Shown here in pieces: positions 1 through 64,000 of a DNA stretch of 64,000 bases. The stretch is taken from the NCBI GenBank assembly GCA_963514005.1, contig OY740820.1:23188001-23252000 (forward strand). Direction: 5' to 3'. The position numbers were made by a program, and so were the translations under genes. The stretch is from Raja brachyura (lineage: Eukaryota). The notes beneath the pieces were generated by a model, which searched no databases, was not told where the DNA came from, and worked only from the letters and a program-made list of their open reading frames with translations. Position 1 is the stretch's first letter. Each line of letters starts with the position of its first letter.

Positions 1-384
1 CAATGGTATTGCCGAGGACCACCTGCAGTTTTTCCTGTCTCCACCACTTTGCTGCCCCTTTGATGTATGGTTGCAAGCTGTTGAACAAGATCCAGCTGCA
101 GAAACACTTTTCTATATTAATTTCAGCTCTCCTAACCCAAATGTAAAAAAATTAAGATAAGCCAGTAAAAGAACAGATCCTCGGTCTGAAGTGCTATCAT
201 ATACTTTAACATTTATATTCTAAAAAAAAATGGCCTGTTACTAATAGTTTATTTGTGTTACTGCCACATTGTTAGTCCTATTGAAGTATGGTGCAAATGC
301 TGGCACAAAGACTATCCGTTTGCAAGATGGTATCAATTGTGTTCATCAACATAGGTCTTCAGTTAATTGGCTTGGTAAAAGTTA

Positions 385-471
385 AAAAATGTCCTTGGTG
401 AGTTAATGTGCTAATATGCGGGGATCGCTGGTTGGAAAGGGCCTGTTTCCGCGCTGTATCTCTAAACTAAA
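385..471 (+). mobile_element. 3' end of HE1-like V-SINE / CR1-derived tail
   Basis: aagggcctgtttccgcgctgtatctctaaactaaa tail; the same motif recurs at 34929. Confidence 0.55.
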
Positions 472-694
472 GTGCAACAATCAATTGGATCATTTCATTC
501 CTAGTTTCAATGAAAATCAAAAGCTTGCACAATCTAGAATCTAAATATAAACAGAAAATGGAGGATGCACTCAGCTGTGCAGCAGCATCTGTGGAAAGAA
601 AAACAGGGTTAATCTTTCAGATCCGAGATTCTTCATCTGAATTGCTATTAGAAGTAAGTTGTCAGTAAAGGAAATGCAACTTTTGTTTTTGTAG

Positions 695-829
695 ATTCTC
701 TCCATTGGTGTATTGGATATCTTTGGCTTTGAGGACTATGAGAATAACAGCTTTGAACAGTTCTGTATTAACTTTGCGAATGAGCGACTTCAGCACTACT
801 TCAATCAACATATCTTCAAAATAGAGCAG
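695..829 (+). CDS. MYO9A: MYO9A exon A (motor, switch II/relay): [45 protein letters not shown]
   Basis: tttgtag| acceptor, CAG|gtaaaa donor, 135 nt, phase 0/0. Confidence 0.96.
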
Positions 830-929
830 GTAAAATTGAGTTCATGATTCTTATTCCCTGAAAGAGAAACTCAACATTGCATCATCCTAGGCGAGGTTTC
901 CAGTTAGATTTGTTGGTATTTTAGTCTTA

Positions 930-1137
930 TGGGCCTGTCCCAATTAGGCGATTTTTTTGGCGACGACAGGCGACTGCCGCAACATTTTCAACATGTTGAA
1001 CAATTGTCGACGTCAGTGGCGACAATTTTTGCTGGCGTAGTTATTGTCGTAGGTTGTCGTCAGGTGTCGTAGGTGGTTTCCATTAAAAACTAGTCCATGG
1101 CAGTCGCCTAAAGAGTCGCCTAAGTGGGACAGGCCCA
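930..1137. mobile_element. PIF/Harbinger-type MITE
   Basis: 22-bp TIRs (tgggcctgtcccaattaggcga / tcgcctaagtgggacaggccca, 1 mismatch), flanked by TTA on both sides; internal ggcgac/gtcgcc repeats. Confidence 0.85.
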
Positions 1138-1699
1138 TTATTTTCTGCATAATTCTATGAGGACATCAACATTGATGAGGTGGGTAGGATTGCCACAGTA
1201 TGGTTTTACTCATTGGGAAATCTGTAGTACTAATCCAAACCCTCCATCCCACTACACCCTCCTTTACACCTAATTTCCCCCCCCCCCCCCCCCTTCACAT
1301 ATCTAATCATTTCACAATTTTACAGCTAAATTTACTTCTCAAAGCTATTTAATTCTATTTAATGTCCCCTATATTTGTGTCCTCTTCAAAGTTTGGTCTC
1401 ACTTCTCTTAGACCCAGAATGAATTATTTGAATGTAATAATTTAAAGTTCACAAAATGTTACCATGATGTTTCCCATGGCTGTGATTTCCAGAACCTATG
1501 GTGTCAGTCTCAAACAAAACATGGGGTCTTCCTTTAGGGTCTGAGATGAGAAGAGACGGCTTTGTCCAGTATGTTGTAAATGTTTGGAATTCTTTGCCCA
1601 ATAAGTCTGTGAATGCTCAGTTGCAACCTATATTTAAGGCAGAGATGGATTCTATGACCTTTAAGGAATCAAAGAATGATTTATTGCATAGCAGAATGT

Positions 1700-2260
1700 G
1701 CATATGGTATTGGCATTTGTTTATCAATGTCATGTGTACCGAGATATGGTGAAAAGCTTTAGGCTGTGTGCTATCCAATTAAATCACATCATACTATACA
1801 TGAATACAAGCCATGCGTAGAACAAAGAGAAAAATACCAGAGTGTAGAATATAATTTACAGTAATGTAGCATTACAGTTCCAGAGAAAAGACCCAATGTC
1901 TGCAAAGAGGTAGGTTGGAAGATTAGCACTACATCCTAACTTGTGGGAGAACATTCAGGTCCGATAACTGAGTGGGAGAAGCCGTTCCTGAGTCTGTTTT
2001 TGTATCTTCTGCCTGGCAGCAATGGGGGTTAGAGAGAAAAGATAGTTGATTATGTTGCTGCTTGCCCGAGGCAACGTGAAGTGTAGATGGAGTCGATGGT
2101 GGAAGTCTGGTCTGATGGACTGGGCTACATCCACAATTCTGCAATTTCTCTTGTGGTTTTGGGCAGAACTGTTCCCAAACCAAGCTGTGATGTATCTTGA
2201 TTGTATGCTTTCTATGGTGCATCTGCAGAAGATTGTGAGAGATGTTAGAGACATATCAAA
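1700..2260 (-). mobile_element. Rex1/Babar-like LINE 3' fragment (decayed)
   Basis: Minus-strand translation TIESIQSRYITAWFGNSSAQNHK...VDVAQSI resembles the Rex1/Babar RT C-terminus; boundaries approximate. Confidence 0.65.
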
Positions 2261-2607
2261 ATGGGCTATTCTTGGGTTCATTCATGTGAATTGAGACACA
2301 CGACAATATGGTTTACTCTTAACCATTAGGTTATTTCAGAGGGCAGATTGAAGTGGGCAATATTTGCCCACAGGCATCCACATCCCCCAAATGACTAATA
2401 GGAATACTGTGGGTGGTCAGCCTTTGGCAAGTTGTGTCATCATCATCACCATCTTTTAAAATAATGTTGTGCAGATGACAAATTAATTTAGTTCTCAGTC
2501 TGCAGTTAACAGAATTATGAATTTCACCACCTTTTCTTGATTGCTACTTGGATCAGTCCTATTTCTCACAATATAGAATGTGGGATAGTGAAGCACAGGA
2601 ACAGGCC

Positions 2608-2826
2608 AAAGGTAGACACGCAATGCTGGAATAACTCAGCGGGACATGTAGCATCTCTGGATAGAAGGAATGGGTGATGTTTCGGGTCGAGACCCCTCAG
2701 AAGGCTCTCGACCCGAAACATCACCCATTCCTTCTATCCAGAGATGCTGCCTGTTCTGCTGAGTTATTCTAGCATTTTGTGTATCTATCTTCGGTATAAA
2801 CCAGCATCTGCAGTTCCTTCCTACAC
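2608..2826. mobile_element. Penelope-like element fold-back copy inserted in a CR1 tail
   Basis: About 85-bp inverted arms; cacaggaacaggcc duplicated at 2594-2607 and 2824-2837. Confidence 0.8.
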
Positions 2827-3155
2827 AGGAACAGGCCCATCAGTTCACAATGTGCAGAACGTGTTGCCAAATTAAACAAATTCCTTCTTTCTGCCTGTAC
2901 GTAATCTGTACCCTCCATACTTTGCATATCATGTGCTGATCTAAAAACCTCTTAAATGCCACTGTCGTGTCTGCTTCCATCGCCACCCCATGCAATACAT
3001 TCCAGGCACCTACCACTCTCTGCGTAAAAGGAAACTTGCTCCGCACATCCCCTTTAAAGTTTCCCCCTCTGACCTTAAAGCTATGCCCTCTGGTATTTGA
3101 CATTTCCATGCTTAGAAAAAGATTCTGACTCTCCTGTTTATGCCTCTCATAATTA
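2827..3155 (-). mobile_element. CR1 LINE 3' fragment
   Basis: TRGHSFKVRGG..FTQRVVGAWN motif (ORF 2840..3109). Confidence 0.85.
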
Positions 3156-4509
3156 ATTATACTATATGCGATTGAATATTTTTTTAAATACTATCCTTGT
3201 TCCTTTGGTTAGAGACAATATCTTATTAAAATGTTGCCCACTCTTGCTTCATTGCAACTGTTTCATATTGAAGCTGTTCTACCAAGTGCCACTTTAAGGA
3301 AAAATGTGACAACTGGATATTGGTACCCGATTACTTTAGAAGCTATTTAATACTAGTGTTCACAATCCTCGTGGCTCTGTGCCAATAATTCAAACAATAT
3401 TGTTTTTCTTCAATGTTCTGTTCCTTCTACGGTCACACACAAAGTGAGATTTTTTTGTTTCTTGTAGCATACCCGAAGTTAGTGTCACATGAAGTGTTCC
3501 ATGAAGCAGCAGCTGACATTTCAGGTTCTTTGTTTTGTTGTTCAATAAGCTGCATTTTTTGCATTCAAATATTACAGAAAGTCTTCTGTCTATTCTTGGT
3601 CAGCTGCTCCTGCATTGTAGGCATGCCCTGCGAGTCAATCTGAATGAATTCATTCATCAGGCAGCATTGCATGAGGTACAGTCATACTCTCCTACAATTA
3701 GATTATAAAGCAGACATGGCTACAGCTCTCAAATTTAAACTGCAGCTAATTGTTAACCACTCTTTCGGGCGTTCTTTCATGTTCCTTGTTCATAATTGAA
3801 ACCGTCTCAGAGGAACTTTTGACTTCTATTTCCCGGCAAAGTTTTGCGCAATGTATTCATAAAACAAAAAGTGAAATTTCTCCTGGGATATTACAATTTT
3901 ACCCTGTCAGGAGAAGCATGGAGAGGAAAATAACATTAATTTCAATGACAAAAACTGGAAAACAGATATTTGCATCTCCCAGCAATTAATTCTTGAATAA
4001 AAGCTTTGAAAATGCTTGAGATAATCAGCAGGTTTGGGCAGCATCTATGGGGAGAGGAGTAGTTAATGTTTCAAGATGATGATATGGAACCTAGGATGAA
4101 CCTCAGACGATAATATGGAACTGCACAGAAAAGAGCCCTTCTTGCTCACAGTGTTAGTGTTAAACATGCCAAGTTAAGCTGATCTTACAAGTAAAAAATT
4201 AGTTTTGAATTTTTAGCATTTTTAATATCCCAAAAGAAATTTTAAAGTATTATTTCACTGTACCTTGGTACACATGACAAACTAAACTGAACTGTTAATA
4301 AACTAACACGAGACAATAAACTAAACTGGTCAGGCCCTTAAATAGGTAAGCAGTTTATAGGACAACAATTCGCCATAGACACCAACAGCAAGGAATGATA
4401 TGCGTGCCAGCGTCTTTTGGTCCATAAAAAATAGCACTGTGGACAATAAATGTTGACATTTCCAGCAACATCCATGTCGTGAATTAACAATAAAGATACA
4501 TGTACATTT

Positions 4510-4593
4510 GGCCTCAACCCGAAACGTCACCATTCCTTCTCTCCGGAAATGCTGCCTGTCTTGCTGAGTTACTCCGGCATTTTGTGTCTATCT
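4510..4593 (+). mobile_element. Short Penelope-like element copy
   Basis: cccgaaacgtcaccattccttctctcc...gctgagttactcc...tttgtgtcta; flanks tacatgtacat / tacttgtacat. Confidence 0.75.
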
Positions 4594-5419
4594 ACTTGTA
4601 CATCGAAGGGTGTGAGGATGTACAGACAAGATATGCATATTTAAACCACATGTCCACCCTTATTAACAGTACTGTTTTGATATTGAAGCATAGAATGTGG
4701 AAGTATGTATTAATATCACAGTGTAGGATAAGCCATTTTCTTTGCATGATGGCTTGGACATATTGATTTCCCTCATCACACATCTACCATGATGTCAGTT
4801 GACAATTGATTTATCAGTACAGTACTGAGCCAGAAGCCAAGAAAGTGCCAGACTGAATTCCCGACATATATCAGGCCACCTACGCTCGACAGCATCGGCA
4901 GTTAAAATTCCAAGTTGTTTATTGCTTTACTCAGTATGGATTTGCACATGGGCAGCAGTAGCATACATACATTTCAGTTACTCTATCAGAATGATGTACA
5001 TTAAAGAATGTAAGATGCTTGTTTCCACTATTACTAGCTTTCTCCTTTCTCCCCAAAAAAAACAAAATCAATTAAGTGATCCATCATTGCACTCAAGGGA
5101 AGTTCTCTTTGTGTGTTGTAATTTAAAAATTTCAAGATCAACATTCATGAGGAAGTGAGAAGTGATATATTTAGTGCATAACTAATAAGATGACCCAGTT
5201 TATAATCCTCCAAATGGATTCATCTCAAAGCTGCAAGGACACAGTTGTGAATATTTCCTTTCTGTAATTTCTAACCTACATGCACAACCGACCCATCAAC
5301 AATGCAAATTTCAAACTCTTTGGATTCTGTTTAAGTCACAGTGTTGCTTTCCTCCTCTCTTCGCAATTTCCACCAGGCTTTTTTATTCCTCATTATATGG
5401 GCATATATTTCTCAATATT

Positions 5420-5640
5420 TTCACACAAAGGGTGGTGGGTGTATGGAACAAGCTGTCAGGGGAGGTAGTTGAGGCTGGAACTATCCCAACATTTAAGAAA
5501 CAGTTAGACAGGTACATGGATAGGACAGGTTTGGAGGGATATGGACCAAATGCCGGCAGGTGGGACTAGTGTAGCTGGTTCATGTTGGCTGGTGTGGGCA
5601 AGTTGGGCCGAAGGGCCTGTTTCCACACACTATCACTCTG
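5420..5640 (+). mobile_element. CR1 LINE 3' fragment
   Basis: cacacaaagggtggtgggtgtatggaacaagctg...gggccgaagggcctgtttcc tail. Confidence 0.8.
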
Positions 5641-8600
5641 TGGCCTGTTGTACATCCTCAATTTCCTTATTATTGGTCAGGCCATTACAGTACACTTTAG
5701 AAGTTATATTCCCTGACGCCTTTGTCTCATCCATTTTAATATAGTCCCTGGTTTGTCATCTTGACTGTGTTATTGGATCTTTCGCCCATTACTGCTTTTT
5801 GTAACTCTTATAAAGTTTTGTCTGGCAGTCCTCCTGTGAAACATTTGTTGTCTTATGACACAAGATAAATGTAAGTGGTTCTTGTTATTTATTACCAGTT
5901 GCTGAACCACAAGCGTATTTCAATTTCAGTGCAATCAGTTCAAAAATATTTTAGATGATATGAACATTTTTCTCTTTGCATTTCCCTTGCGTTTTTTCCT
6001 ACCAACTCGACTTAATCGCACTTATGCTCTTGTCCACTCTTCTCTATTCACCCTCTTGGCCAGTTGATAAAGGCAAGGATGCCAACACCCAAATGAAAAG
6101 CAATGCAACCTTGTGGCAGTATGAATGGGAGAGAGGGAGGGGAAAAGCTAAGATGGGGAGTAGATGCAAGTATTAGATTCAAATTCAGAGCAACATATGA
6201 AGATGTATGTGCAGATGGCATTGAAGGGAATTATTCCACACATACAAGAATGACGCTATGAAAGAGATTGGTTTAATCCAAGGACATCAGATTTATGGAA
6301 TAATTTACTAGAAACGGATTTTGAGGCAGGCATGATAAATAGGTTTGAAGGTTTGGTGGGATTAATTTTTTAAAAGGCAGACATCTGATGTGTGCGAAGG
6401 TGAGCACTTGTTCTTTTTCTCATGGAATAACAATCTTGCAGTTGTTACTTAATTTAAGAAACCCTTGACAGCAGTGAACAAAGGATGTTGAATACTGATG
6501 AATGTTTAATTTAGTGCCACTTGACTTTAGGTTAATGGAGTGGCGTAGAAAAGATAAAATGAAGCATATTTACAGATTTTGTGTGTGGTGTGCGGAGGTC
6601 AAGTAGGACTGTGCTTTATCTGTAAGCTTTGAAAAATGTTAAAGCAGTTCAAAGTAGCAGTTGATGTAAACTTGACTGTGTGAATGTTCTCAAGGGAGGG
6701 AACATAAAATATGTTGGTTGCCCAGAACTGCCTTGCTGTACTGTCTGCGCACTTGCCTGGGTTGTTTGTTTTGATCCAATTTTAAATAGTTTAAAAGCTT
6801 TTATGCCATCTGTGTCCCAAACACTATTGGTGCTTAGCCACTTAACAGCCTTGCCCGATCCTTCACCACATGTCTCAAGGGAATAATGCAATATTAATAC
6901 ATGGCAGTCTCCTTAAATGGTCAAGATTTATCATTGAATACTATATTTCCTTATAAATTCAGTCTTTCCAGCTGTTCAATATTTTGGTTTAAATACATTT
7001 CAACAACTTGCTATATGATGGTGTTATTGGAAAGAGATTTTGAATATTGACACATTTATGTTTTCAGACAGATGAATAAACAGCTTTTGTCTGCGACTTA
7101 TACTTTGCATTTCTAAATTTTTGTCTTCATAAATTCCAAGAAATGCTAAATTCCAGAGCGTGGAAATATTACAAATGCCTTTCATATTAATAACCCTATG
7201 AGACTTTATTTTTAAAGAGAGCTTGCTGGAACATAAAAACACATTACATTACTGTTGTTTTGTTGGCTGGAGTTGGGCCATGTCACTTTGGCAAGCAGTT
7301 TGAAACCTAAAGGGATGAAACAGAATTTTAGATGAGGTCATATATGGTAGCAGTGATTCCATGTGATGCCCTCCCTCTGCAGACTGGCTCATTATATACA
7401 CACTGCATAGTTAAGCAGTAAAGGAGGAATAGTCACAGCTGCCTCTCCCTTGCGTTTAAATTTGCTGAGTGATGGGGGTGGGGCGTGTTGGGTTAATGAC
7501 AATGCAAGCCCTGTTTTAGTTGTGCAACTTTATAGAAGGGCAAACAAAAAAATCATGTGCATTTATATGTATGTACTTAAGAAATAGATATCTTCTTTAT
7601 ATGCTGCAAGTTAAAGGGGAGGACAAGACTTTCATATTGGTGTCACATGCATCCAGATACAGTGAAATGCTTTGCAAACTATTCAGTCAAATCATACTAT
7701 ACATGAGTACAATCCAGCCATACTCAAGTAAACATGTAGATAAAAAGAGGAATGCCAGACTACAGAAGAGAGTGTTACTGCATTATGCAGTTACAGAGAA
7801 AAAGTGCAAGGTCTGCCATGAGTTAGGTTGGACGATCGGGCTCTAGATCCACTCTAGATTATGGGAGAATCATTGAGTGGCAATAATGGGGGAGAAGCTG
7901 TTCCTGAATCTGGTGGGACATGCTTTCTTGAATCTCCATCTCCACAGCACAGTGGATGCACCTTTAGAGCTTTAACAAGATCAAATAAAGAGCTGCTTTT
8001 AAAAGCAGTTGGTTGAAGAACGACTATTGGGAGAGTTCCTTGCACACGTTTGAATAATGTAAAGTTAGTGATGATTGCCAAACAAGTGGAGCTTGCAGTT
8101 GGGCTGGTTTTGGTTCAATTACTCATACATTATTTTGCCAGAATACAAGGATTCCCACACTTCTCACCACATAAGAGGAGGTAGTTTGGGCCATTGAGTC
8201 TGTTGCAGTTCTCAATGCAATTCCATCAATTCCTTGATCCCGCTTATTTCCCTGCACACCACTCTTCCTCACATGCCCACCAAATCCACCTTGATACTGC
8301 CGCTGCCCACCTACATAAGTGGTGATTTACAGTAGTCAATCAACGTGCCAACAAGCATGACCTTGGAGACATGAGACTGCAGAAGCTGGAATCTAGAGCA
8401 AAAAAAGGAGCATGTTCATGGGATGTGGTAGGAAATCATAACATTTGAGGGAAACCCATGTGGTCACAAGGAAAATGTGTAAACTCCATGTAACCATACT
8501 GAAGAGTAGGACCATACCCAGATTGCTGGAGCTGCCAGGCAGCAATGTAACTGATATATTTATTCATTTAAAATTTATTTTTGGGGTCTTGCCATTGGTA

Positions 8601-8813
8601 GCAAGGTAATGGTAAGCTGCCATGTATCACCATGACAAAGGAACACCCATTGTACCATAGGGGTGGACTTTCAAGGTGTAGATCCAGTGACAATGAAAGA
8701 TATATTTCTAAGCCAGCGAGATGTGAAATTTGGAGGGGAATATGCAGGCTGGGTTCCAATTCCTTATGTAGTTACGTAGGTGGTTTGGGAGGTACTTTTG
8801 ATCTTCGGGTCGA

Positions 8814-8945
8814 GATCTTCAGAAGGGTCTCGACCCAAAACGTCACCCTTTCCTTCTCTCCATAGATGCTGCCTCACCCGCTGAGTTTATCCAGTATTTT
8901 TGTCTACTTTCGATTTTTCCAGCATCTGCAGTTCTTTCTTAAACA
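8814..8945 (+). mobile_element. Penelope-like element copy with short 5' inversion
   Basis: ttcgggtcgaga inversion, then agaagggtctcgacccaaaacgtc...gcagttctttcttaaaca. Confidence 0.75.
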
Positions 8946-9105
8946 CTTAATCTATCAATATCTCTTTTCTGGCTCTCACAACTTGCTAACTTACCTATCT
9001 TCATTTCATCAGGAATTTGACCGAGTCCACTCTGTCTCATTCTGTTTGTCATTTTTGATTACAAGTGGTTGATTTACCTGCAACACCTCACTTGTTATTG
9101 TAAGC

Positions 9106-9200
9106 TCAGTCTGAAGAAGGGTCTCGACCCGAAACGTCGCCTATTCCTTCTTTCCATAGATGCTGCCTCACCCACTGAGTTTCTCCAGCATTTTTGTCTA
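9106..9200 (+). mobile_element. Short Penelope-like element copy with intact hammerhead core
   Basis: Same family as 27528-28181; flanked by acttgtta(t/c)tg direct repeat (9090-9100, 9201-9211). Confidence 0.8.
9111..9138 (+). ncRNA. Minimal type-I hammerhead ribozyme motif (PLE type), sense to MYO9A pre-mRNA
   Basis: CTGAAGA + A + stem II GGGT-CTCG-ACCC + GAAA + CG + TC; ACGT palindrome replaces stem III; stem I very short. Confidence 0.65.
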
Positions 9201-10824
9201 ACTTGTTACTGATAGTTAATCTAAAAATTACCTATTTATCCTGACACCATTTCCTGTCATTAGCCACTACGCTGTCCATGCCAGTTTATTATTCCAACTG
9301 GTGCATTTTTCTTATGCAGCAGCCTTTTCTGTGGGACCTCATTGAATGCCTTTTGGAACGCCAAATATACTACTTTTATTAACTCCCTCTTTCCACCCTG
9401 TACTGGTATATGAACTATTTATAAAGGATCAGGATACTCAAAGCTACTTGCAGTTAATGACAACACACCATTTATGGTCCAAGCTGCATGTTTTCCATGC
9501 ATGTTAATTTTGTGATTTGTGTACCAGCACTTTTCAGTTGCATTCCATTTAAATATCAATTATTGAATTATTTTTTCCCAACCAAAATGAATTCTCACAT
9601 GTTTCTACATTTGTTTCTATTTGTGCGTCTGCACCCATTCACTTTGTCTGTTCTTAACTCACACTATTGCCTTGCTCAGTATCATCCACAGACATTGTAA
9701 ATATTCCACATGATCTCTTCATCCGTATCATTGATAGAGACGATGAACAGCTGAGTCTCAGCACAAATGTCTGCAGCCTTCAAACTGAAAATTACCCTTT
9801 GCCCCATGTCTATGAACCGATCTCCAATCCACACCAGTATATCATCCCTATCAGTGCACAGACATTCTGCTTGATAGTTTTTTTAATATAGTCCCTTACT
9901 GAAGGCCATCAAGCATATCTCAACTAATTTGCCCTTATCCATTCTGTTAGTTACAAACTAAAAAAAAAGCTTTACCAATTTGTCAAATGTGATTTATTTT
10001 CTGTAAATCCATGTTGGCTTAAAGCAAATCTGTCACTATTTTGTAATTGACATATTACTACTTCATAATGGGCTCCACTTTTTCTTGCTACTGCTGCCAG
10101 CTAACTGGTGTATAGATGTTTGCTGCTTCTCTCTCTCGTAGATAGTGTGGTTACATTTGTTACCTTTCAACCTGTGGATATCATCCTAGAATCAATGGAA
10201 TTTGATCACCAGTGCATCCACAATCTCTGTTACTTCCGCTCTATGAAAGTCTTGTGAAGAGTTTCAAAGGGAGAACGTTTGTAATGATGGTCTGTAGATC
10301 AAACCTATAATTTCCATGGTTCTAAACTTAATATTCCATGACTGGTTGGTGTTGTTGGGGATGTGAATCTAGGACCCAGGCATCAAAAGCAGGTTCAAAA
10401 TTAAGCTTGGGTGTAAAGGTAAAAAAAAAGTGAATCTCAGAGTCAGGAGATTGTGTCACATTATTTCAGAATTAGACTACAGAAGGTGAGGCAAGACCAT
10501 GAGGCATTTCATTTCATTGCACATCTTGTATGTGTATGTGACGAATAAACTTGACTTGAGACCCAAACCATTCGAATGTGTATTTGTAATTAAGATAGGA
10601 AATTAGGGCACAATTATTATTACAAGTATTGGGAGGTACATTTAATGACAGCTGGCAGAAAACCAAAAACTGCCTCCAGAACAAAGTGCTGCTGAGTGTT
10701 AAAATAGTCAATAGAATAAAATAAAGTCCATACGGCCAATATTTTGGAATTATAAAGTGATGTCTTCAGATACATTAAACTTTTTACAATTAAGTTGTGC
10801 AAGTTGGTGATTCATCATGTCATA

Positions 10825-11170
10825 GATCAAGTCATACAGCCTGGAAACTGGCCCATATGGCCCAACTTGGCAATAACAACCAAGATGCCCAACGACTCCA
10901 AACCCACCTGCCCACGTATGGCCAATATCCCTCTAAACCTTTACTATCCATGTACCTGTTCAAGTGTCTTTTAAATGCTGTAATGGCACCTGCCTCAACT
11001 GCCTTGTCCGGCTGCTCGTTCCATATACCCACAACCCTCTGTGTGGAAAAGATTGCCCCTTCAGGAATCTCCTCTCACCTGAAACCTATGTCCTCTGGAT
11101 CTTGATTTCCCTACTATGCATAAAAGACGGTGCATTCACCCTATCTATTCCCCTCGTGATTTTATACGCA
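10825..11170 (-). mobile_element. CR1 LINE 3' fragment
   Basis: GIWNEQPDKAVEAGAITAFKRHLNRYMD (ORF 10832..11032). Confidence 0.8.
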
Positions 11171-11426
11171 AGTTAATTATGAACATAACATTTTTGATTA
11201 ACATTCATGAATATTCCCAATTGTGCAAAGTACCTCACTTAAATGGAGGCATTAATACCTGTTCTCCCAGCATTGAAGGTGTACGTTGGAAAGGCTGTGG
11301 AAGAAAAAGTGAAATACAAATGCTATTTCATGTCCTGCATGTTCCTGGATGAATAATTTCCCAGTATTTTGGATTCTGTGGTTGTTTTGCCATTCTCTAA
11401 TCTCAATTGAATCATTTGTACTACAG

Positions 11427-11548
11427 GAGGAGTACAGGACAGAAGGCATCAGTTGGCACAATATTGATTATATTGACAACAGTGGTTGCATTAATCTCAT
11501 CATCAAGAAACCCACAGCTTTGCTCCACCTACTGGATGAGGAGTGCAA
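11427..11548 (+). CDS. MYO9A: MYO9A exon B: [40 protein letters not shown](N)
   Basis: ctacag| acceptor, AA|gtaagt donor, 122 nt, phase 0/2; myosin LLDEE motif. Confidence 0.96.
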
Positions 11549-12149
11549 GTAAGTACCAAGCACTTGGGTAGCTCAAATCCAAACGATATGAACACTAGAT
11601 TCTCCAATTTTAAGTATGCACTCCACTCCTCCTTTCTTTTCTGCGCCACCCTAACCTAGTCCTCCATCATTTCTTCCACTATCCCACCTTAGACATCGTG
11701 CTCCATTACCCTTCTTCATACACTCTCACCCCCCGCCCCCCCCTTTCCCTTCCCCTCCCCATTTTACCCGCAACTGGAACAAAGCTTCCCCATTCATGAA
11801 TCCAACCATTTAGCAATAAAGGCCAACATGTTGTTTGCTGCCATAACTACTTGTTGGAGCTGCCTGCTAACTTTGTAATCCATGCGCTTCAACAGCGAGA
11901 TCCCTCTGAACCACTCATTTGCAGTCAGTCTTCATATAGATGATAAACATCCTTTAGATTCCTCCTACCAAAGTGGTAGGAGCCACTATCAGACCCTGCA
12001 TTCTCCCACATTCATTTCAATTTGCCAGTCTTTCTCCCAATCACTTCATCAAGCTGTAAAATCACGACGTCTCATTACACCCTTAACCTGCACCTGTTTT
12101 CCTATCATTGGTAAATCTGGGAACATTATACTGTGCTCCCTCCTCCAGG

Positions 12150-24993: not shown

Positions 24994-25204
24994 ATGAATG
25001 TTCTTCATCTTGGTGAATTCAAAATTCATAACTAAGTGAAAAATAAAATGATATTTGAAATGAGAACTATTTATGCTTTAAGAAGTGTTTAGACAACAGG
25101 AATTCTGTATTAAGGAGGTGAATGAAAAGAGCTTGGTGTTTGTTTATGTTCTGCCTGAATCAGAATTGAATTCAAAACTACAATAGTGTTTCATGTATGC
25201 GGCT

Positions 25205-25575
25205 GTCATAAGTTCATAAGTGATAGGAACAGAATTATGCCATTCGGCCCATCAAGTCTACGCCGCCATTCAATCATGGCTAATCTATCTCTTCCTCTTA
25301 ACCCCATTCTCCTGCCTCCTTCCCATAACCATTGACACCCGTACTAATCAAGAATCTATCTATCTCTGCCTTAAAAACTAGTAAAAACTTAAATTGACTA
25401 GTCCTCCATGGCCTTCTGTGGCAAAGAATTTCACAACCCTCTGACTAAAGACATTCCTCCTCATCTCCTTCCTAAAGGAACGTCCTTTATTTCTGAGGCT
25501 ACAACTTCTGGTCCTAGACTCTCCCACTAATGGAAACATCCTCTCCACATCCACTCTATCCAAACCTTTCGCTAT
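25205..25575 (-). mobile_element. CR1 LINE 3' fragment
   Basis: GLDRVDVERMFPLVGESRTR..FSQRVV (ORF 25378..25590). Confidence 0.85.
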
Positions 25576-26822
25576 TCGTACACTGTACATTGTGTAAACA
25601 TCTGAATTCTATTAATGCTAGATGATAAAGGCAGGAAATGCTGGAAATGTGCATTGCATCTGTTAAGAATCTTGGAAAAAAATGCTGATTTGGATTGCAG
25701 CTCATAATAAAGTTTAGGGATTTCCTTTTATGAGGCTTGTTATTTTTTTAAAGTTATGAGCTATGGTTGTTGCACAAACTGAGAGTGGATTATGAATTTG
25801 GCAATACTTGTGTTTATTTTGTGTAATAATATCTGTGAATATGAAGTTCACAATAATACTGTTCATTCTTCTAAACATATTTCAAAATATTCTGAGAGCT
25901 ACTTAGCAAATATGTGACTGATTTATTCATTAGATTTGAACTGTGCTTTGGCAAGCTTGAATTATTTTTCAGTTTTTTATGACATATGGTGGGAGTGATT
26001 CCATTTTACTTTGATATTCTTTATAAAGTATATATCACAGCAGGAATTCTTGAAAAGGAAAGAGTTTAGCATATTTTCTCTGACTGGCACATTAAAAATC
26101 ACGAAGCAAGATCATGAGGCGTGTTACAAATGTATGGGCATTTCATGAACTTAGGAACTTGCAAGTACTACTGTCTTACCAAACTCTTCAGGGGAAAATT
26201 GATGCTTTCCCACTAAAATCTAGGATGTTAATAAACGTAGAGAATGCGGCAAATATTTAGTAAGTCAGACAACATCTTTGGAGTGAAAAATATCTCAGAT
26301 GTTGCGTTGATCAGAGGAGAGAAGTTAGAAATCGCAGCTGGTTGAACTTGCAGAGAAACAGCAAGGGTGGAATGCCTATAGAGTGACGATCGAGTGATTA
26401 TGAGGTGATGGTGAATGCTTATTAACCATAGATAGTCTGGAAAAGAGGAATGAAATGAGAGGAGAGCATAGTTCAAAGCAGTGAGTTTGTGTTTAGATTG
26501 AAGTTTAAGCCCAAAAATCAATATTCATTACAATTGTTTGAATTTTAAAATGTGACACTATTTATTGGCAATTTGTGTATTGAGCATCATTTTTCTCACA
26601 CTTCCCTCTTTTAATTGGCTCAAGTTGAGCTTTGACTGTGAGCCAAAGTCAGACCTGAGATTTGGTTCAGCTCTGGGAATCTCTGGTTGCCTTACTTGTT
26701 AGCCCTCCTATAGTCTGCTGCTCTAAAGAGAATATTCATTTATTCCCATCAATTCTTTAAAGAAAATAATGGCTTATTCTGTACCACGGTATATCACCGT
26801 TGCCACACTACCCAAAACACAT

Positions 26823-27043
26823 TGTTAAAGAAGGAACTGCAGATGCTGGAGAATCGAGGGTTACACAAAAAGCTGGCGAAACTCAGCGGGTGCAGCAGCA
26901 TCTAAGGAGCGAAGGAGATAGGCGACGTTTCGGTTCGAGACCCTTCTTCAGACTGAAGGGTCTCGACCCGAAACGTCGCCTATCTCCTTCGCTCCTTAGA
27001 TGCTGCTGCACCCGCTGAGTTTCTCCAGCTTTTTGTGTAACCC
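26823..27043. mobile_element. Penelope-like element, near-perfect fold-back (89-bp arms)
   Basis: Arms 26858-26946 and 26955-27043 with 2 mismatches; acccaaaacaca duplicated at 26810-26821 and 27040-27051; hammerhead core on minus strand 26924-26951. Confidence 0.85.
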
Positions 27044-27527
27044 AAAACACAGTGACTTGTGCTGAACCTTGAGTTCATAGAATCGTAGAACACTTACGGC
27101 ACAGGAGGAGACCATTGTTTCTCAATTCTTCCTCTCAAACTGCATGACCTCATTTCTCTGCATTATATTTCCTCTGCCATATGTCTATCTGTTGGCATCT
27201 CCATTCTCACAGTTCTCAGTGCTGCCAAGTTTTATGTCATTTGGAAATTTGGAAATTGTGTTTTGACATCATCATACTTGTGGGGTATTAAACCTTGAGC
27301 ATGAACAGGCTGTTGGGTAATTGGTGGCATCCCAGCCAAGAGAGGCTGTCTTAAAAACATTTACACAAAATATTTTGTTACTTTGGATGCAGGTACTGTA
27401 AAAGCTACTTTCCTATAATTGCAGTGTTAATCTGCCTCATGTTGCCTAATAAAGCAATTGACAAAAGAATAATGAGCAAATAATTTGCACCTTCCATAAC
27501 AGGTCACAAATCAAGAGCATTGTGTTA

Positions 27528-28181
27528 GACGCAAAATGCTGGAGTAACTCAGTGGGTCAGGCAGTATATCTGGATAGAAGGAATGGGTGACGTTTCTGAT
27601 CGAGACCCTTCTTCAGATTGAGAGTCGGAAGAGGGAGGCACTCAATCTGCCAAAAACTACCTGATCTCCTGGTTGCTAAACACTTTAACTCCTCCTCCCA
27701 TTCCCACACTGACCTTTCTGCCGTAGGCCCCCTCCACTGTCAGAGTGAGGCCCAGCGCAAATTGGAGGAACAGCACCTCATATTTCGCTTGGGCCGCTTG
27801 CACCCCAGCGGTATGGATATTGACTTCTCTAACCAAGTAACCCTTACTTTCCCTCTCTCTCCATCCCTCCCCCTTTCTAGTTCTCTGACCAATCTGTGTC
27901 CCCTTGATTAAAATGTATTTCTGTATGCTTTGTTGTCACCTTCTCCTCGTTAACAATGATCTATTCCACATTTTCCTTGAACTTTGTCCCCTTTGATGTC
28001 TCATTTTCACAAACCATTTCTGATCTCTGTGCCTCCCTCTCCCCTGACTCTCTGAATAAGGGTCTCGACCCAAAACATCACCCATTCCTTCTATCCAGAG
28101 ATGCTGCCTGTCCTGCTGAGTTACTCGAGTATTTTGTATCTATCTTCGGTGTAAACCAGCGTCTGCAGTTCCTTCCTACAC
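27528..28181 (+). mobile_element. Penelope-like element 3' fragment: inverted pLTR segment + GIY-YIG endonuclease C-terminus + 3' UTR/pLTR
   Basis: ORF 27618..27911 LVAKHFNSSSHSHTDL...RKLEEQHLIFRLGRLHPSGMDIDF resembles the PLE GIY-YIG C-terminus; 16-bp TSD caagagcattg(t/c)gtta at 27512-27527 and 28181-28196. Confidence 0.85.
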
Positions 28182-30249
28182 AAGAGCATTGCGTTAATCT
28201 ATTTGTTTCCATCTTTTCTCACAATCAGGGGCAACAAGCCTAGTTCCTGCTATCCTGGGTTGGGGTCACAACACAAAGTGAACCTCACCTTTGTTGCTCT
28301 TTATGTGAGCAGTTGAGCATGTATGCTATTCTCAGCACTGGAATGTCTGCATTTCTTGCAAGTATGGTCTGCAGAGAGGGCTTTTCTATGAACATGAGAG
28401 ATCAGAGCTCAAGTGTTCAGAAAGCTGGCGTGATTGGTCTTATTCAGTGATGCAGCTTGGCATAGTTTTAGTTTGGACCTATTTTTGAATCAATAGCTGT
28501 TTAATATTTCATAACTTCCATTTAATTTCACCAGGACTAACCCAGTTACAACAATACTGTTCATGTCCATTTTTAAATACTGGGTTACGTGGCGAGAACT
28601 TGAAGCAAACCTTGAGCTATGAAGTTCAGCCTGCAGTGACCATCTGGGAAATTTGATTGTAACAAAATCAGAAATTATATTAATTGAGTTCTTATGATGG
28701 TGCATATTCTGGGTGTTTGCGAATGGCGAGAGGCTGTTAAATTAACATGGAGATAGATTGTAAAAGTGTAAACTGATCTCACTGTATTGCTAACTCAGTT
28801 CTGAAATGTCTTCATAATTGCTTTGGTGAAGACATACACTTGTGATTTATTGTGCATCCTTTTAGTTGCTTAGTAACCTTATTAATCATACAGCTGCTTC
28901 CTGTGTGACTTCATTCGGAACATATGGGATTGCCAGCAGAATAATAAAAAAATCTTGGGCTCTCTACTCCCAGTTATTGTAGTGTGAATAAACCTTTCAA
29001 TTCGTCTAAATATTAGGAATGAAATCTGCACCGAGCAGGAAATTATTTATTTTGTTGCCCTATATTTAGATTAGAGTTGTTCACTGTTGTTCAGCAGACT
29101 AATTCCTTCGATCACCTATGGGACTTCTAAAATTAATAAATTCTCTTTCATGTTCAAATTATCATCCCTACCCACCCCGTGCACCTTAAACTCCACATTT
29201 ACAAATCCCTACAGTGATCAATACTGGGACCTCAGTTGTTTGTGATATATGTAAGTGACGGATGAAAGTGTGATTAGTAATTTGCAGTTGACACACAAGT
29301 TGTAGATGCAGACAGTGAAGAAAGGGTGAGAGGTTACACCAAGATAAATCTCTGAAATTAAAACTAGACAAAATCTGATCGAACCCAGTTTAAGAACTAC
29401 AAATTTAAATCCTTTTGTCACACGGTATCTCTGTTATTCTTCATGTTAAAGTGTTGAGTATTTTCATCATTTGCATTTCATATTTTTTGTTCTATTGATT
29501 TCAGATTTTCATTGTTAAACTGAGAATGCTAAAGGTTATCATAGAACTGTTTTTTATATTTTTGCTAAGGTTGTAAAGAATCGCATTTAATATATGTACT
29601 TGGCCGATTCAATTTTACATCTTCCAGTTTAATTTAACAAGTCAAAACATGAATGGGTTTTGGTATGGCATTGCCACTGCCTCAGTATGTCTGTGTGTTC
29701 AAGTCATTACATTTATTACAATGAGAATGATAGCAGAATTATTTTAATTTGAATTTGAGTTTTTCTGAGGAATAGGTGACAAAGGCAGAGAAAGGACGAT
29801 TATTAAAGTCTGCAGAGGCTTAATCAGTAGTGATTAGGTCTCTAATGTTTTATATCATCCACGGAAATGCAGTAATCATAATCTTACATTCAAGAAAATA
29901 AATGAACAGATTAAAACAAATAAAACCTGAAGCGTTTGGAAACACGTGGCAGGTCGGCAGTATCTTTGGGGCGGAAAAGCATAGCTAACAGTTCACAGTG
30001 CAATTTCATAAGAATATTGTGACATATTCCTAAATTCATTGTTTCAATAAAAATGTAACAGACCCTTATTAAAATCGGAAGCCAGTCGATAAGGGTGATG
30101 AATCAACATTAATCTACTTTTGGTCTTTCTCATTTTGATGAGCCGGCAGGGTACTTCAGTTACGTCCTTTATTTTGTGTTGGATCTGTGAAAAGGTGGGC
30201 TTTATTTTTATTTTTACCACTGACGTTTTTTTCTCTTTGTTTTGCACAG

Positions 30250-30393
30250 TGACCTACAGGGCATAAGCTGGAATGGAAGAACAAGTGTCCCGACTACAAG
30301 GCTCAACCCTAGCCATTCCTTGATTGACGATGAAGGCATTTTTCTAAGTTCTGCCAGCACTAAGCTTTTGGAAAGAGCTCACGGTATTCTAAT
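30250..30393 (+). CDS. MYO9A: MYO9A exon G (loop 2): DLQGISWNGRTSVPTTRLNPSHSLIDDEGIFLSSASTKLLERAHGIL(M)
   Basis: cacag| acceptor after strong pyrimidine tract, AT|gtaagt donor, 144 nt, phase 2/2. Confidence 0.93.
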
Positions 30394-31859
30394 GTAAGTA
30401 TACAGTTCTGTATCCATCCTAAAAGTGCAAATAATTTTTGGATTGAGACTTAACTGCATCTGTTTTACTGCAATAATGCAGAACCTTGGTGAGACCACAC
30501 CAGGAGTCTGCAGAAGGATCCATCCCAAAACAGCATCTGTCTATTTCCCTCTACAGATGCTGCCTGACTTGCCGAGTTTCTCCAGCACTTTGCTTTTTAG
30601 AGAGGAAAAAAAACATACCATAGAGCCTCAGCAAAAAAAAATCACTGGTCAGGTTCCTGGTGTGTTTCGTGTATGGGAATAAATTGATTAATCAAAACCT
30701 GTATTTTCTCTCTCGAGTTTTGAATAATGAACGGTAATATCTTTGAAGCGTACAGGTCTGTATGCAAGCAGGTTGTTTTCCATGGCTGAGGAGCCCAGAA
30801 CTAGTGCTCACAGTGTGAGAAGAAGGGATAGGCCATCGAGGACTGACATGAGGAAAAGCCTTCAGTCACAGGATGATGTAACTTAGGAAAAAAGCCACAA
30901 AGTGCTGGAGTAACTCAGCAGGTCAGGCAGTATCTTAGTAGAATATGGATAGGCAATGAATATGGATAGGCCTTCCATATGCCTACATGAATCTTAGGAA
31001 TTCTCCATTCTGCATCTGTTGAGGCGTATTTAATTCAGGCAGAACTGAGACTAATAGATCTCTGGACATTCATGAAACGGGGATCTGGTGCGAGTGCAGG
31101 AAAAGAGGCTGAAATGGAGGATTAGCCATGAAGTTGATAAATGATGGAACAGGTTCGAAGAGACAAAGAGCCTCCTCTTAATCTGATTTCCACGTCTACT
31201 TTGTAGGCTCTCTTTTAACCATGAATGTATATGAAATGTCTTTTTGTACGACTTTACTGCTGCATCCAATAAATGTTTGCTATTTTTAATTTAATCAAGA
31301 ATTGCTATGACATACTGCAATTTGATATCTCCAGATCAAGGAGACAGGGAGGAAAAAAACCACGCCCTGCTTCTAAATGTTAGAAAGTGCGTGATGTTCT
31401 GCGTTTTATAACGGAAAACCTTGCCAATACAAAACAAGATCGTCATCAATAGGAGATCAATGCCTGTGGAAATGTAGGAAAGCAAATGTTGCAGCCTTCA
31501 GGAATGGGAAATGGAAAGTAACGTTGGAGAGAGAGATTTAGCAATAGTCAAATATTAGCAATCGCCTGAGGTTTTCAGGAAGGCTGTATTACTGTAGATC
31601 TGATGCATTACATCATGGATTCAGACTCTATTGGCAGGGCTCCTCCACATTGTCAGTATGCTTTATTACTTTTTGGGTTGTGAGACTATCAAGAAATCAT
31701 ACAGTGCCTCTCCGTGCTATATCTTCCGTGTATTATATTTCTGAGGAGATGTGTGGAAGTCATTGCATGTCTAAAGTCAGAAACTAAATGATGCTCCAAC
31801 ATCATGAAAAATGGGGAATTCTTGAAGCTTGTACATGAGGTGACTAATTCCAAATGTAG

Positions 31860-32740
31860 AGTCATAGAGTTGTACAGCACAGAAATGGGTCCCCCAGCGT
31901 CCAGCCCAACTCATCTATACTGACCAAGATGTCCCATCTAAGCTCATCCCATTTGCCTGTGTTTGGTCTATATCCCTCCAAACCATATAACCATATAACA
32001 ATTACAGCACGGAAACAGGCCTTCTCGGCCCTTCCAGTCCGTGCCGACCATTTATTTTCCCCTAGTCCCATCTACCTGCACTCAGACCATACCCCTCCAT
32101 TCCCTTCCCGTCCATATCCACTTTACTTTTAAATGTTACAATTGATCCTGCCTCCACCACTTCTGCTGGAAGATCATTCCACACAGCCACTACTCTCTGA
32201 GTAAAGAAGTTCCCCCTCATGTTACCCCTAAACTTCTGTCCCTTAATTCTCATGTCATGCCCTCTTGTTTGAATCTTCCCTACTCTCCATGGGAAAAGCT
32301 TATCCACGTCAACTCTGTCTATCCCTTTCATCATTTTAAAGACCTCAATCAAGTCACCCTGAACCTTCTGCGCTCCAAAGAATAAAGACCCAACTTGTTG
32401 AACCTTTCTCTATAACTTAGTTGCTAGAACCCAGGCAACATTCTAGTAAACCTCCTCTGTACTCTCTCTATTTTGTTGACATCCTTCCTATAATTAGGCG
32501 ACCAAAATTGTACACTATACTCCAGAATTGGTCTCACCAATGCCTTGTACAACCTTTCCCATCCATGTACCTATCCAAATGTATTTTATATGTTGTTATT
32601 GTACCTGCCTCAACTACTTACTCTAAGCTTGTTCCATATATCTGTGTGAAAATATCTCTCAGGTTATTGTTAAATCCTTTCCCTCTCACCCACCTTAATC
32701 CTATGGCCTCTAGTTCTAGATTGCTTTATCATGAGAAAAA
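31860..32740 (-). mobile_element. Younger CR1 (about 31983-32552) nested in an older CR1 tail
   Basis: MIEVFKMMKGIDRVD..TRGH..FFTQRVVAVWN (ORF 32062..32352); host sequence resumes at tttcccatccatgtacc. Confidence 0.8.
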
Positions 32741-33070
32741 CACTGCATTCAAATTGCTAACATTTCTTATGAATGTTTTATTTATGTAAACAAAACAATT
32801 GTACACATTAATCCAAAATACTAACTGTGTGTAAGAATTTCCATTGGCCATAGTGCAGTTTGTGCATTCACCTGTTTCACGCACTCAAGCTTGGGAAATC
32901 TTTCTGATGTCGATATATTCAGATGTGTTTTGTCCAAATTGTGTTATTATGACTATCCTAACAAGTGTGAAGAAACCCAGTGTGGTGGTTGATTTAATGT
33001 CACTGATGATGTCTGACCACAGTAGCAAATTGTTGTGTGCTGATTGCAACCCCTTTTGTTCTTTTACTAG

Positions 33071-33110
33071 GAGGAGTAAGAACACAAAAGCCAAACCAGT
33101 TTTGCCAAAG
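33071..33110 (+). CDS. MYO9A: MYO9A exon H (loop 2, 40 nt): RSKNTKAKPVLPK
   Basis: actag| acceptor, AAG|gtgaga donor, phase 2/0. Confidence 0.92.
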
Positions 33111-33302
33111 GTGAGAATGTGTACTGATGTTACTGATGTGTGCTGATTATCTTGGCCTATGCATGATGATCACAATGTGATTGTAAATTATGTTTGTGCA
33201 CAGAGAGTTTTGATTTACTAAAATGACTGTTGTGAGAAATCGTTAAAGTATCAAACGAGTCTCCTGAATTTCATAAATGATTGGAGCAGAATTAGGTAAT
33301 TC

Positions 33303-34310
33303 AATAGACAATAGGTGCAGGAGTAGGCAATTCGGCCCTTCAGATTCAGATTCAATTTTAATTGTCATTGTCAGTGTACAGTACAGAGACAACGAAATGC
33401 ATTATGCATTTCAAGCCAACACCGCCATTCACTATGATCATGGCTGATCATCCACATATTCCACCGGGTGGCACCGTCAGCGATGGCAGCTTCACCAACG
33501 GTCTGTCTGTCTTTTCGGCTTTTTTGTTATTTTCAGTGTGTTTTAAAAGTATGTGTTCATGTTTTCTGGTTTGTTTTATGTGGGGGGTGGGAGAGGGGGT
33601 CGGAGGAAACTTTATTTTTCGATCTCTTTCCTTGCCGGAGATCCGATTGTTTTCCGGATCGTATCTCCGGTCGCTCTGCGGCCTAACATCATGGAGCTGG
33701 TGGCCTTGCTCGAGACTGACTTTGAGCCCCACCGCGGGGCCGTGGACTTGCCATCGGAGCCTGCGATCCCTTGCCTGGAATCAACGCACAAACAGTGGCC
33801 TGCAGATTTCAACATCGAGGAGCTCGCAGTCTCGGGTAGAGACTGATGTCAGGAAGCTCCAAAGCCGCAGAAAGTTCGACTAGCCCGGTCCCGCGGTCTG
33901 GACTCCCCCAACATCGGGAACATGTTTCCTGCCTCTAGTGTATCCAATCCCTTAATAATCTTATATGTTTCAATAAGATCACCTCTCATCCTTCTAAATT
34001 CCAGTGTATACAAGCCCAGCTGCTCTATTCTTTCAACATATGACAGTCCCGCCATCCTGGGAATTAACCTTGTGAACCAACGCTGCACTCCCTCAATAGC
34101 AAGAATGTCCTTCCTCAAATTTGGAGATCAAAACTGCACACAATACTCCAGGTGTGGTCACACCAGGGCCCTGTACAACTGGACTTCTTTGCTCCTATAC
34201 TCAACTCTTCTTGATATGAAGGCCAACATGCCATTAGCTTTCTTCACTGCCTACTGTACCTGCTTGCTTACTTTCAGTGAGTGATGTACAAGGACACCCA
34301 GATCTCGTTT
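33303..34310 (-). mobile_element. Young CR1 3' fragment interrupted by a Rex-like tail (33341-33402) and a GC-rich element (about 33460-33897), itself nested in another CR1 tail
   Basis: ORF 33849..34118 nearly identical to part of ORF 46219..47016. Confidence 0.8.
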
Positions 34311-35035
34311 TTCGTCCCATTACGTCTACTCCGCCATTCAATCATGGCTAATGTATTTTCCCCTCTCAACCCAATTTTCCTGCTATCTCCCGATAGCCCC
34401 TGACACCCGTTCCAATCAAGATTCTATCTCTGCCTTAAAAGTATCTATTGACTTGGACTTCGCAGCCTTCTGTGGCAATGAGTTCCACAGATTTCCACAT
34501 TGCAATGAAATTTCGTTCAGACTGAAAGGATATTTTGTTTCTCTACCCCCCCCCCCCTCCTTTCTTTACCTCTGACGAGCATCCCATGTCTACACCACTA
34601 ACTGGGTGCTGATTTGAATCTGTAGCCAGTAAGAGGAACAGTGTAAGTTGTGGCAGTAAAGCTGCAAATGATTCATAGTCAGTGTTGGATGATGAACACA
34701 CTGTTATTTTTGAGTTGGCAAACAGCTTCCCTCCTTTCAACTCAGTTACCAAAGATGGAAACTTACAGGCTTGCTGATGAGTGAAACGTGCCAGTTCATT
34801 CAGCAGTTCATATCGGTTCTGCCCAGCTTTACTAATGTTTACTGAATAAACTGCTGCATTGGACATGGAGTTTATTTTCACGCTCTTTATTGATTGGCTT
34901 TATGGTGTGCGTGCACTCGGTGGGCTGAAGGGCCTGTTTCCGCGCTGCATCTCTGATTGCAAGCCGTGCAGATGGTTAGGTTAATCAGCAACTGTAAATT
35001 GACATTTGTGTGTGGTGAGGGGTAAGATCTGAGAT

Positions 35036-35215
35036 GAAACATAGAAACATAGAAATTAGGTGCAGGAGGAGGCCATTCGGCCCTTCGAGCCTGCACCGCC
35101 ATTCAATATGATCATGGCTGATCATCCAACTCTGTATCCTGTACCTGCCTTCTCTCCATACCCTCTGATCCCCTTAGCCACAAGGGCCACATCTAACTCC
35201 CTCTTAAATATAGCA
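35036..35215 (-). mobile_element. CR1 3' tail inserted in a V-SINE remnant
   Basis: (gaaacata)n tail; near-identical to reverse complement of 46935-47115. Confidence 0.85.
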
Positions 35216-35719
35216 AGTGAGGGGAACGTAGGGAGAATAGTGTGGGATTGGTGTATGTAGGTGCATGGACATGATGACAAGGAGTCTGGTTCCATTCGGC
35301 GTCCCTTCTTGACTTCTTCCCATGCTGTGGTCAGAAAAGTCCACAAAAATATTCATCAAAGTTTCATTTTGTCTTTAAATAGATTTCAAAACAAAGCTAG
35401 TCTCAGAAAATACCATTACGAAACGACAGTATTATTTATAAACCCACCTGGTTCACGGGCGTATTTTGGGGAAGGAAATCTGCTGTCTTATCTAGTCTGG
35501 GCAACATGAGTTCAGATCTACCCATGTACATAGTTGTCTTTTAAATATCTCATCAGATCAGGATAGTTTGGTGTGGACAGTAAGTTGTGGCATTAGCTGC
35601 AATGTCCACATCTTGTGAATGAATTAGAACATTTCCATCTTTCCCTTGTACTTTCCTTGTGTTATGGTTTGCATATTTCACTAAGATATCAATGATATCT
35701 TACCATTACCATTGGGGCC

Positions 35720-36085
35720 ATGCCCTCTTTTCACTTCTACCATCAGGCATGAGGTACAAAAGTCTCAAATCCCACACCGTCAGAACCGGGAATAATTAGT
35801 TTCCCACAACTATCAGGTTCTTGAACCAACCTACTAATCCGACCTCAACAACAGAACACTGCTCACCTCCTGCACTACCTACGATTTGTTTTTGTTTCAA
35901 TTACATTTTTGCACTAATTTCATTTTTTGCAGTCTTTTCTTTCTTTTAGAATTTCATATATAATTTATTTATAACTTGTTTCTGTGTACATGTCTGAATC
36001 TCCGTGCCTGGGATGCAGCAACAAGTAAGATTTTTCATTGTACCTGTACCACACCGAACGTGGCATATGACAATAAACTTGAACA
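35720..36085 (+). mobile_element. Rex1/Babar-like 3' fragment
   Basis: ggccatgccctcttttcacttctaccatcagg...aggtacaaaagtctcaa; tail tgacaataaacttgaac. Confidence 0.55.
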
Positions 36086-36235
36086 TGTACATAGAATGTA
36101 GTCAATGTCTCTCGCTGATCTTTCCATTCCAACTTACTTGCCGCTAGCACTGATTGAGAACATCTGACATGAGCATTTGTGGCAGTGCTGCCAGCTGTTT
36201 TAAAATGGCACTTTGTGTTTCTCTCCACTTTGCAG

Positions 36236-36358
36236 CACTTATTAGATGTGAAGTCACTGAAGTATCTGGCAAGCCTGACTCTTCATGACCGCATCACCAA
36301 GTCTCTCCTCCACTTGCACAAAAAGAAAAAGCCGCCCAGCATCAGTGCTCAATTCCAG
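36236..36358 (+). CDS. MYO9A: MYO9A exon I: [41 protein letters not shown]
   Basis: tgcag| acceptor, CAG|gtaagt donor, 123 nt. Confidence 0.96.
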
Positions 36359-37306
36359 GTAAGTGGGTTCTTTCCTCTGATTTTCTTTTTGAATATTTTG
36401 CGCTCAATGCTACATCTTCATCGACTAGATCCAGATACTCGTATGTGTTCACTGTGTAGCCAGAAATCCAATGGTTTCTGATAACTCTCTGAATCTTTTT
36501 TGTTTTGGGATTTCTTTCATGCCTGCACATGTAGGTCGTTCACTTAAGAGATTTATAACCTGCCCAACAAACCTCAGGAACATGTAGAAAAAAATAAATA
36601 AACATTGAATGGTATGGATATAATGAGGACTAAAAACATGAAGTCATCATAACTTATTTCTCTTGCACCTTAGCATTCTGTGTGCATTAAATAACCTCAG
36701 CTGGTTGGCTTCTTGCCGCACCATGCCTTGAATAAACCCTTTCTGAGGTGTTTAAAAAGAGTATTTAATTTAGAATTGACATGAGCTGTTGATGTTATCG
36801 TATTCACCTCTTAACTTGAGAAGAGTTCCCCTGTGAGCAATCCCTTGTAAGGTTGACTGATTTACTGAAAGTGCCATTTGTGTGCATTCTAAGTCTATGC
36901 CTTTAAGACAATTCATTTTGGGATTGTAAATCATCCTTCTGTATAACATTTTTTAACCCTTTTTCCACATGCCATGGATATGACTCTTTAAGTAATGTGG
37001 GATGATAGGATTTTTCCCCATTGCTTCCGTTGCCCATTTGTGCATTTTATAAATGACCTCAGTTCTCACTGAGGACAGGGATGTTCTTGGAGTATCCATC
37101 TCCTGTTCATGCCTTTGTTGCTCGTTACCATTCGGCTTTGTATGGGAGGGACCACAGAGCATAGTGCTTCGATTATACTTGCATTTAGTGCAATGCTTTA
37201 TCTTCAGCATAGGAGGTGGATTAATGTCATTCGATTTTTTGTTGTGTACATTTGATCTTGTTGATGGAGTAATTAGTCATTCACAACAATTTCTTTCCTC
37301 ATGCAG

Positions 37307-37387
37307 GCTTCTCTCAATAAGCTCATGGAGACCTTGGGACAGGCAGAGCCTTACTTTGTCAAGTGCATCCGATCAAACGCAGAAAAG
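37307..37387 (+). CDS. MYO9A: MYO9A exon J: [27 protein letters not shown]
   Basis: tgcag| acceptor, AAG|gtcttg donor, 81 nt. Confidence 0.95.
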
Positions 37388-37859
37388 GTCTTGTATCTAT
37401 TCCTCAATTTAATGACAAATTAGTTGAGAAACCAGAATTGAAGACTAAACATGGTAGAACAGGGTAAATTGTACAGATAGGTGATATGGAAATCTGAAAT
37501 AAATGCAGCAATTGCTAGTAATACATGAGGATGGGAAACATCTTTGAAGAGAGCAACATTATAATAAATTTAATTAATTAGAATAATAGTTTGCACTTGC
37601 ATAAAGCCATTAACATCTAAAGAGGTGTCTCAGGGGTGCACTTAAGGCTGCGATTATGGAGCTAAGGAGGGGTAGGGCTAAGTCTGTTATGAGAATGCAT
37701 TTTTTAAATACTGGTGTGGCAGTCTGAAGCATGGTTGGGGGGGGCGGGGGTTTCGAACATGTCACCCTGTTCAACTATTCTGAAATAGAAGTGAGTGGTC
37801 GTGTAATGGATCTTGGTGTGCCCAGTATGCATCTGAAAGTCAGTCTCATTACAAGATGA

Positions 37860-37952
37860 CAGACACAAAATGCTGGAGTAACTCAGCGGGTCAGGCAGCA
37901 TCTCTGGAGAGAAGGAATGGGTGACGTTTCGGGTCGAGACGTTTCTTCAGAC
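37860..37952 (-). mobile_element. Short Penelope-like element copy
   Basis: agacacaaaatgctggagtaactcagc...gacgtttcgggtcgagac..ttcttcaga; attacaagat duplicated (37848-37857, 37959-37968). Confidence 0.8.
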
Positions 37953-38391
37953 AAGGTTATTACAAGATAATTTTGATTGGGCCACATATTGATGAGATAG
38001 AATAAAGATCAAGGATGCAAGTCGGAGAGACCTTGGTGATAATCTGCTGGATCAGCAGCTAAAATGATTGCAGTAAAAAGATAAATAACCAAGAGCAACT
38101 GACTCAAGAATGGGAAGCACAGTTTGTATAGATGGTCTGGTCAACAAAGAGAAAGAGCGCAATGTTGTCAGAATATCGAAGGATGCTCTTCAGAGTTTTG
38201 GTTCGGATTGTTTCAGCAGAAAACCGATTGGAACAATTTAAGAATGAAGCTACAAGTAAAAGAGATGAGCTTGCCTAGTGATGTGACATTCATGGACGAC
38301 AGGAAATAAAACTGGAATTGGTGTGAGGAAATTGTTGTGATGGGATCACTATTAAAGAGAAGGATGCTGTATCAGTTAGCATCTGGAGAGT

Positions 38392-38515
38392 AAATACAAG
38401 GAACTGCAGATGCTGGTTTACAAAAACAGACACAAAGTGCTGGAGTAACTCAGCGGGCCATGCAGTATCTCTGGAGGACATGGATAGGAAACGGTGCGTG
38501 GGGACCCTTCTTTAG
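38392..38515 (-). mobile_element. Short Penelope-like element copy
   Basis: aaggaactgcagatgctgg...; gcatctgga(g/a)agt duplicated on both sides. Confidence 0.7.
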
Positions 38516-38659
38516 GCATCTGGAAAGTTTGTAGATGGAAGAAATGTGGTCAGAAATTGAATAAGATTAGGATCAAGTGAGCACATTGTGTTTGTCAGGC
38601 AAGGTGGGAACAATTGTGAATGCAGGACATGGCGACATTTATTTTTATCAACTTTACAG

Positions 38660-38770
38660 CTTCCATTGCGCTTCAATGATCATCTAGTCCTGAGACAACT
38701 GCGGTATACAGGCATGCTGGAAACTGTCAGGATACGACAATCAGGCTACAGTATTAAGTATACATTCCAG
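38660..38770 (+). CDS. MYO9A: MYO9A exon K (SH1/SH2 region): [37 protein letters not shown]; GC donor
   Basis: tacag| acceptor, CAG|gcaagt non-canonical donor, 111 nt; joins exon L in frame. Confidence 0.93.
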
Positions 38771-39723
38771 GCAAGTACCTCTGATTACTCATGAGTTTTG
38801 TTTTTTTATGCATAATTCTGCTTTGAATTGGATTTATAAATTGTATCAATTTAAATAGTGCTCCATAAATATCGTAAACCAGTTGATTACAAGTTGAACT
38901 GAATTCCAGTGATTGAAATATCTAAATCTCATTGCACCAAATGCTGAAAGCTGGTGAAATTAAGCCATGTGTATGTAAACTTCTCTAGACTTGGGTCAAT
39001 TTGCACTTAATTTTATTAACAAATCAAAATTTGTCAGATAAGGTGAGAAATTGTAGAACTCGGTTGTTTGCATTAACACCTGTGACCTTATCTTCAGTTC
39101 TATACAGAACAGACTATCTCTAAATCTATACCCTGTCTGGTAGGCTCATTCCAATTACTTTTCCTTTATAAAGTTATTTTAGAATGAAGGTCCTCAGGAT
39201 TTGTCACCTCTCCGACAGTTATTCAGTTTGCAGTTCATGGACGCTATTATTTCCACCCCCCCCCCCCCCCCCTTTCCGCCACACCCTGGTACCACTAAAT
39301 TGGCTGTTCTTCAAATACAAATCGTGATCTAAATGTCATCAGGCTATCTGAATGCCTGTGGCGACATTCACATTCACATTCATGAGTGTATTTCTGGCAG
39401 GATTCCATGTTGTGATCAGGAGTGGAAGTCTAGCTGTATTTTCTGTTCTCTTTGTCTGCTGCAACACTACCTACTGTTGTGATTCAATTGCTGCCTTTGC
39501 TGAGATCATCGCATTCAACAGCACCTGGTTGGATACTAGTGGGTTATTCAGCATGCATGTAATGTCATTTTTATTGCTGGGGGATGTGCATCCTGTATTT
39601 GGATTCTAATCTTTATCTGGTTTCTCTACCCATTGTGCCTGGGTAATGCCTTCCCGAGCATTGGAGTGCTTTATTTGATGTGCTGAACACAGCTGACGTG
39701 AGATGTGTTTTGAAATATTTCAG

Positions 39724-39846
39724 GAATTCGCCGATCATTTCCATGTGCTTTTGCCGCAAAGTACCACCTCTTCTCAACGCAGTATTCGGGATTTTGTGAG
39801 AAGTGTGAACCTCAACACAGACAGCTATCAAGTAGGCGAGACAATG
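39724..39846 (+). CDS. MYO9A: MYO9A exon L (converter): EFADHFHVLLPQSTTSSQRSIRDFVRSVNLNTDSYQVGETM
   Basis: ttcag| acceptor, ATG|gtgcgt donor, 123 nt. Confidence 0.93.
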
Positions 39847-40421
39847 GTGCGTTTTACAGTATGAAACAGCAAATGGGCTGGATTGACTTAATGTACAGTT
39901 AGAAGACATCATGTAAATTTATAATGGCAACAAAATAGAAATCCAACTCTAGAGTCACAAGCTCGTAAAGGGTGTGTTACAATATTTCTGATACAACCGA
40001 GGGGGTCTCATTGCCTCTTCCAAAAGTAGCTGCATTTGCTCAAAGAGAAGATGAAACATCTTCCTTTATTGGCAGACGTCTGTTTGGTTTTCTGAATGTG
40101 TCTGTTCATGTTAGTTATGAGTTGAACCACAGCTTCCCTACCTCAGTTTGACGAGTTTGATGGTAAAGGTTTGTAGATTTGAGTATTGAACTTGACTGTA
40201 ATGGTTCCTCCATCCAATATCCATTTGTACCTTTAGGCATGAGTCACCAGAAAGCTAGATAGGCTCAAGTTGAGAATTTGAACCACCTCCACCCCCACCC
40301 CCCCCCCACCCCCTTCCCAGTTACCCAACACCAATACACCAACACCTTGACCACCGAGTCAGGAACATAACCTTGGCCATTCTGCACCTCTAAGATCCCT
40401 GGACCCTGCTTTAGAATTTTC

Positions 40422-40707
40422 TTAGAATAAAGGGGAGGTCATTTAAGACTGAGCTGAGAAAAAAACTTTTTTACCCAGAGAGTTGTGAATTTATGGAATT
40501 CCCTGCCAGAGGGCAGTGAAGGCCAAATCACTGGATGGATTTAAGAGAGAGTTGGATAGAGCTCTAGGAGCTAGTGGAGTCAAGGGATATGGGGAGAAGG
40601 CAGGCACGGGTTATTGATAGGGGACGATCAGCCATGATCACAATGAATGGCGGTGCTGGCTCTAAGGGCCGAATGGCCTCCTCCTGCACCTATTTTCTAT
40701 GTTTCTA
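40422..40707 (+). mobile_element. CR1 3' fragment
   Basis: ttacccagagagttgtgaatttatggaattccctg...ttttctatgtttctat tail. Confidence 0.85.
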
Positions 40708-40902
40708 TTCTTTAGTTCTGTCCTTCTGACTCTGTTATCAAATACCTTTGCAGTCTCTTTTTCTCACACTATGTAGTACACAGAAATGTTTAGCTTCATT
40801 GGTGGTGATGTTTCAGGGACATTATCACATCTGTGTATTTACTTCTTCATGCCTTCTTTGCTGTGTAATACTGTTGCATTTGTCCTGCATCTTCCTCTGT
40901 AG

Positions 40903-41052
40903 ATATTTATGAAGGAGAGTGAGCGTCAGAGATTGCAAAACATGCTACACAAGGAGGTCCTTAGGAGAATCATTTTGCTTCAGAGGTGGTTTCGCACTGC
41001 ACTTGAACGGCGACAGTTCCTGCAGATGAAACGAGCTGCGGTTGTGATACAG
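40903..41052 (+). CDS. MYO9A: MYO9A exon M (end of motor, first IQ): [31 protein letters not shown]...AAVVIQ
   Basis: tgtag| acceptor, CAG|gtttgt donor, 150 nt. Confidence 0.95.
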
Positions 41053-41264
41053 GTTTGTAAAGAACTGAAAGCTGCCATGAACAAAGCAGAGCCCATTACA
41101 CAAGTTTAATACTACTCTTGGGAGGGAGCCCCTCTTAAGGTGAACAACGATAAGCAACCCTGCACGTTATACATGGTTTGTCCCCTCGTGCTTCTCTGCA
41201 AAAGGCAGCTTGTGCCATAAAGTTTGATTGATTCTGTTTTGATAGCAGGAGTCAAAGCAGAGCT

Positions 41265-41705
41265 CAGAGTGTTTAATTGTCATATGTACTGGAAACGGAA
41301 CAATGAAATTCTTACTTGCTTCACTTATAACAATAATGCAACAAATATCACGCAATAATCAGTAATACAATAAATGAATAATCAGTAATACTAGGTGATC
41401 AGACCATTTATAGTTCAAACCCCAAATTCATGGTGCAACCTGAAATAATGTCCACAATAGATCGTTGCTGAGGTAGGGGTGTGGTTAGTGCCGGGCAGTG
41501 GTGTTCAAGAGCCTGATTGTCGCTGGGAAGAATCTATTCTTGAACCCCGGCAGTGACGGCTTTCGGGCTTCTGTACGTTCTTTCCATTGGTAGCAACAAG
41601 GTTAGAACGTGGCCAGGGCGGTGAGAGTCTTTGACGATATTAGCTGCCTTTATGAGGCAGCGCCTTCTACAGATCCTTTTGATGATGGGGAGGTGAATAC
41701 CCATG
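41265..41705 (-). mobile_element. Rex1/Babar-like 3' fragment
   Basis: RCLIKAANIVKDSHRPGH..LLPM.RTYRS (ORF 41534..41719). Confidence 0.7.
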
Positions 41706-42105
41706 ATTGGGCTGGACACAACTGCCGTTACTGTTTTATTCTGTTTGAAACATCTGAGTATGGTGACTTTATTTTATTGTTCCTTGGTGACTTGCTTTAT
41801 TAGTTCAATTGTGAATTCCTTGCCAGATTTATTTGGGTTCCTACTGCTGATTGGACTAAATCTGCCCAAACAAGCTTTCTTTGGGGCTTTGCAGAGTGGA
41901 TGTGAACAGAGGTGGCTAAACCTTGTTAACTATTTCACGTCAGTGTATACACCCCCCTTGACTAGCTATGTGCATATTTAGAACACGCTGTTGGATGTCC
42001 TTTTTGCAAAATGTTTTTTAACATTTTTGATTTTCATGGCAACACTAACAGAAAGTAGTGATGATATTCTAGATTTTCTCAATTTTGTTCATTTTTTCTT
42101 TGCAG

Positions 42106-42410
42106 AATTATTGGCAAAACTACAAAATGAGTCAGAACCTCATCTACACAGACCCCAGTGTCCCAGATGCAGCAGCAACTAGTATTCAGGCTGTGTGGAA
42201 AGGCTACAGCCAGAGAAAGATGTACTTGCAAATGCATGATGCAGCTATTGTTATACAAAGGTGCTGGCGTGATTATTACAGGTACAAGCTTGCAGCACTC
42301 TGCATTCAGACAAATTGGAGAAGGTACAAGGAAATGCAAACGTACAGAGCTTTCAGGGATAGCATCATTAAAATTCAAGCAGCAAACCGAGGATTTGTGG
42401 TGCGACGCAG
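42106..42410 (+). CDS. MYO9A: MYO9A exon N (IQ motifs: IQAVWKGY, IQRCWRDY, IQTNWRRY, IQAANRGF)
   Basis: tgcag| acceptor, AG|gtaata donor, 305 nt, phase 0/2. Confidence 0.95.
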
Positions 42411-42577
42411 GTAATACTACAAGACTTGTTTTTGCTTCTTATTTGTATACCTTACAATTAAATTATATTCATGACCAGCTGCAGCAGTATTGAGTGTGTG
42501 TATACAGCATGTCAGTCACAGATATACTCACTGCTACTCATATTTGCATTCAGGTTATCATTACTGGAGAGTAATTA

Positions 42578-42710
42578 CTCTCTCTCGCGCCCTCTCTCTC
42601 ATTGCGCACTCTTGCCCTCTCGCTCGCTATCTCATTTGCACACTCTTGCACTGTTTCCCACCCTCTCGCTCTCTCCCTCTCCCTCGCTCTCACTCTTTCT
42701 CCCTCACTCC
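42578..42710. repeat. Degenerate (CT)n pyrimidine-rich microsatellite
   Basis: ctctctcgcgccctctctctc...ctctccctctccctcgctct. Confidence 0.7.
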
Positions 42711-42894
42711 CCATGTGGCTTGCTGAGGTGAGATAGTATTTTTGCAGCTGCGATTATTGAATTTGAAACCATTAAGTCTGAATAGAATTTAAGTATAATT
42801 ATGCAATGAGCACTGAGAGCATTTTAACCGAACAAAAACATGTAAATTCCAGCCCCTTTAATGATCACAATTGAATTGTTGCTTCTTGTTTTAG

Positions 42895-44574
42895 ATTTCA
42901 GGCATTGAAAAGACAAAAGGGTAAAGAAAAGAAAATACAGCTGGATGATGAACAAAAAATAGGATTGGATGAACACTTGCATGAAAATCTTTCTCAGCTC
43001 GCTGTATCTGATCTAATAAACATTGAATCTGAACTGAATGAGAGCCTTGTTTTGAAAGACAATGATATTCAGGGTGTACCTGCTGACTGCAATGATAGAT
43101 CTCCAGATATACAGGCTGGAACTTTCAACTTTGCCAATAGTGCAAATTTGTTCCAGTGTGTCACAGTGAGGGAGAGACCAAAGTCATTGCCCGGAGACCC
43201 TGATAAGCAGAAAGTGGTGCGTGCCAAACGAAACAGTCGGAGAATGAGAGAATTGGAGCAGGCCATATTCAGTCTTGGACTGCTGAAGGTGAGGTCAGGA
43301 GGTGTGTCTCCATCAGAGGAAGGACGGTGGTCCAATGAGCTGATTTCTGACAGTGTGAACTCCTTGTCTCCTCAGGGAACACCAGACAGTGAGAGCTCGA
43401 GAGGTAGTTTTGAGGTACCCAGTGGTGAAGAAAGCCATAAGAGAAAACTATCTTTAACTGTTTCTGATGACTTGGTCTCTGATTCCAGCCTACATACTAC
43501 TCAGGATAATCTTTCATCTAGTCCAAAGTTCATTGATCACGGTCTGTCCACTGACCTCCAACTTAATGGAAATAACCTGTCTTCCAGTTCTCATGCTAAC
43601 ACTAATTCTCATAGTCATATTTCCATGTCTCCAGGAACAGCCAACAAGGAGTGTGATTTTCAAAGATCAAGTTCGGAAGATTGGTCTCCCAGTCCTAGAC
43701 CATTGGTTAAGCAGGAATCCATTTTTTCAAGCTTGTTGCCAAATCATGATAGTAGCCCTGTGCCGAATGACACTACTGCTGTAGGTACTGACAGCCATAA
43801 ATTCAAAGACACTACCATCGGACCCAAAACAAGCAGAGCAGAAGATGACAAGGCCTCACCACTCTATGAACCTGCCACAGACGCAAACATGGATTCCTTC
43901 CCACAGACCACAATTCTGGAAAAGTTGGAATGGTTAAATGTGCAGCAGGCAGAGAGACAGAGACAAAGACGGCAGCAAAATGAGAAGGAAATGATGGAAC
44001 AGATAAGGCAGCAGAAAGAAATCCTTGAGAAACAACGCAAGGTTTTTGAAAAGCAGGAGAAGGATATGTTTGAGAGACAGCGAGGGGAAGCTCTACAGAA
44101 GATAGAGCAGGGCAGACAGAATGATTGTCCTCAGGTTCTTTACAAATCTCCAATCAAGCAGGCAGACAGGCCTCAGTCTTTTCCTGTTCTGCAGCAAGAC
44201 AGAAAATGGGATCGAGCTATCAGTTCTGATTCGCTTTCAGCAGCAGACACTGAGTCTAAGTTATTGAACACTGCAGAATCTTTAAATACTGACAATACCT
44301 CGGCTCAGTCCACAGGAAGAAATAGACCTGTCACTATGTTTTTTGAAATGAAGGAGCAGCAACCAAGTGGCCAGCAGGAATTCAATAAGCCAGACGGCTG
44401 GGCCCCTAAGCTGAGCTTGGAGTCCCGTGAAACTCTTCCCAGTTCAGAGCATTTCCCACAGGCTCAACCTCAAAAAGGGCGTGTAAGCACAAAAGAAGAG
44501 TCGACCAATAATACTGCCAAGGACAGGAACAACGTCTTATTCTTTTTGCCGAATGACAAAAATACACTGAGCAA
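42895..44574 (+). CDS. MYO9A: MYO9A exon O, large 1680-nt tail exon (Ser-rich low-complexity region, RRMRELEQAIFSL motif, coiled coil QQNEKEMMEQIRQQKEILEKQRK)
   Basis: ttttag| acceptor, AA|gtaagt donor, phase 2/2; corresponds to ORF 42905..44578. Confidence 0.94.
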
Positions 44575-45264
44575 GTAAGTTATTTTTCTTGATTAGTCGG
44601 GAGTATAAATAAACGCGGTTAAAGTCTGCTCAAAACAAATTCTAATATAGCACTAACATAAGCAGCAGTGGAATAATCAGTGATGGAGAAACTGGCCTGG
44701 TTTGGAAAGGCTTATTTGCTTGTTCCATTTCAATAACACTCACATTTTATGCAGTTATCTCTTTGAATCAAGGAAAAATAATAAACTACAGAAATAAACT
44801 CCGCCCACATAAATTATGAGAAGGCAGGAGAATGGGGTTCGGAGGGAGAGATAGATCAGGCATGATCAAATGGGGGTGTAGACTCGATGGGCCAAATGGC
44901 CTAATTGTATTCCTATCATGTATGACCTTATGACATAGCTCAAGAAACAGGACCTTTTGAAAGTTTTCTACGTAACATTCATGCCAGAGTTGTACCAGGC
45001 AATGATGTGTCTCACAGAGAGAGGCATGTCTGACCAACTCTTGCTGGGTTATACTACCATCAATATCCTGGACATCCAAGTCAACCGGAGCAGCCACGTG
45101 AAGCCATGACAATAAGATGCAGCCCTGTGCTGAGTGACTTACCTCCTGACGCCTCCGAGCTTTTCCACCAAGTGAAAGGTACAAGTCCAGACCATTATGG
45201 AATCATTTCCACTTGTCTGGATGAGTGCAGCTGCAGCAACTACAAGAGGTTCAACACCATCAGA

Positions 45265-45435
45265 ATGGCGCAGTGGTGCAGTTAGCACCACTGCTGCTGA
45301 CAGCTCCAGCAACTCAGGTTCAATCCTCCAGTGCTGTTTGTGTGGAGATTGCATGTTCTCCCTGTGACTGCGTGGGTTTCCTCTGAGTGCTCCAGTTTTC
45401 TACCACAGCCCAAAGATTGGTTGGTTAATTGGCCA
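45265..45435 (+). mobile_element. V-SINE (HE1-like), tRNA-derived head plus V core
   Basis: A-box-like tggcgcagtggt, B-box-like ggttcaatcc, core tgtggagattgcatgttctccctgtgactgcgtgggtttcc. Confidence 0.75.
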
Positions 45436-46226
45436 ACTGGTTTATGTCCTATGTTATGTACAAAATGTATTACGGTTATTCATCCGGGCTATTTGAACTG
45501 CACTGACCAAACCCGCAAGCTCCACCAGCAAGGAAGGCGAGGGCAGCTGGCCTGGGAGAATAGTGGCACCTGCAGGTTCCCCTCCAAGTTGCATACATTC
45601 TGATTTGGAAATATATCTCTGGGTTTAAATGTTAAAAAATCCTACCCAACAGCATTGTGGGAGTACCAGGAGGCCTAGATTTGTTAGAGCATGGGCAATA
45701 AATGGTGGCCTTGCCAGTGACACCCAGATATACAGAATAAGAAAGTTCAATTCATCAATATATTTCACAGTTATTTTCATTGCTGAGCCGCTAACTCTTA
45801 CTTTCACTTGCTTGTCGTAACATGTACAGTGTTTAATTTAAGGTGCAAGTTAATAATTGAGTGTTGAAAGAGTTGACTAATGACTTTATGTAACACAAAG
45901 GAGAAGAGAGTGTAATCTAAGAATCGTTTAAAAAATAATAAGGGTAAATTGTTTTGAAGTATTTCACCCACAGCTCCAAATGATTTGGATTTCTTTCTAT
46001 TCTACTGAAAGACCTTAGTGAGGGGGACACGATCATGAGCAGCATGGGTAAAGTGAATACTTTCGGTCTTTTCTGGAGGACATTGGCTTAAGATGAGAAG
46101 GGAGAGGGTTAAGAGGGACCTTGGGCAACCATTTCACTCCGTGGGTAGTCCATATCTAGAATAAGCTGCCAGGAGAAGCAGTAGAAGCACATTACAACTT
46201 TTGTAAGGTATCTGGACAATGATTGC

Positions 46227-47115
46227 TTGGAAGCTGCAGGGTGATTTGGATAGGCTGAGTGAATGGGCAGATGCATGGCAGATGCAGTACAATGTGGATA
46301 AATGTGAGGTTATCCACTTTGGTGGCAAAAACATGAGGGTAGACTATTATCTGAATGGTGGCAGATTAGGTAAGGGGGAGATGCAACGAGACCTGGGTGT
46401 CATGGTACACCAGTCATTGAAAGTAGGCATGCAGGTGCAGCAGGCAGTGAAGAAAGCAAATGGTATGTTAGCATTCATAGCGAAAGGATTTGAGTATAGG
46501 AGCAGGGAGGTTCTACTGCAGTTGTACAGGGTTTTGGTGAGGCCACACCTGGAGTACTGCGTACAGTTTTGGTCTCCAAATCTGAGGAAAGACATCCTTG
46601 CCATAGAGGGGGTACAGAGAAGATTCACCAGACTGATTCCTGGGATGTCAGGACTTTCATATGAGGAAAGATTGGATAGACTCGGTTTGTACTCGATGGA
46701 ATTTAGAAGATTGAGGGGGGATCTTATAGAAACCTACAAAATTCTTAAGGGGTTGGACAAGCTAGATGCTGGAAGATTGTTCCCGATGTTGGGGGAGTCC
46801 AGAACAAGGGGTCACAGTCTAAGGATAAGGGGGAATTCCTTTAGGACCGAAATGAGGAAAACATTCTTTACACAGAGAGTGGTGAGTCTCTGGAATTCTC
46901 TGCCACAGAAGGTAGTTGAGGCCAGTTCATTGGCTATATTTAAGAGGGCGTTAGATGTGGCACTTGTGGCTAAAGGGATCAGGGGGTATGGAGAGAAGGC
47001 AGGTACGGGATACTGAGTTGGATGATCAGCCATGATCACATTGAATGGCGGTGCAGGCTCGAAGGGCCGAATGGCCTACTCCTGCACTTATTTTCTATGT
47101 TTCTATGTTTCTATG
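46227..47115 (+). mobile_element. Young 5'-truncated CR1 LINE (RT C-terminus, 265-aa open frame, 3' UTR, (ttctatgt)n tail), nested in an older CR1
   Basis: LQGDLDRLSEWADAWQMQYNVDKC..RPHLEYCVQFWSP..TRGH..FFTQRVV; older host at 46020-46220 and 47116-47222. Confidence 0.92.
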
Positions 47116-47439
47116 ATATGAATAGGAAGGGTTTAGGGGGTGATGGGCCAAATGGGACTATGGCAGCATTAGCATGGGCAAGGTGGGACAAAAGGACAGT
47201 TTCCATGCTGTACAGCTCTATGAATGACTTAGATGTTGAACTGTGAGGGAATCCTCAAAATGTAATTGAGTACAGAGCTGGAATTTAGATAGTTAAATTA
47301 TATTTGTCTAATCTCAAAGATGCAGACAGCCCTCTGATGCTCACCTTATAGCTATTATTTGTACACTAGTCTTTATAACCACAGCAGCATAACAACTAAG
47401 CGTAATCATGATTTTGTGAATGGGCTTGTACAGCATATA

Positions 47440-47615
47440 TCACACCATCGGGACATTCCAAAGTGTTCTACGCCTAATGAAGTATTTTTGAAATGTAGTC
47501 ACAGTTGCGGGTAAATAGTTTAACTTTCTTTCTAAATGATGGCAGCTTTTGATGGTGCCACACTTCCTCATTACTGCAAGGAATTACCACCTTGAATTAA
47601 ATGCTCCATTTGATG
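47440..47615 (-). mobile_element. Very decayed Deu-domain-type (SacSINE-like) SINE remnant
   Basis: ggacattccaaagtgttctacgcctaatgaagtatttttgaaatgtagtcac resembles shark SINE sequence as I recall it. Confidence 0.4.
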
Positions 47616-47909
47616 TATAGTTGAGCATAATTCCTGGGACAGGAAGTTGGGATGGAAATCCAGGACTCTCTACCCAGCATATCCTTTCCCTGCAACATGC
47701 AGTCTGCCCTATCTAACCCAGGGAGAAGATGGTATTTGTTGCCTGAGCTGCTGAGCTCCAAGGGTTAGGACACATCCTGAAGTACCTAGGTGTATGGCTC
47801 AGCCTATGATGGCCATTGTGTTTACTCATGGCGATTAAGTCCCGATTGCTTCAGCTGTTAAATCATGAGAAATCTGCTTATTATTCATTATTAATACTGC
47901 ACTTTACAG

Positions 47910-48015
47910 GATTGACAAAGATTCTGTGAATCTGGAAAAATCTCCTGCTTTTTCCAAAGAAGATGAAGCTTTCAGAGAAAATATGGCAAGATCATCACTC
48001 GTAAAAATAGCTGAT
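47910..48015 (+). CDS. MYO9A: MYO9A exon P: IDKDSVNLEKSPAFSKEDEAFRENMARSSLVKIAD
   Basis: tacag| acceptor, GAT|gtaagc donor, 106 nt; supplies the required phase 2 to 0 change; weak sequence conservation. Confidence 0.8.
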
Positions 48016-48758
48016 GTAAGCAATTTAATCTTGTTGGTGGATTGTGAAATTGTGGACATGATGATGGAGGTGGTGAAGGGAGCACAAGTCTGTGGTGAAT
48101 GAGGTTTATTCAAATTTAATCTTGTACAATGCCCAACATAACAAGATCACAGCTTCTGGAGATTTGTGATCCTTTCCCCATGAGTTTTCATAATAAGCAT
48201 AAAAGGATTCAATCTTTAAATTTGATTTCTTAATATTTTTATTTTCCCACGCCCCTATTTCATGAACAAGCAAACTGTTTTGGGTAGATTGACATGGGTT
48301 CTACGGGAGAAAGTAGTCTTGCTGCATCAATCCCAAAGAGCTGCTGTTCATGAGTAAATTGGAGTGTTGAATGTTATCAGTCTTTGACTGTTGTGGGCAT
48401 GGATGGGGGCTCTTAATCAAAACTCAATTCAGTCACCATCAGCCGCCCTAAGTTTACTTTTCACCAGAGGAAAGAGCTTACAATAATCCAGCAGTTATTC
48501 CATGTAACATGAAATGCCCTGACCTGTACGCCCCTACGCTACTACATATGGTCCTACTGTTCACAGGGTTCTTTGTATGTTTTTGTTAAGCATTTCAATG
48601 GCCTTGACCTCTTGCAGTATTTACAATCTTCACTACTATAACTTGCCTTTTCTTTTGCCATTCGTGTGTTTTGTGTAATCTTCCTCAGGGCACATGGCGA
48701 CCCATTGCGTCATTTGGAGTTACATGTTTTGATTTTTGTATGTTATTCGGTCAATCAG

Positions 48759-48971
48759 GTTACAAGACCCGTGCACAAAAAGAGAGCCCGCATGGCGCGG
48801 ACCCGCTCTGATTTCTTGACTAGGAGCACTAACGCTGAAGGGGAAGGAGAGACTGAGGAAGAGGAGCATGATGACCCCTCCAATGAACCCCCTCTCTCCC
48901 CCAACCAACCTAGATCTGAGCTGAGGGCCAAGGACAGTGCCGGACAGGCCTGTTACAGTGACTCAGAAATG
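48759..48971 (+). CDS. MYO9A: MYO9A exon Q (213 nt, 71 aa, symmetric; probable alternative exon): VTRPVHKKRARMARTRSDFLTR...QACYSDSEM
   Basis: atcag| acceptor, ATG|gtaaat donor; resembles my recollection of the 71-aa insert in a longer human MYO9A isoform. Confidence 0.9.
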
Positions 48972-51900
48972 GTAAATAAATTAAGGCCAGTTGGGTGTGA
49001 GACAAATCTGGGAGGATCTCTTTGCTAACCCTTACTCTGGAGTAGAAAGCAATACTGACATCTGGAACTGCTTAACCTCCCTCACCTATCCGATTTTAGA
49101 AGGTAACACTCAATACTTGAGCACAATGCCCTTCCCTGTGGATTACGGTGTCATATTAACTCTGTTGTGTACTGCAGTTAAATTTCTATACACATAGGTA
49201 ATGACGCCCTGAACCCAAAAGATTTTCCAGCTTGTTTGTTGTGCGCCATTTTAGTTGGATTATTAACAATGATCCAATTGTTACATTTCAGCAGACCAAG
49301 GTATAATATGCACAGCCCACATTATATGTATTGTGTAGGATTTATTTTTAATAATGAAGTGCGGATTTTACTGCCAGATCCCTGAATTCATGAACCAAAT
49401 TACCAAGTTGGATTCTCTGCAGAATCTACATAAAAACATAAAATACTGGAAATACTCAGCAGGTAGCTTTTGTAAAATAGAAACATTGTTAGAGTTAATA
49501 ATTGCTACCAATTCAGGTTAATGACCTATTATACCTGAGTATTTACAGCACTTTCTGTTTTTATTTCAGATTTGCAGCAACTGGAGATATTTTAGTTTAA
49601 ATTTCCACAGATTATAATGTGTTATGCTTGTTTCTGAACCTTCACAAAAAAATTGTGTTGGTAGTCGTTAAGACAAGGAACATTATTACTCACATTTGGT
49701 CTATTGCCTGAGAATTTATATATTTTGTATTTGGTAAATTTTACCAACTCGACATGCAGAACTTAGTAACAATATTCATCTGCTTCCTATTGAAGCACTC
49801 ATCTCTTGAATCATTCACTTTGTGTCATTAGTTCCACAACTAATGACGCTGGTTGTTATAGCTTTTCAACCTAAATAAACTCAATTGAAGTGATGCCTTT
49901 GGTGAACTGCGGCAGAACCAACTTCACAAGAAACTATTGCAGCCACCCAAAGAACCTATCCCAACAAGATTCAACGTTTTCAAGACAAGGAGATATGAGA
50001 TGAATATTGAAGATATCCCACAAAGCGAAGGACATATTGAGTAATGTTCTTTTGACTGTGATTGAGTGTTTCCTTTTAAAACAGTCATGTATTTGGTACT
50101 TAGATAACTCTTGCATTGGAAATCCAAGCTCAACTCTAGAAGATATAATCACGCTGTTCTTGAACTGGATGTGGGCCATTCCATTACTAAGGCAATCTTC
50201 CTCACTAGCACTTACTACTTCCCTGGATATTGCCCATCACAGTATTCACCTGGTCGATTTTATTTACCAAATTACCGCATGTCACAGCTCAACTAATCAC
50301 ACTGCTTGGGTTGCACTTACACGTCTACTTTGTCTCTTTCACACGTAACATCTAAAATCAATTTATATTCTAATGACTGAGTTTTATTAACAGCATGTGG
50401 GGTACCTACCATCTCTTTATTTCCTTTCACTGGCAATTTTGGTGCTGAAATGTTTAATTTCAACTTTTTAATAAGAGTGAAGTGTTAATATTGGTTAATA
50501 TGAATATTTTATATGTTGTATCTCTTGTGGATGTTTTTCATTATGGTTGCAATTTCATTTCCTACGCAAAGGTCGTCAAAAAGTTTCTGACAAGGTAGGT
50601 CATGTGTGGACTAAGGGCCGTATTTTATAAGGTACTAGATTCATTCAGGACCTGTGTCTGACTCCCCATCCCCAACCCTCTAATCTATGGCACTATCGAT
50701 GAAGCAAATTTTCATCCCAATTACAGTGCTTTTTATTGTATAAAAATTGAAAATTCTGGCGAGAGTTAAGCAGGTCAGGCCTCACCTGTGGAAAGAAAGT
50801 TAACGTTGTTTTGTTGCCTTGTATATGGCAATCTGTTAGATGAGGTCAGGTATTGATGCCACATGGATTGCTAAAGTTGAATTGTAATGCATATACAGTG
50901 TTTGAAGGCTGTGGTTATTCAGCCATGTATTATATCCCTCAACCCTTACAGCCTGATGGATTCCAAACCGGCCACTTTGTACCCACTTGGAAATTGTGCT
51001 GGGAAAGAATATTATAAGCAAAAAAAACAGACGACAAGATTCCAGCATTTGCAGCTTCTTCCTTCTCCACTTTAGTTTACTTTCTAATAGCAGCTCATAA
51101 TCAGATCTAAAGTAAAGCTCTTCCTGGTACAAGCGATGAGATCTAATTAAAACTACATTGTTCAGCTGTTTGTTTGTCAGTCAGTTCATTAGATGCTTGG
51201 TGCGGAGAAGACAAGGCAAATTATTGACCGTTGAAGTAAAGTTCCAAGTTACGCACAAGCTTAGAGTTCACTTGGTGAAGGAAACTGCAGGATGTCTTTG
51301 GTAGTAATCACAGCTTCTTCATTGGGTAAAATCAATGAAGTGCAGAGGATTGGTTCAACACACTTTCTACACTATTACTGATATAACGGGATTTTTTTTT
51401 AAGTATGACTCAATTAAGGTAGTTGAACTTTACATGTTTTTTGCCTGACATTCTTAATTCATCATCATGGATAACAAGTCTCTACTGACTGGTCAGACGT
51501 TACGTAGCTGGAAGCTTTCTCCATACATGATCACAGACAGGAATGCCAGTATTATAGTTGTACCCCTGAATGTTTCCCACCGTTTGTTCAATTTTATTAC
51601 AATTCCCGTGACAAGGCTGAATAATGCCCTTTTACAAATGTGGATGAGGGGTAATAAAAGCTCATATTTTCCAAATGGTTCAAAGGGTCTGACAAAAGAA
51701 TGTCTTCACAGAGTTTGAGCAGAGATTTGCAAATCTCACATCCTTGAAATATTATTTAAGGTGACCCCAAAGAAATATGTTTAATGTTTATGGAGTGGCA
51801 CAGTTGAAGCCACAAAGGTAATTGGGTACATCTGACATCCTTTGTGACAAGAGTTAGGAGAGGCCTGGCTGAATGTCACTTGCACAGACACATTGTTCTG

Positions 51901-52964
51901 CCAATAATTTATTTCCCATCCTGTCTTAAGCTCCCCTCCCAGAAGATTGGCTTTGCTTTGGTTATGTGTTAGAATGTAGAGGACGTATTTTGTAGCAGAT
52001 TGTCGTGGAGTGCATTGCAAGATGGGGGTGTACCTTATGAACAAAGCAGTTTGTCTGTACAATGGTGCAGATTTTTGCAAGAGGCATATTCCCGCATTGT
52101 CCTTAAAGTTAACTCGAGAATTAGGTGTAAACCATGCTGCCTCATGAACATGGCACATCGAACAGCACAATACGGGAACAGCCCCTCCGGCCCACAATGT
52201 CTGTGCCGAACATGATGCCAAGAACAACTCTTTTCTGCCTGTACATAATCAACATCCCTCTATTCCCTGCATATCTTGTGCCTATCGAAAAGTCTCTTAA
52301 TTGTTATGCCACTGCCGTATCTGCCCTGACTTTTAGGTTCTTGACCTAATAAGTTGGGGTGTGTTTTGTGAAATAGTTTCAGATAAAGGAGAAGACGTGC
52401 TTGTTAGTGATTCAAAAGTGATAACATTGAGGTTTAATTTCAATGTTGTATGAATATGATTTGGTTTTTTTAAATCAATCACAGCAATTATTATATACAG
52501 CTCAGTTTTGGGGGTAACATTTCTTTTGAAGTCAAAACCTGGATCTTTACTTGAACAAGAACAATATGATCTCCCTACTCCGAATTTGGATCTGCTGGTT
52601 GCTGCATGGACAAGTGTGCAGTGAGACCGGTCACCAGCCAATACTAATGACACACTGCCACCCTCAGGCTTCCATGGGCACTAGCTGTCTTCTTTCACAT
52701 GTAACACATGATAGATAACCTTTGCATTGTTTCATAGCAGCTGCTCGTCCTTTGTTCAAATCATTCATATAATTTAAGTGTATAGAATTTGAGTGGGTGT
52801 GAAAAAAGATTTATAATTTATTAAAATAATATCTTTACTAAAAGAAAGCACAGGATTTAATTTCATATCGGTTGAGTGTGTGTGTTCTGAGTCTTACAGC
52901 TGAGTAATTGAGAGGGAATCATGAAGCTCTCCGTTTGAAGTGAAATCGCCTTTATGGAGCAGTA

Positions 52965-53110
52965 TGATTAAGAAAGAACTGCAGATGCTGGAAAAATCGA
53001 AGGTAGATAAAAATACTGGAGAAACTCAGCGGGTGGAGGCAGCATCAATGGTCCTTCGCTCCATAGATGCTGCCTCATCCGCTGAGTTTCTCCAGCATTT
53101 TTGTCTCCCT
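52965..53110. mobile_element. Penelope-like fold-back copy
   Basis: Inverted arms; tttat(g/a)gagcagta duplicated at 52951-52964 and 53111-53124. Confidence 0.8.
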
Positions 53111-53203
53111 TTTATAGAGCAGTAGATGTGTACGGAGCATTCAGAGTAGGATTGCTCAATCACAGACACCCTTAATTTCATGGAAGGACCCTCGGAGCAA
53201 TGG

Positions 53204-53299
53204 AAGATAGACACAAAATGCTAGAGTAACTCAGCGGGACAGGCAGCATCTCTGGAGAGAAGGAATGGGTGACATTTTGGGTCGAGACCCTTCCTCAGA
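53204..53299 (-). mobile_element. Short Penelope-like element copy
   Basis: gagcaatgg duplicated at 53195-53203 and 53298-53306. Confidence 0.8.
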
Positions 53300-54683
53300 G
53301 CAATGGCCGTGGTTGTTTTATCCCCACTCCCCCAAATAGATTGAGGTCACGGAGTCAGTAATGGAGTCAACAAGATAGCTTGAGCTGTAATGTGTCAGCT
53401 TGATACAGAGCTGTGTCATTTAAATAGTGCAGTGTTCACTGAGTTATCTCAATTCCTCAACCGCTCATTTTCTTGCCAAAAGACAATACCTTTTTATTTC
53501 AATTTGTTTCTGTTCCTTTCACCTCAATATATTAAATATTAATTTACAAATTGCTTTATAATTTGGGAATACATTATTCTGTACAAAGTACCAAATGTTG
53601 GTAATCTGCACAACTAGCTAATGCAAGTTAATTTAGCAGCTTAAGGTTTCATTCCTACTGGACGTTGGTCTCAGTTGAAGCCCATGGACGTTAGAGATGA
53701 AACTGTCTTCCAATAATTCAGTAATTTTCATTCTTGCATGATGCTTCCATCTGGAAGATACATTTTCCATTCACATTTACATAAATGTGTGGTGGCCGGT
53801 GGTCACATTTGGCAGGTTACAGTGCAGTTTTTCATATGTTTGATTAGTCGAACTTTCAAAATTCACAAGCTGAACTCTTTCCATCACCCATTATTCATTT
53901 ACATTAATTCCAACATGCTGTGGAAACTTTGAGTGAGGAAATATTTCAGTGCACTCAGTCTTGTTCAATGCAGGAACCTTATTTGATTTAGCTTATCAGA
54001 AATATTCCTTGAAGTTTACCCTCCACTTTTCATAAAATGTGACATATTTGTACTAAACCCATAAACAAAACCATTGTTAACAATTGCATCAAAACTAATG
54101 AGTTCTTGAAGTTTTTTCCCCATTTTGGATGTGTCAGGTAGTAATACATCTAATAAACGAGCAATATTTAACTTTGCCAGGATGAACATTTGGCATATGA
54201 GAGGGTCTCATGTTCCATCCATGAGTTGACCAACCTTCAGGTTCTGTAAGTGGACAGAAACTTTACCTCTCATTACTTAATTTCAATTTGTGTGAAACTT
54301 TCTTAGTCTTTCAAGGTGGACGTGATGTGCGCTAACTTTCGAAATTTGAAGATAAGCTGACTTACAGAAGAGATGAGCCTTTTATTTGCCACAAGGTTCT
54401 TTATAATAAAGTGCTTACCAGCTGAATCATATAAAGTCAAATTTCAGATTTGTATTCTAAGGATTCAATTCCCTGATCATCAGTTTTTATTCAGTATTAA
54501 AGTATGTGGCTATTTGAATTGATATTCATTTATATGTTTCCAGTGACCAAAATGCATTTTAAATGTAGAATTCTGCAAACAAACAAAAATGATTTTCTTT
54601 TTTAATTAGTAAACTACCAAATTAATGGTAGGCAAATATGGTCAATAATCTCAATAGTACTAGCTTCTATTCTGTGTTTGCAG

Positions 54684-54790
54684 ATGCAATCTACTAAAAA
54701 CGAAGAGCAGAAGAAACTGCATAAAGCGCAGTCTCAAGATGAATTGGGTAGATCGGACTCTATTCGGAAGAGTAACGTCCCAGATGGAAG
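54684..54790 (+). CDS. MYO9A: MYO9A exon R: MQSTKNEEQKKLHKAQSQDELGRSDSIRKSNVPDG(R)
   Basis: tgcag| acceptor, AG|gtgaaa donor, 107 nt, phase 0/2. Confidence 0.88.
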
Positions 54791-54845
54791 GTGAAAAAGA
54801 TGAGAGGGTTTATTACACATTGGTGCTAATTGGGCAAGATTTGAA

Positions 54846-54978
54846 GTGTGTGGGAAGGAACTGCAGATACTGGTTTAAACCGAAAATAGACACAAAATGC
54901 TGAGGTAACTCAGTGGGACAGGCAGCATCTGTGGAGAGAAGGAATGGATGATGTTTCGGGTCAAGATCCTTCTTCAGA
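54846..54978 (-). mobile_element. Short Penelope-like element copy
   Basis: agatttgaagtg duplicated at 54837-54848 and 54976-54987. Confidence 0.8.
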
Positions 54979-55024
54979 TTTGAAGTGCTTCAGGTCATCC
55001 TTCAGTCTGCTGCAGAGTCGAACC

Positions 55025-55368
55025 AGACAATAGACAATATGTGCAGGAGTAGGCCATTTGGCCCTTTGATCCAGCACCGCCATTCAATGTGATCGTGGCT
55101 GATTATCCCTAATCAGTACCCCGTTCCTGCCTTCTCCCCATATCCCCTGACTCCGCTATTTTTAAACTCTCTTGAAAGTATCCAGAGAACCTGCCTTCAC
55201 CGCCCTCAGAGGTAGAGAATTCCACAGACTCACCACTCTCTGTGAGAAAAGGTGTTTCCTCATCTCCGTTATAAATGGCTTACTCCTTATTCTTAAACTG
55301 TGGCCCCTGGTTCTGGACTCCCCCAACATCGGGAACATGTTTCCTGCTTCTAGCGTGTCCAAGCCCTT
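55025..55368 (-). mobile_element. CR1 3' fragment
   Basis: DTLEAGNMFPMLGESRTRGHSLRI..FSQRVVSLWNSLP; (agacaat)n tail. Confidence 0.85.
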
Positions 55369-55942
55369 GTCATTAGTTGTACGTGTTCTTGTAATAGTGA
55401 TTCAAGGCTGAACAAATTGCAAATATATTTAGTCTGTAGTCACAGCAAAGTAGATCTATTATTTCTAATATTTAAATTAAGAAAAAAAGAAAATGTGCTG
55501 AGTTTTAAATTTTCTGCCATGTCATCTGGAGGCAAAATGGTTACTCGTACGTGTTTCAGTCCAGAACCTTTAAGATTCAGGTGACCAAAACGCACGATGA
55601 GTTTCTTTTTTTTTCCTCTGATTTTCTACCTGTTTTGGTTAATGAATCGTGAGTTGTGCTCCCCACTTAGTTTCCAATTAGTTGTCGCTCAAAGTTTTAA
55701 TTGAACTGCTGAAAACTAGACATAAAATTCTGGTTACTTATAGGCTCGCATTTCCAAACATTCAGTGTTATATAAAAGGATTTCTGAAAAACCAGCAGCA
55801 TTGATTCAAACCGCTGCCAATATGTTGGTGCCTCCAGCTGATCACTGGAATATTTATGATCTGCAGCCATGACCTACTTTTCGAGTATAAGTTTATTAGG
55901 AAGCTGAAAATCATGACTGAAATGAATAACAAATAATTCATA

Positions 55943-56148
55943 ACAAAAGACACAATGTGCTGGTGTAACTCAGTGGGTCAGGTAGCATCTGTGAAGAATG
56001 TCGATAGATGACATTTTGGGTCGGTGGCCCTGCTTCAGTCTGAAACGTCACCTATCCATGTTCTCTGGAGATGTTGCCTGACCCTCTGAACTACTTCACA
56101 CACTTTGTCTTTTTCTGTAAACCAGCATCTGAGGTTCCTTGTTTTCAA
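55943..56148. mobile_element. Penelope-like fold-back copy (older)
   Basis: Inverted arms around cttcagtctgaaacgtc. Confidence 0.7.
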
Positions 56149-56240
56149 CAATTCATTCCTGGTTGGAGATTACTGTAACATCTTTTTTTGATCTAAATTC
56201 ACCAATGTATGTTTTTCTGACCTTTGATTTTTAAATGTAG

Positions 56241-56446
56241 AGCTCTGAAGGGTCGAATGAAATTCTGGGGAAATAAAAAACAGGGAGAAAAGAAATTGTC
56301 AAGGGAGAAACTGGCCACTCAGTCAGAACTCCAGGAACTGAGTATGGATCAGGACATACAGGCACCACCGTGGCATCAAGAGGTTAAACCGACTGGGAAA
56401 TCACTCAGTCTACCACTACCAGAAGGAAAAGACAGTATGGTGAAAG
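56241..56446 (+). CDS. MYO9A: MYO9A exon S: ALKGRMKFWGNKKQGEKK...DSMVK(G)
   Basis: tgtag| acceptor, G|gtaaaa donor, 206 nt, phase 2/1. Confidence 0.9.
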
Positions 56447-58380
56447 GTAAAATAAATAAATAACATTTAAAACATTTAAAACAGTTGTTACCATTTATCA
56501 AATACTTGGTGTTTTACAGTAATCCTTCACGATTCCTCCTATAGGATTATTGCTACACATCGCAGAAGCAATTTTTGTTTACATGTAGCACTTTCACAAG
56601 GAAGTGTTATGAATATAATTTACATGTTTGGTGGTGTTTGGAAGAGCATTGGCCAGGGCACTAGTTTAACCTGTTTCCTTTACAGTACCATACAGATTTC
56701 TTGCAAACTAATTTGGAAAATTCTCCATATAATATTAAGAATTATTAGGCCATCTTTGGTTGCTGAGGCTTTTGATATCTTCAGCTGCATACATTCACAC
56801 GCGGAGACTATATATGGAGTGTTAATCAATGTTTTTCCTTACGATTGTATTTTCCTGTGGCAGATAGTATTCTGTATTTATTCACCGTGAGGCAAATGTG
56901 AGTTATATTTAAAGTTCATTTTTTATTTCATGAAACTTAATGAAGATTGGAAGCACAATCTTGGACGATCTTGTTGCTTGAAATTGACAGCTAGATTGTA
57001 TTGGAAGGAGTGCAATGAACCCATTGATTATACATTAATCATGTAACAAAACTTCAACTCAATCATCTCACTCAAAATTTGAACCAAAATAATATGGTTC
57101 AAACCCCATTCTCACCTTAAAACTGTAGCTGCTTGCAGTGTAGCAGCTGCTGCTGGCATCGACGATGGCTGCCACGGTGGACTGCTGCACCAAGGCAAAT
57201 ACCTTGTATGTGAATACTTGGCCAATAAACTTATTCTTATTCATTCATATGGTAGAATTGAGTTGCATTCAACCTGCCTTCCACTAAGTTGGGCTGGACA
57301 AGGAAGTCTGAATGAGCTGATCCTCTACATCTGGGAGGCATAGCAAGGTGTCTGAACCCCGCAAATGACAAGGGAAAGGCTAGGGATGGAACCTTGTTTT
57401 GTTAAACAATTTCATGTGATTGATGTGCAGAAACATTTAAAAAACCAAGATTATTTTAAAAATAAAAATTAAAAGTTTAAAAATAAAAAGTACTAAATAC
57501 AAAACACTTGTGAATAACTAAAATAAATGAGAAATATAACCAGGCGTACCTTTAACTAATCTACAGGCCGGGAATCCCCATTTGAATTGAATTGCTGTTC
57601 TTATGCCAGGTCTGATGGGCATTGGATCTGAAGATGGATTGTGCAGTGTAAGGCTTGATTAGGCTTCACTGTTGGCTCTAGCTGGAATGATCGATGCCCT
57701 GTAACACCACAAACTTGCAGCACTTTGAAGAGAAGGGCACAGGCCCGGTCAACGTGATTTGGCCATATATCGTCTCGATATTCAAACAAAATGCCTTTCA
57801 TCCCATCTGGGACAGGAGTTAACAGAATCTTAGCCTCCTTTAATGTCTGTAACATGGTGCCTTTAATAGATTTAATGTGCCTTTTAAGCCTCAGACAATC
57901 TCCGCCAACCTCAGGGCACAATTTGCATGCTCAGCTCTTAATTTGAATTTAAAAGTTAATCTTAGAAAGTTAATTAATGCTACAGTACATCCCCAAGGAA
58001 GTATAAAATCAAAGGGAATGAATGAAATAAAGTACAAAGTCTCATTTTTAAAAGTTATGTAGGTTGGCAATACCACGGGGTAGGTTGCAATGTGATGGAG
58101 GATGTACTCACTCTGAATGAAAGCACTGCAATGTCAGATTTCAGGCTACTTAGTCAAATGCATTCTCACTTTGAACTATAATTTAGTGTGCATTTTTAGA
58201 CTAATTGAACCAAAATGGTTAATTTATTAGGAATGTTTACATTGCAGGGAGAAAGATTTTATAGGAATTCGAGGGCCAATTGTTTTTACATAAAGGGTGG
58301 TCAGTGTATGGAACAAGCTGCCTGAGGAGGTAGTTGAGCCAGATACTATCACAACATTTATGAAACATTTGAATACATGA

Positions 58381-58760
58381 AGATGGACACAAAATGCTCA
58401 AGTAACTCAGCGGGACAGACAGCATCTCTGGAGAGAAGGAGTGGGTGACGTTTCGTGTCGAGACCCTTCTTCAGACTGATGCCAGGGGAGAGGGAGATAC
58501 ATATATGAGGAAATGTAAGGTGTAAAAATAGAACATAGCGAATGCAGATCAAGGAGATCAATGTAGAATAGATCATTGTTCGCTGGGAGAAGATAACAAC
58601 AAAGCAAACAGAGACGGTACAACTGGTCCGAGAATTGGGAAGGGGGTGGGATGGAAAGAGAGGGAAAGCAAGGGTTACTTGAAGTTAGTGAAGTCAATGT
58701 TAACTGCCTAAGTGAAACATGAGGGGCTGTTCTTCTAATATGCACTGGGCCTCACTCTGG
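58381..58760 (-). mobile_element. Penelope-like element 3' fragment with decayed GIY-YIG tail and hammerhead core (58447-58474), adjacent to a CR1 fragment (58235-58380)
   Basis: Reverse complement aligns by eye with 27740-28145; minus strand reads ctgaagaagggtctcgacacgaaacgtc. Confidence 0.8.
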
Positions 58761-59628
58761 CATAGAGTGACAGGTTTCTGAGGTTAGTGTAGAAAAGTAG
58801 CATTGAGGTAGAAATGTTGCCATCTTATTGAATGAAGCAGTGTGAGCAAGATGGACTATTCATGTGACAAGTTTAAATTTTATGTGATTAATATTTTCAA
58901 ATTTCTTGCTGTGAATTGAATTTTATATTCCATCATAACATACTTGTGCTCATAGGTGAGTTTGAAAAGGAGTACGGTACATCTACATAAATTCAATGTT
59001 TGGTTTAACGGGTATATAGAATTGATCGGGACTATTAATGTGGGATTTTATTTTGAATTTGGAAAATTTGAAAGTTTGACCAAGTTCAACTGATTTTGAA
59101 AGATTTATTGAACTGCAAAAAGAAAATGGAGATTTCTTTATATAATTAATGGCAAAAACTAAAGGCTGAAGAGAACAACAGTTCATATGTTGGGCATTGA
59201 AAAATCTAAATATAGCAATAATGAACCCATTGTTTCTGTCCTGATTTGGGGTCCAATAGTAACGCATGACAACAGAATTAAAGGCATATCTATCCCCGCT
59301 GTGATGCATTTTGTGAGGAATTTAATAAAAGTAGAACTATTTAATAAGTTTAGAGCTTTTCCTATTTTTCCCTCTGGGGATGTACTTGGCCTCTGCTTAG
59401 CACAATAAATTGAAGCAACCAGTAAAGTTACATAGTTTAAACTGGGAGCTCTTGGTGCAATCAATACAGGCAAAACCAATTCCAATATTCTTGTCCACTA
59501 AAGTTCCTGAATATATCATTGGGATTGTAACATAATATTAAAAGATTGATGAGAAGAAAACAATACCAGATGAGTTAGTTGCAGAGATGAGTTTGGTGAT
59601 GCTTTTGAACTTTGCTGTTGTCACGCAG

Positions 59629-59858
59629 GTCAGGCTCCTTCACCTCCGAACCTAACTCCTCCTCGAAGTCCTGATTTAGGAACAGAGCAAGGGAAAGAGT
59701 TCAAAGAGAACAGAGAACCGTCACCCAAAGTGAAGAGAAGGAGAAGTGTGAAGATCAGCAATGTTGGCCTGGAGCTCTTTCAGTTGCAGCATGACACCTT
59801 ACAGATCATCACCTGTGCCAATGATTTCAAGTGTATGAATGAATTCCTGCAGAAGAAG
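59629..59858 (+). CDS. MYO9A: MYO9A exon T: QAPSPPNLTPPRSPDL...KENREPSPKVKRRRSVKIS...MNEFLQKK
   Basis: cgcag| acceptor, AAG|gtaaat donor, 230 nt, phase 1/0. Confidence 0.93.
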
Positions 59859-60244
59859 GTAAATATGAAGCAATATGTTCACCAATATTGGGAGAGGTGG
59901 GATGGCATCTTTTGTCCCTGGATCCAAGTTTCCATCTAGACCAGACAAAAGGCAGGAGGCATTTTATTGTCCTGCATTTGTAAATTATCTTGGACAATTA
60001 CAGGACAGTTCATAATGGATTGAGACTGGGCTGGGAGAAGTAAAGGGTTGGGGAGGAGGTATGTTATATGGGCAATGCATTTTACTTTGCATCATAGTAC
60101 CATAATACTATGACTGTACATACTACCAAGACATTGGACATTTTTCAATTGCAATGCTGAAAATGTAATTTTCCAACCATGTATAATCATCTGATAAAAT
60201 ATGGATGTTCTGATGTTAACCATTGTTCACGTCAATGCTTGTAG

Positions 60245-60361
60245 ATCACTGATCTGGACACTGATGACAGCAAGAAAGATACATTTGTGGATGTAGTTTT
60301 CAAGAAATCTCTGAAGGAATTCCGTTTAAATATCTTTAATTCTTATTCAACAGCTTTAGCG
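60245..60361 (+). CDS. MYO9A: MYO9A exon U: ITDLDTDDSKKDTFVDVVFKKSLKEFRLNIFNSYSTALA
   Basis: tgtag| acceptor, GCG|gtaagt donor, 117 nt. Confidence 0.95.
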
Positions 60362-60692
60362 GTAAGTATAGGTTTTTGGCTTGTTCATGGGGTGAGATAT
60401 GAAGCAGGAAATAACTGAATGAGTAGTTTTTGTTGTGGCTCTTGGGTTTTCTGGAATGAACATTTCTTTATTGGTTCAGTGGAACTGCCTGAAATCCTTT
60501 CTCTGAATGGTTGTTTTGTGGGGAAAAAAAACAAATGAGCTATTAGTGAATCATCAGTGTTCCAGGATGGAGCAACTTATTTTTCTGCCCTGTGCAGGAG
60601 TGATTTATAAAGTGTATGATGTGAGTGGTTTCATGATGGAGTGCTTTGACATCCCGTTCCTTTGTTTAGTTGTAATGTTGTTTCTGTTGCAG

Positions 60693-60881
60693 ATGGACGA
60701 TGGGAAGAGTATCCGGTACAAGGATCTGTACGCACTGTTTGAGCAGATCCTAGAGAAGACAATGAGGCAGCAGCGACGGGATTGGAATGAGTCACCTGTC
60801 AAAGTGTGGGTCAACACCTTTAAGGTGTTCCTGGATGAGTTCATGTTAGAACACAAAATTCTGGACAGTGGTACAGGGAAG
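60693..60881 (+). CDS. MYO9A: MYO9A exon V: MDDGKSIRYKDLYALFEQILEK...KVWVNTFKVFLDEFM...GTGK
   Basis: tgcag| acceptor, AAG|gtgaga donor, 189 nt. Confidence 0.96.
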
Positions 60882-61458
60882 GTGAGATGTTTCAAACATT
60901 TTGTTTTTACTCTGAATGACATTTATTTCAGTGGATATCATGGTGAATCAAAGGCCCACAATACAAAGCACCAGATGTGAAATTAAAACGGAGAAGTCTT
61001 GTCTCTAGATAACACTGTTTGGTTTTCAAATTTCCTTTGAAAGGAAAGACCGTGGAAGGTAGGGAACTTTGCAGGTGAACATCTTGATGGTGCGTGTACG
61101 TGACATGTGGCATCAGTGGGGGATAAAAAGCATGGGAGATACTTCATAAGAAGCTGAGACCAGAAGAACTACTTTCCTAGTAAAGTAATGGATGGAGGGC
61201 CATAGCACCCTCGCGTTCATGCGAAGTGAGTGATACCAATTGGAGAAATATTACCATGTGTGTTGGTGCATTCACCCGGAAATCCTGCCCCAGTAATCTT
61301 CCCGGTGGATCTTGGTTGACTGCAGGTTTCAGTTTAGCTGACATTCTTCAATATTTGCAAGTTGGCAAACACTTGTTTTCTGAGCTGGCAGATGCCAGAT
61401 AAACTGTTGGTTGTGGCTTGATCCTCAAGACTCAAAATTCAGAAAGGAGAGCAAATTG

Positions 61459-61555
61459 TGTTTAAGAAGGAACTGCAGATGCTGGAAAATCGTAGGTAGA
61501 CAAAAAGCTGGAGAAACACAGCAGGTGAGGCAGCATCTATGGAGCGAAGGAAATA
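61459..61555 (-). mobile_element. Short Penelope-like element copy
   Basis: agagcaaattgtgt duplicated at 61448-61461 and 61555-61568. Confidence 0.8.
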
Positions 61556-61791
61556 GAGCAAATTGTGTGTTTGAAATTTGTCTTGTGTTCATTCTAGTAG
61601 CATAGTATGTATACGTATCGTTCATGTATGGTAGAGTCATACAGCATGAAAACAGGCCCTTTGGCCTAACTTTGGCCATACAGCATGTGGCCCATATCTG
61701 TAAACAGTAATGGCAAGGGCTTTATATTTTTTATATTATTTTAGACAAATGTTGTTACACACTTAGTCCAAAATTCAAATTTGTTTTTCAG

Positions 61792-61839
61792 ATGCAAAAA
61801 ACTGAAAGGAAAAAGAGACGGAAAAAAGAAACTGACATT
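61792..61839 (+). CDS. MYO9A: MYO9A exon W (48 nt, precedes C1 domain): MQKTERKKRRKKETDI
   Basis: ttcag| acceptor, ATT|gtaagt donor. Confidence 0.93.
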
Positions 61840-61852
61840 GTAAGTTGTCTAA

Positions 61853-61945
61853 TTCTCCTGTCATGCGTGTTCTGTGCTTGGTTCAGAGTTCTCCTGTCAT
61901 GCGTGTTCTGTGCTTGGTTCAGAGTTCTCCTGTCATGCGTGTTCT
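61853..61945 (+). repeat. 36-bp tandem repeat, about 2.6 perfect copies
   Basis: Unit ttctcctgtcatgcgtgttctgtgcttggttcagag starting at 61853, 61889 and 61925. Confidence 0.95.
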
Positions 61946-62403
61946 CGCAACTTCTACTGAAGTGTGGATGGCTGTTGGCTCGCTAGGAGCTCATCCGCCC
62001 TTTGACAGGTCTTGTTTTCGGTCCTGCTGGGGGTCCACAGCCCCCTCCTCACCTGGCAAACCAGGTGGGGGAGATGGTTTAGTCGCCGACTATCCGACCA
62101 CGGAGCAGGTAGAATGGGATTACATGGTACCCGTGGCGGGGGGATCTCCCCCGACCTGACCTGCTCTATTTTGGGCGTTATTTATTTAATCTATATTCTG
62201 TAATTGAGCATTATTATGTGGCATAGCACTACATTGACCATTTGTATTGATATTTCTTCTCTCCATGAATGCAGGAGAAGCTGTTGTAGGAGAATGTAGG
62301 AGTAAGATGCTTACAAAGCCTTTCAGGCCTCTTATCTCCTTCTCTCACTACCTTTTATGTTTTCATCTCTGAATTTTGTCAAAGCCTGTATCCACCTATA
62401 AAG

Positions 62404-62680
62404 GTCTGAAGAATGGTCTCGACTCAAAACGTCATCTATTTGTTTTCTCCAGAGTGTGACCTGCTGAGTTACTCCAGCTTTTTGTGTCTATCTTCAGTGT
62501 AAACCAGCATCTGCAGTTCCTTCCTCCACCTATCACTCGCCCAGATTTGTCCCGCTCCCATCTTCCGGATATTACCTCACTACTACAATCAGTCTGAAGA
62601 AGTGCCCTGACCAGAAATGTCATCAATCCATGTTCTCCTGAGATGCTGTCTGAGCCACTGAATCACTCCAGTACTTTCTA
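62404..62680 (+). mobile_element. Two tandem/nested decayed Penelope-like copies
   Basis: gtctgaagaa...aaacgtc at 62404 and agtctgaagaag...gaaatgtc at 62591; tccacctat duplicated. Confidence 0.65.
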
Positions 62681-63464
62681 TGTTTTAAGGAGGCATATGT
62701 TTTTTGACTATTCATCAAACACAAATTGCTTTGGCAATAGTTGTTTGTGCTCATAAGACACTATTTCCGCACAGAAATGAGACAGAAAATACCAGTGGCT
62801 CAGTTGTTTATACCAGTTGAAGTTGAAAATACCAGTTGAAGGCTGAGTTGTTTTTCTTGCTTTCGAGACCAATTTTCGATCCATTTCTCCGTGTCCTGTG
62901 GTTTGCCACTGACATTACATAATCTGTGAACCTCATTTTGCTGCTATCTCTGGAAATGTTGACTCATTCTGTGAGGTAGAAAGATCAGCTGATCATGATC
63001 CATCAGGAAAGGTTGAGCTCATTCTGCTTGTAAAACAATCACTGATAGTTAGTGTGCAAGATATCGCCTTGGCACAGTCTATGGGCTTTATCGCTTGCAG
63101 CTGTTTAGCCCTTTTTCCCTTCATATTTCTGAGATTAGTAGCCTTATCCTGGGTCGTACTTGAATGTAATGCACCATCTACATGTAAAGGCTATTCCCAA
63201 AATATTCCTCAACTCTATCTGACTTTACCTTTTCATCTGGTGTGAATATGTTTAAATCCTTGCATTACCCACACTCTTAAAGAATGTTGGGGATAAAAGG
63301 CCTACTCTTATTGTATTTAACAAGGTATTGCACATGATGTGAAGCTAATATCTCTTTTAACCTTTTGGAAGTCCATTTCATGTGTAACAATCTGCTTTCA
63401 ACATGGCAGTTTGAATATAATGATACAGGATAATTAAGCTGATGTCAAAGATTAAGATGCACAA

Positions 63465-64000
63465 ATAGAGTCATACACCACCCAAATAGGCCCTTCGGCC
63501 AAACTTGCCTCCTGCCGACCAAGATGCCCCATCTACTTACGTTTGGCTACATCCCCCTAACCTTTGTACCTGTCCAAATGTCTTTCAAATGTTGTTATAA
63601 TACCTATCTCAACCACTTCCTCTGTCAGCTCAGTCCATATATCCACCACCCTCTGTGGGGAAAAAGTTACCCCTTAAGTTCCTATTAAATCTTTCCCCTC
63701 TCACCTTAAACCTATCTCCTCTGGCACTTGATTCCCTTACTCCAGGTAAAGGACTCTGTGCACTCACCTTGTATATCCTCTCGTGATCTTATGCACGTCT
63801 ATAAGATCAGTCCTCAGCCTCCTGCGCCCCAAGGAATAAAGTCCTAGCCTTCCCAACCTCTCCCAATAGTTTGGGCCCTTGAGTCCTGGCAGCATCCTCG
63901 TAAATCTCTGCACCCTTGCCAGATAAACAACATCTCTCCTACAATACCTCAAATGCAGCGTCACCAACTCCTTGTACAACTGTAACATAACATCCCAACT
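63465..64000 (-). mobile_element. CR1 LINE 3' fragment running off the window end
   Basis: MLQLYKELVTLHLRYC..QRFTRMLPGL..RLGLYSL (ORF 63764..63988). Confidence 0.85.

What the first reader, a model, noticed from the sequence alone, without database searches (positions are those of the whole stretch)
9106..9200. Hammerhead-ribozyme motifs scattered through MYO9A introns by a Penelope-like element
Seen: a recurring repeat reads CTGAAGA-A-GGGT(CTCG)ACCC-GAAA-CG-TC. The best sense-strand copy is 9111-9138. A CpG-decayed CTGATGA version is at 24865-24892, and antisense copies are at 26924-26951 and 58447-58474. Established: CUGANGA / stem II / GAAA...UH is the hammerhead catalytic core, and Penelope-like elements are known to carry minimal type-I hammerheads whose stem III is replaced by a palindrome (here ACGT), thought to act as dimers. 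The family assignment is supported by a GIY-YIG C-terminus on the same repeat at 27618-27830. Inference: the MYO9A pre-mRNA carries several potential self-cleaving half-units that could pair in cis and cut introns co-transcriptionally. Stem I looks very short, so activity is uncertain.
Basis: partly seen in the sequence, partly recalled or inferred. Interest (0 to 1): 0.75.

Follow-up and report, generated by a model that had tools for sequence, protein, structure and literature searches.

The report
Penelope transposon stubs with minimal hammerheads
The repeated motif in these MYO9A introns is the stripped-down hammerhead-ribozyme signature carried by a known kind of jumping gene that left tens of thousands of identical copies across this genome, and the copies in MYO9A are likely inert passengers rather than switches that cut the gene's RNA.

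Summary
The motif is real (16 matches against 0.04 by chance). It is the minimal type-I hammerhead in the pseudo-LTR of a Neptune-type Penelope-like element, a known kind (PMC4209133). Copies with an open 1191-aa RT/GIY-YIG frame between two hammerheads exist in this genome. MYO9A is ordinary: the 28-mer has 50,608 exact copies genome-wide, and the window holds the one expected. In 905 kb of genes, core-bearing copies are 121 sense and 125 antisense (intact: 24 and 21). Core columns decay like other columns. Of the four copies named, only 9111 is intact. Helix I is 2 bp, and folding buries the core. The next intact sense copy is 72 kb away. Cleavage of MYO9A pre-mRNA is unlikely. The more interesting by-product is that 5' ends pile up 0-6 nt before the core (18 of 55 ORF-bearing copies), not at the cleavage site (1 of 55). 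This suggests the element's RNA starts at the hammerhead and is mostly copied uncut. The scan already reported this family, and this idea, on other pieces of this genome, and the same kind of repeat in other genomes.

The parts
9107..9202 (+). Short Penelope-like pLTR stub, from 4 nt before the hammerhead core to about +91 (the 'no tail' 3' end); lies in the MYO9A intron between exons 698-829 and 11424-11543
9111..9138 (+). Minimal hammerhead: core CUGAAGA 9111-9117, extra A 9118, helix II 9119-9122/9127-9130, GAAA 9131-9134, palindrome ACGT 9134-9137, predicted cut after C9138; helix I only 9109-9110 with 9139-9140
   Evidence: numbering by PMC4209133
8800..8941 (+). Nearest sense copy (core broken, ACGT at 8840-8843 kept) with a short inverted remnant at about 8800-8820 that is predicted to base-pair with the 9111 core
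24839..24996 (+). Decayed sense copy; core 24865-24892 with G-U at 10.1-11.1 and ACAT in place of the palindrome
26823..27043 (.). Young head-to-head palindrome (98-100% identical to the young family): minus arm -4 to +128 with tail, plus arm +5 to +93 without; minus core has a stem II mismatch, plus core is truncated
27526..27636 (-). Inverted pLTR copy at the 5' end of the endonuclease-bearing insertion
27645..27842 (+). C-terminal part of the GIY-YIG endonuclease of the element (5'-truncated)
27843..28185 (+). Pyrimidine-rich 3' region, broken hammerhead at 28052 and tail of the same insertion
58379..58762 (-). Antisense 5'-truncated copy with endonuclease remnant, 3' region and hammerhead 58447-58474 (stem II mismatch)
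2606..2825 (.). Older head-to-head palindrome, both cores truncated; source of the chance Rfam hits
37855..37952 (-). Further short copy, broken motif
53203..53299 (-). Further short copy, broken motif
54849..54978 (-). Further short copy with tail, broken motif
62404..62675 (+). Two further decayed sense copies, both broken

Best explanation
The motif is the minimal hammerhead in the pseudo-LTR of a very abundant Neptune-type Penelope-like retrotransposon, and the copies in MYO9A introns are short insertions that likely decay neutrally and likely do not cut the pre-mRNA. Shown: family membership, copy number, end positions, lack of strand bias. Inferred: the element protein nicks DNA and starts reverse transcription inside its RNA at two sites, about +90 and +128 from the core, as in the anole element. 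When it uses the sites near the RNA's 5' end it runs off 3-4 nt before the core, which leaves a 95-135 bp stub holding the whole hammerhead. Priming on both target strands gives head-to-head pairs with one long and one short arm. The ribozyme likely matters only in the element's own RNA, as a protein-assisted dimer.
For: Intact element: 1191-aa ORF with RVT_1 and GIY-YIG matches below Pfam cut-offs, with hammerheads on both sides in 3 of 14 RT-bearing loci fetched (L092, L094, L102). It has the CX2-5CxxC linker and the two cysteines inside the GIY-YIG motif (criteria from PMC8557442). Copy number: 50,608 exact 28-mers and 92,605 matches to a core-plus-palindrome pattern; reversed controls 0. 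Orientation in 905 kb of genes: all copies 206 sense/207 antisense, core-bearing 121/125, intact 24/21, Fisher p 0.62. Departure from the commonest letter: 7.8% in 10 core columns, 8.0% in 10 other non-CpG columns, 15-23% in CpG columns, 312 copies. 3' ends cluster at +79 to +97 and +122 to +134. 121 head-to-head pairs among 653 copies against 7 tail-to-tail; of 94 classifiable pairs 69 are long+short (44.7 expected) and 2 long+long (14.2 expected). 5' ends: 18 of 55 ORF-start-bearing copies ending between -100 and +160 end at -6 to +2 (p 2e-13), 1 at +28. ViennaRNA gives stem II probability about 0 in the 9111 context and in the young family.
Against: No cleavage assay and no raw RNA reads were available, so absence of cutting is inferred. 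The strand test excludes only a sizeable bias (sense fraction 95% CI 0.43-0.56 for core-bearing, 0.38-0.68 for intact copies). The column comparison is biased by anchoring on the motif. Folding programs ignore proteins and tertiary contacts. Genome-wide junction counts in the young family show more copies starting at the cleavage site (+28: 121) than at +27 (22), +29 (47) or +30 (19), an excess of about 2-4-fold by my hand correction for filter width and element-derived flanks; rare cutting of the element RNA is therefore not excluded. The motif is kept intact in the youngest family and covaries across species, so it does something for the element.
Confidence: 0.87

Rival explanations
1. One reading: sense copies in MYO9A introns pair through ACGU, form a dimeric hammerhead and cut the pre-mRNA co-transcriptionally at a level that matters.
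For: 9111 has a perfect core. A sense copy 294 nt upstream keeps ACGUC and could serve as substrate half. Dimers of minimal hammerheads showed low activity in vitro (PMC4209133). Conserved intronic hammerheads exist in amniotes (PMC6155905, passages).
Against: Only 6 bp would hold that pair (4 + 2); the constrained fold is 20.1 kcal/mol above the minimum, where the 9111 core is bound by an inverted remnant. No strand bias, no extra core conservation, and copy density is typical of the genome.
Confidence: 0.04
2. The short copies are a separate non-autonomous element (SINE- or retrozyme-like) with its own short RNA, moved in trans by the Penelope protein, rather than stubs of the full-length RNA.
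For: 134 of 219 anchored solo copies lack the pyrimidine-rich upstream part and share both ends; read depth over the hammerhead segment is over 100-fold that of the 5' ORF. Animal retrozymes are proposed to derive from pLTRs (10.64898/2026.07.22.740005).
Against: ORF-bearing copies share the same 5' end. Short copies fall in the same subfamilies as long ones. Only 15 same-strand core pairs within 400 nt among 374 core-bearing copies and none with two intact motifs, whereas retrozymes are tandem arrays.
Confidence: 0.06
3. The copies act on MYO9A RNA as inverted repeats: sense and antisense stubs form double-stranded RNA that could be edited or favour back-splicing, with no ribozyme chemistry.
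For: Near-perfect palindromes (26858-27043, 98% complementary over 89 nt), 18 sense and 19 antisense core-bearing copies in the gene, predicted duplex of 9111 with the 8800-8820 remnant. The Alu analogy is recalled.
Against: No RNA data tested it; it would hold for nearly every gene of this genome and implies no function.
Confidence: 0.03

Closest known systems
Minimal type-I hammerheads (min-HHR) in pLTRs of metazoan Penelope-like elements (Cervera and De la Pena 2014, PMC4209133)
   Same: CUGANGA and GAAA...UH boxes, extra nucleotide between 9 and 10.1, G10.1-C11.1, palindromic 15.2-16.2 without helix III, location in both pLTRs, mostly dispersed single copies; reported from fish Xena, Poseidon and Neptune elements.
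   Different: Helix II is 4 bp and helix I 2 bp (7-8 and 4-5 bp in Schistosoma; 2 bp helix I as in Drosophila virilis). At least 92,605 core-plus-palindrome matches against about 4,000 and 9,000 in coelacanth and Xenopus, counted by a different descriptor. No cartilaginous fish is named in the parts I read; supplements not seen.
PAc, Poseidon of Anolis carolinensis (Frangieh et al. 2024, PMC11167929)
   Same: Two 3' ends 30-40 nt apart (tail), downstream of the hammerhead; copies appear to be made from uncut RNA.
   Different: This element has the RT-EN linker Zn finger (Neptune type); its first ATG lies 163 nt after the core rather than in stem II; no biochemistry exists for it.
Neptune clade of EN+ PLEs (criteria in Craig et al. 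2021, PMC8557442)
   Same: Single ORF with RT then C-terminal GIY-YIG, CX2-5CxxC linker, partial tandems, inverted 5' copy, tail at one end.
   Different: Clade not placed on a tree here; ORF is long (1191 aa) with a proline-rich N-terminal insert compared with the mostly 660-960 aa relatives.
Non-LTR retrozymes of animals (10.64898/2026.07.22.740005)
   Same: Non-coding pLTR-related units with type-I hammerheads.
   Different: Here dispersed monomers and head-to-head pairs, not tandem arrays with intact motifs.
Conserved intronic hammerheads of amniotes (RECK and others; PMC6155905 passages)
   Same: Type-I motif in an intron.
   Different: Those are single loci conserved across species; this is one of hundreds of thousands of decaying repeat copies.

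Membership tests
EN+ Penelope-like element | One ORF with RT followed by GIY-YIG endonuclease | tested here: met
   1191-aa ORF in L092; RVT_1 E 3e-4 and GIY-YIG E 1.5e-3, both below curated cut-offs; 923 homologues with RT; window fragment 70% identical to its C-terminus
EN+ Penelope-like element | pLTRs from partial tandems, inverted 5' copy, 30-40 bp tail at one end | tested here: met
Neptune clade | CX2-5CxxC Zn finger in the RT-EN linker plus cysteine pair between GIY and YIG | tested here: met
   CNRKRCYTC and YCIRCSRCQLIYIGET in the ORF; shared with Nematis per PMC8557442
Neptune clade | RT phylogeny groups with Neptune | not tested
   No named reference set among the homologues
PLE minimal hammerhead | Core boxes, extra nucleotide 9/10.1, G10.1-C11.1, palindrome at 15.2-16.2 | tested here: met
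   9111-9138; descriptor finds 76 hits in 1.264 Mb against 1 in reversed sequence
PLE minimal hammerhead | Covariation in helices I and II | tested here: met
   Met across species: 108 distinct metagenome motifs, mean helix I 2.97 bp against 0.80 with shuffled partners; 12-row alignment, 21 cells with double changes, 0 of 500 shuffles (rows chosen by a pattern that fixes two helix II pairs). Within this genome only one-sided changes (U-A/U-G) were seen
PLE minimal hammerhead | Helix I of 4-5 bp as in most min-HHRs | tested here: not met
   2 contiguous pairs in 53 of 76 hits; third and fourth positions paired in 3% and 2% of 65 long copies. A 2-bp helix I is described for D. virilis
Active self-cleaving ribozyme | Site-specific cleavage after C17 | not testable with these tools
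   Only contigs, probably DNA, were available; junction counts inconclusive
Non-LTR retrozyme | Tandem non-coding units each with an intact hammerhead | tested here: not met
   0 of 15 close same-strand pairs have two intact motifs
Domesticated intronic hammerhead | Signs of selection at the locus | tested here: not met
   No strand bias, no extra core conservation; cross-species conservation of the 9111 copy itself not testable

The most novel reading that the evidence does not exclude
The hammerhead forms the first 31 nt of the element's mRNA: transcription starts at an initiator-like CAGT 3-4 nt before the core, which is why helix I is only 2 bp. Internal priming at the two tail sites near that 5' end, on both strands of the nicked target, mass-produces hammerhead stubs and long+short palindromes, seeding hundreds of thousands of motifs. 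Protein-assisted cutting at +28 would decap the RNA and act as a translation-versus-copying switch, leaving only a faint trace in the genome.
Probability: 0.4. Interest if true: 0.5.

Novelty: new member of a known kind. Interest (0 to 1): 0.2.

Why it matters
As filed it matters little for MYO9A: about one exact copy per 53 kb means nearly every large gene of this animal carries such motifs, without sign of selection against the sense orientation. It matters somewhat for Penelope biology, where the role of the hammerhead is open. A young, possibly active family with many copies records RNA ends at single-base resolution. It extends the two-start-site model from the anole element to a Neptune-type element and makes a sharp prediction (RNA starts at the hammerhead) that one 5' RACE or CAGE experiment can test.

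Tried and rejected
Rfam scan: no hammerhead family hit; the AEV_CRE and psbJ hits are the 2606-2825 palindrome. Pfam on the 66-aa window fragment and on L022's 187-aa frame: no match; L026 gave a weak GIY-YIG match. RNA evidence: 24 runs listed, all as contigs, none with raw reads; 4 laid. Depth rose towards the 3' end like genomic copy number, none of the 15 joints shown (884 more not shown) had GT..AG ends, and no pile of ends was given, so nothing on expression, splicing or cleavage follows. Splice model: the pyrimidine tract plus CAG before the core looks like a 3' splice site, as in D. virilis, and an AAG|GTATG donor-like site lies at the ORF start. It was set aside as the cause of the 5' peak because short copies show no shared exon upstream of -4, but splicing itself is untested. 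A cap-templated G at -4 was not seen (G 0.19 in 134 copies, about background). Cleavage-site start among truncated copies: my hand tally of the 100 listed of 4,746 matches gave about 4 at +28, fewer than at +30 or +31; the stricter counts gave an excess at +28; both are distorted by microhomology with inverted partners, so I call it inconclusive. ARAGORN found no tRNA gene in the window. No RT tree was built.

Full report
Observation. Positions 9111-9138 read CTGAAGA A GGGT CTCG ACCC GAAA CG TC. The motif occurs 16 times in the window with up to 3 mismatches, 8 on each strand, against 0.04 by chance. The gene is MYO9A on the + strand: a window exon finds 147 relatives, the named ones myosin IXa, and homologues map exons at 698-829 and 11424-11543 around the copy. 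The coding span is about 125 kb. The host is probably a skate or ray; this rests on recalled repeat families and on earlier scan notes, not on a test. Positions below count from the first C of the core as 0, so the predicted cut lies between +27 and +28.

The element. The frame 27645-27842 encodes the end of a GIY-YIG endonuclease, 70% identical over 57 aa to the C-terminus of an intact ORF elsewhere in the genome. I walked from that fragment to longer copies and fetched 14 RT-bearing loci chosen for long open frames. Three of the 14 have a hammerhead on both sides of the ORF; L092 has an open 1191-aa frame. It matches RVT_1 and GIY-YIG below the Pfam cut-offs and has 923 homologues among 7,985 candidates scored. 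It carries the linker Zn finger that marks Neptune and Nematis and is absent from Penelope/Poseidon (PMC8557442, passages). I call it Neptune-type on motifs; no tree was built.

The ribozyme motif. It fits the minimal hammerhead of PMC4209133 (parts 1-2 of 4 read: abstract, results, discussion, start of methods): core boxes, one extra nucleotide between 9 and 10.1, G10.1-C11.1, and a palindrome in place of helix III. That paper reports such motifs in fish Neptune elements, no cleavage by a monomer and low cleavage by dimers. A descriptor finds 76 hits in 1.264 Mb of this genome and 1 in the reversed sequence. The same core in metagenome contigs (122 loci, 108 distinct motifs, from 2 of 64 parts scanned) has covarying helices: mean helix I 2.97 bp against 0.80 with shuffled partners, and 11 of 122 loci carry a match to the element's protein. 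An alignment of 4 copies from this genome and 8 metagenome motifs of equal length gave 21 doubly changed cells, reached by 0 of 500 shuffles; the rows were picked by a pattern that fixes two helix II pairs. So the motif class is real. In this genome helix I is only 2 bp (53 of 76 hits; third and fourth pairs 3% and 2% in 65 long copies). ViennaRNA gives stem II a probability near 0 in the 9111 context and in the young family, because GAAGAAGG pairs with downstream pyrimidines.

Is MYO9A special? No. The exact 28-mer occurs 50,608 times in 2.70 Gb, one per 53 kb, and the 64-kb window has one. A looser core-plus-palindrome pattern gives 92,605. In 1.264 Mb sampled there were 653 copies, 374 covering the core; density was 246 per 905 kb in genes and 23 per 140 kb in 14 arbitrarily placed stretches, which extrapolates to roughly 0.4-0.8 million core-bearing copies. 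Gene orientation came from MYO9A and from ten blocks between same-strand spectrin-repeat hits, assumed to lie within single genes. Sense and antisense were 206/207 for all copies, 121/125 for core-bearing and 24/21 for intact ones; the intact share did not differ by orientation (p 0.62). Core columns departed from the commonest letter as often as other non-CpG columns (7.8% and 8.0%, 312 copies), with the caveat that copies were anchored on the motif. In MYO9A, 2 of 37 core-bearing copies are sense and intact: 9111 and one about 72 kb downstream, outside the window. The 24865 copy has lost the palindrome, and the two named antisense copies have broken stem II and are not in the pre-mRNA as hammerheads. 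The best cis partner is the unlisted copy at 8817, which keeps ACGUC; forcing the active arrangement costs 20.1 kcal/mol, and the preferred fold binds the 9111 core to an inverted remnant.

How the copies arise. 3' ends fall in two groups, about +79 to +97 and +122 to +134. This is the 30-40 bp tail, which PMC11167929 (parts 1-2 of 4 read: main text, start of methods) traced to two internal RT start sites in the anole element; that paper also found that the hammerhead cut only with the element's protein, was not needed for insertion, and left no read ends in RNA-seq. 121 head-to-head pairs were found against 7 tail-to-tail. Of 94 pairs with both arms classifiable (27 left out), 69 were long+short and 2 long+long, against 44.7 and 14.2 expected. 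Inverted copies with a tail at one end are known (PMC8557442 and PMC3846280, passages). Priming of both strands is my inference.

5' ends. In 134 solo short copies identity to the element stays at 0.64-0.70 for -1 to -3, drops to 0.42 at -4 and reaches background by -6, in all three subfamilies. I then took 90 of the 150 listed copies that carry the ORF start (the best 30 and 60 picked down the list), and dropped 3 (the reference, one at an N gap, one duplicate locus). Of 87, 32 extend more than 100 nt upstream. Of the other 55, 18 begin at -6 to +2 (p 2e-13 against uniform), 8 at -100 to -7, 13 at +3 to +34, 16 further in, and 1 exactly at +28. The simplest reading is a transcription start at the initiator-like TCAGT (consensus recalled; an internal promoter with Inr is described for Drosophila Penelope, PMC2377424, passages). 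A strong RT stop or microhomology at the near-palindrome TCAGTCTGA are rivals; the latter would suit inverted pairs but not solo copies. Whether cut RNA is ever copied is unresolved: young-family junctions number 121 at +28 against 22, 47 and 19 at +27, +29 and +30 (filters pass about 28%, 18%, 18% and 20% of random flanks), but many flanks derive from the element itself, and an unbiased hand tally showed no peak.

RNA data. One search returned contigs only; the four runs laid look like DNA and say nothing on transcription or cleavage.

Literature and earlier notes. Five searches returned no paper on hammerheads in a skate, ray or shark PLE, and none on a start site at the hammerhead; most listings I saw only as titles and abstract openings. 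The library lacks most subscription journals, I did not open the supplements of PMC4209133, and those of the retrozyme preprint (10.64898/2026.07.22.740005, parts 1-3 of 5 read; it includes one chondrichthyan genome) are closed; they may list this family. PMC6155905 was seen as passages. The scan has 56 notes on hammerheads in this genome and others in other genomes; the eight shown mostly reach the same reading, including the start-site idea. I had recorded that idea before looking; their agreement is not independent evidence. One note prompted the +28 counts.

Verdict. A real motif and a correct family call, a new member of a known kind. The MYO9A cleavage story is not supported. Interest 0.2; the start-site and run-off model is the part worth testing.

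Noticed in passing
L092:4296-4312: A strong donor-like site (AAG|GTATG) overlaps the first ATG of the intact ORF, and a pyrimidine tract plus CAG lies just before each hammerhead; splicing between them would remove the whole ORF and leave a tandem hammerhead dimer about 163 nt apart. Not among the 15 joints shown.
   Followed up: partly
L092:8115-8245 and window 28052-28185: Downstream of the hammerhead AGATGCTG (+48) and CAGCATCT (+105) are complementary in the young and the older subfamily and enclose a smaller hairpin; a candidate protein-binding or RT-start structure (z -1.6).
   Followed up: partly
G000:C18:46361415-46373609: Four ORF-start matches spaced 3,965 nt apart: a tandem array of full-length elements.
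   Followed up: no
G000, one search list: About 16 of 150 listed copies have open frames of about 1,190-1,250 aa at 94-100% identity, so the family is very young and may be active.
   Followed up: partly
window 25204-25361, 33302-35220, 40507-40725, 46207-47111, 55028-55368: A second abundant repeat family with LINE RT C-terminal remnants and a shared short 3' segment; resembles the CR1-type LINE/SINE pair of cartilaginous fishes (name recalled; Pfam gave no match to two fragments).
   Followed up: no
window 61836-61940: Short tandem repeat of about 36 nt just after a MYO9A exon-like frame (seen as repeated peptides).
   Followed up: no
L099:5231-8188: A chimeric open frame of 986 aa: another LINE's fragment fused to an internally duplicated Penelope RT and endonuclease, reading through the 3' region into the hammerhead.
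   Followed up: no
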